Sequence record: PP358550
Strand: one strand, 5' to 3'
From: Escherichia phage FL04
Length of the DNA: 64,000 nt
In this document: piece after piece, positions 1 through 64,000 of the stretch
Layout: each line of letters begins with the position of its first letter
How positions within the stretch are numbered: position 1 is the stretch's first letter
The notes under the pieces: generated by a model
Databases searched by the model: none
What the model saw: the letters and a program-made list of their open reading frames with translations, nothing else
Told to the model about the DNA's origin: nothing
Position numbers and translations under genes: made by a program

Positions 1-2
1 CT

Positions 3-629
3 AATGCTTTACCGCCAAAATGGATCGTAAGTCGCTTTTATACTCTCAAGGAAGGTAACGCACCTGATGGTCGTCCGATCCGAGATCTGTTTCTGGAGAT
101 GACTACAGCCGAAGCACAGTTTTATAATGATCTGACAGACGATAAGCCATTTCTCGTAAATTCGGTGGACCTTGATGGCAATGTCACATCAATCATCACA
201 CATGGTGGGGGAGTGAAAAATATTACTTCTCTGCGTGATCACGGTTGGGAAATTGCTTGTGTATTTCCTGCGGATGTACGCGGATTCTTTGATGAGGTAT
301 CTGATATTAAAGTAAATGCACTGGAACCATATGACGAGATCCCACCACTGAAAGAAGAAAAAGAGTTGACACCAGAAGATGTAGATAGTACACTACACCC
401 AGACCTATTTAAGAAGATTAGCGGTTTATGGACTGTTACCCTGTATCCAACCGCATTAGGTCTAGAATTGGGTATGCCAACTTATTCTGATATTGATAAC
501 TGGAATAAGAGCATTGATAAAGAGGTTACAAGAGAGCGAAATAATGCTAAAATGCAACTTAAAGAGAAACGCAAAAATCTTGAACGACAACTGAAAGAAA
601 CAAAACATTTGCTTTCTACATTCGATTGA
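3..629 (+). CDS. hypothetical protein, 5-prime partial (reading frame open to window start)
   Basis: No stop codon in this frame between position 3 and 629; internal Met at 99; same orientation as downstream primase gene. Identity not recognised. Confidence 0.5.
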   Translation, partial: NALPPKWIVSRFYTLKEGNAPDGRPIRDLFLEMTTAEAQFYNDLTDDKPFLVNSVDLDGNVTSIITHGGGVKNITSLRDHGWEIACVFPADVRGFFDEVSDIKVNALEPYDEIPPLKEEKELTPEDVDSTLHPDLFKKISGLWTVTLYPTALGLELGMPTYSDIDNWNKSIDKEVTRERNNAKMQLKEKRKNLERQLKETKHLLSTFD

Positions 630-659
630 TCTATAATGAAACTCTAAGGAGACTATATT

Positions 660-1037
660 ATGAAAAATATGATTACGCCGGAAGATGTAGCATTCAAAAC
701 CGCATTCAACGGAGATATTCTTATTTTTATCGACGGTAAACACGCCGGAATGATTGAACCGGAAGGTCGCTGGGGTGTTGCTGAACTATATAACGTGGCG
801 GGTGTAGAAGGTCATAAAACAGCACTTGTTTTCTTGTCAGATAAAGATCAAATGCGTCGAAAAATTGCTGCGCTCTATAATGAAGCAGTATATTTCTACG
901 AACCGTTTCATCGTATTAAAACGATCTCCCGCGTGACTCGAAAAGATGTTAATGCTTGTGTTATCAAGATTGTAGAGAATCAGGATAAACTGACGAAAGA
1001 CCAGATTGTTGACTTACTGAAAGAGATTATTCTATGA
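660..1037 (+). CDS. hypothetical protein (125 aa)
   Basis: ATG preceded by AGGAGA; stop overlaps next start (ATGA). Confidence 0.65.
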   Translation: MKNMITPEDVAFKTAFNGDILIFIDGKHAGMIEPEGRWGVAELYNVAGVEGHKTALVFLSDKDQMRRKIAALYNEAVYFYEPFHRIKTISRVTRKDVNACVIKIVENQDKLTKDQIVDLLKEIIL

Positions 1038-1210
1038 TTGGATTTAAACAGTTTGTTGAAGAAAATAAACTCAAAGAAGATATGACCGCTGGCGATGCTG
1101 GCGGCAATCCTGAGAAGATCGCAGCAGGGGAAACGAGCGGATCTATTACCAATCGTGGACCTAGTGTAGCGGGTAAAGAAAAACGCAAAAAGGAGAAAGA
1201 CGGTGCTTAG
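1034..1210 (+). CDS. hypothetical small protein (58 aa, Lys-rich C-terminus)
   Basis: ATG overlapping upstream stop (ATGA); not in the ORF track (under 60 aa); part of a chain of translationally coupled small ORFs. Confidence 0.4.
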   Translation: MIGFKQFVEENKLKEDMTAGDAGGNPEKIAAGETSGSITNRGPSVAGKEKRKKEKDGA

Positions 1211-1361
1211 TATCATCATGTTTATCGTTGGCTTGCTGTCCGCTATTGTCGGTGTTGTTGTTTTCGGATTATCTGGACACAAAACAAAAACAGAAAAGTT
1301 ATCCGAGATCACAATGTATGTTGGTGTAGTTCTCATTCTGTTGTCGGTGGCGCTTAAATGA
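1203..1361 (+). CDS. hypothetical small membrane protein (about 52 aa, GTG start; alternative ATG at 1218)
   Basis: AAGGAG 7 nt upstream of GTG 1203; hydrophobic segments; stop overlaps ATG of next ORF. Confidence 0.35.
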   Translation: MLSIIMFIVGLLSAIVGVVVFGLSGHKTKTEKLSEITMYVGVVLILLSVALK

Positions 1362-1561
1362 TTACGATGAAATGTCTTAAAAGCACATATGCACTTTTTG
1401 AAGCCGGAAAAGAATATGAATTTACAGAACTTGATTCGGTAGGCCGTTTTCGTGTATTCTCTTACACATCGCCAGATGGTAGTGTCTACAAATTTGGCTT
1501 AGATGAGAACGGAGAGAATGAAAATGAAAGTGTGGGAACTTTCATGAAATTTGAGCTATAA
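1358..1561 (+). CDS. hypothetical protein (67 aa)
   Basis: ATG overlapping upstream stop; ends 10 nt before primase start. Confidence 0.55.
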   Translation: MITMKCLKSTYALFEAGKEYEFTELDSVGRFRVFSYTSPDGSVYKFGLDENGENENESVGTFMKFEL

Positions 1562-1570
1562 GAGGTTAAT

Positions 1571-2599
1571 ATGATTTACTACGCAGATTATGAAATAGCG
1601 GAAAAAGCCATATACGGCGAACGAAATTTTAAACGGTTGCATACTAGCTCATTTACGCTGGTCTGTAGTTGTCCGATCTGCGGTGACTCAAAGAAAAATC
1701 ATACTCAAGCGCGATTCCGTATCTATACCTATAAGGATAGTTTGCGTTGCGGCTGTTTCAACTGTAACTACAATCAGCCGTTAGGTGAATTTCTCAAACA
1801 GTATAAGCCGGACCTATTCAGGGAATGGCTTATGGAACGACGGAAGGAACAAGGCGACCACAAGAACACCACGTTCAAGCCACTGAAAAAGGTAGAAAAG
1901 CCGGAGATTAAGAAAGTGCAAACATTGCCTTTCTGCGAGAGATTAGATACTCTTCCGGCTAATCATCCTATAATAAAGTATGTCAGTGATCGCTGTATTC
2001 CTCACGATAAATGGGATCTTCTGTATTTCACTAGAGAATGGCAAAAGGTAGCAAATCACATTAAGGCTGATACTTTCAAGAATCCACAACCTGAACCGCG
2101 TTTAGTGATTCCTATCTTTAACCGCGAGAACAAGATAGAATCCATTCAGGGGCGAGCATTGAGAAAGGATTACGGAAAGACCAAATATATGACGATTAAA
2201 ACTCATGAGTTAGCGAGTAAGGTCTATGGTCTTGAACGCGCCGATCCGAGTAAACCAGTGTATTTCTTAGAAGGTCCGATCGATTCATTGTTTATTGATA
2301 ACGGGTGTGCAATTACTGGCGGTACTTTGGGATTAGATGAAATCCCTTTCCCAGACCAGCGAGTGTTTGTACTTGATGCGGAACCACGGTCTGCCGATAC
2401 AATGCACCGACTGGAAAAGTTTATCAATGCAGGTGAAAAGATTGTATTGTGGGACCGTTGCCCGTGGCATTCTAAAGACGTTAACGCCATGATTCAGGAC
2501 GAGGGCGCTACACGCGACCAGATCATGGAATATATCAAAGAGAACACCGTACAAGGTCTGATGGCTAAAATGCGGTTTATGAAATATTGTAAATTTTAA
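1571..2599 (+). CDS. 61: DNA primase gp61
   Basis: 342 aa; N-terminal Zn-ribbon CPICGDSKK...CFNCNY, conserved PIIKYV, LEGPIDSLFI, KDVNAMI..GAT motifs matching T4 gp61 along its length. Confidence 0.93.
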   Translation: MIYYADYEIAEKAIYGERNFKRLHTSSFTLVCSCPICGDSKKNHTQARFRIYTYKDSLRCGCFNCNYNQPLGEFLKQYKPDLFREWLMERRKEQGDHKNTTFKPLKKVEKPEIKKVQTLPFCERLDTLPANHPIIKYVSDRCIPHDKWDLLYFTREWQKVANHIKADTFKNPQPEPRLVIPIFNRENKIESIQGRALRKDYGKTKYMTIKTHELASKVYGLERADPSKPVYFLEGPIDSLFIDNGCAITGGTLGLDEIPFPDQRVFVLDAEPRSADTMHRLEKFINAGEKIVLWDRCPWHSKDVNAMIQDEGATRDQIMEYIKENTVQGLMAKMRFMKYCKF

Positions 2600-2607
2600 T
2601 TAATGAG

Positions 2608-3132
2608 GTGAATATGTCAGAATTTAATTCTTGTGCTGGTCTGGTTAACGAAAAAGATATTAACGCGGCTATCGCCGCATATCATCACGCTATTGCAGAA
2701 GGTAAAGATCCGTTTCAGGTGATGCTAGAAATGCAAACTGGTTTGCAGGTTGCATTATCAGAAAAATTTGATTGGGTCCCAAATCCAACTAAGCTAGAGA
2801 CTTGCGGTGAAATGCTGGATTGGATGCAGCGGATGGATGACGCTATCGCAGACGAAACACGAGAGCTTTACACATCGCTGGGTGGAATGTCCAATGGTAA
2901 AGATGCAAGTGCAATCTGGAAAATGTGGAAAAAGAACCACGGGGAAGCGCGAGCGCGTAAATTCTCTGAACTGTCACCGGAAGATCAGCTTGAAGTGAAA
3001 TTTGAATTTGTGGATGCGATCCACTTCATTCTGTCAAAGATGATCCCGCTGGGTATTGACGCTCAAGAACTCTTTATTCTGTACTATCTGAAAAATGCTG
3101 AAAACTTCGCCCGTCAAGAACGCGGCTACTAA
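2608..3132 (+). CDS. hypothetical protein, possibly all-alpha NTP-pyrophosphatase-like (candidate dCTPase gp56 analogue)
   Basis: 174 aa; acidic ExxxE / ExxD patterns (ETCGEMLDWMQRMDDAIADETRE, EDQLEVKFEFVD); T4 gp56 is recalled as a similar length, but that match is from memory and unverified. Confidence 0.35.
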   Translation: MNMSEFNSCAGLVNEKDINAAIAAYHHAIAEGKDPFQVMLEMQTGLQVALSEKFDWVPNPTKLETCGEMLDWMQRMDDAIADETRELYTSLGGMSNGKDASAIWKMWKKNHGEARARKFSELSPEDQLEVKFEFVDAIHFILSKMIPLGIDAQELFILYYLKNAENFARQERGY

Positions 3133-3139
3133 AAATTAG

Positions 3140-3168
3140 TTGACACTACTCTATAATGGTTTTATTAT
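3140..3168 (+). promoter_or_regulatory. sigma70-type early promoter (TTGACA-17-TATTAT)
   Basis: -35 TTGACA 3140-3145, -10 TATTAT 3163-3168; immediately followed by hairpin plus T-run. Confidence 0.5.
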
Positions 3169-3198
3169 GCCTCCCGTCGAAAGATTGGAGGCTTTTTT
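3169..3198 (+). terminator. hairpin plus T-run (terminator/attenuator) whose 3-prime arm contains the GGAGG Shine-Dalgarno of the next gene
   Basis: GCCTCC...GGAGGC stem followed by TTTTTTATT, 4 nt before ATG 3202. Confidence 0.55.
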
Positions 3199-3201
3199 AT
3201 T

Positions 3202-3705
3202 ATGCAATTTACACCAGAAGAACTTAACATCATTGATGAATTGATGAACTCTAAAGAAAATATCGATATGTCGATCCTTAATGGATTGATCGAAAAGACT
3301 GAACGGTTAGTGCATCATGAAGCCTTGTATCGCGGTGTGAGCAAAAGAGAAGGCCGTAAGCTGGATACCTTAATTGTAGGTGATTCTTTCGTTGTAGATC
3401 GTCCTATGAGCTTTACGCCACTGCAATCAACAGCAGAGGACTTTGCAACCGATGTTTATGCAACAGGAAAGATTATTGCAATAAAACCTACCAAGCCTTG
3501 CATGAATTATTACGAACATGCTATTGACCGAGTGGTGTCTAAAGAGTATGACAATCCGACTACTCGACTGTCTTTGTATGCTATGTTGGCAGATGAGCGC
3601 GAGTGCATATACAAGACAGGGACGACCATGATCCTTGATGAGATCGAGGAAGTTTACGCGTGTAATGGCGATCTGATAGAGATTTACAAATTTTCTTTAA
3701 TTTAA
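3202..3705 (+). CDS. putative ADP-ribosyltransferase (ModA/ModB-like)
   Basis: 167 aa; R (LYRGVS), S-x-T (MSFTPLQST) and E-x-E (ADERECI) motifs in the order expected for R-S-E type ARTs. Confidence 0.4.
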   Translation: MQFTPEELNIIDELMNSKENIDMSILNGLIEKTERLVHHEALYRGVSKREGRKLDTLIVGDSFVVDRPMSFTPLQSTAEDFATDVYATGKIIAIKPTKPCMNYYEHAIDRVVSKEYDNPTTRLSLYAMLADERECIYKTGTTMILDEIEEVYACNGDLIEIYKFSLI

Positions 3706-3708
3706 GTG

Positions 3709-3738
3709 TTGACAGCACAAACCAGATAGACAATAATA
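3709..3738 (+). promoter_or_regulatory. sigma70-type early promoter
   Basis: TTGACA 3709-3714, 17-nt spacer, AATAAT-like -10 at 3732-3738. Confidence 0.55.
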
Positions 3739-3766
3739 CACACATACCAACTAAGGAGAATCAATT

Positions 3767-4522
3767 ATGAAACTGTTTGCTTTTAAATCTAACGAAGAAT
3801 TGGCGCTGGTTGTTTTCCGGCTGAACTCTATCATGGCTGGCGCTTCACGTCGCAACAAAGACTTCTCTATGAGCTTAGTCACTGTTCGTAACATTTACCG
3901 TCAGACTCATTGTGTCTATTCAGGTGAGGCTTTCGGTGAAGGTGATGACGGACTCTCCTTAGAGCGCATTGATTGCAATCTGGGATATGTTGATGGCAAT
4001 GTAATTCCGGTTAAACTGAAATACAATTCTTTCCGTGGCAATCACACTATCGAATCTCTTAAAGAGATCCAAGAACTAGGAACTAACGGTAAACTTTCTG
4101 ATGATGAAATTGCCCTACGTGCGAAGTACATCGAGTGGATCGAACTTAACGAGAATCGCATCAAAAATCAGGAAATGGCAATCGAAGAAAAGAAATTAGC
4201 AATCGAGCGCCACAAAAAGCACAACGAACCGGAGAAAGCAGAGGCAGCCGAGCGAGCGATTAAAAATACTCTCTTCCGTATGGAAGAACGTTATCAGAAA
4301 ATTGCAGATCTCAAGCAAGCCCTTAGCGAAATCAACAAGAAAGAAGAAAAACTTAAGGCTATTGCAAACAATACCGAAATCGTGCTAAAATATACCAGCG
4401 TTTTGATTGAATCTCTTTCTAAGTATGAGAACTTAACGCCAGCACAAAAAGAACGCGTGAAATACGGGCTTCCGATTGATGCGTCGTGGATTGAATTGAT
4501 GAAAGCGAAGGTAGGTTTATAA
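3767..4522 (+). CDS. hypothetical protein with C-terminal coiled coil
   Basis: 251 aa; RBS AAGGAGA; N-terminal region has a degenerate HNH-like stretch (SLERIDCNLGYVDGNV) without His; C-terminal half is K/E-rich. Confidence 0.6.
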   Translation: MKLFAFKSNEELALVVFRLNSIMAGASRRNKDFSMSLVTVRNIYRQTHCVYSGEAFGEGDDGLSLERIDCNLGYVDGNVIPVKLKYNSFRGNHTIESLKEIQELGTNGKLSDDEIALRAKYIEWIELNENRIKNQEMAIEEKKLAIERHKKHNEPEKAEAAERAIKNTLFRMEERYQKIADLKQALSEINKKEEKLKAIANNTEIVLKYTSVLIESLSKYENLTPAQKERVKYGLPIDASWIELMKAKVGL

Positions 4523-4836
4523 TGCATGTATTTGCTGTATGTTATCGTGATAAAGACGGATTCTTTCAATACTCAGTGGACGCGAAAGGTCGCGTCCTAA
4601 CTTGCGAAACACATGATGCTGCGTTAGCGTCAATGTGTGATCAGATAGATTATTGTGAGAGTCTATTGGCGGGTGAACCGAAATACAAGGTTGTACCTAA
4701 ACGAAAATTTGGCATAATCCGGTCTTCTGAAATTGTTCGGGATGGTATAGAATATAAAATTCCTGAATATGAAAAAGAACGGGTACGGCGAGAACTCAAT
4801 ACTATCTGTGTTCGCAAGGTGAGGATTTTAGGATAA
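4522..4836 (+). CDS. hypothetical protein (104 aa)
   Basis: Start overlaps upstream stop (TAATG); stop overlaps dda start. Confidence 0.55.
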   Translation: MHVFAVCYRDKDGFFQYSVDAKGRVLTCETHDAALASMCDQIDYCESLLAGEPKYKVVPKRKFGIIRSSEIVRDGIEYKIPEYEKERVRRELNTICVRKVRILG

Positions 4837-6227
4837 TGAGCAGAGTATTAACTTTCGATATGTTAACAGACGGGCAAAAACATGCTTTTGATGTTCTAAT
4901 GAAACGCATTGAACAAAAGAAGCATACAACTGTCCGGGGTGCGGCGGGTACTGGTAAAACCGCAATGATGAAATTCATTGTTCAGGAAATGGTCCGCCGT
5001 GGTGTAACTGGTGTGGTTTTGGCAACGCCTACCCACCAGGCTAAAAAAGTTTTGAGTAAAGCGGTAGGTCGTCAAGCATTTACTTTACATGCACTACTGC
5101 GACTAAACCCGACCAACTATGAAGATACTCAAGTATTTGAGCAAAAAGATACTCCTAAGCTAGATGATGTTCAGATCATCATTGTTGATGAAGCGAGTAT
5201 GGTCGATAAGAAACTATTTGATATTCTCATGAAGAGTATCAACGGTCGAATTGTTATTATTGCCGTGGGTGATCTGTACCAGTTACGACCAGTTGATCCG
5301 AGCGGTGCAACGTCGATCTCTCCTTTCTTCACCGATGAAAGGTTTCAGAATGTAGAACTTACAGAGATTAAACGATCTAATGCGCCAATAATTGATGTGG
5401 CGACCGCTGTCCGTAATGGTAAATGGGTATTCGAAAAGCAGTGCGGTAACGAGGGTGTATTCCATAGCTCAACTCTGCCGGAGTTTATGAAGCATTATTT
5501 CGAAACCGTTAAAACGCCGGAAGACCTTCTAGAAAACCGTATTCTGGCCTACACTAACAAGAGCGTCGAAAAACTCAATGAAATTGTGCGTAAGCGCGTT
5601 TATAACACCGATGAACCAGTGATTGTAGATGAAATTCTGGTTACTCAGGAACCATTGATCGAATATCTGCGAGATGAACGCGGGAAGAAGATTCCCAATG
5701 TTATTTTTAACAATGGTGAGATGATCCGAGTTAAAGAGGTCATCCCGCGTGAATTTACATTACGTTGCACGGGTGTAGATCCGCAACCAGTTTTAGGATA
5801 TACTCTGAAAGTGGAAAGCGTCGATGATGACGAAGACAAAGAAATCCTAAATCAGAAAGTCGGTTTAGATGCAGTCGGAATAACTACAGATAAACCAGAT
5901 TTAGTAGAAATCAACATTCTGACAGAACAACGTCAGAAGAACATTTTCTCTATCTATCTGAATACGGTCGCCGGACAATATCGCGAAATGAAGAAAGAGA
6001 ATCCGAATTTTAAACCGGATTGGGATTCTTTCTGGACGATGAAGCGTATGTTCTTGAATGTAAAAGCATTACCAGCTTGCACTATTCATAAGTCACAAGG
6101 AATCAGCGTAGACCGCGTGTTCCTGTATACCCCTTGCATGTGTACAGATAATGTTGACTTTGAATTGGCAATGCAGTTATTATATGTGGGTGTTACCCGT
6201 GCACGGTATCGTGTAGACTATATTTGA
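4836..6227 (+). CDS. dda: DNA helicase Dda (SF1B)
   Basis: 463 aa; Walker A GAAGTGKT, IIVDEASMVD, VGDLYQLRPV, RSNAPIIDVAT, LYVGVTRARY; collinear with T4 Dda. Confidence 0.93.
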   Translation: MSRVLTFDMLTDGQKHAFDVLMKRIEQKKHTTVRGAAGTGKTAMMKFIVQEMVRRGVTGVVLATPTHQAKKVLSKAVGRQAFTLHALLRLNPTNYEDTQVFEQKDTPKLDDVQIIIVDEASMVDKKLFDILMKSINGRIVIIAVGDLYQLRPVDPSGATSISPFFTDERFQNVELTEIKRSNAPIIDVATAVRNGKWVFEKQCGNEGVFHSSTLPEFMKHYFETVKTPEDLLENRILAYTNKSVEKLNEIVRKRVYNTDEPVIVDEILVTQEPLIEYLRDERGKKIPNVIFNNGEMIRVKEVIPREFTLRCTGVDPQPVLGYTLKVESVDDDEDKEILNQKVGLDAVGITTDKPDLVEINILTEQRQKNIFSIYLNTVAGQYREMKKENPNFKPDWDSFWTMKRMFLNVKALPACTIHKSQGISVDRVFLYTPCMCTDNVDFELAMQLLYVGVTRARYRVDYI

Positions 6228-6238
6228 GGAATATTATT

Positions 6239-6406
6239 ATGATTATGCGAAGTATCCCAGAATTTGACGAAGTGAAAGTATCGTATCATGGCGAATGTGT
6301 ATACATGCATTTCAGGTGGGGTAACTACGGATGGGGTATATCTGGAATCAGCGAGGCCGATTGTATTAATTCCATGATAGATCACTTCACTAAGCGGGGT
6401 TACTGA
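6239..6406 (+). CDS. hypothetical small protein (55 aa)
   Basis: ATG 6239 with GAGGA 8 nt upstream; track ORF begins at an upstream TTG. Confidence 0.45.
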   Translation: MIMRSIPEFDEVKVSYHGECVYMHFRWGNYGWGISGISEADCINSMIDHFTKRGY

Positions 6407-6407
6407 T

Positions 6408-6647
6408 ATGATGATTATTGATGAACTTGATAAACTGTTATGTTTAGATGCCATCGTAACATTCCATCGTGATAAAATTCACGCTGATTATGCACAACAT
6501 GTAATGTCTTTTCGACATAAAGTACAGTCGGTACAGGCGATGGAAAGTTTACTGATTAATGTTTGCAATTATCGGTCAACCAAATGCAATCTAGTGTTAG
6601 ATAAAAACGATCTGGAGTTATTCCGGCACATCGCGGAGGATATTTAA
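6408..6647 (+). CDS. hypothetical protein (79 aa)
   Basis: Tightly packed between upstream ORF and dexA. Confidence 0.5.
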   Translation: MMIIDELDKLLCLDAIVTFHRDKIHADYAQHVMSFRHKVQSVQAMESLLINVCNYRSTKCNLVLDKNDLELFRHIAEDI

Positions 6648-6648
6648 A

Positions 6649-7317
6649 ATGCTTCCAGTGGATTTAATGATTGACTTTGAAAGTTTAGGTTATCCGCCTG
6701 ATGGGGCGGTTATCAATATGGCGGCAATCGGATTTAAAGAAGATCCGCACAATCCACCTACATTTAAAGAACTGGTCGACAATTCCTTTCTGGTAAAATT
6801 TGATATTCCTTCCCAGAAAGGTGTAAGGGTGTTTGATCATGGTGTGGTTGAATGGTGGAAGAATACCGCCTCAGAAGGCATGAGAAAGCAATTAATCACA
6901 AATGGTACGGAAGTATCAACTAAAGAAGGTTTAGCGCGTTTTAACGCATTCTGTGAAGCCGTAGGAGTAGATCCGGTTAAATCCGTAATGTGGTCACGCG
7001 GTAATGCGTTTGATATTCCGTTACTAGTTGATATGATCCGCCGTGCACACAATACACGAGAGACGTTCAGCCTTGAACCTGTGCGATTCTGGAATATCCG
7101 AGATGTTCGCACCGCCATTGAGCGTACATTGATGCATCGCGGGATGTGTGAGTGTCCGTTACCAATGGGTACGCTAGATGGTTTTATCGCACATGATGCA
7201 ATTCATGATTGCGCTCGCGATATTCTTATGCTAATCTATGCACAACGTTATGCTATGGGTCTGGAAGACCTACCAGAAAATCCAGATCCAAATTCAGTTA
7301 AGAAACAAAGGGGATAA
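6649..7317 (+). CDS. dexA: exonuclease A (DexA, DnaQ-like 3-prime to 5-prime exonuclease)
   Basis: 222 aa; N-terminal DFESLG exonuclease motif, later HDAIHDC; T4 synteny (dda-dexA). Confidence 0.8.
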   Translation: MLPVDLMIDFESLGYPPDGAVINMAAIGFKEDPHNPPTFKELVDNSFLVKFDIPSQKGVRVFDHGVVEWWKNTASEGMRKQLITNGTEVSTKEGLARFNAFCEAVGVDPVKSVMWSRGNAFDIPLLVDMIRRAHNTRETFSLEPVRFWNIRDVRTAIERTLMHRGMCECPLPMGTLDGFIAHDAIHDCARDILMLIYAQRYAMGLEDLPENPDPNSVKKQRG

Positions 7318-7318
7318 T

Positions 7319-7492
7319 ATGCCATTATACGATTATTCTTGTGAAGAACACGGTCAATTTCAGAAAATCCGCAAAATTTCCGAACGTGAAAAGGCAGAAT
7401 GCCCTGAATGTGGTAAAGAATGCAAACAGGGATTAACTGCCCCGCGCGGTATTAATGGCGGGTACTATGATAAAAATGTGCGCGTGTCATGA
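7319..7492 (+). CDS. FmdB-like zinc-ribbon protein (57 aa)
   Basis: MPLYDYSCEEHGQF...CPECG pattern typical of FmdB-family Zn-ribbons; not in track at this start (track ORF starts further upstream). Confidence 0.5.
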   Translation: MPLYDYSCEEHGQFQKIRKISEREKAECPECGKECKQGLTAPRGINGGYYDKNVRVS

Positions 7493-7595
7493 GTCATATA
7501 CTTGACAATCACTCAATTTTTAATATGATTGTTGCAGCCGTCTTTGTGGCGGTTGCAGTAAGTTATGGTTATGTTATGTATTGGAGAGAGAAAAA

Positions 7596-8324
7596 GTGAA
7601 CATCAAAAAGTTTATTGTTGATGTTCTGGAGGCGAAAAGCGGAAATAGACTAAACTCAAATCTTTTTAAAGAAAATAAAATTCCAGAAATGGAAAAATTG
7701 TATCCTGCGGAATTTCAGATTATAAGGAATGAGTTTAAGTTCTGTAATGGAGGTCTCAGAAATCAACAACCATATAACGAGGCTGTTTATAGATTGCGCC
7801 ACGGAATAACAGGAAGAGTTAAATGTGCAAGATGCCCAAATCCTGTAAATTATCATACATACTCTAGAGGCTATCATAAATTTTGCTGTTCTCGTTGCGC
7901 ATCGTTGGACCAGGCACAAAACATAAAGATTGAACGAGAATGCGCTAAATGTGGTAAACCATTTGTTGCAATAAACGTATCTCAAAAGTATTGTTCTGAT
8001 GAGTGTCGATTGTTCGAGAAGCGAGAGCGAGAACTAGATAGGCCATATCATCATGCCGAAAATGGTATAAAAATATCAAAAAGAGAAGCGTTAGAAATTT
8101 TAGGCAGAGTTGACAATTGCGAGATATGCGGTGTAAAATTCATAAATGAACGATGCGGCGTGAGAAAACGCCAAAAGTGGAAACATCTTGACCATAATCA
8201 TAAGACTGGTAAGATAAGAGGTGTTCTTTGTGGAAAATGTAATGCCGGATTAGGGATGTTCAAAGACGATCCTCAAAGATTATATGCGGCATTGGAATAC
8301 CTGAAACGAACTGACGGAGAATGA
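7596..8324 (+). CDS. Endonuclease VII-domain (HNH-like) nuclease with N-terminal Cys-rich zinc-ribbon repeats; putative homing endonuclease
   Basis: C-terminal HLDHNHKTGKIRGVLCGKCNAGLG matches Endo VII catalytic motif; several CxxC pairs upstream; probable GTG start at 7596 after GGAGAGAG (track starts at TTG 7581). Confidence 0.7.
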   Translation: MNIKKFIVDVLEAKSGNRLNSNLFKENKIPEMEKLYPAEFQIIRNEFKFCNGGLRNQQPYNEAVYRLRHGITGRVKCARCPNPVNYHTYSRGYHKFCCSRCASLDQAQNIKIERECAKCGKPFVAINVSQKYCSDECRLFEKRERELDRPYHHAENGIKISKREALEILGRVDNCEICGVKFINERCGVRKRQKWKHLDHNHKTGKIRGVLCGKCNAGLGMFKDDPQRLYAALEYLKRTDGE

Positions 8325-8330
8325 TATAAT

Positions 8331-10154
8331 ATGTCTGAATTTTTGCTGTTAGATGATCGCGCTCACTGTCTTAAGAGACCTTCAATGTACATCGGGTCAA
8401 CGACTTATGAATCACACAATCGTTTCCTATTTGGAAAATGGACCAAAGTTTCATACGTTCCTGGTCTAGTTAAAATTATTGATGAAATTATCGACAATTC
8501 TGTAGACGAGGCGATCCGCACTAATTTTGAGTACGCTAATGTTATTAGTGTGGATATAAAAGATAACATTGTGTCAGTAACAGATAATGGTCGCGGTATT
8601 CCGCAACATATTGTTACGACGCCAGAAGGGAAACAGATTCCACAACCAGTTGCTGCATGGACACGAGCTAAAGCAGGGTCTAACTTTGATGATACAAATC
8701 GTGTTACTATGGGTATGAATGGGATCGGAAGCGCGCTCACATCATTTTTCTCGTCCTGGTTTACTGGTGTGACGTGTGACGGAGAGAATGAACTGACCGT
8801 TCAATGTACCAATGGTGCAGAAAATATTAGCTGGTCATCTAAGCCGTCAAAACTGAAAGGAACTAAGGTTACGTTCTGCCCCGATTTCGATCATTTTGAA
8901 GGTATGATCATGTCACAAGAAATTTCAGATGTAATTTGTGACCGTATGTATTCCTTAAGTGTAATCTTTCCTAAGATCACGTTTAAGTTTAATGGCAAAA
9001 AGATAACCAGCAAATTCAAGGATTATGCTAAACTATACAATGATGATCCGTTTGTCATTGAAGATAAAAACTTTTCACTTGCCCTAGTTCCTGCGGTTGA
9101 AGGTGAAGGTTTTAAATCAGTATCATTTGCTAATGGTCTGTTTACCAAAAACGGGGGAACACACGTTGATTATGTGACAGATGATCTTTGTGAAGAGATT
9201 GTAAAACGAATCAAGAAAGAATATAAGGTTGATGTTACTAAAGCTGCGGTTAAGTCTGGATTGACCTGTATTCTTATTGTTCGTGAATTGCCAAACCTCC
9301 GTTTTGATTCACAGACAAAAGAACGATTGACTAATCCAACTGGTGATATCAAGCGTCATATTGATCTTGATTTTAAAAAACTGGCTAAAGTCATTGCGAA
9401 GAAAGAAAACATTATCATGCCTATTATTGCTGTAGTCCTGGCACGCAAAGAGGCAGCAGATAAAGCGGCAGCGACTAAGGCAGCAAAGGCAGCGAAACGG
9501 GCTAAGGTGGCAAAACACGTTAAAGCTAACCTTATTGGAACTGACGCAGAAACTACCCTGTTTTTGACGGAAGGTGATTCCGCGATCAACTATCTGATCT
9601 CTGTACGTGATCAAGATTTACATGGCGGTTTCCCGTTGCGAGGCAAAACTCTTACAACGTGGGAACAACCGGAGGCAAAGATCGTTAAGAACGCCGAAAT
9701 TTTTAACATCATGGCGATCACTGGCTTGCAATTTGGTGTTGATGCATTGGAAGTTATGCAATACAAAAATATTGCGATTATGACAGACGCTGATACTGAC
9801 GGGATTGGGTCTATTAAGCCTAGTCTGATCTCTTTCTTTGCACGTTGGCCTGAATTGTTCGAAGATGGACGAATCCGGTTTATCAAAACACCTATTATCA
9901 TTGCGGAACCAAAGAAAGGTGATGATGTTCGATGGTATTATGACCTAGAAGATTTTGAGAACGACCGAGATAATATCAAAGGTTATAGCATTCGATATAT
10001 CAAAGGGTTAGCATCGCTTACAGAATCAGATTATCATCGCGTGATCAACGATCCTGTAATGGAAATCATCACGTTACCGGAAAACTATAAAGAGCTATTC
10101 GATTTGCTCTATAGTGAAGATGCAGATCAGCGCAAAATTTGGATGCAATCATAA
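8331..10154 (+). CDS. 39: DNA topoisomerase II large subunit gp39 (unsplit, GyrB-like ATPase)
   Basis: 607 aa; Bergerat ATPase motifs (IDEIIDNSVDEAIR, DNGRGIP), Toprim region (LTEGDSA, MTDADTDG); length matches a fused gp39+gp60 as in T2-type phages. Confidence 0.93.
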   Translation: MSEFLLLDDRAHCLKRPSMYIGSTTYESHNRFLFGKWTKVSYVPGLVKIIDEIIDNSVDEAIRTNFEYANVISVDIKDNIVSVTDNGRGIPQHIVTTPEGKQIPQPVAAWTRAKAGSNFDDTNRVTMGMNGIGSALTSFFSSWFTGVTCDGENELTVQCTNGAENISWSSKPSKLKGTKVTFCPDFDHFEGMIMSQEISDVICDRMYSLSVIFPKITFKFNGKKITSKFKDYAKLYNDDPFVIEDKNFSLALVPAVEGEGFKSVSFANGLFTKNGGTHVDYVTDDLCEEIVKRIKKEYKVDVTKAAVKSGLTCILIVRELPNLRFDSQTKERLTNPTGDIKRHIDLDFKKLAKVIAKKENIIMPIIAVVLARKEAADKAAATKAAKAAKRAKVAKHVKANLIGTDAETTLFLTEGDSAINYLISVRDQDLHGGFPLRGKTLTTWEQPEAKIVKNAEIFNIMAITGLQFGVDALEVMQYKNIAIMTDADTDGIGSIKPSLISFFARWPELFEDGRIRFIKTPIIIAEPKKGDDVRWYYDLEDFENDRDNIKGYSIRYIKGLASLTESDYHRVINDPVMEIITLPENYKELFDLLYSEDADQRKIWMQS

Positions 10155-10157
10155 CAC

Positions 10158-10185
10158 TTGACATACAAGGGAGATTCTCTATAAT
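10158..10185 (+). promoter_or_regulatory. early promoter cassette with hairpin (PeSL-like)
   Basis: TTGACA 10158-10163, TATAAT 10180-10185; inverted repeat AGGGAGA/TCTCCCT brackets the -10. Confidence 0.6.
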
Positions 10186-10219
10186 GGGAGTCTCCCTTTT
10201 CTTTTATGAGGATTTAATA

Positions 10220-10519
10220 ATGAGCAAAAAGAATAACATGATGATGAGTATGGCAAAGTTCATGGAAGCAGACCTGATCAAAAATACAGTACAGCATGAA
10301 CGCCAGAGAGAAGCCGCAGTGATTGCAGAACAAGGTTTTCAGGTTATCCACAATCCACCTAAAGACACGGTTAAATCGAAATACAGAGACGATCTGAAAG
10401 ACCATGAAGTACGGGAACTGGTTAATGATCTGCGTGACATTGCCATCAAATATCATGGTTATCAGTGCTTACGAGAACTGATCGCAGAGCGAGTAATGGA
10501 TGCATTGAAAAAAGATTAA
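10220..10519 (+). CDS. hypothetical protein (99 aa)
   Basis: ATG 10220 with GAGGA upstream, downstream of promoter cassette. Confidence 0.55.
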   Translation: MSKKNNMMMSMAKFMEADLIKNTVQHERQREAAVIAEQGFQVIHNPPKDTVKSKYRDDLKDHEVRELVNDLRDIAIKYHGYQCLRELIAERVMDALKKD

Positions 10520-10526
10520 AAATCTG

Positions 10527-10555
10527 TTGACACTGGATCGGGGATATATCATAAT
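10527..10555 (+). promoter_or_regulatory. early promoter cassette with hairpin (PeSL-like)
   Basis: TTGACA-17-CATAAT; GGGGA/TCCCC inverted repeat spanning the -10. Confidence 0.6.
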
Positions 10556-10585
10556 GTCCCCATCGAAAACAAAAGGTTGACTTAT

Positions 10586-10780
10586 ATGAAACCGTTTAAG
10601 AATGAAGAAACTCAAAAATTTTGTGAAAAAATTGCAGAAATCTACTTGACAGGGAATAAGGAAAAAGCTAATATTATGTTCAAAGAGTCGGTTTCCATGA
10701 TGAAAGTAGCACGCTGGGAACTGATCGCAATGCAAGACCAAATTCGTTATCTAGTAACAAAGGAGAATCAAAATGCGTAA
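10586..10780 (+). CDS. hypothetical protein (64 aa)
   Basis: ATG 10586 downstream of promoter cassette. Confidence 0.5.
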   Translation: MKPFKNEETQKFCEKIAEIYLTGNKEKANIMFKESVSMMKVARWELIAMQDQIRYLVTKENQNA

Positions 10781-10967
10781 CCATTACATCGAACTGGCAA
10801 GCCGTAAAGTTTCAGACCTGAAAGGCGTAATTGCTTACTATGAAGAAGTCCTGAAAAACAAAATTGCTGATTGGGAACGTAAAGAATACAGCAAGTGCTT
10901 AGAGAAAAGCCGCGCTGAACTGGTTGACGCAGAAGCCCATCTGCAATGGGTAATTGAAAATGTATAA
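10773..10967 (+). CDS. hypothetical protein (64 aa)
   Basis: AAGGAGAATCAAAATG initiation region. Confidence 0.55.
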   Translation: MRNHYIELASRKVSDLKGVIAYYEEVLKNKIADWERKEYSKCLEKSRAELVDAEAHLQWVIENV

Positions 10968-10978
10968 GGAGTAGAAAA

Positions 10979-11236
10979 ATGAGTCGAAGTTTTGATTTTA
11001 TGATCGCCAAGTGTCATCGAGAAAAGAAATCGATGGACCTGTTTATGAAATGTCTGAGGTATGAATATGCACACCTTCGTAAACACAAAATTGATCCGCA
11101 AGTTTCCTACGAAAACATCAAGAAATATGCGAAAGAAGTGATTGACAACGATTGCACCGTGACATATAATGCGTTTATTGATTTATGGGCGTGGGATGTA
11201 ATCTACGCAGAGATGGACAAAGAAGATTTTAATTAA
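10979..11236 (+). CDS. hypothetical protein (85 aa)
   Basis: RBS GGAG upstream; precedes rIIA. Confidence 0.55.
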   Translation: MSRSFDFMIAKCHREKKSMDLFMKCLRYEYAHLRKHKIDPQVSYENIKKYAKEVIDNDCTVTYNAFIDLWAWDVIYAEMDKEDFN

Positions 11237-11250
11237 GTGAGGATTATATT

Positions 11251-13359
11251 ATGAAAATGCATATTGATAATGAAGAAGTATTTGGCAGTGACTTGAGCGG
11301 TGCGGTTGATTTTTCTCTGAAAGCAAGTAGCAAGGCTTTTATGGTGCTTTCTAAAAACACTTATCAATATTGTGAACGTGCTTGTGTCCGTGAGTATTCA
11401 TGTAATGCCACCGACACCCACAAAGAAGCCGGAACCTTAGATCGTCCGTTTGACATTCATTTACCGACTGCAATCGAACCGTATTTTTCTGTGCGCGATT
11501 ATGGTACTGGTATTCCGTCTAAGAAAGAATTAGAACAACTGTTTACGGTTTACTTTGAATCAACAAAAGACCAGACTAATGATTATATCGGATCTTTTGG
11601 TTTAGGTGCGAAGTCTGCTTATAGCTATACCGACACCTTTACAATCGTAAACTATTACAATGGTCGCGCTTATGGCTTTACGGCATTTGTGCAAAACTCT
11701 ATGCCGAAAATGGTGCAGATTTTCGACGAACCGACCTGTGAAGACAATGGTCTGAAAATCACTATTCCGGTGAAAGAAAAAGACATTCAGACATGGCATC
11801 GAGAAGCGCAATTTGTACTGCGTCATTTTGGGGAACACAAACCGAATATCAATGCAATCGAAATTAATTATTTCCCTAGCTTTGATAATTATTATGTTTG
11901 TAATGGGCGTGATAACGATTCCTATGTAGTATATGCAATCATGGGTAAGATCCAGTATCCGATCCCGTATGAATATGTTCGCGGAACATGGTTAGAAGCT
12001 GTAAACCGCCAGCACCAGACCATTTACATTAATTTTGAGTTGGGTGATCTAGACCTTATGCCATCGCGTGAAGAAGTTCACTTGTCAATTGAGACTAAAG
12101 CGAACATCGAAAAACGCATTGCAGAAATCAATGAAATGATGTTGGAAAAGGTTAAAGAAAAGATCGCCAACATTAAAACAGAGCGTAAACTTGCGCAATT
12201 TATGAGCGAGTATTCATCGACTCAACGCAATATTATTAGCAAGATGGGTAAGATCGGACAATGGGATGATCCGGTAGCAATCTATAATAAGTTTGTGAAT
12301 GCGGGTAAAGATTCGCCTAATGACGTAGAAGGTCAGGTGTATACTCTGTATCGTACTCGTCACACAATCAGTAAATTGCGCCCTGCTTTCGTTAGCAGTC
12401 AATACAACATTACGCATTTTGTATGGATGCATAAAGAAGATATTCTGTGTGTAATTGATGATACCGATAAACCGAAACTGCGTGCACTGACTCTTAACGG
12501 CATGGTCCAGGAATACGGAATCAATAAAAAGGTACTGGTGTTCCGTCAGCGCAACGAAAAACATATGGAGACTTTCGAGTACATCAAACAGTATTATGAT
12601 GATTCTGAAATGACCGTGATTAAGGTATCAGAGGCCGATGATCTGCGTGCTAAAGCAGTTAAACCGGAGAAGACCGAGCGTACACAACGTGAAGCTACTC
12701 CCAAGCTGCCTAACGTGTATATTATGGAAAAGATTGGTGACAGTTGGCATAAAACCAGCCATCACATGAAAGCGGCAGAGATTCGCGAGTTATCAGGCTT
12801 GCACATGTTCCGCGTAGGTGATGCATTCGAAAGCCGTAGTCGTAAATCGATCTATAGTGAAAATACATTACATACGGCGCTTGACTACTTCGGGGTAACA
12901 AAGTATATTATTACTCGAAACGAGACACAAAAATATCTCGTTGACGAACAATTGGAATGTGCGCTAGAATTTGTTCGCGGTAAGCTGGCTGGTCTGGCTA
13001 AGAAGGTTAAGACCAATCATCTGGGGTATGGCGAATATCTGGGTGTGATCACTATGTTGTTTCATGACGATGAACTAGAACGCTGTGTTCCAGAATTTAT
13101 TGACAGACTGTACGGTCGTCATTATAATAAAGAGGTTTCCAAGTTACTCCTTCGTACTCGTTGGATTATGGACGAAGAAACTAAAAAGATCTGTGATGAA
13201 AAATTCACGGCAGCAAACGAACGAATTAAAGCAGTTTGTGCGAAGTTTAAAGAGAATAGCCCGTTACTGTATGATATTGTAGATAACTGGTATCGTATTC
13301 TGCACAACGACAAACGCGCACAAGACTTTATGAAACTGGTTAAGAATGTTAAATTTTAA
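11251..13359 (+). CDS. rIIA: rIIA protein (lysis inhibition / membrane integrity protector)
   Basis: 702 aa; N-terminal region and overall length similar to T4 rIIA; adjacent to rIIB in conserved order. Confidence 0.8.
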   Translation: MKMHIDNEEVFGSDLSGAVDFSLKASSKAFMVLSKNTYQYCERACVREYSCNATDTHKEAGTLDRPFDIHLPTAIEPYFSVRDYGTGIPSKKELEQLFTVYFESTKDQTNDYIGSFGLGAKSAYSYTDTFTIVNYYNGRAYGFTAFVQNSMPKMVQIFDEPTCEDNGLKITIPVKEKDIQTWHREAQFVLRHFGEHKPNINAIEINYFPSFDNYYVCNGRDNDSYVVYAIMGKIQYPIPYEYVRGTWLEAVNRQHQTIYINFELGDLDLMPSREEVHLSIETKANIEKRIAEINEMMLEKVKEKIANIKTERKLAQFMSEYSSTQRNIISKMGKIGQWDDPVAIYNKFVNAGKDSPNDVEGQVYTLYRTRHTISKLRPAFVSSQYNITHFVWMHKEDILCVIDDTDKPKLRALTLNGMVQEYGINKKVLVFRQRNEKHMETFEYIKQYYDDSEMTVIKVSEADDLRAKAVKPEKTERTQREATPKLPNVYIMEKIGDSWHKTSHHMKAAEIRELSGLHMFRVGDAFESRSRKSIYSENTLHTALDYFGVTKYIITRNETQKYLVDEQLECALEFVRGKLAGLAKKVKTNHLGYGEYLGVITMLFHDDELERCVPEFIDRLYGRHYNKEVSKLLLRTRWIMDEETKKICDEKFTAANERIKAVCAKFKENSPLLYDIVDNWYRILHNDKRAQDFMKLVKNVKF
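13100..13128 (+). promoter_or_regulatory. internal sigma70-type promoter near the 3-prime end of rIIA
   Basis: TTGACA 13100-13105, 17-nt spacer, TATAAT 13123-13128. Confidence 0.45.
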
Positions 13360-13370
13360 GAGGTGATATT

Positions 13371-13502
13371 ATGACTAAACTGACCGCTATCCAGAAAGAA
13401 ACCATCCGTAAACAATACGCTCGCGGCTTGACTAAAGGCGAACTGGCACGAATCTATAATGTATCAGACCGCACAATCCGCAAGGTTGTAGAAGCAAAAT
13501 AA
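13371..13502 (+). CDS. small helix-turn-helix protein (43 aa)
   Basis: ATG after GAGGTGA; HTH-like GLTKGELARIYNVSDRTIRKV; not in track (under 60 aa). Confidence 0.45.
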   Translation: MTKLTAIQKETIRKQYARGLTKGELARIYNVSDRTIRKVVEAK

Positions 13503-13514
13503 TTCTGGTATAAT
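13486..13514 (+). promoter_or_regulatory. promoter with extended -10 (TTGTAG-17-TGgTATAAT) followed by leader hairpin
   Basis: TGGTATAAT at 13506-13514; hairpin GGGCG...CGCCC at 13525-13542 in the rIIB leader. Confidence 0.5.
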
Positions 13515-13564
13515 GATGTGAATCGGGCGGCGATAGTCGCCCAACTAATAGAGGAATGAATACT

Positions 13565-14557
13565 ATGACTAAAGCAAAAATCACCGTCTCTGACCGTAAC
13601 GTTCAATGCCTGGATTCTGCGAAACAAATCAAACTGGCTAAACAGTGGGGCGAAGGTAAGTTTACTACCCGCGAAGCACTTGCGGCAGCATTTGGTGTAT
13701 CTCGTCGCACTGCCTCCCGTGTATTACTGATTCAGAAAGACGCAGTAGCGGAAGGTCGCCAGGCACTAGAAAAACGTAAAGCACGCCGTAAAACCAGTAA
13801 AGGAAAAGGCGGTGAACGCGCAAAAAAGCCCGTGACTACTTCCTCAAAAATCGTAGCAATAGCCTCAACTAAGTTTATTACTATTACATGCGGTGACATT
13901 GTTTATACTGCTGATCCGTCGCATGTTAACTTTAATGAAGCACTGGAAGCGATTAAACATAATGATTTCATCAAAGCTATTACGCTGATTGACATTAAGA
14001 AAGCGGTTGAAGTATATTATCACGGCGCTTTCCGTATCGAAAATGGTATTGTGTATTATCATAATATTGTTCTTGATAATAATCTGACTCGTCGAGTTGT
14101 GGAGTCGATTAAAGAGAATAAGCCATATACGCACTATCTGAACTTCTTTGAGAAGTGCAAGAAAAACCCTAGCCGTAAGGCCGTAGATCGTCTATTTGAC
14201 TTCTTAGAGCACAACGACATTGAGATCGTGGAAGATGGTTGTTTCTATGCATGGAAACGTGTTGATGTTGATTATAAAGATTTCTTTACGCATACGTTTG
14301 ATAATAGCCCAGGTCGCACGGTTAAAATGAAGCGTAAAGACGTGGACCCAGATGATGATCGCACTTGCTCTAATGGACTCCACGTTGCAGCGAAACACTA
14401 TATTCCGCACTATGGCGGTGGACGAGGCCGAATCATTAAATGTAAAGTTGATCCGCGTCACGTTGTAAGTATCCCGAAAGATTATGCGAATGCCAAAATG
14501 CGCTGTCATCGTTACTATGTGGTTGAAGATGTGACCGAAGGGTTTAGCCATTACTAA
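13565..14557 (+). CDS. rIIB: rIIB protein
   Basis: Conserved blocks SRLFDFLEHNDIEI, FYAWKRVD, FDNSPG, SNGLHV, PRHVVSIP, AKMRC..Y.VVEDVTE matching T4 rIIB; start 13565 preferred over 13556 (RBS spacing). Confidence 0.88.
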   Translation: MTKAKITVSDRNVQCLDSAKQIKLAKQWGEGKFTTREALAAAFGVSRRTASRVLLIQKDAVAEGRQALEKRKARRKTSKGKGGERAKKPVTTSSKIVAIASTKFITITCGDIVYTADPSHVNFNEALEAIKHNDFIKAITLIDIKKAVEVYYHGAFRIENGIVYYHNIVLDNNLTRRVVESIKENKPYTHYLNFFEKCKKNPSRKAVDRLFDFLEHNDIEIVEDGCFYAWKRVDVDYKDFFTHTFDNSPGRTVKMKRKDVDPDDDRTCSNGLHVAAKHYIPHYGGGRGRIIKCKVDPRHVVSIPKDYANAKMRCHRYYVVEDVTEGFSHY

Positions 14558-14571
14558 CAGAGGAATTAATT

Positions 14572-14898
14572 ATGATTGATATGAAAGTTACTTGCGAAAG
14601 TGCACATGTTGAAGTTGAAAGTAGCCAATATTCATTGCGTCCGTCCGGTCGCGTTACTGTGACTATGGATGATGTTGATTTGGTTAATAATGTTAGTGTT
14701 GAAGATATCGTTAATGAGTATGATCATAGCGAACTGCTAGACGCAATTCCTGAACATGTTGTGATCCAGCACGTAGTAAGCAATAATGATCCATCGACTT
14801 TCATTAAAGAATATGGCGCTGATGAAATGCTCGATGAAATTGGTGAAAAGATTGTTATTGCATGGCTTGAAAACAACGGTTATACTGTAGAACAATAA
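14572..14898 (+). CDS. hypothetical highly acidic protein (108 aa)
   Basis: About 20 percent Asp+Glu, few basic residues; followed by terminator. Confidence 0.6.
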   Translation: MIDMKVTCESAHVEVESSQYSLRPSGRVTVTMDDVDLVNNVSVEDIVNEYDHSELLDAIPEHVVIQHVVSNNDPSTFIKEYGADEMLDEIGEKIVIAWLENNGYTVEQ

Positions 14899-14906
14899 TC
14901 AACATA

Positions 14907-14930
14907 GGCCGCTTTGCGCGGCCTTTCTTA
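14907..14930 (+). terminator. rho-independent terminator
   Basis: GGCCGC-TTTGC-GCGGCC hairpin followed by TTTCTTA. Confidence 0.6.
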
Positions 14931-14943
14931 GAGGGAATACATT

Positions 14944-15237
14944 ATGACGGTCACGGTTATTACCAAATACGACGACGAAAATGTGATTTACGGTGATGTG
15001 GTTGTTGTTCACGGTCGTAGCATGAAAGTTACTGGTAATTGTAAAGATGGTGCTATTATTTGCGGTGAATTGGTGAGAACAGTCAATCCTATCACCGACG
15101 AACAAAAGCGAGTCATTATCAGAAAACTTAAAGACAGTGGATATTGTAACGTCGTGGTGATTCAAGAAAAAATTGAAGTAGGCCAGTTATACACAAATCA
15201 GAAAACAATTCCAGTATCAATGATGAAAGGCGGTTAA
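14944..15237 (+). CDS. hypothetical protein (97 aa)
   Basis: RBS GAGGGA upstream of ATG. Confidence 0.55.
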   Translation: MTVTVITKYDDENVIYGDVVVVHGRSMKVTGNCKDGAIICGELVRTVNPITDEQKRVIIRKLKDSGYCNVVVIQEKIEVGQLYTNQKTIPVSMMKGG

Positions 15238-15239
15238 TA

Positions 15240-15602
15240 ATGCTAGGTCATTCTAAAATAGAAGATTGCTCATTCAGAGCAATGAAAGATGATTTTTCGG
15301 TCCTGTACGCGTCTATCCGAGAGTTGTTTGTAGATTTTAAGCAATTCAGGGAATACAAAGGCGTTAAGATGCGGGAGTGGGTATTCTGGCCTTTCTATAT
15401 CATTACTCTGTTTTCTATGGTATTTTGTTTTGTCGGGATCACTATCGCTAGTTTTGTCACTTGCGTTTTCCTGATTATCAGGTGTATCATGTTTGCTTTG
15501 ATTGCTGCCCCGTTTATTGTGTCAATCCTTCCGTTAAAATGGCTATTGGATTGGGCTGATAAATCTGATAAAGTAAAGAATGTGATTTGTAAGCGTGTAT
15601 GA
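15240..15602 (+). CDS. hypothetical membrane protein (120 aa)
   Basis: Two long hydrophobic segments (WVFWPFYIITLFSMVFCFVGITIASFV, MFALIAAPFIVSILPL). Confidence 0.55.
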   Translation: MLGHSKIEDCSFRAMKDDFSVLYASIRELFVDFKQFREYKGVKMREWVFWPFYIITLFSMVFCFVGITIASFVTCVFLIIRCIMFALIAAPFIVSILPLKWLLDWADKSDKVKNVICKRV

Positions 15603-15609
15603 GGTGAAG

Positions 15610-16956
15610 ATGAATAAATCAGTTACTTACCGCAGCCTTGAAAGCATTGTACATAATGAAGCTAAGGAATATGCGATCTATTCTGCCGAGGAACGCGGGA
15701 TTCCTCAATTAGTAGATGGGCTTAAACCAGTGCAACGCTTTGTTATGGAATGTGCTTTGCAAAAGAGTAAAGGCGACCGTAAGAAATTCCGTAAGATGGC
15801 AGATATTGGATCTGGTGTTGCTGAATTGGGGTATCACCACGGCGAAACTAATGCCGTAGAAGCCGGATCACTCATGGCGAATACATGGAGCAATAATACT
15901 CCACTGCTTGACGGTCAAGGTAACTTCGGATCTCGTTTAGTCCAGAAAGCAGGTGCAGCACGTTATATCTTTGCTCGTGTGCATGAAAACTTCTTTAAAA
16001 TCTATAAAGATATGAATTGCGCACCTAAGCACGAAGATCTGGAACACATCCCGCCAGCGTTCTACTTGCCAGTTGTGCCAATGGTATTGGCTAATGGTAT
16101 TAGTGGTATTGCTACAGGGTATAAAACTGACATTTTACCGCATTCACTGGAAAGCCTCATTGAATGCACAGAGCTAGCACTTGCCGGAAAACTGGATAAA
16201 GAACCTAGTGTTCAATTCCCGAAATTCACGGGTAAAGTTATCCCGCGAGATGATCGCGATGGTGTGATTCTTGAGGGTACATATGAACTAAACGGAAAGA
16301 CTAAGCTGACAATATCAGAAGTTCCTTATAAGTTCGACCGTGAGGAATATGTAGCGGTACTGGATGCACTGGAAGAAAAAGATCTGATTGTCTCATATAA
16401 TGACCGTTGCTCTAAGGACGGATTCAGATTTGAAGTAACACTGAAACGCGATTATTTCAAAAGCGAAGATGAATCCGCTCGACATGAGCAAATCATGAAG
16501 GATTTTAAACTAACGCAGTTAGTAGCCCAGAATATCGTAGTGGTTAATGAACGTGGTTTAGTAGAAGTATTCGAGAAAGCGAGCGATCTGATCCGTCGAT
16601 TCGTCGAAATCCGATTAGGGTATGTCGATAAACGCATTGAATTGATGCAAGCGGAAACGCTGGAAGCATACAATTATGCAATGGCTAAAGCCGAATTTAT
16701 CGATCGCGTAATTAAGGGCGAAATCGAGCTACAGGGCAAGAAAAAGGCCGAGGTAATGCAATCCATCAATGGACATGAAAAACTGCGTCCATACGCCGAT
16801 AAGCTAGTTTCTATGCCATTGTATAGCGTTACTCAAGAAGAGTATGATCGACTGGTCAAAGATGCCGATAAACATCATAGTGAATATGAGTATTGGACAA
16901 AGACGACCGCAATGAAGGAATATAAGAAAGATCTTAAAGAACTTAAGAAGGGTTGA
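15610..16956 (+). CDS. 52: DNA topoisomerase II medium subunit gp52 (GyrA-like)
   Basis: N-terminal AIYSAEERGIPQLVDGLKPVQRFV matches gp52/GyrA N-terminus; ATG 15610 after GAGGTGAAG. Confidence 0.9.
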   Translation: MNKSVTYRSLESIVHNEAKEYAIYSAEERGIPQLVDGLKPVQRFVMECALQKSKGDRKKFRKMADIGSGVAELGYHHGETNAVEAGSLMANTWSNNTPLLDGQGNFGSRLVQKAGAARYIFARVHENFFKIYKDMNCAPKHEDLEHIPPAFYLPVVPMVLANGISGIATGYKTDILPHSLESLIECTELALAGKLDKEPSVQFPKFTGKVIPRDDRDGVILEGTYELNGKTKLTISEVPYKFDREEYVAVLDALEEKDLIVSYNDRCSKDGFRFEVTLKRDYFKSEDESARHEQIMKDFKLTQLVAQNIVVVNERGLVEVFEKASDLIRRFVEIRLGYVDKRIELMQAETLEAYNYAMAKAEFIDRVIKGEIELQGKKKAEVMQSINGHEKLRPYADKLVSMPLYSVTQEEYDRLVKDADKHHSEYEYWTKTTAMKEYKKDLKELKKG

Positions 16957-17156
16957 TTATGAAAGAATATCCAGAAGGCGGTTATATTGCATTTCTGTAC
17001 AACAATAAAAAGATTGTGCCAATTGTCGTTGAAACACTGGAAGAATCCAACCGGATCACCAGTGAATCTCTGAGCAAATTAGCAGAAATGACAAACACGC
17101 CAGAACACAGAGCAAAGATCGACAGCTTGATGAAAGAATTATCAGAGAGGAAATAA
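16953..17156 (+). CDS. hypothetical protein (67 aa)
   Basis: Start overlaps gp52 stop (ATGA). Confidence 0.5.
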   Translation: MIMKEYPEGGYIAFLYNNKKIVPIVVETLEESNRITSESLSKLAEMTNTPEHRAKIDSLMKELSERK

Positions 17157-17159
17157 ATT

Positions 17160-17555
17160 ATGACTGAACGACGCATCACTTCAAATGGTTTGGGTACTCA
17201 TCATGCATGGATGGTTGACCCAGACAAAAATCCTTATAAACTTTACGATACAACAATTAAACCGTGGAATAATGGTGTGTGGAAAACACCACCCACAACA
17301 GCACCTATTATGACTGATCCGAAACCGATTAGCCCGATGGCGGAACCAGTACAGATCAAGCCGTTACCTTACCAGATAACGACGAATAGCATCACCAACA
17401 AACAAGAAAATGATATTGATATGATCTACGAGATGATTAAACTTTGGCGTGATGTTTATCTGGGTGTTCTATGCAACACAGATAAAAGTGCACATGCGGC
17501 AGCGGTGCTGGCATCTCATGCAGTAGACGAAGCCAAAAAGAAATTTAGTAAGTAA
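17160..17555 (+). CDS. hypothetical protein (131 aa)
   Basis: Followed by strong terminator. Confidence 0.55.
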   Translation: MTERRITSNGLGTHHAWMVDPDKNPYKLYDTTIKPWNNGVWKTPPTTAPIMTDPKPISPMAEPVQIKPLPYQITTNSITNKQENDIDMIYEMIKLWRDVYLGVLCNTDKSAHAAAVLASHAVDEAKKKFSK

Positions 17556-17565
17556 CTGACTATTA

Positions 17566-17592
17566 AGCCGATCCTTGTGGTCGGCTTTTTTA
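17566..17592 (+). terminator. rho-independent terminator
   Basis: AGCCGATC-CTTGT-GGTCGGCT hairpin plus TTTTTT; near-identical hairpin in opposite orientation at 28821-28853. Confidence 0.75.
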
Positions 17593-17605
17593 TTTGAAAA
17601 GTTGT

Positions 17606-17634
17606 TTGACTTCCATAATCCAGCATTGCATAAT
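17606..17634 (+). promoter_or_regulatory. sigma70-type early promoter
   Basis: TTGACT-17-CATAAT. Confidence 0.55.
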
Positions 17635-17665
17635 ACACACAGTGAAACAAAAAGGAGATTCAAAA

Positions 17666-17872
17666 ATGAAAGTACGTTGCATTGAAACCGATCACATCAA
17701 TTATAGCTTTGGTGTCGGGTGTGATTATGATGTTGATGTATTCACGGACAATAGCGGAAACACATTTGATGTAGTTCATGGTGACTATATTTGGTTTTAC
17801 TTTGACAAACAACAACTTACTGCAACCAAACGAAACGGTGATCCGGTAGCAAAATTTGAAATAATCGAATAA
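17666..17872 (+). CDS. hypothetical small protein (68 aa); paralog family with 47020 and frameshifted 44474
   Basis: AAGGAGA-N7-ATG; MKVRC...FGVG..YD... KFEIIE pattern shared with 47020..47238. Confidence 0.6.
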   Translation: MKVRCIETDHINYSFGVGCDYDVDVFTDNSGNTFDVVHGDYIWFYFDKQQLTATKRNGDPVAKFEIIE

Positions 17873-17878
17873 AATCTA

Positions 17879-17913
17879 TTGACACTGAATAATGGGAGTA
17901 GTAATATACTCCC
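17879..17913 (+). promoter_or_regulatory. PeSL-type early promoter (hairpin GGGAGTA-N6-TACTCCC overlapping -10)
   Basis: TTGACA 17879-17884, 17-nt spacer, TAATAT 17902-17907 inside hairpin. Confidence 0.65.
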
Positions 17914-17938
17914 ATTCCAAACAAAAGGAGAATCAAAG

Positions 17939-18211
17939 ATGAGCAACGAAAACAGCAAAGTGTTAGCAATTGCAAATAAAGTAGGTTACTGGAAATGCTG
18001 GGATGATATGGAGAAATTAGGCGGTCGCTATCTCGATAACTTAGAGTTGCATTATTGCCAAGCGCGTAATGCAGAAGTTGCTGGAGTAGCAATTGAAGAT
18101 ATCCCGTCTAAGGTCTTCGGATTCTCTAAAGATGATACTCTAGAATATGTTTTCAAGGCTGTTATGGATCAAGCATGGGAAGACGCAGAGACACGCGCTC
18201 TTGATTGGTGA
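17939..18211 (+). CDS. hypothetical protein (90 aa)
   Basis: AAGGAGAATCAAAGATG initiation region. Confidence 0.6.
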   Translation: MSNENSKVLAIANKVGYWKCWDDMEKLGGRYLDNLELHYCQARNAEVAGVAIEDIPSKVFGFSKDDTLEYVFKAVMDQAWEDAETRALDW

Positions 18212-18215
18212 TAAT

Positions 18216-18386
18216 ATGAACTGGTATAAAATTTGGAAAAATCAGGTGGAGGCTTATCTAGGGTATAAGCCCACCGACAAAGAATTACTTGATGCAATGT
18301 ATGAAGACGGACTAAATCCGAAAGTAGCCGCGCAAGAATACGCGGAATGGGTGAAGGTCGAAGATAACCTAAAGAGGAAACTATGA
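18216..18386 (+). CDS. hypothetical small protein (56 aa)
   Basis: ATG 18216 just after upstream stop. Confidence 0.45.
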   Translation: MNWYKIWKNQVEAYLGYKPTDKELLDAMYEDGLNPKVAAQEYAEWVKVEDNLKRKL

Positions 18387-18607
18387 AGAAAATGATTGCG
18401 ATTGCTTTGTTGGCGAGCGCATGTACTGTAAATGCTAACACCGCAGCGATGGTCGCGGCTGTAACTGCCGCAAATGCTTCCGTTATGGCATCGCAAGAGG
18501 CAGCACGCCAGCAAGCACAACAAGAAGCCAAGCGAAAAGCACATGAGGCGACGAAAAATTTTCACGAAAATAACAAAAAACTAGTTGACGCCAAAGGTCA
18601 TCGGTAG
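18383..18607 (+). CDS. hypothetical secreted protein (74 aa)
   Basis: Signal-peptide-like N-terminus MKKMIAIALLASACTVNA; Ala/Gln-rich mature part. Confidence 0.55.
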   Translation: MKKMIAIALLASACTVNANTAAMVAAVTAANASVMASQEAARQQAQQEAKRKAHEATKNFHENNKKLVDAKGHR

Positions 18608-18613
18608 TATTAT
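18585..18613 (+). promoter_or_regulatory. PeSL-type early promoter (degenerate hairpin)
   Basis: TTGACG-17-TATTAT; imperfect GGTAGTA/TACTCCC repeat. Confidence 0.55.
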
Positions 18614-18647
18614 ACTCCCATACCGAAACGAACTGGAGGAAATAAAA

Positions 18648-18890
18648 ATGGTTAAAGTGAATGTTATCGAAGTTGCACTGTACGACGCTGGGATCTTCCT
18701 GAATGAAAAAGAAGCTGCCGTGCTCGATGAACTGAAAACTGTTTTTGTTCCTGTAGTCGAAGACGATGAAGCAATCAAAATCGCTTCTCGTAAACTGTCC
18801 CGCGAAGCATTCGACATGATTGATCCGGTTTTCAAAGTTATGCACGAATGCGCGGTTATGATGACCGAAGAAGAAGCGAAAAATTTCTAA
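18648..18890 (+). CDS. hypothetical protein (80 aa)
   Basis: GGAGGAAATAAAAATG initiation region. Confidence 0.6.
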   Translation: MVKVNVIEVALYDAGIFLNEKEAAVLDELKTVFVPVVEDDEAIKIASRKLSREAFDMIDPVFKVMHECAVMMTEEEAKNF

Positions 18891-18897
18891 AAACTAG

Positions 18898-18932
18898 TTG
18901 ACGTAAAGATAAGGGAGTAGTAATATACTCCC
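18898..18932 (+). promoter_or_regulatory. PeSL-type early promoter
   Basis: TTGACG-17-TAATAT with GGGAGTA/TACTCCC hairpin. Confidence 0.65.
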
Positions 18933-18955
18933 ATACCAAACGAAAGGAGAATCAC

Positions 18956-19168
18956 ATGAAATCTATTGAGCAAGTAGTGACTGAATTTATGAGCTACGAA
19001 GGAAACCGCATCTTTGGACGTTCTCAAGTTCGCGAGATCGTAGAAGAAGTTGCGGGAGAGTTTGCGGAATCTGGTCACGTTATCACGCAAGAACGTAAAG
19101 AAGAAGCAGTAAGCCAGATCATGGCTATGCAGAAAATGCGTATTAATGCACGAGCGGGTAAAAATTAA
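18956..19168 (+). CDS. hypothetical protein (70 aa)
   Basis: AAGGAGAATCACATG initiation region. Confidence 0.6.
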   Translation: MKSIEQVVTEFMSYEGNRIFGRSQVREIVEEVAGEFAESGHVITQERKEEAVSQIMAMQKMRINARAGKN

Positions 19169-19178
19169 AAAATAGTTG

Positions 19179-19207
19179 TTGACAGGGGATCGCCGATCCC
19201 CTATAAT
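19179..19207 (+). promoter_or_regulatory. PeSL-type early promoter with palindromic 17-nt spacer
   Basis: TTGACA-GGGGATCGCCGATCCCC-TATAAT. Confidence 0.7.
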
Positions 19208-19238
19208 GAACTCATCAAGACAACGAAGGAGAATCAAA

Positions 19239-19394
19239 ATGAAACATACTCACAAATTAATGGTTAAATTTGAAGGCGCTAAGGGATATGAACGTTACGG
19301 TGTATTCTTCTCTGAGGATGATGCATGGGATGCTGGTTTGGCGACGTTCGCCGAGCACAACAACATTGAAGACTTTACTGTAGAAGAAATTTAA
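19239..19394 (+). CDS. hypothetical small protein (51 aa)
   Basis: AAGGAGAATCAAAATG initiation region. Confidence 0.5.
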   Translation: MKHTHKLMVKFEGAKGYERYGVFFSEDDAWDAGLATFAEHNNIEDFTVEEI

Positions 19395-19401
19395 AAAGTA
19401 T

Positions 19402-19436
19402 TTGACATCGGATTAAGGGAGTAGTAAGATACTCCC
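19402..19436 (+). promoter_or_regulatory. PeSL-type early promoter
   Basis: TTGACA-17-TAAGAT with GGGAGTA/TACTCCC hairpin. Confidence 0.65.
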
Positions 19437-19464
19437 ATCAAGACAAAACACTGAGGAATATATT

Positions 19465-20211
19465 ATGAAAAACATTATCGCTGCTATCGTTCTTTCTGCT
19501 ACTGCTTTCGGTGCTAACGCTGCGTCCTTTGATTGCGCTAAAGCTACTACCAAATCAGAGAAGTTTATTTGTGCTAATGAGTCTATCTCCGCACTGGACT
19601 CTAAACTTCATGAGGTGTATGTTAAGGCTGTTAAGATTGATCCGTCTCTGAAACAAGAGCAACGAAACTGGAATAAAACTGTTCGTGATACAATGATCAA
19701 TATCGGGCAGATTCAGCCACTGGAGGCTGTATATAACGCTCAAATCCAAAACTTGATGAATGTATTACCTAAAGAAGAAAGCGATTCAGAGACTTCTGCG
19801 AAGGTTGAAGAAGAACAACCGAAACAGGAAGCAAAAGTGGTAGAAGAACCGAAGGTCGAAACTTTTACCTATCAATGCACCGTTCGTTATGAGTGGAGTA
19901 TGAAAGATGGAATTTCCACAAAAATTAAAGAGGCTCCACTGTATGCAAAATATGGAAACCAGCCAGGGGATCTTAAAGTAACCATTAAAAATGGGAAGAT
20001 GGTTGATTTTGTATACATTGATGAATACAACGTACACAAAGCAAACGTACAAGAAACCGTTATGACTAAAGGCGGGTTTTATAAGAATGTTGGCAAGAAA
20101 GATCTATATGAATACTCCGTTTTCGAACCAAACGACGGAACTATTCGATTTGAAAAACGTCATCCTACATTCGGTGGCGCAATTGATGTAGATCAATACG
20201 TTTGCAAGTAA
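19465..20211 (+). CDS. secreted DUF1311/LprI-like domain protein
   Basis: 248 aa; signal peptide MKNIIAAIVLSATAFGANA; FDCAKATTKSEKFICANESISALDSKLHEVY...QRNWNK pattern typical of DUF1311 (LprI-like); acidic linker; C-terminal Cys-containing domain. Confidence 0.6.
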   Translation: MKNIIAAIVLSATAFGANAASFDCAKATTKSEKFICANESISALDSKLHEVYVKAVKIDPSLKQEQRNWNKTVRDTMINIGQIQPLEAVYNAQIQNLMNVLPKEESDSETSAKVEEEQPKQEAKVVEEPKVETFTYQCTVRYEWSMKDGISTKIKEAPLYAKYGNQPGDLKVTIKNGKMVDFVYIDEYNVHKANVQETVMTKGGFYKNVGKKDLYEYSVFEPNDGTIRFEKRHPTFGGAIDVDQYVCK

Positions 20212-20222
20212 GAGGTTAAATT

Positions 20223-20495
20223 ATGCAATTCAATAACATGAAGATTACAAAAGATTGGTGGAAGGCGATGCAAGATACTCCAGAAACCAAATTAAGCGAG
20301 ACAACAACCACAATACAAGTTGATTACGAAGATCCGAAAGACATATACAGAGAGCTTATAAAAGCTGGAAACTATCAAACACCAGATGGCCTTATTGACA
20401 TGATGGTTAAAGGTCTGTATAGTGGTAAAAATCCAGATATTTTACCGTGGTACGAGGGATATTTTAAAACATATCGTGACCACAACCGAAAATAA
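20223..20495 (+). CDS. hypothetical protein (90 aa)
   Basis: GAGG RBS. Confidence 0.55.
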   Translation: MQFNNMKITKDWWKAMQDTPETKLSETTTTIQVDYEDPKDIYRELIKAGNYQTPDGLIDMMVKGLYSGKNPDILPWYEGYFKTYRDHNRK

Positions 20496-20518
20496 TTTGT
20501 TGACGTGAGGATTATATT

Positions 20519-20710
20519 ATGGTAATTTTTAATCGTGATGGTATTATAGTTCGACAGCATCCATTCCTTGAATACTATCAGGTTGAACAATGGGGATATG
20601 GAGATTGCAACCGCTCATACGGTCAAAGCTGGGGATACCGTACAGTTTTTGAATCAACTAATATTGACAAAGTACGACAGAAAGTTTTAGAACTTCTTAA
20701 CGATAAGTGA
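20519..20710 (+). CDS. hypothetical protein (63 aa)
   Basis: GTGAGGATTATATTATG initiation motif. Confidence 0.55.
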   Translation: MVIFNRDGIIVRQHPFLEYYQVEQWGYGDCNRSYGQSWGYRTVFESTNIDKVRQKVLELLNDK

Positions 20711-20720
20711 GGATTACATC

Positions 20721-21089
20721 ATGGAAATTCAAAACAATTACGAAAAATGTGTTATTATCAATGATCTGCAACGTCAATTGCATCATTACGAAACCGATTA
20801 TAAAACAGCAACCAAAACCGGAAAGCTGAAAGTGTGGGAAGTCTGGTATAACCGGAACTATCTGGGAAGCATCCACAAACTTGATCGCAGTGATGTTTAT
20901 ACAATGCATGTGGGCGCGTGTGGCGAATCGGATGTAGCATCTAATTTCATGGAAGCACTTGCATTCTATGTAGAATATCTGGTAGACTATATCGAGTTGG
21001 AAGAGGAAGTGGTAGAATTGCTTCCTCCACCGGAAGAAGCGCCGGAAGCAACGATCCTGAAAGCATTAAAGAAAATCTTTGTTAAGTGA
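20721..21089 (+). CDS. hypothetical protein (122 aa)
   Basis: GTGAGGATTACATCATG initiation motif. Confidence 0.55.
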   Translation: MEIQNNYEKCVIINDLQRQLHHYETDYKTATKTGKLKVWEVWYNRNYLGSIHKLDRSDVYTMHVGACGESDVASNFMEALAFYVEYLVDYIELEEEVVELLPPPEEAPEATILKALKKIFVK

Positions 21090-21097
21090 GGTGAACT

Positions 21098-21430
21098 ATG
21101 AAAAATGTACTGATTGTGTGGGAACTGATTCCAGAAACTACTGAATTATATATGGTACAGGTTGATAATAAAGAATTTGAAATTCTGAAACGCGTCAACT
21201 GCAAATATATTAACATTGATGACATGACCCCAGAAATGGACTATGTAAACTATGCTCTCATGCAGCCTAGTTGGATTATGGATGAAACCAAAGCAGACGC
21301 CGAATCGCTGGGTGTGCCGGAAGAAGTATTAGCGAAATGGCATCAATTCAAAGTTGAAATAAAAGAGGGTGAACCGTTTATTCCTAGCGGTATGATCGAT
21401 GCGGTGATTGTAACAGGTTTTCATCTGTAA
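21098..21430 (+). CDS. hypothetical protein (110 aa)
   Basis: GTGAGGTGAACTATG initiation motif. Confidence 0.55.
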   Translation: MKNVLIVWELIPETTELYMVQVDNKEFEILKRVNCKYINIDDMTPEMDYVNYALMQPSWIMDETKADAESLGVPEEVLAKWHQFKVEIKEGEPFIPSGMIDAVIVTGFHL

Positions 21431-21442
21431 GGACATTATACA

Positions 21443-21775
21443 ATGTTTAACTATGACAAATATGAATCATGGAAAGCGACCGAATTGAAAGAGGCAGCGC
21501 GGTTAATCACACCGCGTCTTTATCCGGTGTTGTTTAGCGCCGATAAAGTAACAAGGGAAGTAAACGAGGCTCTATCGGTTTTAGGCTATCTGATCGATAA
21601 AGTAGAGAAAACATCGGTATTCACAAATAGTGTAGAATATACCCGGTATCGAGTGTTTTTAGATTCCTTGCTCGTTGTCATTAAGGCACTAAATGATCAT
21701 AACTACACCATGAACATGACGAAAATAATCGACGAAGCAAGAATTATGACAGAGAATATTTTCGGTAAATTTTGA
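21443..21775 (+). CDS. hypothetical protein (110 aa), tandem paralog of 21890..22213
   Basis: C-terminal ...DEARIMTENIFGKF versus paralog ...NDARKLAENVYGKF. Confidence 0.55.
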   Translation: MFNYDKYESWKATELKEAARLITPRLYPVLFSADKVTREVNEALSVLGYLIDKVEKTSVFTNSVEYTRYRVFLDSLLVVIKALNDHNYTMNMTKIIDEARIMTENIFGKF

Positions 21776-21889
21776 TTATGAAAGATGATGAATCATTGAA
21801 AATTGCACTGGTTATGCTATTACAAGGTATAGAATTAGCAAACCACGAAAAAATGTTGACACAACAGCGTGAAATTATGAGAGGTGATT

Positions 21890-22213
21890 ATGATCGAGTT
21901 TGAAATTGACAACTTTCACGAAAAAGCAGAAGACCTAACCAAAATTTTGATTAGTCGAGGTGCATATAATACGAAAGATATTATAAAAGAAGTTAATGTA
22001 GCGATGGACGCGATCCGAAAGGAATTTAAACATATTTCAGCGATTGGAGAAAATGGTCATCTTGAAGATGTTGAGCTGGTAGCACTGCGACGCTATTACT
22101 TCTTTGTTGATTGCATCATTGATCTAGCTAAAAATTATAGTCATTACATGAAAGATATTGTAAACGATGCACGTAAGTTGGCAGAGAATGTTTACGGGAA
22201 GTTTCCAGAATGA
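21890..22213 (+). CDS. hypothetical protein (107 aa), tandem paralog of 21443..21775
   Basis: ATG 21890 after GAGGTGA; shared C-terminal motif. Confidence 0.55.
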   Translation: MIEFEIDNFHEKAEDLTKILISRGAYNTKDIIKEVNVAMDAIRKEFKHISAIGENGHLEDVELVALRRYYFFVDCIIDLAKNYSHYMKDIVNDARKLAENVYGKFPE

Positions 22214-22458
22214 AATTAGAACAAGCGATTGTATACTTTGAGATGGGCTATGATATTGCTCGTGTAGAGTGGGAAGATGGTGATTTTGTCCGATTGATTG
22301 ATCTTCCAGAAACAGCTATTGCACTGGTCAAAGTAGAAAACGGCATACAACGAAATTACGCGTTTTCTGACGAAGACAAACAAGCCGATGACTGGTACGC
22401 TACCTGTTTTCATCATACAGCGTCAAAATGTGATTCAGGGGCTTCTATGCGCCAATAA
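22210..22458 (+). CDS. hypothetical protein (82 aa)
   Basis: Start overlaps upstream stop; last + strand gene before convergent terminator. Confidence 0.5.
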   Translation: MKLEQAIVYFEMGYDIARVEWEDGDFVRLIDLPETAIALVKVENGIQRNYAFSDEDKQADDWYATCFHHTASKCDSGASMRQ

Positions 22459-22490
22459 AAAGAAGGGGAGGCCGAAAGGCTTCCCCTTTA
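22455..22490. terminator. bidirectional terminator between convergent early (+) and late (-) units
   Basis: GGGGAGGCC-GAAA-GGCTTCCCC hairpin; T-run on - strand side (TTCTTTTTAT), short T-run on + side. Confidence 0.65.
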
Positions 22491-22492
22491 AG

Positions 22493-23149
22493 TTATCTAA
22501 TCCTTCCGAGGATTCTGGCAGATTGATTGCAAAGAGTATCTAAATTCTCAATGTCAATATCCGGTTTATTCTTCCATGAAATGGCGATACTACCAGAATA
22601 GACATTATCGAGATTGAATATAGGACAAGAATACATGAAACCTATATCGATATTCTCTAATTTCTTTTCTCTTGATGGAATATACTGGAAATCTTTATCG
22701 GTAAAATAGGATTTACCTAAAAGATGCCTACGATATTCTTCACTCGTTTTATTGATAGGGAATCCGCCTAAATTTTTTTCATCGATTGTATGCGGTAGCT
22801 TTCCTTCATATGCCACCAAATCAACAAAATAGTTTAGGTTTTTCGGACGAAAACTAAAAACAGCAGAAAAATCGGCATCAGCCGACACATGAACTATCTG
22901 TAACTGCTCCTGTGCTGCATTATCAAAATTGCGGTCTTTCTCTACCTGGAGAACGTGAGCATAAGTCTCATAACGAGTCTCTTTATACAAGGCAAATAAC
23001 TCGTTTTTACTATAGACGACAAATGCTAATATGGACAACACGACGGCAGCAAAAACACGAAGTACGAGCAACTCCGTGCTTTTAGTTGTGAAAATAGCGC
23101 GCAGGACATTTGAGATAGCAAAGTCTTTCCCTTTTTCAGAAACTTGCAT
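22493..23149 (-). CDS. t: holin T
   Basis: 218 aa, same length as T4 holin; conserved blocks EQLQIVH.S..ADFSAV.SFRPKNLNYFVD..AYEGKLP, MYSCP.FNLDN.Y.G, ARILGR; single N-terminal TM. Confidence 0.9.
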   Translation of the reverse strand: MQVSEKGKDFAISNVLRAIFTTKSTELLVLRVFAAVVLSILAFVVYSKNELFALYKETRYETYAHVLQVEKDRNFDNAAQEQLQIVHVSADADFSAVFSFRPKNLNYFVDLVAYEGKLPHTIDEKNLGGFPINKTSEEYRRHLLGKSYFTDKDFQYIPSREKKLENIDIGFMYSCPIFNLDNVYSGSIAISWKNKPDIDIENLDTLCNQSARILGRIR

Positions 23150-23182
23150 ATAATGCCCTAAGATAACTATGACAGTGTACTC

Positions 23183-23422
23183 TTATTTAGGTACTTGACT
23201 ATCACTATTTTTATTTTGCTCGTTGCTATCTTCTGACTGATCTTTATTAAACTCCTTATAAAGTTCTTCCACAAAACGATCATCAATTGGCGTATTGGTA
23301 TAAGCCGCAAGACGACGAGCGCAATAGAAGAAAATTTTAGTGAGCATCTTTTCACTAATTAACTTTGACAATAATTTCATTCCGAAATTAGACAAAGCAC
23401 CAATGACGATATTATAGACCAT
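23183..23422 (-). CDS. hypothetical small protein (79 aa) between adhesin and holin genes
   Basis: AAGGAG 7 nt upstream of ATG on - strand; hydrophobic N-terminus, acidic C-terminus. Confidence 0.5.
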   Translation of the reverse strand: MVYNIVIGALSNFGMKLLSKLISEKMLTKIFFYCARRLAAYTNTPIDDRFVEELYKEFNKDQSEDSNEQNKNSDSQVPK

Positions 23423-23487
23423 AGCCGTTTCTCCTTAGTAGTTTCCCCTTCCGTGGGAGTTTTCCTTAATTCTTTTTATAATTGCGT

Positions 23488-24270
23488 CTAAACAGCCGGT
23501 CCGTAAATAGCTCCGCGATTTTGCCACGTTGGAGAAGACCCTATAACAGCATATCCAGAATCGCCGCCATTATATTCAGATCCTTGACCACGAATATTAC
23601 ATCTACCTCCTGCGGCGCCTACCTCACCACCGCTTCCACCATTATAGATACCGTTCACGGACCCCGAACCGGGCGCATAAAGAGTACCAGCAGTTGCGCC
23701 TGATTGCATATCAATAGATCCGCCCGGCGCACCAAACGGACGCCCACCGCCACCGCCAAAGGTTAATCTCATTTGTGAAAAAGGAGAATAATACCCACCA
23801 CCGCCACCGCCACCGCCACCTGCAATAGCTCCACCATTATTAATTCTTAGTCTCCCACCAATATCATTTTGAATACAATGCCCACCGGCTGATCCAGGAC
23901 CATTGCTACCGCCATTCCCGCCACGACCATACATCGTTACGCCATGTATATTCAACTGAACATATTCATTCGGTGTATCTCCGTACATAAAGAATAAAGG
24001 AACATCTTTAGAATATGATACTAAATCTCCAGTGATATTAAACACTATAGGTGTACTACCTGCTTCAAAGCATCTATCACGGAACCACTGACCGTTGAAG
24101 TTATGGTCTGCACCAAGTGTATGAATAATTTCTCGCGAGCGACCTGCAAATTGACTCATCCAGCAAGGAACACCCAATCTTAATTGACCAGCCGCTTGAC
24201 TCATCCATCTTTGTCCTGTTTCATTTGCGGCTGAACTTCCAATCCAACCAGGAACACCAACTACTGCCAT
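23488..24270 (-). CDS. 38: receptor-recognising tail fibre adhesin gp38 (T2-type, glycine-rich motifs)
   Basis: 260 aa; N-terminus [48 protein letters not shown] matches T2-type gp38 attachment domain; poly-Gly motifs ([11 protein letters not shown]). Confidence 0.88.
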
Positions 24271-24285
24271 AATTTATACTCCAAA

Positions 24286-24300
24286 GGGGGCGTTGCCCCC
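24286..24300 (-). other. GC hairpin (GGGGGC-N3-GCCCCC) in the 37-38 intercistronic region, no U-tract
   Basis: Perfect 6-bp G/C stem; member of a recurring hairpin family (also 30017, 42099, 54848). Confidence 0.5.
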
Positions 24301-24306
24301 TTGTTG

Positions 24307-27105
24307 TTAGAATTTAAAATATTTACTAATTTTGCGAGCAATTTTAGTAAAGAGAGGCGTTTTCAATTCTTTAATTTCTTCACTCATTTCCTGAATAGCC
24401 TTAATTAAAAGAGCATTCACAGCGGAGTTAGAAATTGTCAGAACATCAGATCCATCAACTTCAACTTTAGACACAGCTTCCGGTAATTCTTTTTCAAGAT
24501 CCTGAGCAATAATACCAACTTCGCGTTTAATCACGCTACGATCTTTAATAGACTTAACTTTATCGTAAGTATAAACTTTCAGTCGGCAAACTTTTTCGAC
24601 CGCTCCATATTCTAATTCTTCTTTATTAATCTTGAGACGGGAGTCAGAACGAATATACACATCGCTAAAGCTACCATTTCCTGGTGTATAAAAGAATCCA
24701 TCATGATGGAATTCAAATATAGCTTGTGGGTGTCCAGCATCAGGAGAAGCCTCCGTGGATCCGACGCGAATGATTGCTTGCCCCCACTGTGATGGAATAC
24801 GACGCATACCAAAGTCAACAGCGGTGCTATATCCTTGATTGGTTATAACGCTTCTTGCTTTAAGAATAGGATAATAACTATCTTGACCAACATAACCATG
24901 ATCAACGAATAATGGAGCTTCTACTCGCCATTGGTTGCCCCAATCACCCGGTTGTCTAGCAATCCATCCAGAACCGTTAATGTGTACACGGTCGCGGTTA
25001 ACGTTAACCATTAAGGTATTTTGCGGGTTTAACGCAATCTCACCATTGTTTGTTATATGTACTGCCGCCTGAGTAGCATAGCTATAAAATGCTAGCGAAT
25101 TATCAGCACCACCTTTACCAATATACCAGTTACCATTCCCGTCTACGTCACCGCGAATATGCAAAGCGTTGCTGGCTGTAGTCGATAATACAATAGCATC
25201 ACCCGGACGTTTAATAGTCAATCGACCAGTTGATTCAACTTCACCAAAGAATTTAGTTTTAATTGCACCAGTCGCTAAAGTACGTTCAGTGGAAAAATGA
25301 GCGCCTTTACTATCTTCTAACTGAATAATGTTATCACGAGCGTTATTGCTATCACCCCAATGATTAAACCGGAAATAATCGCGTGATTGCTTACCACCCG
25401 CTTCAAACGTCAGCGTACCTTTACTTAAATTAACATCACCGCTAAAGGTAGCAGCAAGAGAACCGCCTTTTAATACTAAAGCGTTAGCACCGCTAGTGCC
25501 ACCCAAAGTAACATCGCCAGTTTTTAATTGATAGCGGAAAGGTCTATTTGTATTAAAGTTTCCATCTTGATCATTTTCGTCGGTGGAAAGAATATAAAGA
25601 CTTTCACCATCATTACGGAAAATTGTGCCAAATTTACCGCCATACATACGGAATGCATTAGATGAGCGGAATTTAACTTCTGTTTTAAATGTGGTAGTGT
25701 TATTAAGGTTAACAGTAGAGTTAAAATTGGTAGGAGCACCGAAGTTAACAGCACCATTAAAATCTTGTTGAGCTGTCCATGTGTGGCGACCATCTTCAAG
25801 AACAACACGGCGGACTGTGTAAGTTCTATTTCCAGAATTACCGAACACACGAACGACAAAATAACGGTAGTTTGTCTGGGATACAGTACCGCGCCAAACC
25901 TGAACAGTACGCCCTGTGCTAGTGTGTTCACTAGGACCAACGGAAAACATAACCAGGTTTCCGTCAATCGTCCCCCAATCCATATTTGCTGGCATGTTCT
26001 TTATTTTGTTCAAAGGAACGCTAAACATACTACCAGGAACAAAATCAAAGGTTTGCCAATCTAACTCCGCTAATTGAGCTTTAATACCACCCATACCCAA
26101 AGTAATTGGAAGAGAATAAGATGTATATACTTCGTTCCATACACCCCACGCACCACCAGTATATGCACGCTCAAAAATACGATCGCGAGTAGTTGCACCC
26201 GTTCCGGCAGTAGTAAATTTTTGGAAAATAGCACCACCAGAAGCACGCTGTTTAACTTCCAGCAAACCAACAATAACGGCTGGTAAACCTTCACCAGTAG
26301 GACAGTTAATAACGGCATCAGTGCCTAAAATGTTATATAACCCAGGAGTTTTAAAATCATTCAGATCTCCATCATAGAAAGTCGCTGGTGTGCCATGACC
26401 AACCTGCTTCCATTCCTCCCACTTAGGTGCACTAGCATCCCATGCAGCAGCGAGACAACGAGTATAAACCATACCCATGCGGGTAGTATAACGCTGCGTT
26501 CTTGTGTAGAAACCACCTTCAAATATTTCTAAAAATCCTTGTGCGGCTGATCCTTCTTCTGGATAATGGCGATCAAATGATGCGATTGCGCTTGAACTGT
26601 TTCTCCATAAGCCACAATGTTCTAATTCTCCCAAGCTATCAAGGTCAATCGTTTGTGAAAGTGGACGAGTTGACGCTTGAACATTACGCCACACACCCCA
26701 TGGACCATCTACACCATTCCATTTCGCAGACAAAGAACGGATATAAACGTTACCAGACCGAACAGTATAACGCTGAGTGCCAGCAAATTGACCAGCCACA
26801 AATACTTCTAATACACCTACAGCATTCTCTTCTGGGAATTTATTTGCTGGCTGCGCATTTGTTGAAGTTGATTTAGACCAAACGCCAGTAAATTTACCAG
26901 TAGGTCCATAATTATCTAAATTTGCATCAGATGGCAACTCACCGCGAAAGTGTCCCAAAGTAATTACATTATTGCTGTCATCTTTTGTATATAGTTCTCG
27001 ATCCGCTAGGTTAATAGCAAGTTCACCCGGAGTTAGAATATTCGCATCCGGCTTGCGACCTGCCGTACTTGTTCTTTTAAATTGGATTCTCTGTAAATCT
27101 GCCAT
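24307..27105 (-). CDS. 37: long tail fibre distal subunit gp37 with C-terminal intramolecular chaperone (S74-like) domain
   Basis: 932 aa; N-terminus MADLQRIQFKRTSTAGRKPDANILTPGELAINLADRELYTKDD matches gp37; C-terminal SDVYIRS/DSRLKINKEE...AVNALLIKAIQEM resembles autoproteolytic chaperone domain. Confidence 0.88.
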   Translation of the reverse strand: MADLQRIQFKRTSTAGRKPDANILTPGELAINLADRELYTKDDSNNVITLGHFRGELPSDANLDNYGPTGKFTGVWSKSTSTNAQPANKFPEENAVGVLEVFVAGQFAGTQRYTVRSGNVYIRSLSAKWNGVDGPWGVWRNVQASTRPLSQTIDLDSLGELEHCGLWRNSSSAIASFDRHYPEEGSAAQGFLEIFEGGFYTRTQRYTTRMGMVYTRCLAAAWDASAPKWEEWKQVGHGTPATFYDGDLNDFKTPGLYNILGTDAVINCPTGEGLPAVIVGLLEVKQRASGGAIFQKFTTAGTGATTRDRIFERAYTGGAWGVWNEVYTSYSLPITLGMGGIKAQLAELDWQTFDFVPGSMFSVPLNKIKNMPANMDWGTIDGNLVMFSVGPSEHTSTGRTVQVWRGTVSQTNYRYFVVRVFGNSGNRTYTVRRVVLEDGRHTWTAQQDFNGAVNFGAPTNFNSTVNLNNTTTFKTEVKFRSSNAFRMYGGKFGTIFRNDGESLYILSTDENDQDGNFNTNRPFRYQLKTGDVTLGGTSGANALVLKGGSLAATFSGDVNLSKGTLTFEAGGKQSRDYFRFNHWGDSNNARDNIIQLEDSKGAHFSTERTLATGAIKTKFFGEVESTGRLTIKRPGDAIVLSTTASNALHIRGDVDGNGNWYIGKGGADNSLAFYSYATQAAVHITNNGEIALNPQNTLMVNVNRDRVHINGSGWIARQPGDWGNQWRVEAPLFVDHGYVGQDSYYPILKARSVITNQGYSTAVDFGMRRIPSQWGQAIIRVGSTEASPDAGHPQAIFEFHHDGFFYTPGNGSFSDVYIRSDSRLKINKEELEYGAVEKVCRLKVYTYDKVKSIKDRSVIKREVGIIAQDLEKELPEAVSKVEVDGSDVLTISNSAVNALLIKAIQEMSEEIKELKTPLFTKIARKISKYFKF

Positions 27106-27140
27106 TTTATAAAATCCTTAACGGTTGTTAGAATAATATT

Positions 27141-27167
27141 ATTTAGAAAAGCGGGGATAATCCCCGC
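27141..27167 (-). terminator. rho-independent terminator after gp36 (- strand)
   Basis: GCGGGGA-TTA-TCCCCGC hairpin followed on - strand by TTTTCTAAAT. Confidence 0.6.
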
Positions 27168-27172
27168 TAGAA

Positions 27173-28663
27173 TTAGAAAGTACCAAAATCAATTACCGCA
27201 TTAAGCGGAACAGCGCCAACATCATCAGGAGTTGGTTTGTGTCCTTCGTGGTATAATTCAAATGTATCGGTGTCCTGAGTATTGTTGCGTGATTTAACGA
27301 AAATAATTTTAGAATCATGTGTGATGCCTAGTTTCTCGTGCGCTTTAATATCACTAACACGATGAATCATTGCTGTGCCATCTAAGCTATTAAGTCCAGC
27401 GTAGCAATTATCACCATTATAGTTAGCTTTTGCGGTACGAACGCCGTTTGCCGCCGGAACAGTTAACGGTCCTGTCATGGTATCGCCAGTTACGTTAACA
27501 TAGCGAATATCAGCCAATTTACGGTGATCTACATAGTTCCATGCAGTCCATGATTCATTAGAACACGAACGCCAGCACATCGGATGGTCAATAGATTCAG
27601 GATAATACACCTGAACAATTCGACGAGTACCGACCGCATCTTCTGGGCGATATACCATCAAAACGCCGTTATAATAGCTATCAGACGGTTTATTAGTACC
27701 TGATCCAGCATTTTCCACACGATAGATACCGCGATTAATAAGAGTGTTCCAATCAACGTTTCCAATGATTGTTGGATTTGCTACCATTGATTTTTTCTCA
27801 AAGTAGCTCAAACGAACCAATTCATTCGGACCAGCAGGATCGTTTGTCGCCAACATTCTAGGCGCTTGCAAGTTACCTTCCATAATATCACCAGCACGTT
27901 TAACCTGTGCATCATTGGTGACATTACCTAGTCCAACATCGGCTTTAGTTGGTTTATTGTTGGTGTGATAAAAACGACCTTCTTTGCCATTAACAAAAAT
28001 GGTAGGCTCATCTTTGCTACGGAATACCAACGTATCAAGAACGTTACCATAATAGATCTTAGTCGCATCAAAATTAATTAAATCACGTTCCCTTGCAATT
28101 AATTTCGAATCAACCGATAGTTTAACAGTGACAGTGTTTAAATTATATGTTCCTGTGAGAGTATCACCGCGACGAGACACCAAATCTAAATCATTATTCG
28201 TTGGTTTATTAACAGGGCTATAGACGCGTTGACCTGTGTCTTTAATGGTTGTCCCTTCGATAGTCCCTTTAGACTTAAATTCGCCCGTTGTGGTGTCAAT
28301 ATACGCCATAATAACGCCATCACGGGCATTAACAAAGCCTATTGACTTCCATGAATGCAAACCCCAGCTTACGCCGTCAAAATTAGCAGCGTCGCTCTGA
28401 CCTTTAAAGATACCATTCTTTTTGGTTTCCCCAGCCGATGCGCTACCTACGCTTAAACCTTCCTCGAAATGAACTTGCTTTTGAAATGTGCCACCTTCGG
28501 ATGCACTAACAGCATCAAAATCGGTAGCCGAAGGTCTATCAAAAGCGGTATAGATTTTATGACCTTTGTAGAAAAGCTGATCCCCCGCTGGCTGGATCGT
28601 CAAGTTTCCTTGCGTCCAAATGGGAGATCCACCTACAGTAGATCCATATTTCAAATCTGCCAT
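27173..28663 (-). CDS. 36: long tail fibre hinge/distal connector gp36 (enlarged, 496 aa)
   Basis: N-terminus MADLKYGSTVGGSPIWTQGN...PAGD matches T4 gp36 N-terminus; C-terminal extension relative to T4 (221 aa). Confidence 0.8.
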   Translation of the reverse strand: MADLKYGSTVGGSPIWTQGNLTIQPAGDQLFYKGHKIYTAFDRPSATDFDAVSASEGGTFQKQVHFEEGLSVGSASAGETKKNGIFKGQSDAANFDGVSWGLHSWKSIGFVNARDGVIMAYIDTTTGEFKSKGTIEGTTIKDTGQRVYSPVNKPTNNDLDLVSRRGDTLTGTYNLNTVTVKLSVDSKLIARERDLINFDATKIYYGNVLDTLVFRSKDEPTIFVNGKEGRFYHTNNKPTKADVGLGNVTNDAQVKRAGDIMEGNLQAPRMLATNDPAGPNELVRLSYFEKKSMVANPTIIGNVDWNTLINRGIYRVENAGSGTNKPSDSYYNGVLMVYRPEDAVGTRRIVQVYYPESIDHPMCWRSCSNESWTAWNYVDHRKLADIRYVNVTGDTMTGPLTVPAANGVRTAKANYNGDNCYAGLNSLDGTAMIHRVSDIKAHEKLGITHDSKIIFVKSRNNTQDTDTFELYHEGHKPTPDDVGAVPLNAVIDFGTF

Positions 28664-28696
28664 AAAGTAACCTCAAAAATTAGTTATAGTTCCGAG

Positions 28697-28704
28697 TATT
28701 TATA
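28697..28704 (-). promoter_or_regulatory. T4-type late promoter TATAAATA (for gp36)
   Basis: Exact TATAAATA on - strand about 35 nt upstream of gp36 ATG. Confidence 0.6.
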
Positions 28705-28820
28705 GAATGTTAACAAAATATCGCTTCGCGACGTGCCGTAGGCACTGACTAATTTTTAACCGAAACAAATTTCTATTATTCTAAAGATCTTTCTTCGTTT
28801 TGGTTACATTTTAACCAACT

Positions 28821-28853
28821 GTATAAAAATAAAGCCGACCACATGGATCGGCT
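28821..28853 (-). terminator. rho-independent terminator after gp35 (- strand)
   Basis: Hairpin AGCCGACC-ACATG-GATCGGCT (reverse complement of the 17566 terminator) followed on - strand by TTATTTTTAT. Confidence 0.7.
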
Positions 28854-28864
28854 TGTTAAAAATG

Positions 28865-30004
28865 TTAATCAACATCGAACTCTTTAAAGTTGTTGGATGT
28901 GATGTGTTTATTATCTCTAGGCAGTTTAAGAAGACTCATTACAGGGTTAGTAAAATCACCGTTATCCTGAATATGAGTTGTTCTAACACCATTAACACCA
29001 AATGAAGTAGGACCAGTAGTTTTGACGACTCCACTGATCGGCGTTATTAGTATGTTTCTAATTTTAACAATACCTTCATTGGAGTTGGTTGGATATCTGA
29101 TACAACCAGTTACTACACTATCAACTCCTTCCGGTACGGTATAGACGGCTTCAAACTTTTCCCATTGGTCTTTTTTGCTGGCATTGTATCGAACACCAGT
29201 TTGATATTGTCCATCGGTGAAGTAGTTGTGATAGAAACGCGCTGTTACGTTGGCTGCGGCTGCGGCACTATCACGGAACAATTCAAAGGATATTGATAGT
29301 TTGTCACCTGCCTTTATGTTAAAATCCTCAAGTGGGGCGCTGGTCTCATCATGAGGCCATTGTATTAGCTCGAAATGTTCGGCATCTTCGCTAACATACT
29401 CAACCGGATAATCTAAAAATCGTTGTGGTGTTCCTGTTATAGCAAGATCATCTATAGTATCATAGACTTTCTCAATTTGTATAGATGAATCTTGTCCTTC
29501 CCCGTTGGTCGCTTGCATCCCTTCACACACAATTTTACCCATTTTAGTAGAATAAATTGCTGCATAGGATACACGAGGCATTTGCTGTAGCAAAATGTGA
29601 TTCGGGAATGATACAGATCCCATCTTAGAAAATACAACATCACTTATCGGATCTGCAAACAATTCTCCATGCGTTGCCATCGCAATGATATAGTCACCTT
29701 TCAGCAAAGAAAGATAATCACGCATTGCCAAAACAGCACCGCGACCATAGAATACCTTTTCTTCGTGTAGTTGTCCAGTTGGAGTAAGAACTTTAAAATT
29801 TAGGCCATTTTCATAGCCAGTGCCAACGATCTCCACTCCATTAAATCTAATCCTTGCTGGTTTGGTAGAATCCGCATTAGATCCGCGTACTTCCAGCTTA
29901 TACATCACAGAGTTATTTTCTGAAATGCTGGTAAATGTCGCAGAGTCTTCGTCGAAATGCGCAAACCTAATTCCAGTGTTGCGTAATTCTATATCTTGTG
30001 TCAT
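28865..30004 (-). CDS. 35: long tail fibre hinge protein gp35
   Basis: 379 aa (T4 gp35 372 aa); position between gp34 and gp36. Confidence 0.7.
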   Translation of the reverse strand: MTQDIELRNTGIRFAHFDEDSATFTSISENNSVMYKLEVRGSNADSTKPARIRFNGVEIVGTGYENGLNFKVLTPTGQLHEEKVFYGRGAVLAMRDYLSLLKGDYIIAMATHGELFADPISDVVFSKMGSVSFPNHILLQQMPRVSYAAIYSTKMGKIVCEGMQATNGEGQDSSIQIEKVYDTIDDLAITGTPQRFLDYPVEYVSEDAEHFELIQWPHDETSAPLEDFNIKAGDKLSISFELFRDSAAAAANVTARFYHNYFTDGQYQTGVRYNASKKDQWEKFEAVYTVPEGVDSVVTGCIRYPTNSNEGIVKIRNILITPISGVVKTTGPTSFGVNGVRTTHIQDNGDFTNPVMSLLKLPRDNKHITSNNFKEFDVD

Positions 30005-30016
30005 AATAACCCCATA

Positions 30017-30032
30017 GGGGGCTTTCGCCCCC
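30017..30032 (-). other. GC hairpin GGGGGC-GAAA-GCCCCC (GNRA loop on - strand) between gp34 and gp35, no U-tract
   Basis: Perfect stem; 12 nt upstream of gp35 ATG. Confidence 0.5.
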
Positions 30033-30038
30033 CTTTAA

Positions 30039-33000
30039 TTAGTCTTCCCAGATAAAGTCTACGGTACGAGTCAGATTATTGGCGATGATTTTAACATTAC
30101 CAACTTTGATCCAATCACGAACCGTCATAGAGTTCATTAAACCACCTTCTGCAACTACTGCCCCGATTTCCTGAGCGGTAGGCTTATTCTGTTTGGTGTA
30201 AATTTCACCCCATGCGGTCCATTGACCACCAGTACCGGAACGGATATAATGTTTATGAGTACCATCAGGGGACCAAAGCTGGGTAAGCCCGTCCTCGTCA
30301 GTACCCCATTGCATCAGAGTACCGTTTTTCTTCTCTGGATAAGTTTCTTTGATGTTCTGGGTAGTAACTCGCATATTCCAGAAACCGATGTTACCGATTG
30401 CCGGAGCGGTTGCCGCGCTAGCTTCATGCTTAACAGAAACAATAGGCGCATTATCCATAGTCAGCTTACCGACCATTGTATCGCCAGCATTCTTAACAAA
30501 CTGACGGTTAAGAACTTCGTCAGCGTTTCCTGCGTGTACGATCTGATATTTCTGTCCGGAGATCTCTGTAGTTAACGTTTGAGAACCTGCCTTGATGTTA
30601 ACACTTCCACCGTGACCGATATTCAGCATACCATCTGGGGAACGAGTCATTGCCGGATTAGACTGGTCAACAATGTATAAACCGCCTTGTTTCGCATACA
30701 GGTTACGACCTGCAATAAAGTCTCTATATGCTGTCGCGTCGCCATTGTGTTCCATAGCAAAGGCGTAATGCTCGACGACTCCACCATCATTGATTTTACC
30801 GAAAGCAATAGCATCACTATCAACAACTTGCGCTGTTCCAGTACCACCAACGATAATAGACCAAGAGTTTTTCATGCCTTCCGATGCGGTTGTGCCATGC
30901 AGAGTAATTCCGGTGTGACCGTCAACTCCACGCTCCCCCAACACCAGATGACCATTACTCGGAACATCGGTCGAGTTCTTAGTCACAGACAGAGTTTCAA
31001 AGGAACCTGATTTTAAGCACTCTAAATCGCCCTTCACGTTAACGTTTTTATTAAACGTGTAATTGCTCTCTATGATCTGGTCAATGTCTCTACGCGCCCA
31101 TTTAGCGGCCTCTACGTTACCCAATTTCAAACTATTCTGAGCGGTTGCCATCTTAGGTAAGAAATTAGCAAGTGCGTAGTTTAATCCTTTCGGAGTTACC
31201 GCAATCCCGTCATGCTGGTAGTTTCCTAGCTCTTGAGTAGAACCTTGCAGATTATCACCAACAAAACAGTTTTCCTGAGTAGCAACTTTCAAGAAACCAC
31301 GACGCGCTTCGGTTGCTTTCCATGTATCCTCTGTCTGAACAACATATTTGAAGTTCTTCGGAGAAATTGCTACATTAGCCAGTGCACCAGCCACGGTTTC
31401 GGCTTGAGTACCAACTCGGATAATACCTTCTTTACCTTCGGTGGCCTTTTTGCCTTGCAGCTTTTTAGGAGTGATGATTGTAGTATCATCTTGACCAGCA
31501 TCCGTAAGCTGAGTAGTAGCAACTTTAGCGACACCTTTTGTGTCTTCGGTTGCATCCAGACCGCTGATCATGATACCTTGCCACAAATCACCAGTAAGGT
31601 TAAGCCCCTGAGTCGGATCTACTTTCAAACGCTGTGCATTCTCAAAGAAGGTTTTAATCTTCAATGGGGTAGAAATGCGAGCATCGTCACGACCTGCGTC
31701 AAATTCCGACTGAGTTGCAATTTCTGCTAAACCGTGTAAAGTTTCCGTAGCACGGCGAGTATGCAGTTTTTTAGGTGTGATAATATGGTTATCACTTTGG
31801 CCTAAGTTAGTTTCTTCCTGCGTAGCAATTTCAGCGATACCAGTACGGGATTCGGTAGCAGTACGCTTGGTTAACGTGCGAGTAGTGATCAGCAATGCAT
31901 CTTGCGGGGTTGATTCAGTAGCCCCTTGCACTTCCGCGTCAGTTGCCAGATACCCAACACCACGAGAAGTTTCAGTAGCTTTAACTTCGTTGATGTTTTG
32001 CGGAGTAACGATTTTAGCGTGGTCGTCGATGTTATAGATCCCTGTACCAGCTTCACCCCTTCGAGCGGCAGCATTACCGCCTACCTGAACAATTTCAGCG
32101 ATACCAGCAAGATCCTCGGACGCGCGACGTTCTTCTAACTTCTTAGGAGTGATTGCGCGGGTATCGTCTAAACCTTCGTTTGTTTCATGTTGAGTTGCAA
32201 TTTCCATCACACCACGACGGTCTTCGGTAGCAACACAGTCATTTAACTTTTTAGGTGTAACGATAACATCATCCAGGAAGCTGGAACCAGTATCTTGATG
32301 CGTTTCCGCTTGAGTTGCAATGCGAGCAATACCGCGTCGAGTTTCGTTGGCTGTTTTATTAGCCAGAACCTTTGGGGTCACCGCAACTTCGTCGCTAGGA
32401 TTATCTTCATGGTTTTTGTTTGTTTCATCCTGGGTAGCCAGTGCAATTACACCAACACGATCTTTACGAGTCGGATCTACTCGTTCTACAATCGGGTGAG
32501 CATGTGCCACCAACCAGTATTTCTTACCATCATCACCTTCTGAATAAGAGAACTCCAGATAAGGTACATAATCATTTGCAGCGTTGAAAGACAATTCAGA
32601 CACTCCAGTCCATGTATCGGTCCCATTGAATGGGTACTCGCTACGCTTAGGAAACTGAACCATGTTTTTCTGCATAAGGATTTTTGTATCCTCTTCTGAG
32701 GTAATGATTCGGCAAGTCTGGTTTCCGTGCATATACTGCATAGAAACTTGGATACGATCACCCGGCTCGACATTGGTCGGTAAAGTCAAGGTAACATCAC
32801 GATCACCAAATACTGCAACATAGCTATTAGGGGATAAGCGAGTATCACTAATGATAGGATTCAAGCGAACAGACTGATCGCCATCCCACAAACGCCATAA
32901 GTTTTCCGGTTTGTCAAAGATGAATACACCATGACCGCTACGCTTACCAACAATTTCTTTTACCCCGAAAGTACCGATCGATTGTTCTTGCGCACCTTCA

Positions 33001-33779
33001 TGTACTTTTACTGTAACATGGTTGGTTGCAGTCAATCCGTCAAGATCGGTAGTCTGGATCATATCACCGTTATTAGCAAACTTAGGAAGCATCAAAACAA
33101 TGTTACCTAAAGAACTACGACGGAATACCTGATCACCGTTTTGCATCTGAATCGGATCAATAGATGGCTGTGCATATACCCCGCGCGGCTCCGTTCCCGT
33201 CTGGTAAACGTGCCAGCGATTGCGAACAAAAATGAAGTAGTTCATTGCATAAGGGGTAGTACAATACCATTTGCGGTTGTTTACCACACCGTTATGATAG
33301 AACTCATGACCAGCCGCAAGGAACGATAACTCATTAACACCGCACTTGCCACCGATATCTTTTACTGTTATAGTGTCGCCCTCTGCCGGATTAGTAGGCA
33401 TTGAGAATGTCAAGTTTGCAAACTGACAGTCCGCTGCGATATAATCACCGGACTTTAAAGGAGTATCGCCGGAAGTTGCTGCAACATAATCCCAACGTGG
33501 GTCCGTGCGCAGTGCTTGCCATTTAGTCGGGTCAAAGTCACCTGCTGGTTTTGCGATATCTTCTTTTGCATAATACGGACGGTTTTGATAGATTGTAGTT
33601 CCGTATTGATCATAACCGCGAGTTGTGTCATACTGAGTAATACCATTATGGTAATTGAAAAATTCAACGTTGACCGCATCCGTTGATGTGTTTTTATCTG
33701 CGTATGCTACATTGACGACCTTTTCATTACCAGCGTCAAAGCCAAATGTGGCCTTGAAATGTTGAGAAAAATCTGCCAT
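30039..33779 (-). CDS. 34: long tail fibre proximal subunit gp34
   Basis: 1246 aa; N-terminus MADFSQHFKATFGFDAGNEKVVNVAYADKNTSTDAVNVEF resembles T4 gp34; internal repeats of type G(I/V)AxIATQxET. Confidence 0.88.
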   Translation of the reverse strand: MADFSQHFKATFGFDAGNEKVVNVAYADKNTSTDAVNVEFFNYHNGITQYDTTRGYDQYGTTIYQNRPYYAKEDIAKPAGDFDPTKWQALRTDPRWDYVAATSGDTPLKSGDYIAADCQFANLTFSMPTNPAEGDTITVKDIGGKCGVNELSFLAAGHEFYHNGVVNNRKWYCTTPYAMNYFIFVRNRWHVYQTGTEPRGVYAQPSIDPIQMQNGDQVFRRSSLGNIVLMLPKFANNGDMIQTTDLDGLTATNHVTVKVHEGAQEQSIGTFGVKEIVGKRSGHGVFIFDKPENLWRLWDGDQSVRLNPIISDTRLSPNSYVAVFGDRDVTLTLPTNVEPGDRIQVSMQYMHGNQTCRIITSEEDTKILMQKNMVQFPKRSEYPFNGTDTWTGVSELSFNAANDYVPYLEFSYSEGDDGKKYWLVAHAHPIVERVDPTRKDRVGVIALATQDETNKNHEDNPSDEVAVTPKVLANKTANETRRGIARIATQAETHQDTGSSFLDDVIVTPKKLNDCVATEDRRGVMEIATQHETNEGLDDTRAITPKKLEERRASEDLAGIAEIVQVGGNAAARRGEAGTGIYNIDDHAKIVTPQNINEVKATETSRGVGYLATDAEVQGATESTPQDALLITTRTLTKRTATESRTGIAEIATQEETNLGQSDNHIITPKKLHTRRATETLHGLAEIATQSEFDAGRDDARISTPLKIKTFFENAQRLKVDPTQGLNLTGDLWQGIMISGLDATEDTKGVAKVATTQLTDAGQDDTTIITPKKLQGKKATEGKEGIIRVGTQAETVAGALANVAISPKNFKYVVQTEDTWKATEARRGFLKVATQENCFVGDNLQGSTQELGNYQHDGIAVTPKGLNYALANFLPKMATAQNSLKLGNVEAAKWARRDIDQIIESNYTFNKNVNVKGDLECLKSGSFETLSVTKNSTDVPSNGHLVLGERGVDGHTGITLHGTTASEGMKNSWSIIVGGTGTAQVVDSDAIAFGKINDGGVVEHYAFAMEHNGDATAYRDFIAGRNLYAKQGGLYIVDQSNPAMTRSPDGMLNIGHGGSVNIKAGSQTLTTEISGQKYQIVHAGNADEVLNRQFVKNAGDTMVGKLTMDNAPIVSVKHEASAATAPAIGNIGFWNMRVTTQNIKETYPEKKNGTLMQWGTDEDGLTQLWSPDGTHKHYIRSGTGGQWTAWGEIYTKQNKPTAQEIGAVVAEGGLMNSMTVRDWIKVGNVKIIANNLTRTVDFIWED

Positions 33780-33807
33780 TATTGGGTCTCCTTTTATAGT
33801 ATGTTCA

Positions 33808-33815
33808 TATTTATA
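33808..33815 (-). promoter_or_regulatory. T4-type late promoter TATAAATA (for gp34)
   Basis: Exact TATAAATA on - strand about 30 nt upstream of gp34 ATG. Confidence 0.6.
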
Positions 33816-33853
33816 AAATAAGGCTTGATAGAAACAAAAGAGGATGATATATT

Positions 33854-34039
33854 ATGGTTAAAGTTGATTTGTCAGACGGTGCAAAATGGGTAGTTGACCG
33901 AATCCCTGATAAGGATTACAATTATTTTCGCGCAGAACTAAACAATGCAATTCTGCGAGTTATGGAGAAATACGGGTATGATCGTGAAGTATCTAGCTCG
34001 TTTGATGAGTCTGTTGTTGTGAGAGTGGAGAGAACTTAA
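33854..34039 (+). CDS. hypothetical protein (61 aa)
   Basis: Immediately upstream of rnh, same strand. Confidence 0.45.
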   Translation: MVKVDLSDGAKWVVDRIPDKDYNYFRAELNNAILRVMEKYGYDREVSSSFDESVVVRVERT

Positions 34040-34041
34040 TT

Positions 34042-34989
34042 ATGACGTATAACCCGTTTACAAAAACTACCGCTACACTTAATGATTTCTTTGATGATCC
34101 AGAAGATAAACTGCCGGAAGGTGTGCATTTGATTGATATGTCGCAGCTTATGATTGCTACTATCTCGCATACCTTTAAACCGGAAGATCCTATTAATGAA
34201 GGCATGATCCGTCATCTTATTCTTGACACCATGCGTTATAATATGACAAAATTCAAAGATCAATACCCAATCACGGTACTTGCTTTTGATTCAAGCAAAG
34301 GTTACTGGCGACGTGATATCGCACCTTACTATAAACGCAACCGTAAGGAAAAACGAGACGCAGATCCTCGTGATTGGGAGATGATCTTTGCTGCGATCAA
34401 TAAGATCACCGAAGAGTTTAAAGAGAACATGCCTTATCACGTTATTAAGGTTGACAAAGTTGAAGCAGATGATATAATCGCTGTGTTAACTAAAAAGTTT
34501 TCTGTAGAAGGTCGTCAGGTGCTAATCAACTCCGGCGATGGTGACTACACACAGTTGCACAAATACAAAAATGTGAAACAGTGGGCGCCAGTACAGAAAG
34601 CATGGAAGAAATGCAAATATGGTAGCCCTTACAAAGACCTTATGGTAAAATGTGTTAAGGGTGACGCAAAAGACGGTGTGGCTTCTGTCAAGTGTCGTAG
34701 TGATTTCATTATCTCTCGACTGGAAGGGGAACGAGCTAAACCAGTTCCAACCAAATGGTTGGAGCAAATTTTCGATGCCGAAGATCCAAAGTCTTTGATG
34801 ACAGAGGAAGAAGCACGACGATTTGACGAAAACCGCGAACTTATTGATTTCGATTACATCCCAGATGATATTCAGAATCAGATTCTGGAGTCATGGGAAA
34901 AATCTAAACCAGCACCACGCGGTAAAATTTATAACTATTTTGTAACAAATGCGTTAGTTAAAATGTTGCAGAAAATTGGTGAGTTCTAA
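34042..34989 (+). CDS. rnh: RNase H (5-prime to 3-prime exonuclease, FEN family)
   Basis: 315 aa; GYWRRD, MPY.V.K.DK.EADD.IAVL.KKFS.EG, DGD.TQLHKY.NVKQW, KDNVASVK.RSDF, LIDFDYIPD, PRGKIY.YFV matching T4 RNase H. Confidence 0.93.
   Translation: MTYNPFTKTTATLNDFFDDPEDKLPEGVHLIDMSQLMIATISHTFKPEDPINEGMIRHLILDTMRYNMTKFKDQYPITVLAFDSSKGYWRRDIAPYYKRNRKEKRDADPRDWEMIFAAINKITEEFKENMPYHVIKVDKVEADDIIAVLTKKFSVEGRQVLINSGDGDYTQLHKYKNVKQWAPVQKAWKKCKYGSPYKDLMVKCVKGDAKDGVASVKCRSDFIISRLEGERAKPVPTKWLEQIFDAEDPKSLMTEEEARRFDENRELIDFDYIPDDIQNQILESWEKSKPAPRGKIYNYFVTNALVKMLQKIGEF
34451..34478 (+). promoter_or_regulatory. internal sigma70-type promoter within rnh
   Basis: TTGACA 34451-34456, 16-nt spacer, TATAAT 34473-34478. 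Confidence 0.4.
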
Positions 34990-34999
34990 GGGTTGACAT

Positions 35000-35599
35000 A
35001 TGAAAGAACTTGAATTAAAATGCTATGCACACTCACAAATTGGCGTCGAAACCATCTGTGATTTGTGGGTGGCAATGTATGACGGATACAATCTCTTAGA
35101 CCGAGATAACATTCTAAAACACGAATTTTATTATGATACCGAAGATCATGCGCTACGTCAAAAAGGAATTTATGCACGACTTGACTGTCGAAAATCAGAG
35201 ATCATGGTCAAAATGGGTGATAATGAATCTGGACTATTCAACCGCGAGGAAATTACATTTTCAAATTGGGATGAGTTTGTCCATTTTATTGATAGTATAG
35301 GGGTAAACTCAGACTATATCACTACAACAATGCAAGTAATGACATATCGCAAGTCATTGACTATAGATATGGGTTGTGGTATAGTGGAAATGTGCAAAGA
35401 CACTTTCTATTATGGCAAAGTAGGCGAAGGATTGGGCGACACTGCTCATTATGAACTTGAGTTCGAGTTAAAATCAGGTGATGAAAAAGCACTTGACATT
35501 ATCCGAGAAATGATGCTAGAATATGTGGGTGACGATTTACGTCCTAGCGAAATCTCAAAAGCTGAACGTGGTTTTCAATTAATGACGAAAGAGGGTTAA
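35000..35599 (+). CDS. CYTH-like domain protein (triphosphate tunnel metalloenzyme family)
   Basis: 199 aa; N-terminal ExExK (KELELK), HEFYYDTEDHALRQKGIYARLD, REEITF, C-terminal HYELEFELK acidic strand motifs in the order typical of CYTH domains. Confidence 0.65.
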   Translation: MKELELKCYAHSQIGVETICDLWVAMYDGYNLLDRDNILKHEFYYDTEDHALRQKGIYARLDCRKSEIMVKMGDNESGLFNREEITFSNWDEFVHFIDSIGVNSDYITTTMQVMTYRKSLTIDMGCGIVEMCKDTFYYGKVGEGLGDTAHYELEFELKSGDEKALDIIREMMLEYVGDDLRPSEISKAERGFQLMTKEG

Positions 35600-35603
35600 T
35601 ATT

Positions 35604-36128
35604 ATGACTGAACAGAAAAAAGAAAAAGTAGTATTTGACGAAAATGTACACGGAAATACCCTGGCACAACTGATTAAAGAAGCCAGCGATCAGAAAACCA
35701 TTCAAGAAGCATACGGCGATAAGATCAAAGAGATCAAACAGCGTGCTAAAGAAGAATTAGGCGTAGACGGTAAAATGTGGGGCATTCTGTTTAAACTGTG
35801 TATCACCAGCAACAGCGCGAAACCTTCGAAGCAGAACGCGATGAAGCGGCAGAACTCTATGATCGGGTGTTCAATGCTTAATGAACATGCGGTAAAAGCC
35901 GCGAATAAAACAGCAAACGGTCTTGCAATCGAAAAACTGGTTGTTGAAGAGGGATTGACTTATCTTGAAGCGACCACTCAGTTTGTAGAGGAAAACTCTA
36001 TCGAATATGGTCACTATCAGAAATATATTCCGGTGTCCATTATTGACAAGATCACACAAGAATGTATAGTAAATAGAACGCTCAGGAAGGGAGTGATCGA
36101 CGAACCGACCAACACTCTCGATATTTAA
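35604..36128 (+). CDS. hypothetical protein (174 aa); positional equivalent of T4 gene 33
   Basis: Located between rnh-proximal gene and gp59; C-terminus ...TNTLDI; function not verifiable from sequence. Confidence 0.5.
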   Translation: MTEQKKEKVVFDENVHGNTLAQLIKEASDQKTIQEAYGDKIKEIKQRAKEELGVDGKMWGILFKLCITSNSAKPSKQNAMKRQNSMIGCSMLNEHAVKAANKTANGLAIEKLVVEEGLTYLEATTQFVEENSIEYGHYQKYIPVSIIDKITQECIVNRTLRKGVIDEPTNTLDI

Positions 36129-36137
36129 GGGGTATGT

Positions 36138-36818
36138 ATGATCAGAAACCGTCTTCCTCCAGATCCAGATATGCGAATTAATGCTAAATCTGTGTATATG
36201 TTATATTGCATGATGAAAGCTCACATGAACGGGCGTTATGATTGCGTAAAATATAATTGGAGGATGCGGTTGTCTGATGCCGCATTCAATAAACGCAGAG
36301 ATAAGTATTATTTCGCAAAATTAGCGGAAAAGTACAATCTAAGAGAATTATACTTCCTATTCCTAAGCAATCTGGTAGCTAATACCGATGCATGGGTAGG
36401 TGAAATCACCGATGTTGACGCATACGGGTTTTACATGGAGTACATCGGTAAAATCACTGATGCGGCAACACGATTTGACGATGACATTAAAAGTCTTGTA
36501 TACTTCTCAGAGAAACGCGGGGTTACTCTTAAAGAGCTAATTACATATAATCCCGCAACCGAAACTAGCGGTATCTTTAAACTACTGCAAAATCGGATTA
36601 TATCGTTTGAGTCGTTTATGTTGTTAGATAGCTTTCTAAATATAATCGACGAACACGACAAGGTAGCCAAAGACTTGATTTGGCAAACTTATAGTGTTAA
36701 AATGAAGGCGTACAAGAAACTACTTGTTATTGACGTCGCAAAAGCAAGAGCATTATTTGTTAAAGTAGTTAAAGAGTGTAAAGAAATATCTCAATTAAAA
36801 GCCGAAACAAATAGTTGA
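36138..36818 (+). CDS. 59: helicase loader gp59
   Basis: 226 aa; KSVYMLYCMMKAHMNGRYD.VKYNW.MR.SDAA..KRRDKY.F.KL.EKY.L.EL, LSNLVAN.DAW.G.I.D.DA matching T4 gp59. Confidence 0.92.
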   Translation: MIRNRLPPDPDMRINAKSVYMLYCMMKAHMNGRYDCVKYNWRMRLSDAAFNKRRDKYYFAKLAEKYNLRELYFLFLSNLVANTDAWVGEITDVDAYGFYMEYIGKITDAATRFDDDIKSLVYFSEKRGVTLKELITYNPATETSGIFKLLQNRIISFESFMLLDSFLNIIDEHDKVAKDLIWQTYSVKMKAYKKLLVIDVAKARALFVKVVKECKEISQLKAETNS

Positions 36819-36842
36819 CAAGTAAATTTAAATCTGTATAAT
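36815..36842 (+). promoter_or_regulatory. sigma70-type promoter upstream of gene 32
   Basis: TTGACA 36815-36820, 16-nt spacer, TATAAT 36837-36842. Confidence 0.55.
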
Positions 36843-36872
36843 AGTCTAGTAAATTAATCAAAAGAAGGAATA

Positions 36873-37847
36873 GTGAATATGTTTAAACGCCAAGATTCTT
36901 CCAAACTGCAAGCTCAACTGGCCGCACTGAAAGGTGGCAACGGTTTCTCCAAAGAAGATCCGAAAGAGTGGAAGATTAAGACTGATGCAGCAGGTAACGG
37001 TGAAGCCCTGATTCGCTTCCTGCCGTCTAAGACAGAAGACGGTCTGCCGATTGTGAAACTGGTAAACCATTCCTTCAAAGTTAATGGCAAATGGTATTGG
37101 GAAAACTGCTCCAGCACCCACGGTGATTTTGATTCTTGCCCTGTGTGCAAATATATTAACGAAAAAGACTTGTACAATACCGATAAAACCGAATGGCAAC
37201 TGATTAAGCGTAAAGCGTCTTACTACGCAAACATTCTGGTACTGAAAGATCCTCAAGCACCAGAAAATGAAGGTAAGGTATTCAAATTCCGCTTCGGTCA
37301 GAAAATTTATGATAAGATCGTTGCAATGGTGAACGTGAATACCGATATGGGCGAAGTTCCGGTAGATGTAACTTGTGTGTTCTCTGGTGCTAACTTCCTC
37401 CTGAAAGCTAAGAAGGTTGATAAACACCAGAACTATGATGATTCTCGTTTCATGCAGCAATCACAGCTTCCGAAAATTGAAGACGAAGCATATCAGAAAT
37501 ATCTGATGGAAAACATGGTTGATCTGAGTGAGATTGTAGCGCCTAGCCAGTTTAAACCGTTCGATGAACTGGAAACCAAATTTAAGAAAACTATGGGCGT
37601 TTCTATGGTAGCTGGTGCTGCGGCTTCCAGTGCTGCGGCAGCGATTAACAGCCAGCTTGACGATTTTGACGCACAGATGAATGCATTCGATTCTGGTATG
37701 ACCGCAGCTAGCACTGTAGTTGGTATTAACGCAGCTAGCACGGCGTTAGATTCTTCCGCTGATGACCTGATGGCATCTCTGGACCTGGGTGGCGGTACTT
37801 CCTCCGCTTCTGATCTGGATGATCTTGACGCTCTGTTAGGGATGTAA
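36873..37847 (+). CDS. 32: single-stranded DNA-binding protein gp32
   Basis: 324 aa; MFKR...EWK.K.D.AGNG.A.IRFLPSK, NHSFK.NGKWY.E.CSSTHGD.DSCPVC.YI...[19 protein letters not shown], acidic C-terminus (DLDDLDALL). Confidence 0.95.
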
Positions 37848-37858
37848 TGAATTTTACA

Positions 37859-37882
37859 GCCTCCCTCCGGGGAGGCTTTTTT
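37859..37882 (+). terminator. rho-independent terminator after gene 32
   Basis: GCCTCCC-TCCG-GGGAGGC hairpin plus TTTTTT. Confidence 0.75.
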
Positions 37883-37908
37883 ATTGCCTAAAATTTTATG
37901 AAAAGGTG

Positions 37909-37936
37909 TTGACATGCTTATGTGGTAATGTATAAT
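37909..37936 (+). promoter_or_regulatory. early promoter cassette (TTGACA-16-TATAAT, type TGTATAATGCACA)
   Basis: Followed by conserved CATCGAAACAA-GGAGGA initiation region; same cassette repeated at 39170 and 39553. Confidence 0.6.
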
Positions 37937-37966
37937 GCACACATCGAAACAATGGAGGATAAAAAT

Positions 37967-39181
37967 ATGTTAGTACGTCAAGCGCATGAAATTGAATGGA
38001 CTAAGGAGAAACATAATTGTAGAGCGAAAAGCCCAACAGATTTTTATGGTAAAATTTTAGAAATATGTAAAACAGAAAATTTAGTTTTTGTCGGCTTTGT
38101 TGGGGAATGGGAAGGAAACAAAACAAAAATAAAACTTATCTGCGAACATGGTCATGAATGGATATGTTCGATAGATAAATTTGTAAGTAAAGGAACAAGA
38201 TGTTCTCATAAACAATGTAAAGGTAAACGAATATCTAAAAAATTGTCTATATCCGAAACGGAATACAAAACGAGAATTTTAGAAATATGTGAAACTGAAA
38301 ATCTAATTTTCTTAGGTTTTGTTGGTGAATGGAAAGGGTGTGATACTAAAATTCGCATAAAATGCAAATACGGTCATGAATGGGATGTATCTATATATAG
38401 CTTCACAAAAATGAATACCAGATGCCCTACATGCGCAGGAAAGAACAAGACAAAAGACGAATACAAAACGAGAATTTTAGAAATATGTGAAACTGAAAAT
38501 CTAATTTTCTTAGGTTTTGTTGGTGAATGGAAAGGATGCCGCACAAAAATAAAACTTAGCTGCAAACACGGTCATGAATGGATATCTTCCATATTACATT
38601 TTGTGTATCAAAATACTCGCTGTCCTGTATGTGTTGGTAGATTGTCTATCGACGATAGAATGATACAGATTAATCAAGTTTGCAATTCTTTAGGTTATGT
38701 AATAATTAAGATCCACGAAGAATGGAAAAACACAGAAACTAAAATTGATGTTAAATGTTTATGTGATTATATATGGACAACAACAATACATAGAGTCATA
38801 CATGGGACTACAGGTTGCAGAAAGTGTGCTACATATGGATACAATACAAAAAAATCGGGGACTCTTTATATACAGAAATTAACCAACGATGATTCCTTTG
38901 TTGGTGTGAAATTTGGAATAACAAACAGAGACACGAATGAACGAATGAAAAACCAATCATCAAAGTCTAAATTCGACCATGAGATCTTTTATGAATTGAC
39001 TTTACAAGACGGTCAAAAGATCTTAGAATTAGAGAACAAGATCAAGGAAGCGATGAAAGGTAAAACTTCCTATATCTCAAAAGAAGATATGCCGGATGGC
39101 TGGACCGAAACAGTAGCGCCGTCTGAATTGAGCACTATCATGTATATCGTAAAAACTTTTGAAAAAGAGTTGACAGCGTAA
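37967..39181 (+). CDS. T5orf172 (GIY-YIG-like) domain protein with four N-terminal zinc-ribbon repeats; putative nuclease/homing endonuclease-like
   Basis: 404 aa; four ~70-aa repeats each with C..HGHEW ... RC..C; C-terminal GTLYIQKL...VGVKFGITNRDTNERMK pattern. Confidence 0.65.
   Translation: MLVRQAHEIEWTKEKHNCRAKSPTDFYGKILEICKTENLVFVGFVGEWEGNKTKIKLICEHGHEWICSIDKFVSKGTRCSHKQCKGKRISKKLSISETEYKTRILEICETENLIFLGFVGEWKGCDTKIRIKCKYGHEWDVSIYSFTKMNTRCPTCAGKNKTKDEYKTRILEICETENLIFLGFVGEWKGCRTKIKLSCKHGHEWISSILHFVYQNTRCPVCVGRLSIDDRMIQINQVCNSLGYVIIKIHEEWKNTETKIDVKCLCDYIWTTTIHRVIHGTTGCRKCATYGYNTKKSGTLYIQKLTNDDSFVGVKFGITNRDTNERMKNQSSKSKFDHEIFYELTLQDGQKILELENKIKEAMKGKTSYISKEDMPDGWTETVAPSELSTIMYIVKTFEKELTA
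38261..38547 (+). repeat. intragenic tandem direct repeat (two near-identical ~78-bp copies 210 bp apart, 38261-38337 and 38471-38547)
   Basis: GAATACAAAACGAGAATTTTAGAAATATGTGAAACTGAAAATCTAATTTTCTTAGGTTTTGTTGGTGAATGGAAAGG present twice; more diverged copy upstream. Confidence 0.8.
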
Positions 39182-39197
39182 CGCAATAGTGTATAAT
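39170..39197 (+). promoter_or_regulatory. early promoter cassette (TTGACA-16-TATAAT)
   Basis: Overlaps 3-prime end of upstream CDS; followed by CATATCGAAACAACGGAGGA. Confidence 0.6.
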
Positions 39198-39226
39198 GCA
39201 CATATCGAAACAACGGAGGATTAACA

Positions 39227-39556
39227 ATGTTTTTGAATGCCACCCTTTCCCAGAAAAGTGATAAAATCGAACTTCTGTATGTCATTGCTGATGTGGACGT
39301 ACAACGAAGAAATATAGATTTAAAAATTCACAAATATTATACTATGAGCGAATATCATGAAATAGAGATCCCACATAGTGTGTATCCTGCATTATTGTTA
39401 GGAAAAGGAAATCTAAGTGAATATTCTTTGAAAGTCATCAAAGATTCTAAATCAATGCTTGCTCATATGGAAAAAGATTTTCTTGATGAAGTTTCCGCGC
39501 TAGTTATTAAACTGAAAGAAGAAACAGCACCGCTTTTCATGGAACAAAAAGGTTGA
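39227..39556 (+). CDS. hypothetical protein (109 aa)
   Basis: GGAGGA RBS. Confidence 0.55.
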   Translation: MFLNATLSQKSDKIELLYVIADVDVQRRNIDLKIHKYYTMSEYHEIEIPHSVYPALLLGKGNLSEYSLKVIKDSKSMLAHMEKDFLDEVSALVIKLKEETAPLFMEQKG

Positions 39557-39580
39557 CGCCGAACACAGATGATGTATAAT
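39553..39580 (+). promoter_or_regulatory. early promoter cassette (TTGACG-16-TATAAT)
   Basis: Followed by ACATCGAAACAAAGAGAGGA initiation region. Confidence 0.6.
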
Positions 39581-39611
39581 ACAAACATCGAAACAAAGAG
39601 AGGACTATATT

Positions 39612-39941
39612 ATGTGGACAGTAGAAAAAATCGTTGACGAATCAACCGAAATTGTCTCGTGTGGCACTATTGAAGAATGTCTTAAAGCCGCTAACCGTGA
39701 ATGTATTACGGTTTATGAATCCCGTCGCGGTGATGGTAGCTTGATTCAAAGTGATTATCGTTACACCGCACATAAAATTGTATTCCGTTTCTGGGAAAAC
39801 GGTGTCAATGTCGGTGTCAGCTTACTGAAAATGTGGCGTGATTATTCCGAACGCTACTATGTTTCTCCTGATGATGGTAATGAATTTAAGACAGCAATCA
39901 CAGAAGAAAATGTAAACGAAAACTATTTCAAACTGATTTGA
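39612..39941 (+). CDS. hypothetical protein (109 aa)
   Basis: AGAGAGGA RBS. Confidence 0.55.
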   Translation: MWTVEKIVDESTEIVSCGTIEECLKAANRECITVYESRRGDGSLIQSDYRYTAHKIVFRFWENGVNVGVSLLKMWRDYSERYYVSPDDGNEFKTAITEENVNENYFKLI

Positions 39942-39956
39942 TGGGAGATTTATATT

Positions 39957-40526
39957 ATGATTCAATGTGTATTTGCTATTGGTGACACTAAAATGTCAGA
40001 TGAAAATTGGGCTTTTGGTTTTAAAGGCGGTTTACCGTGGGGGCGTCCAATTAAAAAGGACATGGAAAACTTTAAAATGCGCACTATGGGAGATGTTGAT
40101 CTTGCGGCGGTTGTAATGGGACGTAATACCTTTGAAAGTCTGCCTAAAGCACTGGAAGGTCGTCTTAATGTGGTTATTAGTACCGATGCCAGCAAGCCGA
40201 CACCGAAAGCCAAAAACGGCGACCAGCCTAATGTGTATACTGGAATTGAATTAAAGGATCTGTTAAAAGTCCTGGAGAAAACGCAAGGTTTGGTAAGTGT
40301 TATCGGTGGACCTTCCCTGATTGAAAAAGCGGTTGACTTTGCGGATCGTATTGTGTTAACATATGTTCAACGAGCAGGAATTAATGATCCGTTCGAATAT
40401 GATGTTGGTATCTCTAAGGAAATGATTCAGGAATTATATTTTGACTTTGCAACAAAAGAAGAACATAATTACTTCCTTGATGATTACCTGATCAGCGAAC
40501 AAATTTTAGAACGTAAGAAGGCGTAA
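39957..40526 (+). CDS. frd: dihydrofolate reductase
   Basis: 189 aa; FGFKGGLPWGRPIKKDMENFK, VVMGRNTFESLP, VIGGPSLIEKA matching DHFR motifs; T4 synteny (frd-td). Confidence 0.88.
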   Translation: MIQCVFAIGDTKMSDENWAFGFKGGLPWGRPIKKDMENFKMRTMGDVDLAAVVMGRNTFESLPKALEGRLNVVISTDASKPTPKAKNGDQPNVYTGIELKDLLKVLEKTQGLVSVIGGPSLIEKAVDFADRIVLTYVQRAGINDPFEYDVGISKEMIQELYFDFATKEEHNYFLDDYLISEQILERKKA

Positions 40527-40527
40527 C

Positions 40528-40620
40528 ATGAAAATTCTGACAGATTATGAGTGCAAACATTGTGGTGAATCTTTGATGTTTGCTGGTAGTCGGTGCTTAC
40601 ATTGCGGACGGGAACAATAA
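40528..40620 (+). CDS. small zinc-ribbon protein (30 aa)
   Basis: MKILTDYECKHCGESLMFAGSRCLHCGREQ; start overlaps frd stop; not in track. Confidence 0.35.
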   Translation: MKILTDYECKHCGESLMFAGSRCLHCGREQ

Positions 40621-40889
40621 TGAAAGTCGGTATTATTCAATTATGGACGGCTACCAGTGAAAACTACGCAGTAGCCGTAGATTATTACGGTTTACAATAT
40701 CTCTATGATGAAGCGAGCGCATCATGGCTTCCTGTGCAAGAAAATAGCGATATCTCAAGACCTGCTACTATATTCGACCGTGGCGTTGTCTTTATCGATA
40801 TTGACGAGACAGTAGCAAAACTGCGTAAGAAAGCAATCAATAAGAAAAAGGTGATGTGGGATGAAAGAATATTTGAAACTATTGCGTGA
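40620..40889 (+). CDS. hypothetical protein (89 aa)
   Basis: ATG 40620 overlapping upstream stop; 3-prime end overlaps td start by 29 nt. Confidence 0.45.
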   Translation: MKVGIIQLWTATSENYAVAVDYYGLQYLYDEASASWLPVQENSDISRPATIFDRGVVFIDIDETVAKLRKKAINKKKVMWDERIFETIA

Positions 40890-42093
40890 TGTTCTTGATA
40901 ATGGATGGCCTCGTGAAGACCGAACTGGGGTAGGTACGCTATCTAAATTCGGCGCAGAGATGCGAATTGATTTAAGCAAGGGTTTCCCATTACTGACCAC
41001 TAAAAAGATGGCTACAGCCTCTGTAATTGGCGAATTGCTATGGTTTATGGAGGGATCACTTGACCGCCGTCGCTTACAGGAAATTACACGCGGTAAGTTT
41101 GACGAAGAAGCCTTCGACATTTGGCGCGGCAACTGTCTTGATATGAAAGAAAAGAATCCTTTGCGATTCAATGGTTATAATGTCGGCAATATGTATGGTA
41201 TGGCATGGCGACGCAAACCGATTCATCCACACGGTGAAATCAAAATTAAGCGCGTTAAGAGCAAATATGCACATACATTTAAGCACCCGTGGGTAGAAGA
41301 CTTTACGCCAACCAATGAAACAGAAGACCGTTTATGTGCTATCTGGCGTGGTATGCGTTATGAAGAGTTTGATTCTGAATATAATCAATTCTTAGTAGCA
41401 GACCACTGGAAGACTCAATCTAATTTTGTTAATGATGCATATTGCTTGTGGGGATTCCAGGAATGGGTAGATGATGGTTATTTCGGTTATCTGCTTGATA
41501 GTGATTATCTGGGCGGGGATATTTTAGCGCCAGATACCACGATCTTTGCTAGTATGGACGTAGACACATCGAGCACTAAAGACGATGAAGAATATGTCTA
41601 TCGACCGAAGATTTGGGAAGACCAGTTACAAAACGTGATTGAACAAATTAAAAACAATCCAACGGATCGACGTATCATCATTGACTCATGGAACGTACAA
41701 GGAACACATAATGCTGTATTAGGTGTATGTCATCCTTTCGTGCAATTCTACGTCAATGAAGGTAAACTGTCTTGTATGTGGTTTCAGCGAAGCGTAGACA
41801 GCTTTTTAGGCTTGCCCTTTAACGTCGCCAGCTATGCGCTGTTAACTCACATCATAGCGAAAATGTGTGATCTTGAGGTAGGAGAACTGATTTTCTCTGG
41901 TGGAGATACTCACATTTACAAAAACCATTTTGATCAAGTTATGGAACAGTTAAGCCGTGTTCCGTTTGATAAACCAACGATTGAGTTGCCGGAATTTGAA
42001 TCTTTAGATGAGGTATTGACAAAGACTCCGAAAGACTTTAAAATTCACAACTATCAAAGCCATCCAGCAATCACCGCTCAAATGGCAGTATAA
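40861..42093 (+). CDS. td: thymidylate synthase with large internal in-frame insertion
   Basis: 410 aa; TS motifs DRTG.GT, LLWF, YG.AWR, DRRIII.SWN, active-site CHPFVQFYV, RSVDSFLGLPFN.ASYALLTHIIA, GGDTHIY; residues about 119-254 have no counterpart in canonical TS. Confidence 0.88.
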   Translation: MKEYLKLLRDVLDNGWPREDRTGVGTLSKFGAEMRIDLSKGFPLLTTKKMATASVIGELLWFMEGSLDRRRLQEITRGKFDEEAFDIWRGNCLDMKEKNPLRFNGYNVGNMYGMAWRRKPIHPHGEIKIKRVKSKYAHTFKHPWVEDFTPTNETEDRLCAIWRGMRYEEFDSEYNQFLVADHWKTQSNFVNDAYCLWGFQEWVDDGYFGYLLDSDYLGGDILAPDTTIFASMDVDTSSTKDDEEYVYRPKIWEDQLQNVIEQIKNNPTDRRIIIDSWNVQGTHNAVLGVCHPFVQFYVNEGKLSCMWFQRSVDSFLGLPFNVASYALLTHIIAKMCDLEVGELIFSGGDTHIYKNHFDQVMEQLSRVPFDKPTIELPEFESLDEVLTKTPKDFKIHNYQSHPAITAQMAV

Positions 42094-42098
42094 ACAAA

Positions 42099-42114
42099 GG
42101 GGGCGAAAGCCCCC
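42099..42114 (+). other. GC hairpin GGGGGC-GAAA-GCCCCC between td and nrdA, no U-tract
   Basis: Perfect 6-bp stem with GNRA tetraloop 6 nt after td stop. Confidence 0.5.
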
Positions 42115-42161
42115 AATATGGAGGATAAACTTGTTCCTGCTAAAATATGAAGTGAGGTAAT

Positions 42162-44405
42162 ATGATTAAAAATGTTGTTAAGTCTTCCGGTCTGACTGTT
42201 CCGTTTGAAAAAGAAAAAGTAATGAAAATTCTGGAAGCGGCAGCCGAAGGTCATAACGTTGATCCATATGAATTGTTTGATATGGTTGAACCACTTCTGA
42301 CAGAAGGTATGTCTACCAATGATATCCAGAAAGTATTGATTAAGGTCGCAGCAGATAACATTACTGTCGAAACACCCGATTATCAATATGTAGCAAGTAA
42401 CCTTGCAATGTTCGCGCTTCGCAAATCAGTATACGGTCAATTCCAACCTATTGATTTTTATAGCCATATTGAGCGTAATATTGCAACCGGAAAATATGAT
42501 CGCGAAATTCTGCAAAAGTATTCCCGTGAAGAAGTGGAATATCTGGAGAAATTCATCGACCATAAACTTGATTTTAAAATGACCTATGCTGGTGCGATGC
42601 AGTTAAAAGAGAAATATCTTGTTCAGGATCGCAGCACTAAGAAAATCATCGAAACACCGCAATTTGCGTATATGCTGATCGGTATGTGCTTGCATCAAGA
42701 AGAGACCGAAAATCGACTTGAACATGTGATTGATTTTTATAATGCGGTTGCGAATAAGCAAATCTCTCTGCCTACTCCGATTATGGCAGGTGTGCGTACC
42801 CCAACACGCCAATTTAGTTCGTGTGTGGTGATCGAAAGTGATGACTCATTGCAGGGTATTAATGAAACCGCAAATGCAATCATTAAGTATATTAGCAAGC
42901 GTGCTGGTATCGGTATCAACGCTGGCATGATTCGCGCGGAAGGATCTAAGATCGGGCATGGTGAAGTTCGTCATACTGGCGTTATCCCATTCTGGAAACA
43001 TTTTCAGACTGCCGTTAAGTCATGCTCACAAGGCGGTATTCGTGGCGGGGCAGCGACACTCTATTACCCAATGTGGCATTTAGAGTTTGAAAGTCTGATT
43101 GTGTTAAAGAACAATAAGGGCGTGGAAGATAACCGCATTCGCCATCTTGACTACGGCGTACAGATTAATAACCTGATGGTAGAGCGATTCCTTAAACGGG
43201 ATTACATTACTCTGTTTAGTCCAGATGTTGCGGGTGGCTTGTTGTGGGATCTATACTTCCGAGATGAGGAAGGTTTCCGCCAACTTTACGAAAAACTGGA
43301 AAAAGATCCGAGTGTTCGTAAAACTCGTGTTAAAGCCGAAGACCTGTTTTTAGCGGTGGCAATTGAACGTTTTAACACTGGTCGAATCTACCCAACGTTC
43401 ACAGACAACATGAACAATCACGGGGCGTTTATTCGTAATGTAGCACCGATTAAACAATCTAACCTGTGTTGTGAAATTGCACTGCCTACTAAACCGATGG
43501 GTCGTGATGATTCAGAAATTAGCCTATGTACTTTGGCAGCATATGTTTTAGGTAATTTCGATATCGAAAATATGGAAGAAGTAGAACGCATTGCTATGGT
43601 TATGGTGCGTGCACTTGACAACCTGTTAGATTATCAGGATTATCCTGTAGAACAAGCTCTGACAGCCAAAAAACGTCGCTCTCTGGGTGTTGGTGTTACT
43701 AACTTTGCATCATATCTAGCAGATAATTTCTTCACATATGAAGACGCTAACGAGTTTACGCATAAAACGTTTGAACGCTTGCAATATGCTCTGATTAAGG
43801 CTAGTGTGCGACTGGCTAAAGAGAAGGGTGCTTGCGAACTGATGCACGAAACACGCTATGGTCGCGGTGAACTGCCTATCGACTGGTACAAAAAGACAGT
43901 AGATGAACTGGTTGATCCGGTGTATGAGATGGATTGGGAAGAACTGCGCGAAGACCTGAAAAAATATGGCATTCGTAACAGTACACTGTCGGCGCTGATG
44001 CCTTGTGAGTCGTCTTCTCAGGTATCTAACAGCACAAACGGTATTGAACCGCCTCGCGGGATTGTATCGGTTAAAGGATCGAAAGAAGGACAATTTAATC
44101 AGGTTATTCCGAACGTAGAGAATAATGCTGATGTTATTGACCTGCTTTGGACACTGATCAAGAAAGGTAACAAGCCTTATCTGACACTGGCAGCAATCAT
44201 GCAGAAGTTTGTGGATCAGGCGATTAGTTCCAATACATCCTATGATCCAAGCACTTATAAGACTGGTAAAGTCGATATTGCTGATGTATTAGATGATATG
44301 TTGTTTGCTCAATATTACGGTCTGAAAACCCTGTATTATGCGAACGTTCGCGACGGTGCAGATGGTACGGAAGACGCTAGCGAGTGCTCATCTTGCAAGC
44401 TGTAA
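42162..44405 (+). CDS. nrdA: ribonucleotide reductase large subunit (class Ia)
   Basis: 747 aa; N-terminal ATP-cone region, catalytic region with SNLCCEI, C-terminal CSSCKL redox pair. Confidence 0.92.
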   Translation: MIKNVVKSSGLTVPFEKEKVMKILEAAAEGHNVDPYELFDMVEPLLTEGMSTNDIQKVLIKVAADNITVETPDYQYVASNLAMFALRKSVYGQFQPIDFYSHIERNIATGKYDREILQKYSREEVEYLEKFIDHKLDFKMTYAGAMQLKEKYLVQDRSTKKIIETPQFAYMLIGMCLHQEETENRLEHVIDFYNAVANKQISLPTPIMAGVRTPTRQFSSCVVIESDDSLQGINETANAIIKYISKRAGIGINAGMIRAEGSKIGHGEVRHTGVIPFWKHFQTAVKSCSQGGIRGGAATLYYPMWHLEFESLIVLKNNKGVEDNRIRHLDYGVQINNLMVERFLKRDYITLFSPDVAGGLLWDLYFRDEEGFRQLYEKLEKDPSVRKTRVKAEDLFLAVAIERFNTGRIYPTFTDNMNNHGAFIRNVAPIKQSNLCCEIALPTKPMGRDDSEISLCTLAAYVLGNFDIENMEEVERIAMVMVRALDNLLDYQDYPVEQALTAKKRRSLGVGVTNFASYLADNFFTYEDANEFTHKTFERLQYALIKASVRLAKEKGACELMHETRYGRGELPIDWYKKTVDELVDPVYEMDWEELREDLKKYGIRNSTLSALMPCESSSQVSNSTNGIEPPRGIVSVKGSKEGQFNQVIPNVENNADVIDLLWTLIKKGNKPYLTLAAIMQKFVDQAISSNTSYDPSTYKTGKVDIADVLDDMLFAQYYGLKTLYYANVRDGADGTEDASECSSCKL

Positions 44406-44413
44406 AATAAGTG

Positions 44414-44442
44414 TTGACGCGGGGAGAAATCCCCGCTATAAT
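44414..44442 (+). promoter_or_regulatory. PeSL-type early promoter with hairpin spacer
   Basis: TTGACG-GCGGGGA-GAAA-TCCCCGC-TATAAT. Confidence 0.65.
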
Positions 44443-44473
44443 ACAACCATCAAAAACAAGTGAGGATTTTATT

Positions 44474-44642
44474 ATGACCAAATTAAAATGTGTTGCTGTA
44501 GATTTTTGAACTAGCTGATAGCTTTGTTGTTGGTGATGAATATGATGCTCGACATGATGGGACTTGCTACTACGTCGAGGATGAATATGGTGTAGAATGG
44601 GCGATTCTTCCTGATGATAAATGTTTTGAGGTTGTCGGATAA
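44474..44642 (+). pseudogene. small ORF disrupted by +1 frameshift at a T5 run (or programmed frameshift / sequence error)
   Basis: MTKLKCVAVDF-stop at 44507; continuing in +1 frame from 44508 gives ELADSFVVGDEYDARHDGTCYYVEDEYGVEWAILPDDKCFEVVG; joined product resembles paralogs at 17666 and 47020. Confidence 0.45.
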
Positions 44643-44815
44643 TGGCTACTGTATGGTTATTGATTGCAATCAGCAATTCAATGTATAATTACGGAAATAT
44701 GTCAAGCATTGAATTTGCAACAAAGCAGGATTGCGTTAAAGCTCGCGAGATTATCCGCGAAGACAATAAACGATTTATGAATCTATATTGCGTTGAAAAA
44801 CAAAAGGTGAACTAA
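44642..44815 (+). CDS. hypothetical small protein (57 aa), tandem paralog A
   Basis: MATVWLLIAISNS... ; ATG overlaps upstream stop; not in track. Confidence 0.45.
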   Translation: MATVWLLIAISNSMYNYGNMSSIEFATKQDCVKAREIIREDNKRFMNLYCVEKQKVN

Positions 44816-44982
44816 TGGCTACATTATGGTTATTGCTTTCCGTTAGCGTAGGAGTATATAATAAAGGAACTGTTACCAGCGTAGAGTTTTCATCATATCA
44901 AAATTGTTTTGAAGCTGTGCAGGAATTGCAGCAGGATAGCGAAATAAACAGAAATACTAAGTTCTTTTGTGTTAAAAAGTGA
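44815..44982 (+). CDS. hypothetical small protein (55 aa), tandem paralog B
   Basis: MATLWLLLSVSVG... similar to preceding ORF throughout; not in track. Confidence 0.45.
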   Translation: MATLWLLLSVSVGVYNKGTVTSVEFSSYQNCFEAVQELQQDSEINRNTKFFCVKK

Positions 44983-44997
44983 TAGTGAGGTGAATTA

Positions 44998-46158
44998 ATG
45001 AGCGTATTTAACCGCGAACATGTTGATATTATGAACGAACCGATGTTTCTGGGTAGTGGGTTGGGTATCGCTCGCTATGATATTCAGCGTCATCAAGTAT
45101 TTGAAGAACTGATCGAAAAGCAATTGTCATTTTTCTGGCGTCCAGAAGAAATTTCACTTGCAACCGACCGCATTCAATATCTTAATATGGGTGACGTTGA
45201 AAAGCGTTTCTTTACTGAAAACTTGAAGTATCAGACATTACTTGATTCTATTCAAGGTCGCGCACCGTCCGCAGCATTTGGTCCAATTGTATCTGATCCA
45301 ACTCTCGATACATGGTTGCAAACATGGACATTCAGCGAAACGATTCATAGCCGAAGCTATACACACATTATGCGTAACTGTTTCATTGATCCGGCTAGTG
45401 AGTTCGACCAGATCATCGATAACCCTGCTATCATGAAGCGAGCGGAATCTATCGGGAAATATTATGATGATGTTCTTTATTGGATTCGTAAGTATGAGAA
45501 TGCAAAAGAAGATCTCCGCTATTGGGAAGAACGAGACGACCAGACAGCATTAGATGATGCAAGAAGATTTTTTGAAGATACAAAACGAGATCTGATGGCT
45601 TCGATTTATCTGTGTGCACACTGCGTAAATGCACTGGAAGCAATCCGTTTTTATGTGTCCTTTGCATGTACTTTCAGCTTTGCCGAACGTGGTTTACTGG
45701 AAGGTAACGCGAAGATCATGAAATTTATTGCGCGTGATGAACAACTTCACTTAAAAGGAACACAATACATTATTCGTCAATGGCAAACGGGGGTTGATGG
45801 TGATGAGTGGAAACAGATTGCGGAAGAACTTGAAGGCGAAGCAACGAAAATCTTTCTGGATGTTGTCGAGCAAGAAAAAGAATGGGTAGACCACCTATTC
45901 GCAATGGGGGCAATTCCTAACCTGTCACCGGAAATTCTGAAAACCTATGTAGAATACCTGGCAGATTCCCGTATGCGTGCTGCCGGACTGAAAAGCCCGT
46001 TTAGTGTTCGTCGTCATCCGTTACCGTGGATGCGTAAATGGTTGAACTCTGACGAAGTACAGAATGCAGCGCAGGAAGTAGAGATTATGTATCTGGTATC
46101 TCAGGTTAATACCGATTTAACAGATGACGACTACAACCGATTCGGGAAATATCTATGA
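44998..46158 (+). CDS. nrdB: ribonucleotide reductase small subunit (class Ia), uninterrupted
   Basis: 386 aa; di-iron ligand region (SETIHSRSYTHI, EAIRFYVSFA, LHLKGTQYI); no intron-like interruption. Confidence 0.92.
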   Translation: MSVFNREHVDIMNEPMFLGSGLGIARYDIQRHQVFEELIEKQLSFFWRPEEISLATDRIQYLNMGDVEKRFFTENLKYQTLLDSIQGRAPSAAFGPIVSDPTLDTWLQTWTFSETIHSRSYTHIMRNCFIDPASEFDQIIDNPAIMKRAESIGKYYDDVLYWIRKYENAKEDLRYWEERDDQTALDDARRFFEDTKRDLMASIYLCAHCVNALEAIRFYVSFACTFSFAERGLLEGNAKIMKFIARDEQLHLKGTQYIIRQWQTGVDGDEWKQIAEELEGEATKIFLDVVEQEKEWVDHLFAMGAIPNLSPEILKTYVEYLADSRMRAAGLKSPFSVRRHPLPWMRKWLNSDEVQNAAQEVEIMYLVSQVNTDLTDDDYNRFGKYL

Positions 46159-46631
46159 TATATTTTGTCGATTTAGATTTTACGATCACAGATCCAACAC
46201 ATCGACTAGCAAAGATGCCAACCGAAAATCTTGATAAAGTCGAGTCATGGATCGAATATAACAAAGCATGTGGGGGAGATTCCCCCATTTACGATGTAAT
46301 TCGTGTTATTAATGCTCTTTCCGACAACGGGCATTTGATTTACATCCTCACCGGACGAAGTTCACATGCTTACATGGAAACAATTGATTGGTTAATTTCT
46401 AACGGGGTGTGTTTTGATAAAATCTTTATGAGAGGCCGTACCGATTCCCGTAAAGATTATCACATCAAATTAGAGGTAATTAAATCCTTTGATAAAGATG
46501 AAGTTGTCGGAGTCTTTGAGGATAACCCAGAAGTGATTAAAGTTTTGCGTGAAAATGGTTATCGTGTCTTTGACGTAGGAAATCACAAAGATAAGACGCG
46601 AGCGGATATTGCAAATCACGGTCATGATTAA
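46155..46631 (+). CDS. HAD-superfamily phosphatase-like protein
   Basis: 158 aa; N-terminal DLDFT (DxDxT-like motif I), later ILTGRS, GVFEDNP; start overlaps nrdB stop. Confidence 0.5.
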   Translation: MIYFVDLDFTITDPTHRLAKMPTENLDKVESWIEYNKACGGDSPIYDVIRVINALSDNGHLIYILTGRSSHAYMETIDWLISNGVCFDKIFMRGRTDSRKDYHIKLEVIKSFDKDEVVGVFEDNPEVIKVLRENGYRVFDVGNHKDKTRADIANHGHD

Positions 46632-46643
46632 TGTTTGTTCAAA

Positions 46644-46667
46644 GTCGCCCATAGTGGCGACTTTTTT
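46644..46667 (+). terminator. rho-independent terminator
   Basis: GTCGCC-CATAGT-GGCGAC hairpin plus TTTTTT. Confidence 0.7.
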
Positions 46668-46678
46668 GTTATTGGGTG

Positions 46679-46707
46679 TTGACAATCTGATCTTGCCATA
46701 GCATAAT
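46679..46707 (+). promoter_or_regulatory. sigma70-type early promoter
   Basis: TTGACA-17-CATAAT followed by ACGCACATCGAAACGGAGGA. Confidence 0.6.
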
Positions 46708-46731
46708 ACGCACATCGAAACGGAGGAACAT

Positions 46732-46950
46732 ATGGAAACAGAAGAACAAGTCATTGCACATTTTCATCGTAAAAAGATGAAACTTAGAATTGAAAAGCAG
46801 TACATCAATCACTACATTGACCGAGTTCACTTAACAAGTACACCTTACCTATTCCGGTTGATAAACCCTAGAAAACGGTGGGAGAAGTTGGATAGAAACA
46901 CAAAAATAATTGATAAGCTCACCCAGTGGTGGAATGAATACAACAAGTAA
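46732..46950 (+). CDS. hypothetical protein (72 aa)
   Basis: GGAGGA RBS. Confidence 0.55.
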   Translation: METEEQVIAHFHRKKMKLRIEKQYINHYIDRVHLTSTPYLFRLINPRKRWEKLDRNTKIIDKLTQWWNEYNK

Positions 46951-46957
46951 AAAGTAG

Positions 46958-46992
46958 TTGACACTGAATAACGGGGGTAGTAAGATACTCCC
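46958..46992 (+). promoter_or_regulatory. PeSL-type early promoter
   Basis: TTGACA-17-TAAGAT with GGGGGTA/TACTCCC hairpin. Confidence 0.65.
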
Positions 46993-47019
46993 ATCGAAAC
47001 GAAACAAAGGAGAATCAAA

Positions 47020-47238
47020 ATGAAATTTACTTGCACCGACTCTATCAGCAAACACTTTGTAGTAGGCGAAGTATACGAATCTACTACCATTCGCCAGCGT
47101 GACCTGATGGGTCGCCTTTACAATCAGCCAGTATTCATTATTGGCGAAGAATTGTTCTACATTGAAAACCGTCCGTGGGTTGCTTTCAATAAACGAGGAC
47201 GCAAGGTAGCAAAATTCGAACTTGTCATTAAAAAGTAG
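47020..47238 (+). CDS. hypothetical small protein (72 aa), paralog of 17666..17872
   Basis: MKFTC...FVVGEVYE...VAKFELVIKK. Confidence 0.6.
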   Translation: MKFTCTDSISKHFVVGEVYESTTIRQRDLMGRLYNQPVFIIGEELFYIENRPWVAFNKRGRKVAKFELVIKK

Positions 47239-47273
47239 TTGACAGCATGAAACGGGGGTAGTAATATACCCCC
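47239..47273 (+). promoter_or_regulatory. PeSL-type early promoter
   Basis: TTGACA-17-TAATAT with GGGGGTA/TACCCCC hairpin. Confidence 0.65.
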
Positions 47274-47296
47274 ATCGAAACGAAATACACTTTAAG

Positions 47297-47455
47297 GAGA
47301 ATCAAATGAACAACTTTGACGCGGTACTGAAAATGGCAATCGAAACTTACGCGGAGATCTCCGGCGAGAAAGTAGAGGACATTATCAAAGAATGTCAGAA
47401 CTTTGAAAGCCAGACAGCCAAGAATGTTCAAATGTTGATGTTTGCGGTTGCATAA
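47297..47455 (+). CDS. hypothetical small protein (52 aa)
   Basis: AAGGAGAATCAAATG; not in track. Confidence 0.45.
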   Translation, partial: ENQMNNFDAVLKMAIETYAEISGEKVEDIIKECQNFESQTAKNVQMLMFAVA

Positions 47456-47464
47456 AAAAAGCAG

Positions 47465-47499
47465 TTGACAGCATATCACGGGAGTAGTAAGATACTCCC
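47465..47499 (+). promoter_or_regulatory. PeSL-type early promoter
   Basis: TTGACA-17-TAAGAT with GGGAGTA/TACTCCC hairpin. Confidence 0.65.
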
Positions 47500-47526
47500 A
47501 TACCAAAACAACTAAGGAGTATCAAG

Positions 47527-47925
47527 ATGATTAAATTTCAAACTCGCAAAGACGTTCTGGACTTCGTTAAAGTTTTCGGTTACGCTGCATTGCAACATGC
47601 AATGGACAAAATGACCATCTCCCCAGATCAGACTATGCTGATCCGTATGGTTAAAGCAACCGCCTACAAAAACGACATTACCCTCTCAGAAATCAACGAC
47701 GGTAATACTGTTCGCGAGGTAATTGTTTCTTTCGAATCACCGAAAATTGGCGGTTTTCATACCACGATGTTAGGTGAAATCACTGTCACTGTATACGGGC
47801 AAGGTGGCGGAGTGTTTACCGTCAAAGAAGCAATGGAAAATGGAACGCTGAACAAAGAAAAACTGGAATTTGTCCTGAAAATCATCAAGGAGCGTAACGA
47901 AGCTCGCGATATTCTGGAAAGTTAA
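47527..47925 (+). CDS. hypothetical protein (132 aa)
   Basis: AAGGAGTATCAAGATG. Confidence 0.6.
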   Translation: MIKFQTRKDVLDFVKVFGYAALQHAMDKMTISPDQTMLIRMVKATAYKNDITLSEINDGNTVREVIVSFESPKIGGFHTTMLGEITVTVYGQGGGVFTVKEAMENGTLNKEKLEFVLKIIKERNEARDILES

Positions 47926-47932
47926 TAAGGTG

Positions 47933-47957
47933 GGCGGGAGAAATCCCGCCTTTGTTG
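47933..47957 (+). terminator. rho-independent terminator
   Basis: GGCGGGA-GAAA-TCCCGCC hairpin plus TTTGTTG. Confidence 0.6.
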
Positions 47958-47975
47958 TGACGTGAGGAAAGGATA

Positions 47976-48437
47976 ATGATTAATGAGCTAATAGAAAACT
48001 ATGGATTCGTTAAATATTCATGTTTAGAGTGTAAAGATGGTGATGTGATTCTGCCGCCTCAGAAGAACCGTTTAAATGTTCTTTACGCTATTGTTGTTGA
48101 TGATGAACTGGTATACATTGGTCAGACTGTCAATCTCAGAAAGCGGATCAATTATTACCGGACTAGCATTAACAGACAAACACCAACAGCGGATACTCGC
48201 AAGAGTAAGAATATTCATAAGGCGCTAGAGGAAGGTAAGACAGTAACATTCTATTACCGACAGTGCTTTGAGTTGTACATCGAGAATCCAACGGGTAAGG
48301 ATATTATAAGCACTGCCGATATCGAAGAACCTGTTTTGATCACCAAATTTAAACCAGAATGGAACACAAATTATGTCAACAAAAGAAAACAACAAAAAAG
48401 TTTTAGCATTGTTCAAAAATCTGATGACACTATGTGA
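47976..48437 (+). CDS. GIY-YIG-like endonuclease domain protein
   Basis: 153 aa; NVLYAIVVDDELVYIGQTVNLRKRINYY resembles GIY-(N10)-YIG...R motif; 3-prime end overlaps rnlA. Confidence 0.55.
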   Translation: MINELIENYGFVKYSCLECKDGDVILPPQKNRLNVLYAIVVDDELVYIGQTVNLRKRINYYRTSINRQTPTADTRKSKNIHKALEEGKTVTFYYRQCFELYIENPTGKDIISTADIEEPVLITKFKPEWNTNYVNKRKQQKSFSIVQKSDDTM

Positions 48438-49542
48438 CGGATCTGATACGTTCTATTACAAAGATGAAATTACGGCGATGCAAACCCGTATGCGCATTTT
48501 TAGTTATCTGTACTTGAGCAAACCGGAAATGTGGAATAAACCAGATGCGTTAGAGTGTCGCGGGATCATGTTTGAAATTGACGATAAAGGTCGTCCGGTC
48601 CGCATCGCATCTCGTCCTATGGAGAAGTTTTTTAATTTGGGTGAGAATGATCGCGCTCGCTTTAAGCCGGAAGATGTGGAAATGGTCATGGACAAAATGG
48701 ACGGTAGTCTAGTAAGCACATACATTGATAACGGCTATGTTCAGTTGAAGTCTAAAGCGGCCTTGTACTCAAGCCAGGCAGAGAGAGCAAACGGTCTTCT
48801 GTATTCAGAGAAGTATGCGGATCTACGCGCTAAGATTGCTGATATTGGGTCTGATTATACTTTCAACTTTGAATATACAGCGCCCAGCAACCGAATTGTT
48901 GTAGAATATTCTGAACCGTCGCTAACACTTCTGAATGTACGCCATAACGTCACAGGAGAGTACGTACCGCATCAAATGCTATTTTCTGACGCAATCCTAC
49001 GTCCTCATCTGGTAAATGCGTTACAGGTTGATTCAGCGCGTTTTAGCAATATTCTTGATGAAGTTCGGACCGCAGAAGGTATCGAAGGAATTGTTGCACG
49101 CACTAAAGACGGTCAAATGTTCAAAGTGAAGAGTGAATGGTATATTGGTGTGCATAACATTAAAAACACATCGATGTTTCCTAATAACCTGATCTACTAT
49201 GTCGTAGAAAGCGAAACCGATGATTTGCGTGCTGCATATGAAGGCGAACCGGAAGCACTGGAACGAATCGAGCTATTCGAGGAAGCATTCAGGTCTATTC
49301 TTCGCAATGCCTTCACGACAGCAACAGAATTTTATAACGCACACGCGGGAGAAGACAGAAAGACATATGCATCAAATGCGACTATCGAATCACGTAAACA
49401 TGGTGATGCACAAGCATATATTTTCATGTGTCTGATGATTGCATTTGATGGTCTTGATTATGACCGTATTCTGGATTCAATGAAAACTTACTATCTACGG
49501 AATTATAAGAAACTTATTCCGGCTGATAAGATTGATTGGTAA
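48373..49542 (+). CDS. rnlA: RNA ligase 1
   Basis: 389 aa; conserved blocks ALECRGIMFE, PVRIASRPMEKFFNL, active-site DKMDGSLVSTY, NFE.TAP.NRIV, LLNVR.N.TGEY, KDRKTYA, FLKNYKKFIP-like C-terminus, matching T4 Rnl1. Confidence 0.92.
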   Translation: MSTKENNKKVLALFKNLMTLCDGSDTFYYKDEITAMQTRMRIFSYLYLSKPEMWNKPDALECRGIMFEIDDKGRPVRIASRPMEKFFNLGENDRARFKPEDVEMVMDKMDGSLVSTYIDNGYVQLKSKAALYSSQAERANGLLYSEKYADLRAKIADIGSDYTFNFEYTAPSNRIVVEYSEPSLTLLNVRHNVTGEYVPHQMLFSDAILRPHLVNALQVDSARFSNILDEVRTAEGIEGIVARTKDGQMFKVKSEWYIGVHNIKNTSMFPNNLIYYVVESETDDLRAAYEGEPEALERIELFEEAFRSILRNAFTTATEFYNAHAGEDRKTYASNATIESRKHGDAQAYIFMCLMIAFDGLDYDRILDSMKTYYLRNYKKLIPADKIDW

Positions 49543-49548
49543 TAATAA

Positions 49549-49572
49549 GCGGGGCTAGTTCCCCGCCTTTTG
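49549..49572 (+). terminator. rho-independent terminator
   Basis: GCGGGG-CTAGTT-CCCCGC hairpin plus CTTTTGT. Confidence 0.6.
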
Positions 49573-49586
49573 TCGTTGGGGGTAAT

Positions 49587-49910
49587 ATGTCAAAGCTGAT
49601 ATACATTGTTATCATCTCTGTGTTGCTAGGGGTAGGTGGTAATATGTGGTGGGAAAATAAAAAGGAGGTAGATCGACTGAATCAGGAATTTACAGAGTAT
49701 AAGAAAAAGACAGATGAAAAGATGAAGGTCGTAGACTCACTACAAAAGGAGATGTACGGAATAAGAACTAAGTTTGCAGAAGAACAAAACAAAGCAATGA
49801 AAGACGCTACACGAGGCTATGTAGTAGCACAAAAACCAAAGTTGGTAGAGAAACAGCTTAATGATTCATTTAAGGAGTTTACCGAAGAATTAAAGGAGGC
49901 TACTAAATGA
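49587..49910 (+). CDS. putative i-spanin (membrane-anchored coiled-coil protein)
   Basis: 107 aa; N-terminal TM (LIYIVIISVLLGVGG), charged helical remainder; position upstream of pseT as for T4 spanins. Confidence 0.5.
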   Translation: MSKLIYIVIISVLLGVGGNMWWENKKEVDRLNQEFTEYKKKTDEKMKVVDSLQKEMYGIRTKFAEEQNKAMKDATRGYVVAQKPKLVEKQLNDSFKEFTEELKEATK

Positions 49911-50026
49911 GCATAGAAATATTGCCTACACAAGAGCAGATAAGCAATTTTAATCTGGTTGATTATCTGTGGATAGGTGCAAGCATTATTATCCTGATGG
50001 TGTTTTCAATTTTCGTGATACACTGG

Positions 50027-50359
50027 ATGTTTAAGAAAGCACATAAGAATTTTCAGACCTCCATAATCCATGTCTTCGCTTTGCCTATTGTATTTGCGCT
50101 TTCTTCGTGTACAATGGACCATTATTCACAGGAACCGAAATTACATCCTCCACTACCAGCACCAATAGAAAAAGTTGACATTGACCTGAAAGTGGATACA
50201 ATAGACGGTAAACCTAGAGTTTCTATGTCGTGGGAGGACTCCCAAAAATTCAGAGTCTGGCTTGCGGATATTAAGAGATATACACTTGAAAGTAAGTTGA
50301 TCATGTGTTATTATCGAAAAGAACTTAATGAGGAACGGTGCAAACCGAAGGAGAAATAA
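50027..50359 (+). CDS. putative o-spanin (lipoprotein); alternative upstream start at 49907
   Basis: Signal peptide with lipobox ALSSC, Pro-rich mature region (PKLHPPLPAPIEK); start overlaps i-spanin frame. Confidence 0.45.
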   Translation: MFKKAHKNFQTSIIHVFALPIVFALSSCTMDHYSQEPKLHPPLPAPIEKVDIDLKVDTIDGKPRVSMSWEDSQKFRVWLADIKRYTLESKLIMCYYRKELNEERCKPKEK

Positions 50360-51237
50360 TGCCGAAATGTGAAGTGATTTTAACCGTTGGTTGTTCTGGG
50401 TCCGGTAAAACTACATGGGCGATGGAAACATGTAAACGGTTTAGTAATTATCGTAATGTGAATCGTGATGATCTTCGTCTTATGTTGTTTGGTGTTGACT
50501 CACATTTGAAATACAAGTATACTAAGGAAAAAGAAAAGCTGGTAGAGTCTATTCAGAGAATGATTGCTCGTGAGACTCTATCACGCGGATTGAGTATCAT
50601 TATCTCCGATACCAACCTGAAAGAAAAACATCGTGTATTCTACAAAGAACTTGCAAAAGAATTTAACGCGGTGTATACTGAACAAGTGTTCAATGAATCA
50701 TTTGAGACACTAAAGAAACGTAATTTATATCGCGGTGAGAAAGCAATTCCACTTTCTCATTTGCGCAACCAATTTTATCTGATGCAGGAATATATGGGTC
50801 AAGAAGTATACAAACCGAATACCATGCTGCCAAAGGCAGTGATCTTTGATATTGATGGGACATTAGCGGATAAGGGCGGTCGTCATCCGTTTGACTGGAC
50901 AAAGGTCAAAGAAGATAAACCTCGTCCGCAAGTGGTCGAAATGCTTAAACTGTATCGTGATAATGGTTATCGTATCATTACATGCTCAGGGCGTGAGGAT
51001 GTTTGCGAAGAAGATACTCTGCAATGGTTGCGTGAACAGGGTATTGAACCGAGTGATCACTTTCAACGTGAAACTAATGATCGTCGTCCTGATCATGAAG
51101 TGAAGAAAGAGATCTTCTTCTCTGAAATTGCACCGCGTTATCATGTTGTTTTGGCGGTAGATGACCGTGATCAAGTGGTTGACATGTACCGCTCAATTGG
51201 TGTAGAATGTTTTCAGGTTAACTACGGAGAATTTTAA
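50359..51237 (+). CDS. pseT: polynucleotide 5-prime kinase / 3-prime phosphatase
   Basis: Walker A GCSGSGKTTWA, NRDD.R, IISDTNL, phosphatase DIDGTLA, SGRE, KEEIF, AVDDRDQVVDMYRSIGVEC.QV matching T4 Pnk. Confidence 0.92.
   Translation: MPKCEVILTVGCSGSGKTTWAMETCKRFSNYRNVNRDDLRLMLFGVDSHLKYKYTKEKEKLVESIQRMIARETLSRGLSIIISDTNLKEKHRVFYKELAKEFNAVYTEQVFNESFETLKKRNLYRGEKAIPLSHLRNQFYLMQEYMGQEVYKPNTMLPKAVIFDIDGTLADKGGRHPFDWTKVKEDKPRPQVVEMLKLYRDNGYRIITCSGREDVCEEDTLQWLREQGIEPSDHFQRETNDRRPDHEVKKEIFFSEIAPRYHVVLAVDDRDQVVDMYRSIGVECFQVNYGEF
51179..51208 (+). promoter_or_regulatory. internal promoter-like element at the 3-prime end of pseT
   Basis: TTGACA-18-TAGAAT. Confidence 0.3.
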
Positions 51238-51440
51238 TGTTTACCGATAAACTCAAGCAATTAGGCGAAGCACTTGCTAAACGTGGTTTTAGTGTTGATA
51301 TTGAACCAGCGCCAGTTATGCCGTTTAGCGATGAACGTCGCAGTGTATATGTCATCATGAGAAATAATCATGGTGTGAATACATTCAATGTAAAACAGTA
51401 TAGCGACGGATCAGTAGAATACTTTCGCGTATACGGTTAA
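51237..51440 (+). CDS. hypothetical protein (67 aa)
   Basis: Start overlaps pseT stop (TAATG). Confidence 0.5.
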   Translation: MFTDKLKQLGEALAKRGFSVDIEPAPVMPFSDERRSVYVIMRNNHGVNTFNVKQYSDGSVEYFRVYG

Positions 51441-51461
51441 TTACTATGTGAGGATTATATT

Positions 51462-51968
51462 ATGTTGTCACAAACTTACATGCAGATCGCCTATCTAATC
51501 GCAAAGAACTCTAAATGCGTTTCGTGGAAGGTAGGCGCACTGATCGAAAAAGACGGGCGAATCATTTCTACTGGATTTAACGGAACTCCAGCAGGGCAAG
51601 TAAATTGTAGCTGTCATGCACATAAAAACGGTTGGCTGGATGATGACGGCAAAATGATCCCAGAAAAACGACCAGAGCATAGTGCATGGTCACAGAAAAA
51701 CGAGATCCATGCTGAATTAAATGCTATTTTGTTTGCTGCCCGTAGCGGTGTATCGATTGAAGGCGCTAGTATGTGGTGTACTGCTTCACCGTGTCCAGAT
51801 TGCGCTAAAGCAATTGCAAACAGTGGTATTAAACATCTATACTATTGCGACACATATGATCGAAATGGTGGGCGTGATTGGGCTGATATTCTGAATAATG
51901 CAGATATTACAATCACGCGTATTCCAAAAGCATTATTGACTGATTTGAAGGGTATTGATAATGACTGA
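51462..51968 (+). CDS. cd: deoxycytidylate (dCMP) deaminase
   Basis: 168 aa; zinc-binding HAELNAI and SPCPDCAK motifs. Confidence 0.88.
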   Translation: MLSQTYMQIAYLIAKNSKCVSWKVGALIEKDGRIISTGFNGTPAGQVNCSCHAHKNGWLDDDGKMIPEKRPEHSAWSQKNEIHAELNAILFAARSGVSIEGASMWCTASPCPDCAKAIANSGIKHLYYCDTYDRNGGRDWADILNNADITITRIPKALLTDLKGIDND

Positions 51969-52275
51969 ACAAGTTGATAATATCGCACTTCGTGAAGCAC
52001 TAAAGAAAATGTTTTCGGTCGGTACTCACTCTTTGCAGTTTACTAAGAAAGATGGTACTGTCCGTGAGATGATCGCCACGCGAGATCCGGCACTGATGCC
52101 GTTTGAAACATACGAAAAGTGGTTAGTTCCGAATGTTGAAAAACCGCGTAAAGAATCAGAAACATCTTTGCCAGTATATGAAATTGCAGTTGAAGGTTTC
52201 CGTAGTTTTGGGCTTGATAGTCTGATTAATGTAGACGGGCTGACTCCAGCGCAGATCGTCGAAATTTATAAATAA
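51961..52275 (+). CDS. hypothetical protein (104 aa)
   Basis: ATG 51961 overlapping cd stop. Confidence 0.5.
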   Translation: MTEQVDNIALREALKKMFSVGTHSLQFTKKDGTVREMIATRDPALMPFETYEKWLVPNVEKPRKESETSLPVYEIAVEGFRSFGLDSLINVDGLTPAQIVEIYK

Positions 52276-52316
52276 TTCATCATTAAACTGTATTGATTTG
52301 AAGAGGTAATAAAATT

Positions 52317-52640
52317 ATGACCGTTAAAACTCCTAAAGCACTTGGTGACTATGTGATCATTGAAGCTAAAGCAGAAAGCGCAGGGACAGAAGTAAAAAGC
52401 TCTATGGGGATCATTATTGAGCAAAAGCGCACTATGGGCGAGATTCCGCTGGTAGGTAAGATTATTGATATCGGTGAAACGGTAGATAAAGAATTGCTGG
52501 GTAAAACTGTTTTACTGCCACATGGCAAGATGAATAAAGTTCCTCATCCAGACGTTATTAACGGCGTTAAGAAGGAAGAAGAGATCGACCTGAAATGGAC
52601 TGTAACACACAAACAGAATATTGTGGTAGTTTACGGTTAA
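52317..52640 (+). CDS. 31: co-chaperonin gp31 (GroES-like)
   Basis: 107 aa; GroES-like pattern (GDYVIIEAKAES..., IIDIGETVDKELLGKTVLLP, NKVPHPDVINGV); T4 synteny (cd-31). Confidence 0.75.
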   Translation: MTVKTPKALGDYVIIEAKAESAGTEVKSSMGIIIEQKRTMGEIPLVGKIIDIGETVDKELLGKTVLLPHGKMNKVPHPDVINGVKKEEEIDLKWTVTHKQNIVVVYG

Positions 52641-52651
52641 TGATTTTAAAC

Positions 52652-52678
52652 GGCGGGAAATAATCCCGCCTATATTTT
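52652..52678 (+). terminator. rho-independent terminator
   Basis: GGCGGGA-AATAA-TCCCGCC hairpin followed by TATATTTTGG. Confidence 0.55.
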
Positions 52679-52723
52679 GGCTATATGATTTTGTAAGTTA
52701 TTGATTATTAAGGAAATTTTATT

Positions 52724-52888
52724 ATGAAAACTATGAATGTAAACATCCACGAAATCCATACCGAAGTATTCACCGAAGAAGACCAGTTTGGTGTATGGGT
52801 AAATCCTCATTCGATTACTATCGATATTCCTAATGACGATTATGATCCGTTCTCTCTGATTAGCGAGATTAGTTTCAATGACTTCTGA
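52724..52888 (+). CDS. hypothetical small acidic protein (54 aa)
   Basis: AAGGAAATTTTATTATG; not in track. Confidence 0.4.
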   Translation: MKTMNVNIHEIHTEVFTEEDQFGVWVNPHSITIDIPNDDYDPFSLISEISFNDF

Positions 52889-53357
52889 AATTGATATCTA
52901 TGCGGGTGGACCTTATCCATCGGGTGAATTGAGTAATTTCAATAAAAGACCATTCCGTTTATTTGGCTGCGATATTAACAGCACAGAAGGATTTTTACAG
53001 GGGCTAAGATTTAAGAACCCTCAGAGACAAAGAGAAATCTTTTTGATGCACGGTGGCAAAGCAAAAAGAACCGGAAGAACTGAAAAGATTGAGAATCACA
53101 TGTTATATTTTCAGGGTCGCCCGATTCATCGAATGAGTGAGCATTATTACAGACTGGTACATCTGGCATTTGTTACGATGGCACGGAATAACCCAGAATT
53201 TTGTAAAGCATTACTTGCTACCGGAAATAAGAAATTACGTCATAGCATAGGTGGAACTGATCCGTTAAAGACTATATTGACTGAATCGGAATTTTGTAGT
53301 ATCCTCAATGATATTCGTGAACGTTTAACAAAACGAGGTGAAAATGTCAATTCTTAA
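52878..53357 (+). CDS. NADAR-family (YbiA/DUF1768-like) protein
   Basis: 159 aa; GELSNFNKRPFRLFGCDINSTEGFLQGLRF and CKALLATGNKKLRHSIGGTDPL align with NADAR signature blocks. Confidence 0.65.
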   Translation: MTSEIDIYAGGPYPSGELSNFNKRPFRLFGCDINSTEGFLQGLRFKNPQRQREIFLMHGGKAKRTGRTEKIENHMLYFQGRPIHRMSEHYYRLVHLAFVTMARNNPEFCKALLATGNKKLRHSIGGTDPLKTILTESEFCSILNDIRERLTKRGENVNS

Positions 53358-54840
53358 TATCATTAATCAGCTTGCAGCAACAGACAAAACATCGCTGAAA
53401 GAAAAGATTCTGAAAGAATCCGCGAGCAATGAAACGCTGAAAGAATGCTTTTATCTGGCATATTGCAAACAGGTTACGTTTGGCGTAAAGAAATACGATA
53501 AACCGTCTCGCTATTCGTCTGTATTGTCTTTATCCGGTGCATTACAGGTCTTTAAAAATAAACTTGCCACGCGTCAAGTAACTGGTAATGCAGCATTACA
53601 GCTAGTTACCGATACTCTGACTTGCTTGTCAGAGGATGATGCTAAAGTTGCAATGATGGTCCTGAATCGTGATCTGGAATGCGGCTGTTCCGCTACCACT
53701 GCAAACAAGGTATGGAAGAAACTGATCCCCCAGCAACCGTGCCACCTTGCATCGTCATGTTCTGATAAGACTATTGCTAATATCAAGTATCCGGCGTATG
53801 CACAACTTAAAAGCGATGGCGCTCGTGGTATGGCTGATATTGACGGGGAAACATTAGCAATCTATACCCGCTCAGGTAATACCTATCAAGGGCTTGATGA
53901 TTTGTTTGCGGTTTTAGAGCGTCTACGAGGCCGTGGAATTGTTCTAGATGGCGAATTGGTATATATGCCTACCCTTTCGCAAACACCAGCGCAGAACTTC
54001 GTTGAAAGCGTTTATGATGGTACTCTGTCATGGATATTTGAAGAAGAGGAAATGCCATTAACGCCAGTAGCGGAAGCAGTGAAAGAATCCGTTGTTGCAG
54101 ATCGTCAGACCGGAAATGGTATCCTCAACAAATCACTTAAAGGAACTATTCCAAAAGAAGAAGCCCAATGTATTGTTTACACTGTCTGGGATGTTATCGA
54201 CCGTGATGTGTATTACGGAAACGAGAAAGCAACGAAGAAATATAAAGATCGATTCGAAGAACTAAAACAGATTGTTGAAGAACTTAACGATCCTCGTGTT
54301 CAGATCATAGAAAACACTGTAGTTAACAATATCGATGAAGCTCGCGAAGTATATCATCGTTATGTCAACATGGGCTTAGAAGGTATTATCCTTAAAAATT
54401 TACATGGTGTATTTGAAGATCGCCGTAGTAAAGATCAGGTTAAATTTAAAGAAGTGATTGACTTCGACGCGGAAATTGTTGATGTATATCCGCATAGTAA
54501 AGACCCCAATAAGGTAGGCGGTTTTACTGTCCGTAGTGCGTGCGGACGAATGATGACTAACACCGGATCGGGATTAACCGACACTACAACCGAAAAAGGT
54601 GATGATGGTACTGAACGTGTAATTCCGTTCGATCGTCGAAATGAACTCGACCGAGAAATGTTATGGGCTGACCGTCATAACCTGATTGGAAAAGTCATTG
54701 AGATGACATGCAACGGGTACATTCGCAGCAAATCACGTAAAGAAGATGAACCGGAGTTCTCTTTATTTCTCCCAATCATCAAACGTATTCGCTACGACAA
54801 GACCACTGCAAATACAGTAAAAGAGGTATTCGATGTGTGA
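53338..54840 (+). CDS. 30: ATP-dependent DNA ligase gp30
   Basis: 500 aa; adenylation motif I lysine in AQLKSDGARG, downstream nucleotidyltransferase motifs; N-terminus similar to T4 ligase. Confidence 0.92.
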   Translation: MKMSILNIINQLAATDKTSLKEKILKESASNETLKECFYLAYCKQVTFGVKKYDKPSRYSSVLSLSGALQVFKNKLATRQVTGNAALQLVTDTLTCLSEDDAKVAMMVLNRDLECGCSATTANKVWKKLIPQQPCHLASSCSDKTIANIKYPAYAQLKSDGARGMADIDGETLAIYTRSGNTYQGLDDLFAVLERLRGRGIVLDGELVYMPTLSQTPAQNFVESVYDGTLSWIFEEEEMPLTPVAEAVKESVVADRQTGNGILNKSLKGTIPKEEAQCIVYTVWDVIDRDVYYGNEKATKKYKDRFEELKQIVEELNDPRVQIIENTVVNNIDEAREVYHRYVNMGLEGIILKNLHGVFEDRRSKDQVKFKEVIDFDAEIVDVYPHSKDPNKVGGFTVRSACGRMMTNTGSGLTDTTTEKGDDGTERVIPFDRRNELDREMLWADRHNLIGKVIEMTCNGYIRSKSRKEDEPEFSLFLPIIKRIRYDKTTANTVKEVFDV

Positions 54841-55309
54841 TAATGAAGGGGCGAAAGCCCCTAAACCTAAAAAATTGTCAAAGAAAGAGCAACGCCAGAT
54901 CCTGAAAATGAAATATGGTGGACGTTGTGCCTATTGTGGTGAGGAATTAGGGGATCGCTGGCACGCAGACCACATCAAACCAGTATTGCGACGCTCAAAG
55001 GTAGTCTATGATGAAAATGGACGAATTGTCCGTAATGATGATGGATCGTGGAAGTATAAGGTTGTAGGAATGCATAAACCGGAGCATGATATACTTGATA
55101 ACATGAATCCGGCATGTGTGCAATGCAATCTTTATAAAAGCTGCATGGGCTTAGAATCCTGGCGTAAGTGTATACGCGAGAACTTCCAGAAGTACATTCA
55201 GCGCAATATGGGATTGCGAGCGGCTAAACGCTTTGGCTTGCTGTCAATCCACGACCAGCCAGTAGAATTTTATTTCGAAAAGTACGATCGCGAGCATCAA
55301 GAAAAATAA
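54833..55309 (+). CDS. HNH endonuclease
   Basis: 158 aa; CAYCGEEL...WHADHIKP...NMNPACVQCN HNH motif; start overlaps ligase stop. Confidence 0.7.
   Translation: MCDNEGAKAPKPKKLSKKEQRQILKMKYGGRCAYCGEELGDRWHADHIKPVLRRSKVVYDENGRIVRNDDGSWKYKVVGMHKPEHDILDNMNPACVQCNLYKSCMGLESWRKCIRENFQKYIQRNMGLRAAKRFGLLSIHDQPVEFYFEKYDREHQEK
54848..54861 (+). other. GC hairpin GGGGC-GAAA-GCCCC within the first codons of the HNH gene
   Basis: Same core as hairpins at 30017 and 42099. Confidence 0.45.
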
Positions 55310-55321
55310 TTCAAAAAGTTG

Positions 55322-55350
55322 TTGACAGGGGATCACGTATCCCCTATACT
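55322..55350 (+). promoter_or_regulatory. PeSL-type early promoter with palindromic spacer
   Basis: TTGACA-GGGGATCACGTATCCCC-TATACT. Confidence 0.65.
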
Positions 55351-55395
55351 ACACACATCAAAACGAAACACACTTTCTTAAACGGAGAATCAAAA

Positions 55396-55707
55396 ATGAA
55401 ATACATCGTAACGCTGCCAATGATTGACTTCGACGGAACCATGAACACTCAGAAGACCATGAGCGCGGAGAACCAACTGAAAAACGCTATCCTGATTCGT
55501 GAAGTTCGCAAGGCACTGGCAAAAGAATTTAACACCAAAATTCATTCTGTAACTGGCGAACGTTTCGCGGATCATCTTGATATCAATATCAAACCAGTGC
55601 GCAACGGTGTTATCTCTGTAACAACCAACCGCCCACATGCTGACGCTGATAATCTGACCGCTCGCGCAGAAGATGTAATTATGACCGTTATCATGGAAAA
55701 ACTTTAA
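55396..55707 (+). CDS. hypothetical protein (103 aa)
   Basis: ACGGAGAATCAAAAATG. Confidence 0.6.
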   Translation: MKYIVTLPMIDFDGTMNTQKTMSAENQLKNAILIREVRKALAKEFNTKIHSVTGERFADHLDINIKPVRNGVISVTTNRPHADADNLTARAEDVIMTVIMEKL

Positions 55708-55715
55708 AAAAGTTG

Positions 55716-55745
55716 TTGACAGGGGAGGTTAAACTCCCCTATAAT
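55716..55745 (+). promoter_or_regulatory. PeSL-type early promoter with palindromic spacer
   Basis: TTGACA-GGGGAGGTTAAACTCCCC-TATAAT. Confidence 0.65.
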
Positions 55746-55779
55746 ACACACATACCGAAACGAACTAGGAGAATCAATT

Positions 55780-55959
55780 ATGAACTTCAACGAAATCATC
55801 GCTAAAATCCGCTACAACGAAGAAACCATTGAACTGATGCAAAACAATATCACCAATGGCTATATGATTGCAGCGTCACAAGAAATCATTGATTTGACAG
55901 TAGCAGAAAATGCTCAGTTGAAACATCAACTTTCAACGGCTGGCGTAATTGTTATGTAA
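55780..55959 (+). CDS. hypothetical small protein (59 aa)
   Basis: AGGAGAATCAATTATG; not in track. Confidence 0.45.
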   Translation: MNFNEIIAKIRYNEETIELMQNNITNGYMIAASQEIIDLTVAENAQLKHQLSTAGVIVM

Positions 55960-55976
55960 TAAAGAGAGGTGACTAA

Positions 55977-56297
55977 ATGGCAAAAGTTCAGGTAGGCGAG
56001 GTCTTCAAAATGGAAGACCACACCGTGGAAGATATGAAAGGCGCAGTATTGAAAGTAATTAATTCAATGTGGCGTAGTGTGCTTTACATCAACTTTATCG
56101 ACGGTGATGTGTGGTGGGCTAGCGATAGCGTTAAATGGGATGAGGAAGGTAGTCTGATTATCAAGTTCTACAAAGGTCATACTCACTGGTTAGGATCAGA
56201 GGATGTTGTAGAAGTTCTGGCGGTTGATGTTATGCCAGGAGAGATAGAGAATCTTAGCGGAACAGCAAAAGAAGCATTGACACGCCATTTTGCGTAA
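55977..56297 (+). CDS. hypothetical protein (106 aa)
   Basis: AGAGAGGTGACTAAATG. Confidence 0.55.
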   Translation: MAKVQVGEVFKMEDHTVEDMKGAVLKVINSMWRSVLYINFIDGDVWWASDSVKWDEEGSLIIKFYKGHTHWLGSEDVVEVLAVDVMPGEIENLSGTAKEALTRHFA

Positions 56298-56353
56298 TGT
56301 AGTATAACAATAATCGGGAGGGTAATACTCTCCCACAAATTGAGGATAATATT

Positions 56354-56872
56354 ATGTGTGGTCTTAAAATGGTTGCTGAATACAAGCGGTCTGGTAATGT
56401 TATGATGTATCGACGCAATACCAACGAAGACTGGAAACCTTCCAAACGAATTAAATCCATCCAGACGTTTATGAATAACATAAAAGAAAACCTTTTCGTT
56501 AAGCGTGCTCTGGTGTTGGACATTGGGAAGTTTACGAAGCTGTATAATTTTGAGGAAAATACTATGGAACATACTAATTTGTTTGTAGCCGAACCTTTCG
56601 TTGAAGGCAATAAAAATCTTGCTAAAACAATCATTTTGTATTCGGATTGGATCTTTTATATCGATGGGAATTTAGACGTATATTGTCGCACAACTCCAAA
56701 TGATTCGTTTTATATCGAAGAAAACGACACTCATAATCATTGGTATGATGGAAACGACAAAACAGAACTAGCTGTTGTCCTAGCGTCAGACGTAGAACCT
56801 GAAAACGCGGACAAAGTAGCAGACAAATTTATGACGTACGCATATCAAGATAAAGATGAAGATGAAGAATAA
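56354..56872 (+). CDS. hypothetical protein (172 aa)
   Basis: TGAGGATAATATTATG. Confidence 0.55.
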   Translation: MCGLKMVAEYKRSGNVMMYRRNTNEDWKPSKRIKSIQTFMNNIKENLFVKRALVLDIGKFTKLYNFEENTMEHTNLFVAEPFVEGNKNLAKTIILYSDWIFYIDGNLDVYCRTTPNDSFYIEENDTHNHWYDGNDKTELAVVLASDVEPENADKVADKFMTYAYQDKDEDEE

Positions 56873-56879
56873 AAAGTTG

Positions 56880-56909
56880 TTGACAGGGGATCGGGAGATC
56901 CCCTATAAT
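56880..56909 (+). promoter_or_regulatory. PeSL-type early promoter with palindromic spacer
   Basis: TTGACA-GGGGATCGGGAGATCCCC-TATAAT. Confidence 0.65.
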
Positions 56910-56942
56910 ACACACATACCGAAACGAAATAGGAGAATCAAA

Positions 56943-57110
56943 ATGTTCGAGACTAAAGCAGCATGTGAAGCATATATCATTGAAACCCACGGCGAAGATT
57001 ATCTGAAATTTGACATTGTAGTAGCACAGAAGATTGTAGGGATGGTTGCGAAATACCTCGGAGTTAAAGAAGGTTACTATCCTAGCAACGCACCAGAAAT
57101 TAACAAATAA
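56943..57110 (+). CDS. hypothetical small protein (55 aa)
   Basis: AGGAGAATCAAAATG. Confidence 0.5.
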   Translation: MFETKAACEAYIIETHGEDYLKFDIVVAQKIVGMVAKYLGVKEGYYPSNAPEINK

Positions 57111-57124
57111 TTTTATAAAAAGTG

Positions 57125-57153
57125 TTGACAGGGGAGGATAACTCCCCTACAAT
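57125..57153 (+). promoter_or_regulatory. PeSL-type early promoter with palindromic spacer
   Basis: TTGACA-GGGGAGGATAACTCCCC-TACAAT; heads a six-gene operon. Confidence 0.65.
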
Positions 57154-57193
57154 ACAACCATCAAGACTAGATACCACTTAGGAGAATCAAACA

Positions 57194-57445
57194 ATGGCTA
57201 ACATCGAAACCGCAAAGAAAATCGCTAAAGACCTGAACGTTAAAGGCTTCCGTAAACTGAAATTACAGCGTGTACGCTACACCATCGGCAAACAGTGCTC
57301 TTTCATGAGCGAAGAAGTTGCTAACAGCCTCATTGATAACCTGATTGCGGCTGGCTGGGAAGTTGCGGATCTGAAAACTTGCCGCGAACTGGCTAACAAA
57401 GGTCTTTTAGATTCTGTTACTATCAAACCAATGGGGGCAGCGTGA
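57194..57445 (+). CDS. hypothetical protein (83 aa)
   Basis: First 16 nt of the ORF (ATGGCTAACATCGAAA) identical to ORF at 59748. Confidence 0.6.
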   Translation: MANIETAKKIAKDLNVKGFRKLKLQRVRYTIGKQCSFMSEEVANSLIDNLIAAGWEVADLKTCRELANKGLLDSVTIKPMGAA

Positions 57446-57687
57446 AAAGAAAATTAATTAAACGCAATAAGGAATTTCTTAATAACTGCATTAAGGCCGC
57501 TAATGGTTGGCCTTTGTGCCTCTTCCTTTATGATTGGTATTCTAAACAATCGGCTGAGGAAGCACGACACTATAAGAAGATCAGAAAAGAATCATATACA
57601 AAACAAGGCCGCATTAATGGACTTTACTTAATGTGGCACGGCAAAGAACCTTCTAAAATCTGTGTTGGATTAAAGGGGCGTATATGA
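57442..57687 (+). CDS. hypothetical protein (81 aa, GTG start)
   Basis: GTG overlapping upstream stop; stop overlaps next ATG. Confidence 0.5.
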   Translation: MKRKLIKRNKEFLNNCIKAANGWPLCLFLYDWYSKQSAEEARHYKKIRKESYTKQGRINGLYLMWHGKEPSKICVGLKGRI

Positions 57688-58400
57688 AACAAAAATTAAT
57701 ATTCTGTAACTTTGACGGATCGGGGATAATGGGGCTAGAATGGGCTAAAGCAGGTCATAAGGTAGTCTGCTTTAATGCGGATGACGCCGACCACGGTACA
57801 TACAAAAAGTATAATACCAGATTTGAACACCCAAACATTACCTATGTAAACACATGGATTGATTTGAACTGGCTAGAAAGAGCAATGGACCTTGAATGGG
57901 GGAAACCGGATATTATCTTTGCATTCCCACCGTGCACCAATTTAGCTGTTAGTGGCGCTGCACACTTTGAACGAAAGAAACGAGAACAAGGACCATTGAT
58001 TCAAGTTCATGATGTAAGGGCAGCTAAAATAACCGCTTATTTGGGTGAATGGCTAGGAGTTCCCTACATGATAGAGAATCCTGTAAGCGTTATCTCTAGC
58101 ATGTGGCGTAAGCCTGATTACATGTTCCACCCGTGGGAATATGGCGGTTATTTGCCGGAAGATGATAAACATCCTACTTTTCCTGAGTATATCGCCGCCC
58201 GTGATATGTACCCGAAAAAGACTTGCTTATGGACCGGACAAGGCTTTATAATGCCAGAAAAGAAACCGTTGCAGATTAATAAAGGGTACAGTAAACAGCA
58301 TTCTAAGCTAGGCGGGAAAGGAACGAAAACAAAGACTATCAGGTCACTTACCCCGCGAGGATTCGCAAAGGCAGTATTTGAAGCAAATAAGGATCTATGA
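57684..58400 (+). CDS. C5-cytosine methyltransferase-like protein (minimal catalytic core, no obvious target-recognition domain)
   Basis: 238 aa; motif I-like FCNFDGSGIMGLEWAKAGHKVVCFNADD, motif IV-like IIFAFPPCTNLAVSGAA (Pro-Cys), motif VI-like YMIENPVS; no recognisable motif VIII/TRD. Confidence 0.6.
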   Translation: MKQKLIFCNFDGSGIMGLEWAKAGHKVVCFNADDADHGTYKKYNTRFEHPNITYVNTWIDLNWLERAMDLEWGKPDIIFAFPPCTNLAVSGAAHFERKKREQGPLIQVHDVRAAKITAYLGEWLGVPYMIENPVSVISSMWRKPDYMFHPWEYGGYLPEDDKHPTFPEYIAARDMYPKKTCLWTGQGFIMPEKKPLQINKGYSKQHSKLGGKGTKTKTIRSLTPRGFAKAVFEANKDL

Positions 58401-58735
58401 TGAGATTGTTTAAGTATTCGCTAACGTCAAATTACGATAAACAAGGTCATTGCATCCGTTGCCCTGATTGTCATAGCCATAACATCGAAAGCAAGATCAC
58501 CGATCATATTGATGGACTTTGGTCGCCAGCAAGTGAAATAGAATACTATTGCGCTGATTGTGGAATTGTAGTAGCATATTGGGCATACGGATCATATGAT
58601 CCATACTTCCAGATGGGAGAACGTTCAATCCCTGCGCTTATCTGGAGAATTAAGAACAATATCCGCTATTCATGGGATGAGTTCTTAAAAGATATTGATT
58701 TACGTGATGATCCATTCAGGAGAACTATATTATGA
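58397..58735 (+). CDS. zinc-ribbon protein (112 aa)
   Basis: CIRCPDCHSH ... CADCG; start overlaps upstream stop (ATGA). Confidence 0.55.
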   Translation: MMRLFKYSLTSNYDKQGHCIRCPDCHSHNIESKITDHIDGLWSPASEIEYYCADCGIVVAYWAYGSYDPYFQMGERSIPALIWRIKNNIRYSWDEFLKDIDLRDDPFRRTIL

Positions 58736-58910
58736 TAACACCACAACTACACGGTAAAGAGATTTGCGATCTTACTTGGGAAGAGTTGGTCATGTATCGC
58801 GACACCTACAAATGGTTTGAATCCATGAAAGAATTTGTAGCAGCAGTACGAGAAGAAATGAGCATTCGCCAGTATGCGGACGCATATATTGAAAAGGTAA
58901 GCACACTATG
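58731..58910 (+). CDS. hypothetical small protein (59 aa)
   Basis: Overlapping start/stop with neighbours; not in track. Confidence 0.4.
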
Positions 58911-59426
58911 AACCGTTTAACGCCTAAACGCCGTTACTATACCAATACTAAAAACTTTGTCATCTCTGTTTATGAGGCGTGGTTAGAAGATGGCTTTATC
59001 AACATGAACCCAGATTATCAGCGTCCTTTGGTATGGGACACCGAAAACAAACGTATGTTTATCGAAAACCTGATTAATGATTTTCCGGTTGGTGCTATCG
59101 CAATGGCTAAGATTGATGATGGCTCTCGCTATGAGATCGAAATCGTGGACGGTAAACAGCGTTTAAACGCAATATTCTCCTTCATGAAGGATGAGTTTAG
59201 CATTGCTGGTAATGATGATTCTATGTTGTATTACAGTGATTTTACGCCAGCAGAAAAGCGACGTTTCCGAAATCTCGGACTACCCGCGATCATGATGGAA
59301 GAGAGCACACGAGAAGACCGATTAGAGTATTTCTACAAAACAAACTTTTTCGGTGTGCCTCAATCGGAAGAACATCGCCAGCATGTGATTGCCCTATTGC
59401 AAGATGAGCAATTAAAAAATAACTAA
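58908..59426 (+). CDS. stand-alone DUF262 / ParB-like (GmrS N-terminal type) domain protein
   Basis: 172 aa; DYQRPLVW and VDGKQRLNAIF (DGQQR-like) motifs; start overlaps upstream stop. Confidence 0.6.
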   Translation: MNRLTPKRRYYTNTKNFVISVYEAWLEDGFINMNPDYQRPLVWDTENKRMFIENLINDFPVGAIAMAKIDDGSRYEIEIVDGKQRLNAIFSFMKDEFSIAGNDDSMLYYSDFTPAEKRRFRNLGLPAIMMEESTREDRLEYFYKTNFFGVPQSEEHRQHVIALLQDEQLKNN

Positions 59427-59433
59427 AAAGTTG

Positions 59434-59462
59434 TTGACAGGGGATCATCGATCCCCTATAAT
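59434..59462 (+). promoter_or_regulatory. PeSL-type early promoter with palindromic spacer
   Basis: TTGACA-GGGGATCATCGATCCCC-TATAAT. Confidence 0.65.
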
Positions 59463-59496
59463 ACACACATACCGAAACGAACTAGGAGAATCAAAC

Positions 59497-59676
59497 ATGA
59501 AACACTTAACCATCGAATCGGCAATCATCGCAATCGCTAAAGTTCAAGCGGCTTATAATTGCACTGACATTGAAGCCATTTCAAAAATGCAAGCAGAAGC
59601 AGCAAAAGCGGGTGACGAGAAATCTTTAGATGTTCTCTGCGAAATCAAAGCAGAATTGATTTCAAAAATGTTCTAA
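59497..59676 (+). CDS. hypothetical small protein (59 aa)
   Basis: AGGAGAATCAAACATG. Confidence 0.5.
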   Translation: MKHLTIESAIIAIAKVQAAYNCTDIEAISKMQAEAAKAGDEKSLDVLCEIKAELISKMF

Positions 59677-59682
59677 AAGTTG

Positions 59683-59717
59683 TTGACATAACAGAGGGTG
59701 TATATCATAATACACCC
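59683..59717 (+). promoter_or_regulatory. PeSL-type early promoter (hairpin GGGTGTA/TACACCC around -10)
   Basis: TTGACA-17-CATAAT. Confidence 0.65.
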
Positions 59718-59747
59718 ATACCGAAACGAACTACTAAGGAGTATCAA

Positions 59748-59960
59748 ATGGCTAACATCGAAATCATCATTACCGACGTAACTTATGACCGCATTAACGA
59801 AATCGGTACTGCATTACTGGAAGATGGAACAACTCGTACCATCAACTACGCAGAATACGTTGAAATGCGCGGTTGTATTAAACGAGTAGGAAAATATATC
59901 CTGATTGAAAAAGACTATTCAGGATACACCTTAGAGCAATTGCTCGATGGTGCATTATAA
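59748..59960 (+). CDS. hypothetical protein (70 aa)
   Basis: Starts MANIE like ORF 57194; followed by terminator. Confidence 0.6.
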   Translation: MANIEIIITDVTYDRINEIGTALLEDGTTRTINYAEYVEMRGCIKRVGKYILIEKDYSGYTLEQLLDGAL

Positions 59961-59965
59961 TAAAT

Positions 59966-59987
59966 GGGGGCGTTAAGCCCCTTTTTC
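59966..59987 (+). terminator. rho-independent terminator
   Basis: GGGGC-GTTAA-GCCCC hairpin plus TTTTT. Confidence 0.7.
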
Positions 59988-60027
59988 ATAAATATAGGTT
60001 TATAGGTTATCAACTAGAGGATATAAA

Positions 60028-62079
60028 ATGTTTAACTTAGAAATCGACGATCTAATGATTGAATCTTTCGAGAAATGGCTGTTGACGGAAGAGGAAGAAA
60101 ACTTTGGCAGTATTGCTCCGGTACAGTGCTTAAAGCCTAAGCAGAATCCTAAACAGCTTTTTGCAGTACAGACACGCGATAAAGATGTGATTGTCCGTCT
60201 TTGTAACTTCACCAACAAAACACCTAAAATCATTCGTATGGGTGACAAGACCGCACATGTTGTACTGTGCGAAATGAACAAAAGCGGTCGTATTGTACAG
60301 CTTAAAAATGGTCTAGGCGATAACCCGATTGCAGTTATGTCAAGTGCTTTTGATGTGGTTATGGAAACAGCCCGTAAAGCGCAATTAGACGCTGTTATGT
60401 TCCGTTTTAACGTATCCCGCATGAAAGGTAAGACCGAACTGGTTAAGCGCGTTATAGAGCGTTTGGTGCGTCGTACACCGAAGTTTGAAGTATTCCAGCA
60501 GGAAGTAATGACCAGCAAAAAGATCGCTTTAGTTGTTGTCAAGCGTCGCGGGATGGCGATTGATAAGATTAAAGGGATTAAACTTGATGAATCCTTGTTC
60601 ACTAAAGTAGAAAGTGATTTAGGTGATCGCTGGGTATCTAAGGCTACTGGTGAATCTCTGACTAAAGATGAGGCATATGCGGCTAGTCTTGTGTCAGAAG
60701 AAGAACGAAACGCGGAAGCAGAACAACGAGTAGCGGCTAAATCTCGTTTGACTAAAGAAGAAATGCTGAAAACTCAAGCGACCTATAACAGCGACTATGT
60801 GAATCATCCAGAAAAAATTAATCTTAAACCGGAAGAAGATATCACCGAAGCAGAACCTAAGAAACAGTTTAATACTCTGATTGACCGTCAAGCCTTAGAA
60901 CGTTCAACCGCTCGTTCTCTGAATGACTGGACAAGTGATATTATCACTCGCTATGGTTTCATGCGTACTATTTTTGAAAGCGAAGCCGATGCAAAATACG
61001 CAGTAAGCGAACTGGTAAAAGTTCAGGATCAATATGATCCATTGTCTGCGGAAGTTATCGCAGCATCAATCAAACGCTTAAAAGAAATCATGAGCGAGGA
61101 AGTATTCGAAAACAAGATCACCGCCCTGGCAATGGATCGAGTAGACCAGTCTATGCCAGCAGATGTAAAAGCTGAAATGCTGCGTAGTCACATCACCCAG
61201 ATTAAAACCGATGCCCTACGTAATGTTGCTTCCGGTATGTTTGAAGCAATTGCTAGCAACATGGGTGAAATGATGGCAGATATTGATCTTGATCTGCCGG
61301 GCGCGGAAGGTTTTGTGTTGAGCGAATATGCCGATGCAGCATACATCAATATGAACAACTTCCTAACCGACCGTAAGCTGGAAGAGTTTGAAGGCATCGC
61401 AGATCCAGAAGAATTGGTCAAGATGTGCGATGCATTGGATAATGCCTTCTCCAACTATGGCGTTAAACTTGATCCGGGTACTATTCTGTATCGTGGTATG
61501 GACTTCCGGTCGCAAATGTGGGAAACTGCACGTAAGCAAAAAGCGTTTTACTTTAAAAACTATGTGAGCACTTCCCTTGCACCTAACATTTTTGGCGGCT
61601 GGAATGCAAACGTGGCTAGTGCCGTTGCTGGTGTTGATTCTATGGCTGGCTCTCGCGGTGAAGGTGGCGCTAATGTTGCTTTCTCCATTGCTGGCGCGGA
61701 AAACATCCCTGTATTGCCAGTAGGTAACAAAGCATTTGCTTACAAAGAATGCGAGATTTTACTTCCTCGCGGTGTTGTGTTATCCTTTGATACGGTAACT
61801 CGTGCTACGGCATCGACGGATTCACAAGAAACTTATTACATTGAGGCACATATTATGAACAAAAATGAACTGGCAGCATTACAAGAATCTGGCGAGATGA
61901 TCGCGGACGGTGATGCATTCATCCGTGAAGGTGTTATTAAACCTGCTTCTGACCTGTCTTTCTCCAGCTTCATTAGCGAAGCTAAAACCGAACGTAAGAA
62001 AGCAGATAAGGCAACTCTACGTCAGCTTATCGCTGATCTGGTATCTGTAGACGCAATGCCAGATAAATTTAAAATGTAA
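60028..62079 (+). CDS. alt: ADP-ribosyltransferase Alt
   Basis: 683 aa (T4 Alt 682 aa); C-terminal catalytic region with R (LYRGM), STS (YVSTSL) and ExE (KECEILLPRG) motifs. Confidence 0.8.
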   Translation: MFNLEIDDLMIESFEKWLLTEEEENFGSIAPVQCLKPKQNPKQLFAVQTRDKDVIVRLCNFTNKTPKIIRMGDKTAHVVLCEMNKSGRIVQLKNGLGDNPIAVMSSAFDVVMETARKAQLDAVMFRFNVSRMKGKTELVKRVIERLVRRTPKFEVFQQEVMTSKKIALVVVKRRGMAIDKIKGIKLDESLFTKVESDLGDRWVSKATGESLTKDEAYAASLVSEEERNAEAEQRVAAKSRLTKEEMLKTQATYNSDYVNHPEKINLKPEEDITEAEPKKQFNTLIDRQALERSTARSLNDWTSDIITRYGFMRTIFESEADAKYAVSELVKVQDQYDPLSAEVIAASIKRLKEIMSEEVFENKITALAMDRVDQSMPADVKAEMLRSHITQIKTDALRNVASGMFEAIASNMGEMMADIDLDLPGAEGFVLSEYADAAYINMNNFLTDRKLEEFEGIADPEELVKMCDALDNAFSNYGVKLDPGTILYRGMDFRSQMWETARKQKAFYFKNYVSTSLAPNIFGGWNANVASAVAGVDSMAGSRGEGGANVAFSIAGAENIPVLPVGNKAFAYKECEILLPRGVVLSFDTVTRATASTDSQETYYIEAHIMNKNELAALQESGEMIADGDAFIREGVIKPASDLSFSSFISEAKTERKKADKATLRQLIADLVSVDAMPDKFKM

Positions 62080-62096
62080 TTTTTAAGAAATAATGG

Positions 62097-62125
62097 TTGA
62101 CTCAAACGGGGACTAGTTTTATACT
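62097..62125 (+). promoter_or_regulatory. early promoter overlapping a hairpin/terminator after alt
   Basis: TTGACT-17-TATACT; imperfect inverted repeat CGGGGACTAGT/ACTAGCCCCG followed by TTTTCTG. Confidence 0.55.
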
Positions 62126-62157
62126 AGCCCCGTTTTCTGTTATATGGGAGGTTTAAA

Positions 62158-62982
62158 ATGTTCAAGAAATTACAGGATTTTCGTCTTTCAGAAGAATCAC
62201 GCGAATCAATGATGGAACGTATGGATAATTACATCGAAACATATGACATTGAGGGGATTAATGGTTACATGATCACTGAGATGATCAGCGATCAGATTAA
62301 CTTTGATGATTATGTGAAGGTTATCCGCTTCCTTGAGCGCGAGACACAAGATTATGGATTTGTCAAGAAAATCATTAATGTGATGTATGAAGTACACTCC
62401 GAAGACTTTGGAGATAATGTATTCAAACATTACAAACATAACAACATAACCCCAGCAGAATATAATGCAATCTGTGATTATGTGTCTGAACAATACGAAT
62501 GGGTAAATGGTGCTCTCTTAGGGGAAGAAGACATGACCGATGAGATATCAGAGATTGTTGATTTGATGGATTGTGTCATGGATAAAACCGAAAAGTTAAA
62601 CGGTACTCTTTATCGAGGTCAACATCTTGACATTCAGACAATAGAGCGTATCATTGAAGATAAGGAGTTTACCTTTAAAAACTTTGTATCTACCAGCATG
62701 ACACCGATCATCTTTGGAGGATGGCTATCAAACAGCACTAGCCTTTATTGTGAGAATCGATATGAATCAATGACCGGAAAGATGCAACATTCTTGTAATG
62801 TATCATGGGTAATTGACGTAAAAGATCATAAAGGTTTTGTTGTTGGGTCAATTGCATGGAACCCTTGCGAATGTGAAGTAATTTTACCGCGAGGGACTTG
62901 CGTCAAGGTAAACGACGTAGTAGAATCTTTCGGCGATGAGAATCGTAGACAATTTACAATTTTCGGTGAGGTGACTAAATGA
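62158..62982 (+). CDS. Alt-like ADP-ribosyltransferase paralog (274 aa)
   Basis: LYRGQ, FVSTSMTPIIFGGW, CECEVILPRGT mirror the Alt catalytic motifs. Confidence 0.65.
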   Translation: MFKKLQDFRLSEESRESMMERMDNYIETYDIEGINGYMITEMISDQINFDDYVKVIRFLERETQDYGFVKKIINVMYEVHSEDFGDNVFKHYKHNNITPAEYNAICDYVSEQYEWVNGALLGEEDMTDEISEIVDLMDCVMDKTEKLNGTLYRGQHLDIQTIERIIEDKEFTFKNFVSTSMTPIIFGGWLSNSTSLYCENRYESMTGKMQHSCNVSWVIDVKDHKGFVVGSIAWNPCECEVILPRGTCVKVNDVVESFGDENRRQFTIFGEVTK

Positions 62983-63464
62983 AAATGATTAAACTGATTG
63001 GTCTTGCGGCTGCATTCATGCTTACTGGTTGTGCCAACATGGAAGCTATGATGAATGCTAAATCAGATCCGGTTTTCTTGCTTCGTGAATGTAAAGCAGC
63101 ATATGCAAGTGATGATCAGATCGAATCATGCTTTATTTCTAAAATGGAACGTCGAGACGTGGATCGCGTTAAAGTTGGTTTAGCACCACAAACGCAGATG
63201 TTCAAGGATGCAATCAAAGAAGCGCGGGAAGAGAAAGCACAAGAAGAAAAGAAGCGTCAAGAAGAATTGCGCAAGCAGAAAGAAGAGTCTATACAACTTG
63301 AGAAGATGAAAGCGCGGGATCGCTGTATTATCATGTCTGACATGCAGATAGAGCAAGAAGCAAGAAAGGCAGCATTAAACGGTGATTATGACCGTTATGA
63401 AGAACTTAACAGCGCAGAATTTCAAACTAAGGCACTAAAATATTGCAATGATTTAGCAAAATAA
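62979..63464 (+). CDS. putative lipoprotein with coiled-coil region
   Basis: 161 aa; signal peptide with lipobox LTGC; K/E-rich central region. Confidence 0.6.
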   Translation: MKMIKLIGLAAAFMLTGCANMEAMMNAKSDPVFLLRECKAAYASDDQIESCFISKMERRDVDRVKVGLAPQTQMFKDAIKEAREEKAQEEKKRQEELRKQKEESIQLEKMKARDRCIIMSDMQIEQEARKAALNGDYDRYEELNSAEFQTKALKYCNDLAK

Positions 63465-63467
63465 AAA

Positions 63468-63486
63468 GGCGGGGATAATCCCCGCC
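63468..63486. terminator. bidirectional terminator between convergent genes
   Basis: GGCGGGGA-TAA-TCCCCGCC hairpin flanked by AAAAA and TTTCGTTT. Confidence 0.65.
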
Positions 63487-63495
63487 TTTCGTTTA

Positions 63496-64000
63496 TCAGA
63501 ACCAGTTAGTGACAGTATTCACCACACGTCCACCAACGCCATTTAGACGCGATAAAGCATTACCAGCAGCAGATAACCCACTATCAAGTAAATTATTGCC
63601 GAAAGTGTTTGTTATTGCGTTTATTGCCTTATCCTCAATCCATTCTCGCGCGGCTTGCTCTCCTACAGCACCAGTTTGCATAGTCCTATACGCAAAAGTA
63701 ACATCGAATGTTGTAATTTCGTTGTTGTTTTCATAGGTTAATTCCGGTGCACTCACACCAACAGGAACACAACCATTAAACATCATGATCGTGTGAGGAA
63801 CTCCCATTCGGTTATGTAAGTTAACCTGAATATCTGCTTCAACGTCAACAGGAAGCGCACGAAGCCCTGTAACTGGGTCTTCTACTGAGTTAACCCAATC
63901 CTGCATTGCTCTATAGTTTGATGCGCTAGAGTCCATTCTAAAGCTCAATACAAGCGGATCAAAATCACGTCCGGTAATTCGAATGTTTGGCGCATTGTGG
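63496..64000 (-). CDS. late structural protein, 3-prime part only (gene continues past window end); possibly tail-tube/baseplate family gp54 by synteny with alt
   Basis: Frame open on - strand from 64000 down to stop at 63496; convergent with alt operon; identity not verified. Confidence 0.4.
   Translation of the reverse strand, partial: HNAPNIRITGRDFDPLVLSFRMDSSASNYRAMQDWVNSVEDPVTGLRALPVDVEADIQVNLHNRMGVPHTIMMFNGCVPVGVSAPELTYENNNEITTFDVTFAYRTMQTGAVGEQAAREWIEDKAINAITNTFGNNLLDSGLSAAGNALSRLNGVGGRVVNTVTNWF

What the first reader, a model, noticed from the sequence alone, without database searches (positions are those of the whole stretch)
2608..3132. Possible dCTPase (gp56-like) directly after the primase gene: bears on the cytosine modification status
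The 174-aa product has acidic ExxE/ExxD patterns reminiscent of all-alpha NTP pyrophosphatases and a length close to what I recall for T4 gp56, and the window also encodes dCMP deaminase. If it is a dCTPase the phage probably replaces cytosine (for example with hydroxymethylcytosine), which would make the C5-methyltransferase-like protein at 57684 unlikely to act as a conventional Dcm. The assignment is tentative.
Basis: inference. Interest (0 to 1): 0.35.

Follow-up and report, generated by a model that had tools for sequence, protein, structure and literature searches.

The report
RB49-type gene 56 nucleotide pyrophosphatase
This is the already-annotated gene 56 (dCTPase/dUTPase homolog) of an RB49-like coliphage; the gene call is right, but this phage group lacks the machinery to replace cytosine and has been shown to carry ordinary cytosine, so the enzyme most likely clears dUTP and feeds thymidylate synthesis and does not exclude cytosine from the DNA.

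Summary
The ORF is real. Its start should move from GTG 2608 to ATG 2614, giving 2614..3132 and 172 aa. The protein is 100% identical to RB49 gp56 and 49% identical over its full length to T4 gp56. It meets Pfam dUTPase_2, models confidently as an all-alpha NTP-pyrophosphatase-like protein, and keeps every family-invariant residue. So "gp56-like" is confirmed and already in the databases.

The inference that cytosine is replaced fails. The window and the whole RB49 genome have no gene 42, alpha/beta-glucosyltransferase, alc, denB or arn. The annotated td is a true thymidylate synthase. Published work shows RB49 DNA is cut by cytosine-modification-sensitive enzymes, and LC-MS of Krischvirus TB34 found canonical cytosine. 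About half of gp56-bearing phage records lack a gp42 homolog.

Most likely role: the phage's only dUTPase, supplying dUMP to Td, possibly with weakened dCTP/dCDP hydrolysis feeding Cd then Td.

One new lead: the motif H-F-x-x-N141 is invariant in all gp42-positive phages but is Ser/Ile/Cys in the canonical-cytosine RB49 and RB43 groups. This may mark lost or reduced dCTPase activity.

One 2026 report of a modified Krischvirus (SAP) remains unexplained; its 41.7 kb around gene 56 is essentially identical to unmodified TB34.

The parts
2614..3132 (+). Gene 56 coding sequence (172 aa): ortholog of T4 gp56, an all-alpha d(C/U)TP/d(C/U)DP pyrophosphatase homolog
   Evidence: 100% aa identity to RB49 gp56 with 6 synonymous and 0 non-synonymous differences. 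49% identity to T4 gp56, E 7e-51. PHROG 173 at 5e-37. Pfam PF08761 at 24.8 bits against a cut-off of 22.9. AlphaFold model pLDDT 94.4, all helical.
2605..2611 (+).
   Evidence: Read directly from the sequence. The RB49 annotation starts at the equivalent ATG.
2851..2865 (+). Codons for D80-E81-T-R-E84, the first acidic (metal-binding type) cluster
   Evidence: D80, E81 and E84 are invariant in alignments of 30 and 38 sequences. The role is inferred from the ExxE...ExxD signature of all-alpha NTP pyrophosphatases.
2992..3036 (+). Codons for E127-x3-E131-x2-D134 (second acidic cluster), the H137-F138 couple and position 141 (Ser here; Asn in cytosine-replacing phages)
   Evidence: E127, E131, D134 and F138 are invariant and H137 nearly so. 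The His-Phe couple sandwiches the deoxyribose in dimeric dUTPases (PMC5608427).
3091..3114 (+). Codons for K160-x2-E163-N164-x2-R167, the C-terminal helix motif
   Evidence: Invariant K160, E163, N164 and R167. The spacing is the same as Lys154/Asn158/Arg161 of the phiDI dimeric dUTPase, which bind the phosphates and deoxyribose (PMC5608427). The match is by pattern, not by superposition.
1571..2599 (+). Gene 61 DNA primase, immediately upstream; gene 56 appears to be the distal gene of this unit
   Evidence: PHROG 47 at 1.8e-90. RB49 annotation. No strong promoter-like site between the two genes.
3140..3168 (+). Promoter-like site TTGACA-17-TATTAT (11 of 12) just after the gene 56 stop and ahead of modB (3202..3705)
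   Evidence: Consensus scan only; function not shown.
51462..51968 (+). cd, dCMP deaminase: converts dCMP to dUMP and would use dCMP released by gp56
   Evidence: 56% identity to T4 Cd, E 6e-60. Pfam PF00383. PHROG 174 at 2e-66.
40861..42093 (+). td, a true thymidylate synthase (410 aa, with an insertion of about 140 aa), not a dCMP hydroxymethylase
   Evidence: TIGR03284 at 283 bits (cut-off 108), against 30.6 bits for T4 gp42 on the same model. Pfam PF00303 at 283.8 bits. Only 23% identical to gp42. Carries PFN(V)ASY with Asn.
39957..40526 (+). frd, dihydrofolate reductase, part of the same thymidylate pathway
   Evidence: 35% identity to T4 Frd, E 6e-24. RB49 annotation.
47976..48437 (+). 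denA, endonuclease II homolog: the only T4 'anti-cytosine-DNA' gene retained besides gene 56
   Evidence: 49% identity to T4 DenA, E 4e-42.

Best explanation
The ORF is gene 56 of an RB49-like (Krischvirus) phage. It is a vertically inherited member of the T4 gp56 family of all-alpha, dimeric-dUTPase-type nucleotide pyrophosphatases. By homology it binds a 2'-deoxypyrimidine nucleoside tri- or diphosphate. Two acidic clusters (D80/E81/E84 and E127/E131/D134) would hold Mg2+. The H137-F138 couple and N164 would hold the deoxyribose. K160 and R167 would hold the phosphates. The enzyme would then release the monophosphate.

This phage keeps ordinary cytosine in its DNA. Its role is therefore most likely twofold: to destroy dUTP/dUDP so that uracil stays out of phage DNA, and to supply dUMP to thymidylate synthase (Td, with Frd). 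Any residual dCTP/dCDP hydrolysis would feed dCMP to dCMP deaminase and on to dTMP, which suits a 40% G+C genome made in a 51% G+C host. It is not part of a cytosine-exclusion system.

Shown: homology, fold class, intact catalytic residues, purifying selection, absence of the T-even replacement genes, and absence of any other phage dUTPase. Inferred: the substrate preference, and that dCTPase activity is weaker than in T4. The latter is suggested by replacement of the otherwise invariant Asn141 by Ser.
For: Homology and identity:
- 49% identity to T4 gp56 over its full length.
- Identical to RB49 gp56.
- 1423 phage records carry a homolog.

Fold:
- pLDDT 94.4, seven helices.
- Best specific PDB matches are DCTPP1 and the MazG-like dUTPase DR2231.
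- BFVD matches are T4 and Acinetobacter gp56 at TM 0.90-0.95, then NTP-PPase_dUTPase, phage dUTPases and MazG.
- Pfam PF08761 is above its cut-off here and matches 22 of 38 family members.

Conservation and selection:
- All 23 conserved residues are present.
- dN/dS is 0.23 against the divergent Krischvirus allele.

No replacement pathway:
- No gp42, glucosyltransferases, alc, denB or arn in the window or the RB49 genome.
- td is a true thymidylate synthase.

Only dUTPase:
- E. coli Dut finds nothing in RB49 or the window.
- Petrov et al. note that the only T4-like phages lacking gene 56 carry a host-like dUTPase instead (PMC2993671).
- gp56 is much more widespread than gp42: 1423 against 965 records, 191 of the latter being Microbacterium phages.

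Canonical cytosine: PMC4041780 and PMC13390438 for TB34.

Why the dCTPase is probably attenuated:
- T4's dCTPase is efficient enough to stop cytosine-DNA synthesis altogether (PMC6071114), which would be self-defeating here.
- N141 of H-F-x-x-N is Asn in 24 of 24 gp42+ sequences, 6 of 6 with a divergent TS-like gene and 3 of 3 Gaprivervirus-type sequences. It is S, I or C in the RB49-type, SAP-type and RB43-like gp42-negative groups.
Against: - No enzyme assay exists for any RB49-type gp56, so substrate preference is inferred.
- The base-contacting residues of gp56 have never been mapped. N141 is placed near the substrate only by helical periodicity (D134, H137/F138 and N141 on one face); no coordinates were available to me.
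- The N141 association rests on few independent lineages: about 4 non-Asn against about 9 Asn lineages at 70% identity. Deep nodes of the tree are weak.
- Morganella phage MP1 and the Gaprivervirus-type loci have Asn141 without a TS-family gene in the syntenic slot.
- Foldseek E-values against the PDB are not significant (best 0.58), and sequence searches of the PDB found no dimeric dUTPase convincingly.
- The host's own Dut is present, so the need for a phage dUTPase is not proven.
- Only 64 kb of this phage's genome is visible.
Confidence: 0.7

Rival explanations
1. One reading: gp56 is a T4-style dCTPase that clears dCTP so that a modified cytosine (such as hydroxymethylcytosine) replaces cytosine in phage DNA.
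For: Full-length homology to T4 gp56. dCMP deaminase and DenA are also present. One paper reports a Krischvirus (SAP) with 5-hmdC and alpha-gentiobiosyl-mdC in its DNA and sensitivity to the type IV enzyme BrxU (PMC13390438).
Against: - No gp42, glucosyltransferase, alc, denB or arn in the window or the complete RB49 genome; td is a real thymidylate synthase.
- RB49 DNA is cut by HpaII and NheI, and TB34 DNA is canonical by HPLC/MS.
- RB49 performs generalized transduction of host DNA (PMC8056088).
- SAP and unmodified TB34 differ by one substitution (in the clamp-loader gene) plus nine homopolymer indels across 41.7 kb that include gene 56 and the gene 42 slot.
- SAP's modification profile equals that of co-isolated Tequatrovirus phages. 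I take that to suggest a sample mix-up; this is my inference.
- The window protein lacks the Asn141 found in all gp42+ phages.
Confidence: 0.03
2. gp56 keeps full dual dCTPase/dUTPase strength and is used deliberately to drain dCTP/dCDP into dTTP (through Cd and Td). This would shift pools towards an AT-rich genome and starve host, plasmid or competing-phage replication, while phage ribonucleotide reductase flux keeps enough dCTP for its own synthesis.
For: - All catalytic and sugar/phosphate-binding residues are intact.
- cd, td, frd and nrdA/nrdB are all present in RB49; cd, td and frd were confirmed in the window.
- The genome is about 40% G+C.
- Some dimeric dUTPases with no link to hmC still show dCTPase activity (S. 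aureus phage Duts; PMC5608427).
Against: - In T4 the same activity abolishes cytosine-DNA synthesis when hm-dCTP is missing (PMC6071114).
- It would create an ATP-wasting cycle with dCMP re-phosphorylation.
- The invariant Asn141 and Asn55 of cytosine-replacing phages are replaced here, which suggests altered substrate handling.
Confidence: 0.2
3. gp56 mainly does something other than bulk dUTP/dCTP hydrolysis. Options are house-cleaning of aberrant dCTP derivatives (5-methyl-, 5-hydroxy- or 5-halo-dCTP, as DCTPP1 does) or a non-catalytic regulatory or structural role in the dNTP-synthesis/replication complex.
For: The best PDB fold matches are mouse and human DCTPP1 (prob 0.95 and 0.80). Dimeric and trimeric phage dUTPases moonlight as signalling proteins in staphylococcal phages (PMC5608427).
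Against: The DCTPP1 matches have non-significant E-values and 12-16% identity. Catalytic residues are under strict conservation and the gene is under purifying selection. The mutually exclusive distribution with host-like dUTPase points to dUTPase as the conserved function.
Confidence: 0.05

Closest known systems
Bacteriophage T4 gp56 dCTPase-dUTPase (gene 56; PHROG 173)
   Same: Full-length ortholog (49% identity, 172 against 171 aa). Same genomic neighbourhood (61 ... 56 ... modB-srd-dda). All family-invariant residues shared, and the same predicted fold (BFVD TM 0.90).
   Different: T4 works with gp42, gp1, glucosyltransferases, Alc and DenB to replace cytosine; none of those partners except DenA is present here. 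T4 has dam between 61 and 56 and segF after 56. T4 has Asn at positions 141 and Cys at 55, where this protein has Ser and Val. Activity of the RB49-type protein is untested.
RB49 gp56 (NP_891586.1) and other Krischvirus gene 56 products
   Same: Identical protein. The DNA differs by 6 synonymous changes. Annotated since the RB49 genome record as gp56 dCTPase.
   Different: Nothing of substance. A second Krischvirus allele (KFS-EC/TB34/SAP type) is only 69% identical, has Ile at 141, and has an HNH homing endonuclease inserted between primase and gene 56.
Dimeric all-alpha dUTPases (Pfam PF08761: Campylobacter jejuni, trypanosomatid and S. aureus phage phiDI enzymes)
   Same: Pfam match above the gathering score. 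All-helical fold, ExxE/ExxD metal-binding clusters, His-Phe couple, and a C-terminal K-x3-N-x2-R helix.
   Different: Very low sequence similarity (1w2y only at E 1.4 in a profile search). The gp56 family is shorter than the cellular enzymes. T4's member also hydrolyses dCTP/dCDP efficiently.
DCTPP1 / MazG-type all-alpha NTP pyrophosphatases
   Same: Shared four-helix core (best PDB fold matches, TM 0.56-0.61 normalised to target length) and acidic metal-binding motifs.
   Different: 12-17% identity, different oligomeric organisation and length, non-significant Foldseek E-values. Same superfamily, not the same family.
Trimeric beta-fold dUTPase (E. coli Dut and host-like Dut of phages KVP40, nt-1, Aeh1, 65)
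   Same: Proposed same physiological job (dUTP sanitation and dUMP supply). Replaces gene 56 in the few T4-like phages that lack it.
   Different: Unrelated fold. No homolog in RB49 or the window. Does not hydrolyse diphosphates or dCTP.

Membership tests
T4 gp56 family (gene 56 orthologs, PHROG 173) | Full-length sequence homology to T4 gp56 | tested here: met
   tblastn of T4 gp56 against the window: 49% identity over residues 1-171, E 7e-51. PHROG 173 at 5.2e-37.
T4 gp56 family (gene 56 orthologs, PHROG 173) | Conserved position among early replication and host-takeover genes (61, modB, srd, dda) | tested here: met
   Window order is 61-56-modB-srd-dda. Same in RB49 and, with dam/segF/soc inserted, in T4.
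T4 gp56 family (gene 56 orthologs, PHROG 173) | Retention of the family-invariant residues | tested here: met
   All 23 invariant or near-invariant positions are present. The exception of interest is position 141, which is invariant Asn only among phages with cytosine-replacement genes.
T4 gp56 family (gene 56 orthologs, PHROG 173) | dCTP/dCDP and dUTP/dUDP hydrolysing activity | not testable with these tools
   Needs an enzyme assay. No biochemical data on RB49-type gp56 were found in the searched literature.
Dimeric all-alpha dUTPase family (Pfam PF08761 dUTPase_2) | Score above the Pfam gathering threshold | tested here: met
   24.8 bits against a cut-off of 22.9 (marginal). T4 gp56 scores 25.4 bits. 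22 of 38 family members match at E <= 0.001.
Dimeric all-alpha dUTPase family (Pfam PF08761 dUTPase_2) | All-alpha fold with the NTP-pyrophosphatase helical core | tested here: met
   AlphaFold pLDDT 94.4, seven helices and no strands. The specific PDB matches are all from the all-alpha NTP-PPase superfamily, though with E >= 0.58. BFVD matches include NTP-PPase_dUTPase, phage dUTPases and MazG.
Dimeric all-alpha dUTPase family (Pfam PF08761 dUTPase_2) | Catalytic motifs: acidic metal ligands, His-Phe sugar sandwich, C-terminal Lys/Asn/Arg helix | tested here: inconclusive
   The patterns are present and invariant: E81/E84, E131/D134, H137-F138, K160/N164/R167. They match the description in PMC5608427. 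Equivalence was judged by pattern and spacing, not by structural superposition on a ligand complex.
Dimeric all-alpha dUTPase family (Pfam PF08761 dUTPase_2) | Homodimeric assembly | not tested
   Only a monomer was modelled.
T-even cytosine-replacement system (gp56 + gp42 + glucosyltransferases + Alc + DenB) | dCMP hydroxymethylase (gene 42) or another TS-family dCMP-modifying enzyme | tested here: not met
   The only TS-family hit in the window or the RB49 genome is td (23% identity to gp42), and td is a ThyA equivalog (283 bits against 30.6 for gp42). In RB49, uvsX and gene 43 are separated only by a 62-aa ORF.
T-even cytosine-replacement system (gp56 + gp42 + glucosyltransferases + Alc + DenB) | DNA glycosyltransferases (alpha-gt, beta-gt) | tested here: not met
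   No tblastn hit better than E 0.5 in the RB49 genome or the window.
T-even cytosine-replacement system (gp56 + gp42 + glucosyltransferases + Alc + DenB) | Functions hostile to cytosine DNA (Alc, DenB) | tested here: not met
   No hit better than E 0.1. pseT.3 is followed directly by rnlA, and rIIB by small ORFs, in RB49. Only DenA is present.
T-even cytosine-replacement system (gp56 + gp42 + glucosyltransferases + Alc + DenB) | Virion DNA lacking unmodified cytosine | not testable with these tools
   The literature says the opposite for relatives: RB49 is cut by HpaII/NheI (PMC4041780) and TB34 is canonical by HPLC/MS (PMC13390438). One contrary, unexplained report exists for SAP.

The most novel reading that the evidence does not exclude
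Krischvirus phages may have a cryptic route to hydroxymethyl- or glycosyl-cytosine DNA that needs neither gene 42 nor any known glycosyltransferase. This is what was reported for phage SAP against its near-identical sibling TB34. My evidence does not exclude this. It only shows that the known genes are absent and that SAP and TB34 do not differ meaningfully in the 41.7 kb around gene 56.
Probability: 0.03. Interest if true: 0.85.

Novelty: already known. Interest (0 to 1): 0.15.

Why it matters
As a gene call it adds nothing. The protein is identical to RB49 gp56, annotated for two decades. The oddity of a "dCTPase" in a cytosine-containing phage has already been noted in reviews (PMC2993671, PMC8056088).

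The practical lesson is that gene 56 alone must not be used to predict modified cytosine, because about half of the phage genomes that carry it lack a gene 42 homolog. That matters when choosing restriction enzymes, CRISPR tools, sequencing chemistry or therapeutic phages. Krischvirus phages transduce host DNA.

The one forward-looking point is the H-F-x-x-N141 motif. If Asn141 proves to be the residue that lets T-even gp56 accept cytosine, it would give a sequence marker that separates cytosine-excluding from cytosine-tolerant T4-like phages. It would also explain how a phage lineage can keep this enzyme after giving up, or before acquiring, base replacement.

Tried and rejected
1. Sequence searches of the PDB with the single protein and with a 30-sequence profile. 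The single protein found nothing. The profile gave PDE5 hits at E 0.02, which I treat as spurious helical matches, and C. jejuni dUTPase 1w2y only at E 1.4.
2. NCBIfam has no model for this family.
3. Foldseek against the PDB gave no hit below E 0.58. I use it only as superfamily-level support.
4. I considered that the long 'td' might be a disguised dCMP hydroxymethylase. Rejected by equivalog scores.
5. I considered residue 64 (Cys here, Ala in T4) as a marker of gene 42 status. Rejected because three gp42+ Aeromonas-type sequences also have Cys.
6. I looked for a genetic difference between modified SAP and unmodified TB34 around gene 56. There is none beyond one clamp-loader substitution and TB34 homopolymer errors.
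7. The locus of P0013 was not syntenic and carried no Pfam annotation, so it was uninformative.
It was rerun without that row.
9. I could not map residues 55 and 141 onto a ligand-bound structure, because neither model coordinates nor residue-level structural alignments are returned.
Full report
**Observation**

The ORF listing finds the ORF at 2608..3132 (+, 174 aa, GTG start) exactly as described. Three things place the real start at ATG 2614:
- A Shine-Dalgarno sequence GAGGTGA lies at 2605-2611, and the GTG at 2608 is part of it.
- RB49 annotates 519 nt.
- Almost all homologs are 171-175 aa.

The gene is therefore 2614..3132, encoding 172 aa. It begins 14 nt after the stop of the primase gene (1571..2599). 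It is followed by a ModB-like ADP-ribosyltransferase, srd and dda.

**What the window is**

The DNA around the gene is 98-99% identical to Krischvirus coliphages (kvi, FL37, RB49 and others). The encoded protein is 100% identical to RB49 gp56, with 6 synonymous and 0 non-synonymous differences. The original RB49 GenBank record already calls it 'gp56 dCTPase'. It is 49% identical to T4 gp56 over the whole length (E 7e-51), and 1423 phage records carry a homolog.

**Family and fold**

- Pfam dUTPase_2 (PF08761, the dimeric all-alpha dUTPase family) is matched just above its gathering score: 24.8 against 22.9 bits. T4 gp56 itself scores 25.4, and 22 of 38 family members match.
- PHROG 173 (nucleoside triphosphate pyrophosphohydrolase) matches at 5e-37.
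- An AlphaFold model built on a 38-sequence alignment is confident (pLDDT 94.4, pTM 0.83) and entirely helical.
- Against the PDB no Foldseek hit is formally significant. All the specific top hits are nonetheless all-alpha NTP pyrophosphatases: mouse and human DCTPP1 (probability 0.95 and 0.80, TM 0.56-0.61 by target length) and the MazG-like dUTPase DR2231.
- Against viral models the order is gp56 proteins (T4, TM 0.90; Acinetobacter, TM 0.95), then 'NTP-PPase_dUTPase', putative phage dUTPases and MazG.
- Sequence-only searches of the PDB were uninformative.

The invariant residues fit the published anatomy of dimeric dUTPases. That anatomy comprises acidic metal ligands, a His-Phe couple that sandwiches the deoxyribose, and a C-terminal helix with Lys/Asn/Arg. 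Here those are H137-F138 and K160/N164/R167, the latter with the same spacing as Lys154/Asn158/Arg161 of the phiDI enzyme (PMC5608427; alignments).

**Does the phage replace cytosine?**

I fetched the whole RB49 genome and the relevant parts of T4. I then ran T4 proteins against both RB49 and the window.
- Present: gp56, Cd, DenA and Frd in both, and Dam in RB49.
- Absent: beta-gt, alpha-gt, Alc, DenB, Arn, Ndd and Imm.
- gp42 finds only a 23%-identical stretch inside td.

That td (40861..42093) scores 283 bits on the thymidylate-synthase equivalog TIGR03284 (cut-off 108). Genuine T4 gp42 scores 30.6 on the same model. Td is therefore a thymidylate synthase, not a hidden hydroxymethylase.

In RB49 the T4 position of beta-gt/42/imm, between uvsX and gene 43, holds one 62-aa ORF. 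The alpha-gt position holds a-gt.4 and a-gt.5 but no a-gt.

The literature agrees:
- RB49 lacks the hydroxymethylase and beta-gt, and its DNA is cut by HpaII and NheI (PMC4041780).
- Gene 42, alc and denB are absent from RB49 and RB43, while gene 56 is in nearly all T4 relatives (PMC2993671).
- Krischvirus is scored dCTPase+, hmC-, denB-, denA+, ndd-, alc- (PMC12115623).
- A review explicitly notes that RB43/RB49-type phages keep DenA and dCTPase-dUTPase homologs without base-replacement enzymes, and that they transduce host DNA (PMC8056088).
- Krischvirus TB34 DNA is canonical by HPLC/MS (PMC13390438).

Across the phage database, gp42-type genes occur in 965 records (191 of them unrelated Microbacterium phages), against 1423 records for gp56. 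Gene 56 is therefore a poor predictor of cytosine replacement.

**What it most likely does here**

There is no trimeric Dut homolog in RB49 or the window, so gp56 is the phage's only dUTPase candidate. Petrov et al. observed that the few T4-like phages lacking gene 56 carry a host-like dUTPase instead.

The gene is under purifying selection inside this canonical-cytosine genus, with dN/dS 0.23 against the 69%-identical KFS-EC/TB34/SAP allele. All conserved residues are intact.

Cd, Td and Frd are encoded in the window. The simplest pathway is therefore dUTP/dUDP to dUMP (gp56) to dTMP (Td), with any dCMP going through Cd.

In T4 the dCTPase is strong enough that hydroxymethylase mutants make no DNA at all (PMC6071114). 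An equally strong activity would be self-defeating in a phage that needs dCTP. I therefore infer that the RB49-type enzyme is attenuated for dCTP or balanced by supply. This inference is not shown.

**A possible specificity marker**

I fetched 80 gp56 loci with 10-kb flanks. I scored each for gp42, with UvsX and gp43 as controls that the syntenic interval was covered. Among 72 unique gp56 sequences, several alignment columns separate the classes perfectly.

Position 141 is the most striking. It lies one helical turn after H137-F138, on the same face as the metal ligand D134. The residue found there is:
- Asn in 24 of 24 gp42+ sequences.
- Asn in 6 of 6 sequences whose locus has a divergent TS-like gene in the gene 42 slot.
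- Asn in 3 of 3 Gaprivervirus-type sequences. These lack gene 42 but, per the literature, keep alc and denB.
- Asn in 25 of 29 unscored sequences.
- Ser in RB49 and the window.
- Ile in SAP/TB34/KFS-EC.
- Cys in the RB43-like group.
- Ala in one uncharacterised pair.

Position 55 behaves similarly (Asn or Cys against Val). In 121 homologs the counts at 141 are N 92, C 17, S 6, I 2, A 2, G 1 and V 1.

A tree built without these columns does not unite the non-Asn lineages, though its deep nodes are weak. An additional Cys141 locus has gp43 directly followed by UvsX with no TS gene. A Ser141 lineage also shows none upstream of UvsX.

The reverse does not hold. Morganella phage MP1 has Asn141 but only a 'thymidylate kinase' and two small ORFs in the slot.

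The sequence-level association is strong (Fisher p 1.3e-7). It rests, however, on roughly four against nine lineages. I offer it as a hypothesis: Asn141 is needed for efficient dCTP handling, and the constraint is lost where cytosine is kept.

**The SAP report**

A 2026 paper reports that Krischvirus SAP has fully modified cytosines and is BrxU-sensitive. The profile is about one third 5-hmdC and two thirds alpha-gentiobiosyl-mdC. TB34, 99.96% identical, is unmodified. No pathway genes were found.

I compared 41.7 kb around gene 56 in the two records, from nrdH to gene 37. They differ by one substitution inside the clamp-loader gene plus nine single-base homopolymer deletions in TB34. Those deletions split gp43, UvsX, gp47 and gp39 in its annotation and look like assembly errors. 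Gene 56 and the empty gene 42 slot are identical.

SAP's profile is the same as that of seven Tequatrovirus phages in the same collection. I therefore suspect a sample mix-up. That is my inference, and the question is formally open. SAP and TB34 also carry the other gene 56 allele, so they bear only indirectly on this window.

**Comparison with known systems, and verdict**

The gene is a member of the T4 gp56 family, within the dimeric all-alpha dUTPase family and the all-alpha NTP-pyrophosphatase superfamily. It is not part of a T-even-type cytosine-replacement system, because three defining components were tested and not found.

The finding is already known as a gene, and its biological implication as stated is not supported. 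Interest is low. The Asn141 pattern and the unexplained SAP report are the only elements worth following up.

Noticed in passing
L007 (SAP, OZ034687.1 75890-117565) versus L008 (TB34, OX001802.1 75797-117472): The published 'modified' SAP and 'unmodified' TB34 differ in this 41.7 kb by one substitution (L007 position 9431, clamp-loader gene) and nine one-base homopolymer deletions in TB34. The deletions split gp43, UvsX, gp47, gp45 and gp39 in its annotation. Nothing here can explain a difference in DNA modification, and SAP's profile equals that of co-isolated Tequatrovirus phages.
   Followed up: partly
L007 20318-20881; L091 10443-11372; L003 15606-16280; window 2300-3400: Gene 56 is a hotspot for homing endonucleases. 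An HNH gene lies between primase and gene 56 in SAP/TB34/KFS-EC, a NUMOD3 ORF overlaps the 3' end in another Krischvirus-type contig, and segF follows gene 56 in T4. Gene 56 is also far more divergent between Krischvirus species (69% aa) than the adjacent primase. JSE and G37-3 match the window at 98-99% only up to the end of the primase gene.
   Followed up: no
window 40861-42093: The thymidylate synthase is 410 aa because of an insertion of about 140 residues (roughly residues 110-253) between two halves that both match ThyA models. Nothing suggests an intron or intein, and the insert's nature is unknown.
   Followed up: partly
window 57684-58400, 58397-58735 and 58908-59426: The C5-methyltransferase-like ORF matches PHROG 757 'DNA methyltransferase' (8e-91) but no Pfam, NCBIfam or PDB sequence. 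FDGSG, PPC and ENP motifs are visible. It is followed by a zinc-ribbon ORF and then a stand-alone GmrSD_N (DUF262) domain protein (72.9 bits), the N-terminal domain of type IV enzymes that attack glucosyl-hmC DNA. This might be a cluster for competition with T-even phages. RB49 DNA is HpaII-sensitive and TB34 shows no modified nucleosides, so bulk 5-methylcytosine is unlikely.
   Followed up: partly
window 37922-39181: A 419-aa ORF with four CapR-homology repeats and a treble-clef zinc finger lies in a low-G+C segment (34% against about 40%) between gene 32 and frd. RB49 annotates the equivalent ORF as 'endonuclease'. It is probably a mobile or recently acquired gene.
   Followed up: no
L019, L027, L029, L030, L056, L061, L062 (about 0.7-2.6 kb into each locus): Seven T4-like contigs carry, in the gene 42 slot upstream of uvsX, a thymidylate-synthase-family gene only 24-28% identical to T4 gp42. 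It may be a different dCMP-modifying enzyme, such as the 5-hydroxy-dCMP synthase type. All seven have Asn141 in gp56.
   Followed up: no
L093 (Morganella phage MP1, NC_031020.1 20500-21667): MP1 has a 'thymidylate kinase' and two small ORFs, but no TS-family gene, between UvsX and DNA polymerase. Its gp56 nevertheless keeps Asn141. Its DNA modification status would be a useful test of the Asn141 hypothesis.
   Followed up: no
window 3140-3168 and 3709-3737: Two near-consensus sigma-70-type promoter-like sites (TTGACA-17-TATTAT and TTGACA-17-AATAAT, 11 of 12 each) lie immediately upstream of modB and srd. This fits early promoters in front of host-takeover genes.
   Followed up: no
T6 NC_054907.1 against T4 OZ209057.1: The window's gp56 is more similar to T6-type gp56 (56%) than to T4 gp56 (49%), although T4 and T6 are in one genus. 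T4's gene 56 is an unusually divergent allele within Tequatrovirus.
   Followed up: no

Follow-up and report, generated by a model that had tools for sequence, protein, structure and literature searches.

Positions 3202..3705 (+) very probably encode the sole Mod-family mono-ADP-ribosyltransferase (ART) of an RB49-like (Krischvirus) T4-type phage. The window, i.e., the whole stretch of DNA that was analysed (64,000 nt of Escherichia phage FL04, sequence record PP358550), is an RB49-like (Krischvirus) T4-type phage genome, and the 4.8 kb of DNA around mod are 99% identical to RB49-like phages of this genus (e.g., kvi and FL37). A sequence-only reading had placed a 167-aa ORF between the primase gene and dda, in the genome region equivalent to that of the mod genes in T4, and had proposed it as a candidate Mod-like ADP-ribosyltransferase and the third ART of the window. 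The ORF is present where it had been placed, with an ATG start and 167 codons followed by a stop codon that is included in the coordinates; its Mod-like identity is borne out by a match to PHROG 832, homology to T4 ModA and ModB, residue conservation and fold; its position next to srd is conserved; and the two other ARTs of the window are an Alt homologue and an Alt-like paralogue, described below. As for its standing as a candidate, the ART identity holds but the gene is not new, having already been annotated in RB49 and in Krischvirus records. The stop-to-stop reading frame of mod opens at 3157 and offers no in-frame start further upstream, so that no earlier start is possible and the short N-terminus of the protein is real. 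The genes surrounding mod are the following:

1571-2599: gp61 primase, upstream of mod and of gene 56
2608-3132: gp56 dCTPase (gene 56), directly upstream of mod
3202-3705 (+): mod, identified as an ORF and by PHROG 832, identity with RB49, BLASTP with the T4 proteins and the ART fold
3767-4522 (+): srd, downstream neighbour of mod
4522-4836: dda.1-like ORF, between srd and dda
4836-6227: dda, after the dda.1-like ORF
6224-6406 and 6408-6647: two small ORFs, between dda and dexA
6649-7317: dexA

The gene order of this early block (61, 56, mod, srd, dda.1-like ORF, dda) corresponds to that of T4, which reads dda, dda.1, srd, modA, modB ... 56 ... 61 and is the same in RB69, both mod genes included. 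In the window, srd directly adjoins mod, and the latter thus occupies the position of modA in T4 and RB69. RB49-type genomes possess one Mod gene, and T4 and RB69 possess two.

A Mod-type ADP-ribosylase gene is already known at this locus and has been so labelled in RB49 since 2003, as well as in relatives of this phage. The RB49 protein (AAQ15305, from AY343333; 'ModB ADP-ribosylase') is 167 aa long, shares 98.8% protein identity with the window Mod and has the same neighbours, gp56 and srd; it and its Krischvirus orthologues represent the same gene, with no difference of substance beyond their names. Products at least 95% identical to the window Mod occur in 58 phage records, and 58 Krischvirus records contain it as an intact gene. 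Across those records the labels range from ADP-ribosylase and RNA polymerase ADP-ribosylase to modA, modB, 'ModA or ModB' and hypothetical protein, a diversity of names which reflects unresolved ModA/ModB orthology. A 'Mod family' has been recognised inside the RSE clade of viral ARTs (PMC9503650), and our survey of the literature on the RB49-type Mod protein found no biochemical work.

Membership in this family is supported by direct similarity to the T4 enzymes as well as by profile matches. The protein matches PHROG 832, 'RNA polymerase ADP-ribosylase', with an E-value of 1.4e-20, and BLASTP aligns it with T4 ModB (E 5e-11; 33% identity over residues 2-113) and with T4 ModA (E 4e-7; 25% identity over 140 residues). 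The Pfam family PF26816 is precomputed on all homologues, identical and near relatives alike; our own scans of Mod against Pfam-A and NCBIfam, in a set from which PF26816 is absent, gave no significant match, the only hit (DUF5507, E 0.13) being noise. When Pfam was approached through relatives, 59 family members yielded matches to DRAT (10 members), ADPrib_exo_Tox (3) and ART (3). A word-index homologue search returned only three relatives, and a second search was seeded with the T4 and RB69 Mod sequences; among 1.84 billion representative proteins searched with a profile, 229 Mod relatives were retrieved at E ≤ 0.001. The same profile also matches very large proteins (1,400-7,000 aa; among them P0040, P0041, P0046, P0051 and P0056), several times each and mostly over the half running from the R to the S motif; they could be polyvalent or toxin-type proteins in which ART modules are repeated or incomplete.

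In ModA and ModB, the active site is marked by the motif R-S-EXE (PMC10468400). Its counterparts in the window Mod could be located by alignment with T4 ModA (NP_049635, 200 aa) and T4 ModB (NP_049636, 207 aa):

3331..3333 (+): encodes R44, the presumed NAD-binding arginine of the Y-R-G motif (strand beta-1); equivalent to ModA R72 and ModB R73
3409..3417 (+): encodes S70-F71-T72, counterpart of the 'STS' motif; equivalent to ModA S96-A-S and ModB S99-F-T
3595..3603 (+): encodes E132-R133-E134, the presumed catalytic E-x-E motif closing the ARTT region; equivalent to ModA E163-Q-E165 and ModB E171-Q-E173

Residues R44, G45, S70, E132 and E134 show no variation when the protein is aligned with ModA and ModB of T4 and RB69. 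The motif residues are likewise conserved among 97 small sequences of 140-260 aa, comprising 94 retrieved relatives together with the window Mod, T4 ModA and T4 ModB: R44 is kept in 96 of the 97, G45 in all of them and S70 in 94, position 72 is S or T in 96, and E132 and E134 are each kept in 95, both exceptions being alignment gaps. The catalytic residues are also retained across the clade of short Mod proteins described below, down to 38% identity. In ARTs, an E-x-E rather than a Q-x-E motif indicates an arginine acceptor. The functional weight of these positions comes from ModB: PMC10468400 gives the R73A variant as inactive, and bioRxiv 10.1101/2025.07.11.664405 describes E173 as essential and R73 as binding NAD, the primary mutagenesis paper being Tiemann et al. 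2004 (PMC523198), whose conclusions are cited here as relayed by the papers quoting it.

The strings in which the sequence-only reading had recognised these motifs fared unequally: LYRGVS (from residue 42), MSFT (from residue 69) and DERE (from residue 131) are present, but Q75-S76-T77, the end of the quoted MSFTPLQST, is not conserved. Similarly, the R/SxT/ExE arrangement that it had offered as evidence does align with the T4 ModA and ModB residues, but the loose pattern R...S-x-[ST]...E-x-E is no better than chance, appearing in 14% of 5000 shuffles of the Mod protein and in 8 of the 81 long six-frame ORFs of the window. The motif observation therefore carries weight only in combination with homology. 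A stricter pattern, [YFW]-R-G...S-x-[ST]...E-x-E, appears in 0.02% of the shuffles and in four window ORFs, three of them ARTs. The strict pattern is also carried by a 932-aa ORF at 24307-27105 (-), where it is probably a chance match in a long protein.

An AlphaFold2 model of Mod, built on a 19-sequence alignment, was obtained with high confidence (mean pLDDT 92.1, pTM 0.85) and shows the compact ART fold of the R-S-E clade, a split beta-sandwich with an NAD cleft. Y43-R44-G45 is located within strand 42-45 and S70-F71-T72 within strand 69-72, and E132 and E134 lie where helix 119-132 meets strand 135-137. Fold comparison gave figures of 12.1 for VIP2, 12.0 for CPILE-a, 11.8 each for Certhrax, Lmo0066 and Vis, 11.3 for C3stau2, 10.8 for HopU1, 10.3 for SpvB and 9.0 for ART2.2, in agreement with the Foldseek result; between 128 and 136 residues of the model superpose on active toxins. 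Among predicted viral structures, Mod-family proteins of other T4-like phages match the model at TM 0.85-0.93, and the BFVD entry A0A7D7JJA7, a Krischvirus orthologue labelled 'ADP-ribosylase', matches it at TM 0.99. Searches of the PDB with the single Mod sequence returned chance matches only (Lys-tRNA ligase, E 0.76), and profile searches gave marginal (E 0.003-0.02) but consistent ART matches, in which the ExE, YRG and S-x-S of the family pair with those of XopAI, Vis and Lmo0066. Specifically, these marginal profile-to-PDB alignments bring the E-x-E over the ExE of all three proteins, the YRG over that of Vis and Lmo0066, and S70-F71-T72 over the TSTS of the Vis toxin. A firm answer required the comparison of folds.

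The window Mod differs from other ARTs in several respects. Its identity with R-S-E toxins of the C3, VIP2, iota, Certhrax and Vis types is 8-21%, the catalytic domains of these toxins are roughly 200 aa long as compared to 167 aa for the whole of Mod, and, unlike them, Mod has no domain for secretion or translocation and works within the cell that produces it. Within the window, the Alt homologue (60028-62079, +) is a full-length protein of 683 aa, matching PHROG 802 (E 2e-179) and Pfam ADPrib_exo_Tox; the adjacent gene (62158-62982, +) encodes the Alt-like paralogue of 274 aa, which consists of the catalytic domain only (PHROG 15144; ADPrib_exo_Tox, E 4e-16) and corresponds to the RB49 alt paralogue noted by Nolan et al. 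2006. Both belong to the T4 Alt family and are also R-S-E ARTs of the same phage, but of a family different from Mod: they hardly register in a search with the Mod profile (E 0.002 and 2). T4 Alt, furthermore, enters the cell from the phage head along with the injected DNA, which we do not claim for Mod.

The window Mod also differs from the two T4 Mod enzymes. It resembles T4 ModB in lying in the dda-to-56 block of early genes and in its S-F-T motif, but the two proteins are only ~27% identical, and ModB has a ~10-residue insertion before the ExE region which the window Mod is without. With T4 ModA it shares a gene position adjoining srd, but identity is 25%, and ModA has S-A-S and L-W-R-G in place of S-F-T and L-Y-R-G. 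The first ~30 residues of ModA and ModB of T4 and RB69 are absent from the window Mod, for which alignment starts at about ModB residue 31, and the protein is 33-40 residues shorter than the two T4 enzymes; it therefore departs from the full-length Mod architecture of ~200 aa with a ~30-residue N-terminal segment. The missing N-terminus marks a short variant and is compatible with membership in the Mod family. Other short forms (161-176 aa, 38-48% identical) are present in metagenomes, and their best matches among sequenced phages are Krischvirus genes.

Identity between lineages of the Mod family is as low as 24-35%. In a neighbour-joining tree computed on the columns of the query only (100 bootstraps), the short forms, T4 ModA and T4 ModB each formed a clade with 100% support, and the short clade was sister to T4 ModA in 25 of 100 bootstraps and to T4 ModB in 3 of 100. 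Assignment of the protein to ModA or ModB by this tree was dropped, neither grouping being supported. Judged from its sequence, the window Mod is a separate short lineage, orthologous to neither T4 ModA nor T4 ModB. As it belongs to neither clade, target specificity is not transferable from either enzyme, and the 'ModB' of RB49 is a name taken from the best BLAST hit. The isoelectric point, considered as a marker of RNA use, was uninformative, all compared Mod proteins being acidic.

By analogy with ART biochemistry, Mod would bind NAD+ soon after infection, R44 and S70 holding the dinucleotide, and E134 would serve as the catalytic glutamate that stabilises the oxocarbenium transition state. 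E132, the first E of the ExE, would be expected from general knowledge of ARTs to direct ADP-ribose onto arginine side chains. If T4 biology is a guide, the protein would be produced early and its acceptors would be host proteins of transcription and/or translation, which would help to turn the cell over to phage gene expression. T4 ModA modifies Arg265 of the RNA polymerase alpha subunit (PMC2988021), and T4 ModB ADP-ribosylates S1, EF-Tu and trigger factor, and RNAylates with NAD-capped RNA (PMC10468400, PMC3014915). For the window Mod, the candidate targets would be Arg265 of RNA polymerase alpha, on which ModA acts, or the ModB targets S1, EF-Tu, trigger factor and L2.

Which of these the enzyme might use can be argued in several ways. 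One tentative possibility is that this third, N-terminally shortened and sole Mod lineage combines the roles of ModA and ModB, RNAylation possibly included, or else has a host target of its own, differing from those of T4. Alternatively, the role might be that of ModB, directed at the translation apparatus (S1, EF-Tu, trigger factor, L2), perhaps with RNAylation from NAD-capped RNA. T4 ModB is indeed the best pairwise match (5e-11 versus 4e-7 for ModA), and the S-F-T motif is identical in the two proteins. Moreover, middle-promoter motifs were found in only two of five T4-like genomes, RB49 not being among them (Nolan et al. 2006), so that an early-to-middle switch of the ModA type seems less needed. 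This role is nevertheless doubtful, given that the short clade groups with ModB in so few bootstraps (3 of 100) and that the C-terminal half of Mod aligns better with ModA; RNAylation competence, for its part, has no known sequence marker (PMC10468400) by which it could be tested.

A role like that of ModA, in which Arg265 of both RNA polymerase alpha subunits would be ADP-ribosylated and UP-element-dependent transcription lowered, is conceivable to a similar, limited degree. The adjoining srd gene places mod where modA stands in T4 and RB69, the 25 bootstraps out of 100 in which the short clade is sister to ModA are the higher of the two values, and RB49 has early promoters with UP-like A-rich tracts and a diverged Alt. 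However, a bootstrap value of 25% provides no support, pairwise similarity is weaker to ModA than to ModB, and the S-A-S and L-W-R-G of ModA differ from the S-F-T and L-Y-R-G found here.

It is unlikely that the protein is an active ART with a substrate of another class, such as a host defence protein (an anti-defence function, as in AcrIF11), a nucleic acid or a small molecule. The distinctness of the lineage (100% bootstrap), the fast evolution of the family, with its 24-35% identity between lineages, and the existence of phage ARTs with anti-CRISPR roles (PMC12421852) would suit such a function; against it, both the E-x-E motif and the closest structural neighbours belong to protein-arginine ARTs, and no defence-related or immunity gene is adjacent to mod. 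We regard as very improbable that Mod is a catalytically dead relic acting only by binding or not at all, as the loss of ~30 N-terminal residues of the T4 enzymes might suggest, since all catalytic residues are retained and conserved in the short clade, the predicted fold is complete and of high confidence, 128-136 of its residues superposing on active toxins, and the gene is intact in the 58 Krischvirus records. That the R/SxT/ExE motif is coincidental and the protein not an ART at all, as the frequency of the loose pattern in shuffles and long ORFs could suggest, is ruled out by homology, residue conservation and fold.

With the Mod-family ART as the very probable identity of the product, the annotation itself adds nothing new, and the value of the gene is modest and comparative. 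T4 ModB was the first enzyme for which the joining of RNA chains to proteins was demonstrated, an activity that ModA does not possess (PMC10468400). A minimal, 167-aa sole Mod that is apparently orthologous to neither T4 enzyme would be a convenient comparison for mapping what determines target choice and acceptance of NAD-RNA, and it would be a small scaffold for RNA-protein conjugation tools. The mildly interesting remainder is that the protein represents a distinct, minimal and single-copy Mod lineage.

The DNA flanking mod contains several putative expression signals:

3140..3168 (+): promoter-like site TTGACA-17 nt-TATTAT, sigma-70/T4-early-type, 11/12 consensus matches
3169-3192 (+): hairpin GCCUCC...GGAGGC, directly after the first -10; RNA fold -15.6 kcal/mol, z = -2.27 versus shuffles
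3187..3191 (+): Shine-Dalgarno sequence GGAGG, 10 nt before the mod ATG and inside the 3' arm of the hairpin
3193-3198 (+): U6 run, directly after the hairpin
3709..3737 (+): promoter-like site TTGACA-17 nt-AATAAT, for srd, the 3' limit of the mod unit; 11/12 consensus matches

The -10 hexamer TATTAT ends at 3168, which places the upstream promoter-like site 34 nt ahead of the mod ATG. Both promoter-like sites are consensus matches only, and the region holds no more such sites than shuffling leads one to expect. From its sequence, the hairpin with its U6 run would be terminator-like for read-through from gene 56, and the arrangement suggests that translation of mod might depend on the promoter that made the transcript. 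Plausibly, transcripts from mod's own promoter would start within the 5' arm of the hairpin and leave the ribosome site free, and transcripts reading through from gene 56 would either be terminated or have this site masked. Promoter-dependent translation of this kind is exemplified by T4 gene e (PMC3014915).

Two further observations concern the genes downstream of mod. The homologue of the Srd 'anti-sigma factor' (3767-4522, +) matches PHROG 1400 with an E-value of 1e-72 and has no Pfam match; its N-terminal part shows weaker matches to PHROGs of HNH and other endonucleases (E 1e-11 and 3e-10). Further along, a Cys-rich ORF of 247 aa (7581-8324, +) carries an Endonuclease VII/HNH domain (Pfam PF02945, E 5.6e-16) and lies between a zinc-ribbon gp39.2-like ORF (7316-7492) and the topoisomerase gene 39 (8331-10154). 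Because the gap between dexA and gene 39 is only ~275 nt in RB49, and because coverage of the 7581-8324 stretch reaches at least 80% in only 12 of the 58 matching Krischvirus records, this ORF looks like a variable insertion of the homing-endonuclease type.

Follow-up and report, generated by a model that had tools for sequence, protein, structure and literature searches.

Does the endonuclease gene that lies directly upstream of gene 39 in Escherichia phage FL04 propagate itself by homing, or is it an accessory nuclease gained and lost by other means? The window analysed here is a stretch of 64,000 nucleotides (sequence record PP358550), and its source is a Krischvirus, an RB49-like, T4-type coliphage. 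An earlier note on this DNA had picked out four endonuclease genes, one at 7596-8324 and the others after gp32, at the start of rnlA and at the end of the ligase gene, as standing at positions typical of homing-endonuclease-like mobile genes, with overlaps with their neighbours that suggested recent insertion.

The open reading frame at 7596-8324 is a genuine gene on the + strand. It ends at 8324 and has two possible starts, TTG at 7581 and GTG at 7596; the latter gives a 729-nt gene encoding 242 amino acids, the same as in the GenBank annotation of MIZ6, G5211 and E26, and shares the letters GTGA with the stop codon of the small ORF that precedes it. All 12 Krischvirus copies are intact at full length, and dN/dS is about 0.1 in the comparison with the E26 copy. 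The non-ATG start, zinc ribbons and Endo VII motif were found as the earlier note had described them, as was the position between dexA (6649-7317) and gene 39. A hairpin after the GTG (7598-7626) was considered as a translational-control element and rejected, its folding energy (MFE -9.8 kcal/mol, z = -1.4) being like that of shuffled sequences and both ribosome-binding site and start codon lying outside it. The window holds three T4-type late promoters (TATAAATA), fewer than expected by chance, and none of them is near the endonuclease gene; a search of the entire window against Rfam gave no match to a group I intron or other RNA element at the gathering threshold.

The C-terminal part of the protein matches Pfam Endonuclease_7 (PF02945; E = 5.6e-16, 58.7 bits, cut-off 23.6; residues 178-242 of the 247-residue form starting at TTG), and the product also matches PHROG endonuclease VII families. 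The DHHRN motif has been described as CX2-4C ... D-H-x-H ... R ... CX2C-N (PMC6083498). In the beta-beta-alpha-metal nuclease core (8118-8243, + strand), the zinc ligands C175, C178, C212 and C215 and the motif residues D199, H200, H202, R208 and N216 are all in place, their columns in the family alignment (A1) being invariant or almost so. This core is preceded by two zinc ribbons. The cysteines of the first (7824-7898, + strand; C77, C80, C98, C101) are at least 90% conserved in the same alignment, short family members of 141-195 amino acids included, while the second (7941-8009, + strand; C116, C119, C134, C138) is restricted to the long family forms that adjoin gene 39. Pfam zinc-ribbon matches to ribbon 1 were all sub-threshold, and a YacG-like (gyrase inhibitor) identity for it was discarded as a generic treble-clef resemblance (Pfam E = 0.017, sub-threshold; Foldseek E = 1.5). 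The structure model is confident over ribbon 2 (pLDDT 81-85) and of low confidence over its N-terminal third (about 110 residues), because the word-indexed protein search behind it gave a shallow alignment of 9 homologues.

The best solved relative of the nuclease domain is Hpy99I (PDB 3fc3; E = 1.8e-9, about 30% identity), which was also matched by the structure model in Foldseek (E = 3e-4). The match to T4 endonuclease VII (1e7d) is weak (E = 0.005) and limited to residues 195-225, that is, about 31 residues of the metal-binding core. These results bear on another possible role, that of a second resolvase of Holliday junctions, paralogous to T4 gp49 (Endo VII) and serving recombination and packaging. 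The names of the Pfam and PHROG families and the GenBank products 'endonuclease VII' and 'putative recombination endonuclease' point that way, and the two proteins do have in common a zinc-bound beta-beta-alpha-metal core with D-H-x-H...R...N residues. Nevertheless, such a role is highly improbable: T4 gp49 is a structure-specific, universally present resolvase with an N-terminal motif and a C-terminal dimerisation domain, whereas the protein studied here has its motif at the C-terminus, as in the endonuclease clade, shows no detectable gp49 dimerisation domain, and is encoded by a gene absent from 46 of 58 relatives. Moreover, Krischvirus genomes carry a full-length gp49 orthologue elsewhere (about 44% identical to T4 gp49 in ECD7 and Delraymugoa). 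The C-terminal motif, the far better match to Hpy99I than to T4 Endo VII, and the published placement of the homologue VR7 gp6 argue for membership in the F-CphI/Hpy99I clade of DHHRN endonucleases.

The gene is part of a cassette of 752 nt (7579-8330, + strand) that stands directly upstream of gene 39 in place of 13 nt (AAGAGGTTTAATA) of endonuclease-free alleles; the match to RB49 and G37-3 sequence stops at 7578. Between dexA and the endonuclease gene lie two small ORFs, one gp39.2-like (7319-7492) and one encoding a putative hydrophobic product of 36 amino acids (7489-7599, + strand; homologue of RB49p006.1). The latter takes its final six codons and stop from the cassette, ending in ...YVMYWREKK* here and in ...YVMKRFNNE* in RB49, and gene 39 for its part receives a ribosome-binding site from the cassette (GGAG, 6 nt from the start). 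Both neighbours are undisrupted because the cassette brings its own ORF tail and stop as well as this ribosome-binding site. Nearby, the stretch 6200-6619 is a private variant, and an optional HNH_3 gene follows gene 39 in JSE, G5211 and G37-3.

A consensus scan placed a promoter-like site (TTGACA-16-TATGAT) and, after it, a stem-loop of 14 pairs at 7502-7561 (+ strand), 17 nt left of the cassette junction, in carriers and non-carriers alike, and the left flank is 97-100% identical across all loci compared. In Krischvirus genomes, recombination at promoter/stem-loop motifs is known to rearrange small cassettes, a process described as PeSL-type shuffling (Arbiol et al., 2010; PMC2839356), and the site would suit a non-homing accessory nuclease that came or went by exchange of this type or by ordinary homologous recombination. 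However, the promoter and stem-loop occur on the left side only, so that the flanking repeated motifs of such cassettes are missing here; direct repeats around 7579-8330 amount to short chance matches, and on the right the boundary falls within an essential gene rather than at a motif.

The earlier note had proposed a comparison of presence and absence among relatives, and for this gene its expectation was borne out. The distribution is sporadic: 12 of 58 related Krischvirus records carry the gene, with identical junctions, and by the flanks of this locus, which are 94-99.8% identical, carriers and non-carriers are intermixed. The species gec3s (named or assigned) includes both the carriers E26 and JEP8 and the non-carrier GEC-3S.

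The presence of the gene is linked to the state of its right-hand neighbour. Gene 39 (8331-10154, + strand) is of the fused 60+39 type and encodes the 607-residue large subunit of topoisomerase II (Pfam DNA_gyraseB, HATPase_c and Toprim; RB49 annotation). Its first 684 nt (8331-9014, + strand), which code for the N-terminal GHKL ATPase part, belong in the window to an allele, haplotype A, that is about 25% diverged from the other allele, haplotype B. Relative to RB49, 171 of 690 nt differ at the start of gene 39 (8331-9020); the counts are 4 of 690 for the left flank and 29 of 1134 for the remainder of gene 39. The last clustered difference falls at 9014, and dS drops from 1.54 within the tract to 0.116 over the rest of the gene. 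Identities over the tract are bimodal, with 13 records at 92.6-99.7% and 45 at 77-78.6%. Each of the 12 carriers has haplotype A, as does a single non-carrier, G37-3, and the other 45 non-carriers have haplotype B (Fisher p = 1.5e-11, calculated on 58 phylogenetically non-independent records, with MIZ2/3/6 and MIZ4/5 as near-duplicates and several non-carriers entered twice, under GenBank and RefSeq). As the records are not independent, a single ancestral import followed by linkage could also account for the association. G37-3 is what would be expected after loss of the gene, yet it shows that the tract can stand alone.

The tract goes beyond a resistant target altered by point mutations: with 41 amino-acid differences from the common allele within the first 230 residues, it is an imported foreign segment. 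Its donor was not found among other known genera, the best matches outside Krischvirus being just about 66-67% identical, and at the protein level haplotype A is no nearer than haplotype B to Gaprivervirus or to the metagenomic lineage introduced below. The linked tract has two sub-types, separated by 50 synonymous and no amino-acid differences. Divergence from haplotype B is highest at the very start of the gene, where the first 53 nt of haplotype A gave no BLAST alignment to haplotype B.

On these sequence comparisons, we consider it likely that the gene at 7596-8324 encodes a free-standing DHHRN homing endonuclease of the F-CphI/Hpy99I clade that cuts endonuclease-free alleles of gene 39 near their 5' end. 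In the course of events that we infer, gene-bearing and gene-free phages would co-infect one cell, and the zinc-ribbon N-terminal half of the protein would bind gene 39 of the gene-free phage at its 5' end. The most likely target is its first ~60 nt, which code for a conserved N-terminal motif of the topoisomerase ATPase; the corresponding positions in the window (8331-8390, + strand), in the most diverged 100-nt block (0.64), would represent the resistant version of the recognition and cleavage site. The C-terminal beta-beta-alpha-metal nuclease would then cleave the endonuclease-free allele, and recombination-dependent repair would copy the endonuclease gene, along with part of the donor's gene 39, into the cleaved genome. 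In the carrier itself gene 39, being diverged at the target, would be spared from cutting. The linkage of gene and tract, a correlation at the population level, would fit strongly with co-conversion or a resistant cognate allele.

The gene downstream of gp32 presents a different picture. It follows gp32 (36873-37847) at 37922/37967-39181, most likely starting at the ATG at 37967, which is preceded by GGAGGA, and has no overlap with its neighbours. The product (37967-39181, + strand) contains four CapR/treble-clef repeats and a C-terminal T5orf172-like domain, and matches PHROG 681 'endonuclease' (E = 3e-93). The gene that the earlier note announced after gp32 as T5orf172 is present, with a T5orf172 match over the C-terminal 119 amino acids that stays below threshold (E = 0.0054, 17.7 bits vs 20). 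The gene is variable: it occurs at full length only in FL37 and PTE-Eco09, and elsewhere as a variant or not at all. An 82-nt direct repeat stands on either side of it; the left copy (37882-37963, + strand) holds a promoter (TTGACA-17-TATAAT) and leader, and the right copy (39143-39224, + strand; 76% identical) extends into the endonuclease gene at its 3' end, while E26, which lacks the gene, has one copy; a terminator hairpin lies upstream. Bracketing motifs and a single motif at the empty site are the marks of a PeSL-type cassette, and such shuffling is therefore enough to explain the variability. No co-conversion-like tract was seen in gene 32, the flanks being 95-100% identical to those of gene-free E26.

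This repeat-flanked cassette within the same window, like the variable pieces near gene 39, lends some weight to the idea that the 7596-8324 gene too is a non-homing nuclease that came and went by cassette exchange, the divergent tract being the flank of an import from a diverged relative. We nonetheless regard that explanation as rather unlikely, given the one-sided motif described above and the recurrence of the family at this very site in other phages. Gaprivervirus phages and one metagenomic T4-like contig have homologues (41-61% identical) at this position: in VR7, VR26 and RZ the homologue is directly upstream of gene 39, as is a 61%-identical one in the 169-kb metagenomic contig, and TH15 carries a homologue of 43% identity. 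Family members thus adjoin gene 39 in three lineages, between which the gp39 proteins share only 52-67% identity. In two lineages, moreover, a divergence spike starts exactly at the start of gene 39. Between VR7 and VR25, 19 of the first 60 nt of the gene differ (3 amino-acid changes), as against 57 of the remaining 1770 (p = 3e-13), and in VR26 and RZ the first ~1100 nt are divergent. The family also has a proven homing member. Between lineages, endonuclease divergence roughly tracks that of gp39 (61% and 44-48% identity for the endonuclease, about 65% and about 55-62% for gp39), a pattern equally consistent with recent transfer and with a long-standing vertical association in which the gene was repeatedly lost.

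The same observations bear on a nuclease directed, to the phage's advantage, against the DNA of co-infecting relatives or of the host, acting by competitor exclusion or in the manner of restriction, for which self-copying would not be required. Its closest solved relative, Hpy99I, is a type II restriction enzyme, and a related effect, marker exclusion, is known from the homing enzymes of T4 (PMC2988022). Yet no methyltransferase is adjacent, the neighbours being the 36-amino-acid ORF and gene 39, and the tight, repeated linkage to the 5' end of one gene, together with the linked tract, is what self-propagation predicts. We consider exclusion in place of homing improbable; the two activities are in any case mutually compatible.

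Homing does not extend to the two remaining candidates, although both were located as the earlier note had reported. The GIY-YIG-like gene at 47976-48437 (+ strand) overlaps the rnlA ORF (48373-49542) by 65 nt. Its Pfam GIY-YIG score is slightly below the cut-off (22.5 bits vs 22.6), but residues 3-134 match the structure PDB 2wsh (E = 2.6e-38), and this full-length similarity to T4 EndoII, the synteny with rnlA (RB49 is annotated with denA adjoining rnlA) and its universal presence identify the predicted protein as the DenA (endonuclease II) orthologue, a core nuclease. It is found in all 58 Krischvirus records and in 1,094 other T4-like records, and is not polymorphic. The HNH gene after the DNA ligase gene 30 (54833-55309, + strand; Pfam HNH, 26.9 bits vs cut-off 21.4; PHROG 2118), which corresponds to RB49p212, overlaps the ligase stop by 8 nt and is likewise fixed in the genus (58 of 58 records, 95.7-99.3% nucleotide identity) and not sporadic. 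Universal presence is what the earlier note had itself set against mobility, so that its proposal holds for the 7596-8324 gene, with its sporadic occurrence, linked tract and same position in two other lineages, and falls for denA and the ligase-adjacent HNH gene. The argument that overlap with neighbours betrays recent insertion fails as well, because the clearest overlaps, denA/rnlA and ligase/HNH, belong to these fixed genes and the same overlaps are annotated in RB49.

A homing role had already been predicted for the VR7 homologue and the concept is established, so the practical value of the present case is modest. If correct, however, it would be a clean natural case of intronless homing by a DHHRN enzyme, the least-studied family, with one characterised member. 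It would come with a ready test system in culturable coliphages, comprising near-isogenic carrier and non-carrier pairs (G5211 vs G37-3, or any carrier vs RB49), a short predicted target of ~60 nt, and a second lineage, Gaprivervirus, with the same pattern. It would also show how genes of this kind reshuffle part of an essential replication gene, which bears on phage phylogenies, on mosaicism, and on therapy cocktails that mix relatives. A further idea, which we hold to be unlikely, is that the endonuclease gene spreads more than itself and is the driver of a functionally distinct topoisomerase ATPase domain through Krischvirus populations; it draws on the 41 amino-acid differences of the tract and on the purely synonymous differences between its two sub-types. 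On that view the linked gene 39 allele might itself be selected, for instance for resistance to a host toxin or defence acting on the GHKL domain, and the synonymous excess beside the gene might reflect an ongoing contest between cleavage specificity and target resistance.

Among known systems, the Gaprivervirus homologues (VR7 gp6 and those of VR26, RZ and TH15) are closest, being full-length, 41-48% identical and alike in the order of their parts, with helices at the N-terminus, then two zinc ribbons and finally the DHHRN core. They differ in belonging to another genus, whose gene 39 is split as in T4 and represents the N-terminal part, in being inserted after gene 39.1 instead of after the 36-amino-acid ORF, and in the length of the linked tract, shorter in VR7 (about 60 nt) and longer in VR26 and RZ (about 1100 nt). 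F-CphI (ORF177 of cyanophage S-PM2), the founding member of the DHHRN family, has been shown to be a homing endonuclease, and VR7 gp6 was predicted to be a free-standing one (Fang et al., 2018; PMC6083498). A preprint that speaks of a 'gene 39' (10.1101/542787) deals with N4-like phages and has no bearing on this locus. F-CphI also carries an Endo VII-type motif at its C-terminus, shares the essential residues and is likewise a free-standing gene of a T4-like myovirus adjoining its target gene; the Krischvirus window differs in having no intron detected with Rfam. Hpy99I, the best sequence and fold match of the nuclease domain, is a sequence-specific duplex cutter, but it is bacterial, paired with a methyltransferase and equipped with a different N-terminal DNA-binding part, and is not known to play a part in mobility. 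The Seg and Mob enzymes of T4 are established cases of intronless homing with co-conversion: SegF, SegG, MobE and MobA are, like the gene described here, intergenic, sporadic among relatives and located beside a conserved DNA-metabolism gene, and they co-convert that neighbour (PMC2988022). They are, however, GIY-YIG or HNH proteins, and MobA lies in the middle of the topoisomerase frame, at the 39/60 split, whereas the Krischvirus gene stands at the 5' end of an unsplit gene. MobA and the gene 60 bypass cassette make the topoisomerase gene a known site of such elements.

The ORF at 7596-8324 (+), which the earlier note had flagged as an Endo VII-motif protein with a non-ATG start, is real. 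It is preceded, in this order, by dda, two small ORFs, dexA (6649-7317), a gp39.2-like zinc-ribbon ORF (7319-7492) and a 36-aa hydrophobic ORF (7489-7599), and is followed directly by topoisomerase gene 39 (8331-10154). Pfam Endonuclease_7 matches the C-terminal 65 residues (E=5.6e-16), as do PHROG endonuclease VII families the protein, and the GTG at 7596, which shares the tetranucleotide GTGA with the preceding stop codon, gives the 729-nt gene that is also annotated in MIZ6, G5211 and E26. In MIZ4 (compared locus L011, 2492-3325) and MIZ5, loss of 2 nt (AG) from the GGAGAGAG run 5' of this GTG fuses the hydrophobic ORF in frame with the endonuclease; the resulting 277-aa product may be a genuine variant tethered to the membrane, or else an artefact of sequencing or slippage. 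Two 22-nt stretches, one among the codons for the zinc ribbon in the gp39.2-like ORF (7396-7417) and the other in zinc ribbon 2 of the endonuclease (7937-7958), agree at 20/22 positions, probably by chance or motif convergence. Further upstream, two small early ORFs (6224-6406 and 6408-6647, homologues of RB49p010/p009) belong to a block (6200-6619) with 56-83% identity to all nine Krischvirus loci compared, both flanks being at 94-100%; this is a private variant of the small-ORF block.

The 58 phage records matched by a 5-kb query around the ORF (90-99% identity) all come from the genus Krischvirus, RB49-like T4-type coliphages. By tblastn, near-identical full-length copies (96.7-98.8% amino-acid identity) were found in 12 records (MIZ2-6, G5211, G2248, Skers, JK32, PHB13, JEP8 and E26), which amount to about nine distinct phages, MIZ2/3/6 and MIZ4/5 being near-duplicates, from Russia, Germany, USA and China where a country is recorded. 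About 740 nt are missing from the other 46 records matching the region, among which several non-carriers are entered twice (GenBank and RefSeq). Aligned identity to RB49 and G37-3 ends at 7578, and 752 nt (7579-8330) stand in place of 13 nt of the endonuclease-free allele; this cassette supplies new sequence for the final six codons of the small ORF before it and ends with GGAG, 6 nt 5' of the gene 39 start. The gene is intact in 12/12 carriers and under purifying selection (dN/dS ~0.1), which points to a working protein. Within it, a promoter-like site called by consensus match only (8110-8139, TTGACA-18-TAAAAT, 11/12 matches), ~190 nt 5' of gene 39, could restore gene 39 transcription after insertion.

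Compared with RB49, the window differs at 4 of the 690 nt left of the junction, at 171 of the first 690 nt of gene 39 (dS 1.54, dN 0.15) and at 29 of its remaining 1134 nt (dS 0.116, dN 0.002); the last clustered difference lies at 9014. In the gene 39 protein, 41 of the first 230 residues are changed. The first 660 nt of gene 39, used as query, gave a bimodal result, with 13 records at 92.6-99.7% identity and 45 at 77-78.6%, the first 53 nt being wholly unaligned in the latter. The 13 are exactly the 12 carriers plus G37-3 (Fisher p=1.5e-11 for the 2x2 association of gene and tract, in records that are not independent). In the sequence outside the tract (94-99.8% identity), carriers are interspersed with non-carriers; carriers E26 and JEP8 are assigned to species gec3s, of which GEC-3S itself is a non-carrier. 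The association of tract and gene amid intermixed flanks means that the two behave as one cassette in otherwise freely recombining backgrounds. G37-3, almost identical downstream to carrier G5211, has an RB49-type junction to codon 3 and then the carrier-type tract, as expected if a resistant allele had lost the gene or if a crossover had fallen between the gene and the tract. Over 8331-9014, the window and E26 (compared locus L008), which share this tract, show 50 synonymous and 0 non-synonymous differences (dS 0.44), with dS only 0.12 in the adjacent endonuclease gene and 0.14 in the rest of gene 39. Directly 3' of gene 39, the compared loci of JSE (L003, 4420-4983), G5211 (L004, 5159-5722, HNH_3 domain noted) and G37-3 (L007, 4598-5161) carry an optional 564-nt gene absent from the window and RB49, so endonuclease-like genes can flank gene 39 on both sides.

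Full-length homologues (41-48% identity) also lie directly 5' of gene 39 in Gaprivervirus VR7, VR26 and RZ, with a similar one present in TH15, and the gene is missing from most Gaprivervirus records. The first ~1100 nt of gene 39 in VR26 and RZ are 55-81% identical to those of non-carriers VR25 and SP18, and 92-100% beyond that; VR7 and VR25 show 19 differences in the first 60 nt, where only three amino acids change, and 57 in the remaining 1770 (p=3e-13). A third lineage, represented by a 169-kb metagenomic contig, encodes a homologue of 61% identity; here too the gene stops 6 nt short of gene 39, and the junction sequence is conserved.

This anatomy matches the established pattern of intronless homing in T-even phages, where a conserved neighbour gene is cut in its endonuclease-free allele by a free-standing enzyme, and the broken genome receives the endonuclease gene and adjoining donor sequence during repair (review PMC2988022). 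Here, the flagged protein would cleave endonuclease-free gene 39, and repair would bring in its gene together with flanking donor gene 39 sequence. Ordinary or PeSL-type (promoter/stem-loop cassette) recombination, a documented route by which RB49 and phi1 gain and lose genes (PMC2839356), could also account for the gene, and a promoter-like site and stem-loop do lie immediately left of the cassette junction. We nevertheless consider it unlikely, as no repeat was found flanking 7579-8330, the right boundary of the import falls within an essential gene, and the linkage to gene 39 is shared by three lineages. Under homing, we infer a target in the extreme 5' part of gene 39, because Krischvirus divergence peaks there, BLAST leaves the first 53 nt unaligned between the two haplotypes, and VR7 and VR25 differ almost only there; encoded in this part is ...KRxGMYIGS..., a conserved motif in the ATPase of the topoisomerase.

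In the protein, two Cys4 clusters (C77/80/98/101 and C116/119/134/138) precede the nuclease core (C175-N216). Its Endo VII-type motif (two CxxC zinc pairs, D199, H200, H202, R208, N216), defined by Fang et al. with proof that its residues are essential in F-CphI (PMC6083498), is complete, and none of these residues varies among the homologues found. Its position is C-terminal, matching these authors' 'endonuclease clade', whereas in resolvases it is N-terminal, and a separate full-length gp49 orthologue is encoded elsewhere in Krischvirus genomes, which argues that this is not the phage's resolvase; contradicted by architecture, distribution and the presence of gp49, such a role is barely credible. 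T4 Endo VII aligned over only ~31 residues (E=0.005). The best match among solved structures was Hpy99I, a sequence-specific restriction enzyme (E=1.8e-9), also the sole significant Foldseek match in the PDB (E=3e-4) for an AlphaFold model built on a shallow 10-sequence alignment (mean pLDDT 71, confident only at residues ~110-242). A restriction-like role is itself quite improbable, since there is no adjacent methyltransferase and the linkage to gene 39 would be left unexplained.

All four nuclease genes named in the earlier note were found at or near the positions it reported, but its reading of them as mobile did not hold throughout. The gene at 47976-48437 is the DenA (endonuclease II) orthologue (PDB 2wsh, E=2.6e-38); denA occurs in 58/58 Krischvirus and 1,094 other T4-like records, and RB49 has it annotated as such with the same 65-nt overlap with rnlA. 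Likewise, the HNH gene at 54833-55309 is present in 58/58 records (95.7-99.3% identity), and overlaps the ligase gene by 8 nt, as it does in RB49. By the note's own criterion, recent mobility is supported for neither, and overlap with neighbours, proposed as a sign of recent insertion, therefore fails as one, both of these overlapping genes being fixed.

The gene after gp32 is indeed variable, being full length only in FL37 and PTE-Eco09, with a different repeat domain in RB49, and absent in E26, JSE, KFS-EC and others; however, no linked tract was seen in gene 32 beside it, and repeat recombination is enough to explain its gain and loss. It is bracketed by 76%-identical copies (37882-37963 and 39143-39224) of an 82-nt direct repeat comprising a promoter (TTGACA-17-TATAAT) and leader, an arrangement that fits a PeSL-type cassette, and E26 has a single copy and lacks the gene. 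The T5orf172 match was below threshold. Because the candidate starts at 37922 (ORF listing) and 37928 (FL37 annotation) sit within the -10 box, the ATG at 37967, following GGAGGA, is the more likely start. Between its genes 59 and 32, E26 (compared locus L016, 811-1404) carries an additional gene of ~590 nt, annotated 'Fis family transcriptional regulator', which the window lacks.

Elsewhere, thymidylate synthase (40861-42093; 410 aa, the same length as RB49 td) aligns at residues 1-82 and 254-410 with E. coli ThyA 1-82 and 110-264, leaving ~145 extra in-frame residues at the small-domain position; no intron model matched there. The 172-aa protein at 58908-59426, with a GmrSD_N (DUF262) domain, aligns with PHROG 1583 (profile of 417 positions) in the N-terminal half of the profile alone and may represent a truncated or split defence-type nuclease gene.

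What we add is the population pattern (12/58 records), the 684-nt linked tract, its Gaprivervirus replicate, the third lineage and a probable target position. The flagged gene is a tractable test case of moderate interest, and no surprise to a specialist: Krischvirus copies are already labelled 'endonuclease VII' or 'putative endonuclease' in GenBank, F-CphI served to define the DHHRN family and its role in homing (Fang et al., 2018, PMC6083498), and the homologue VR7 gp6 was singled out by the same authors as a probable free-standing homing endonuclease.
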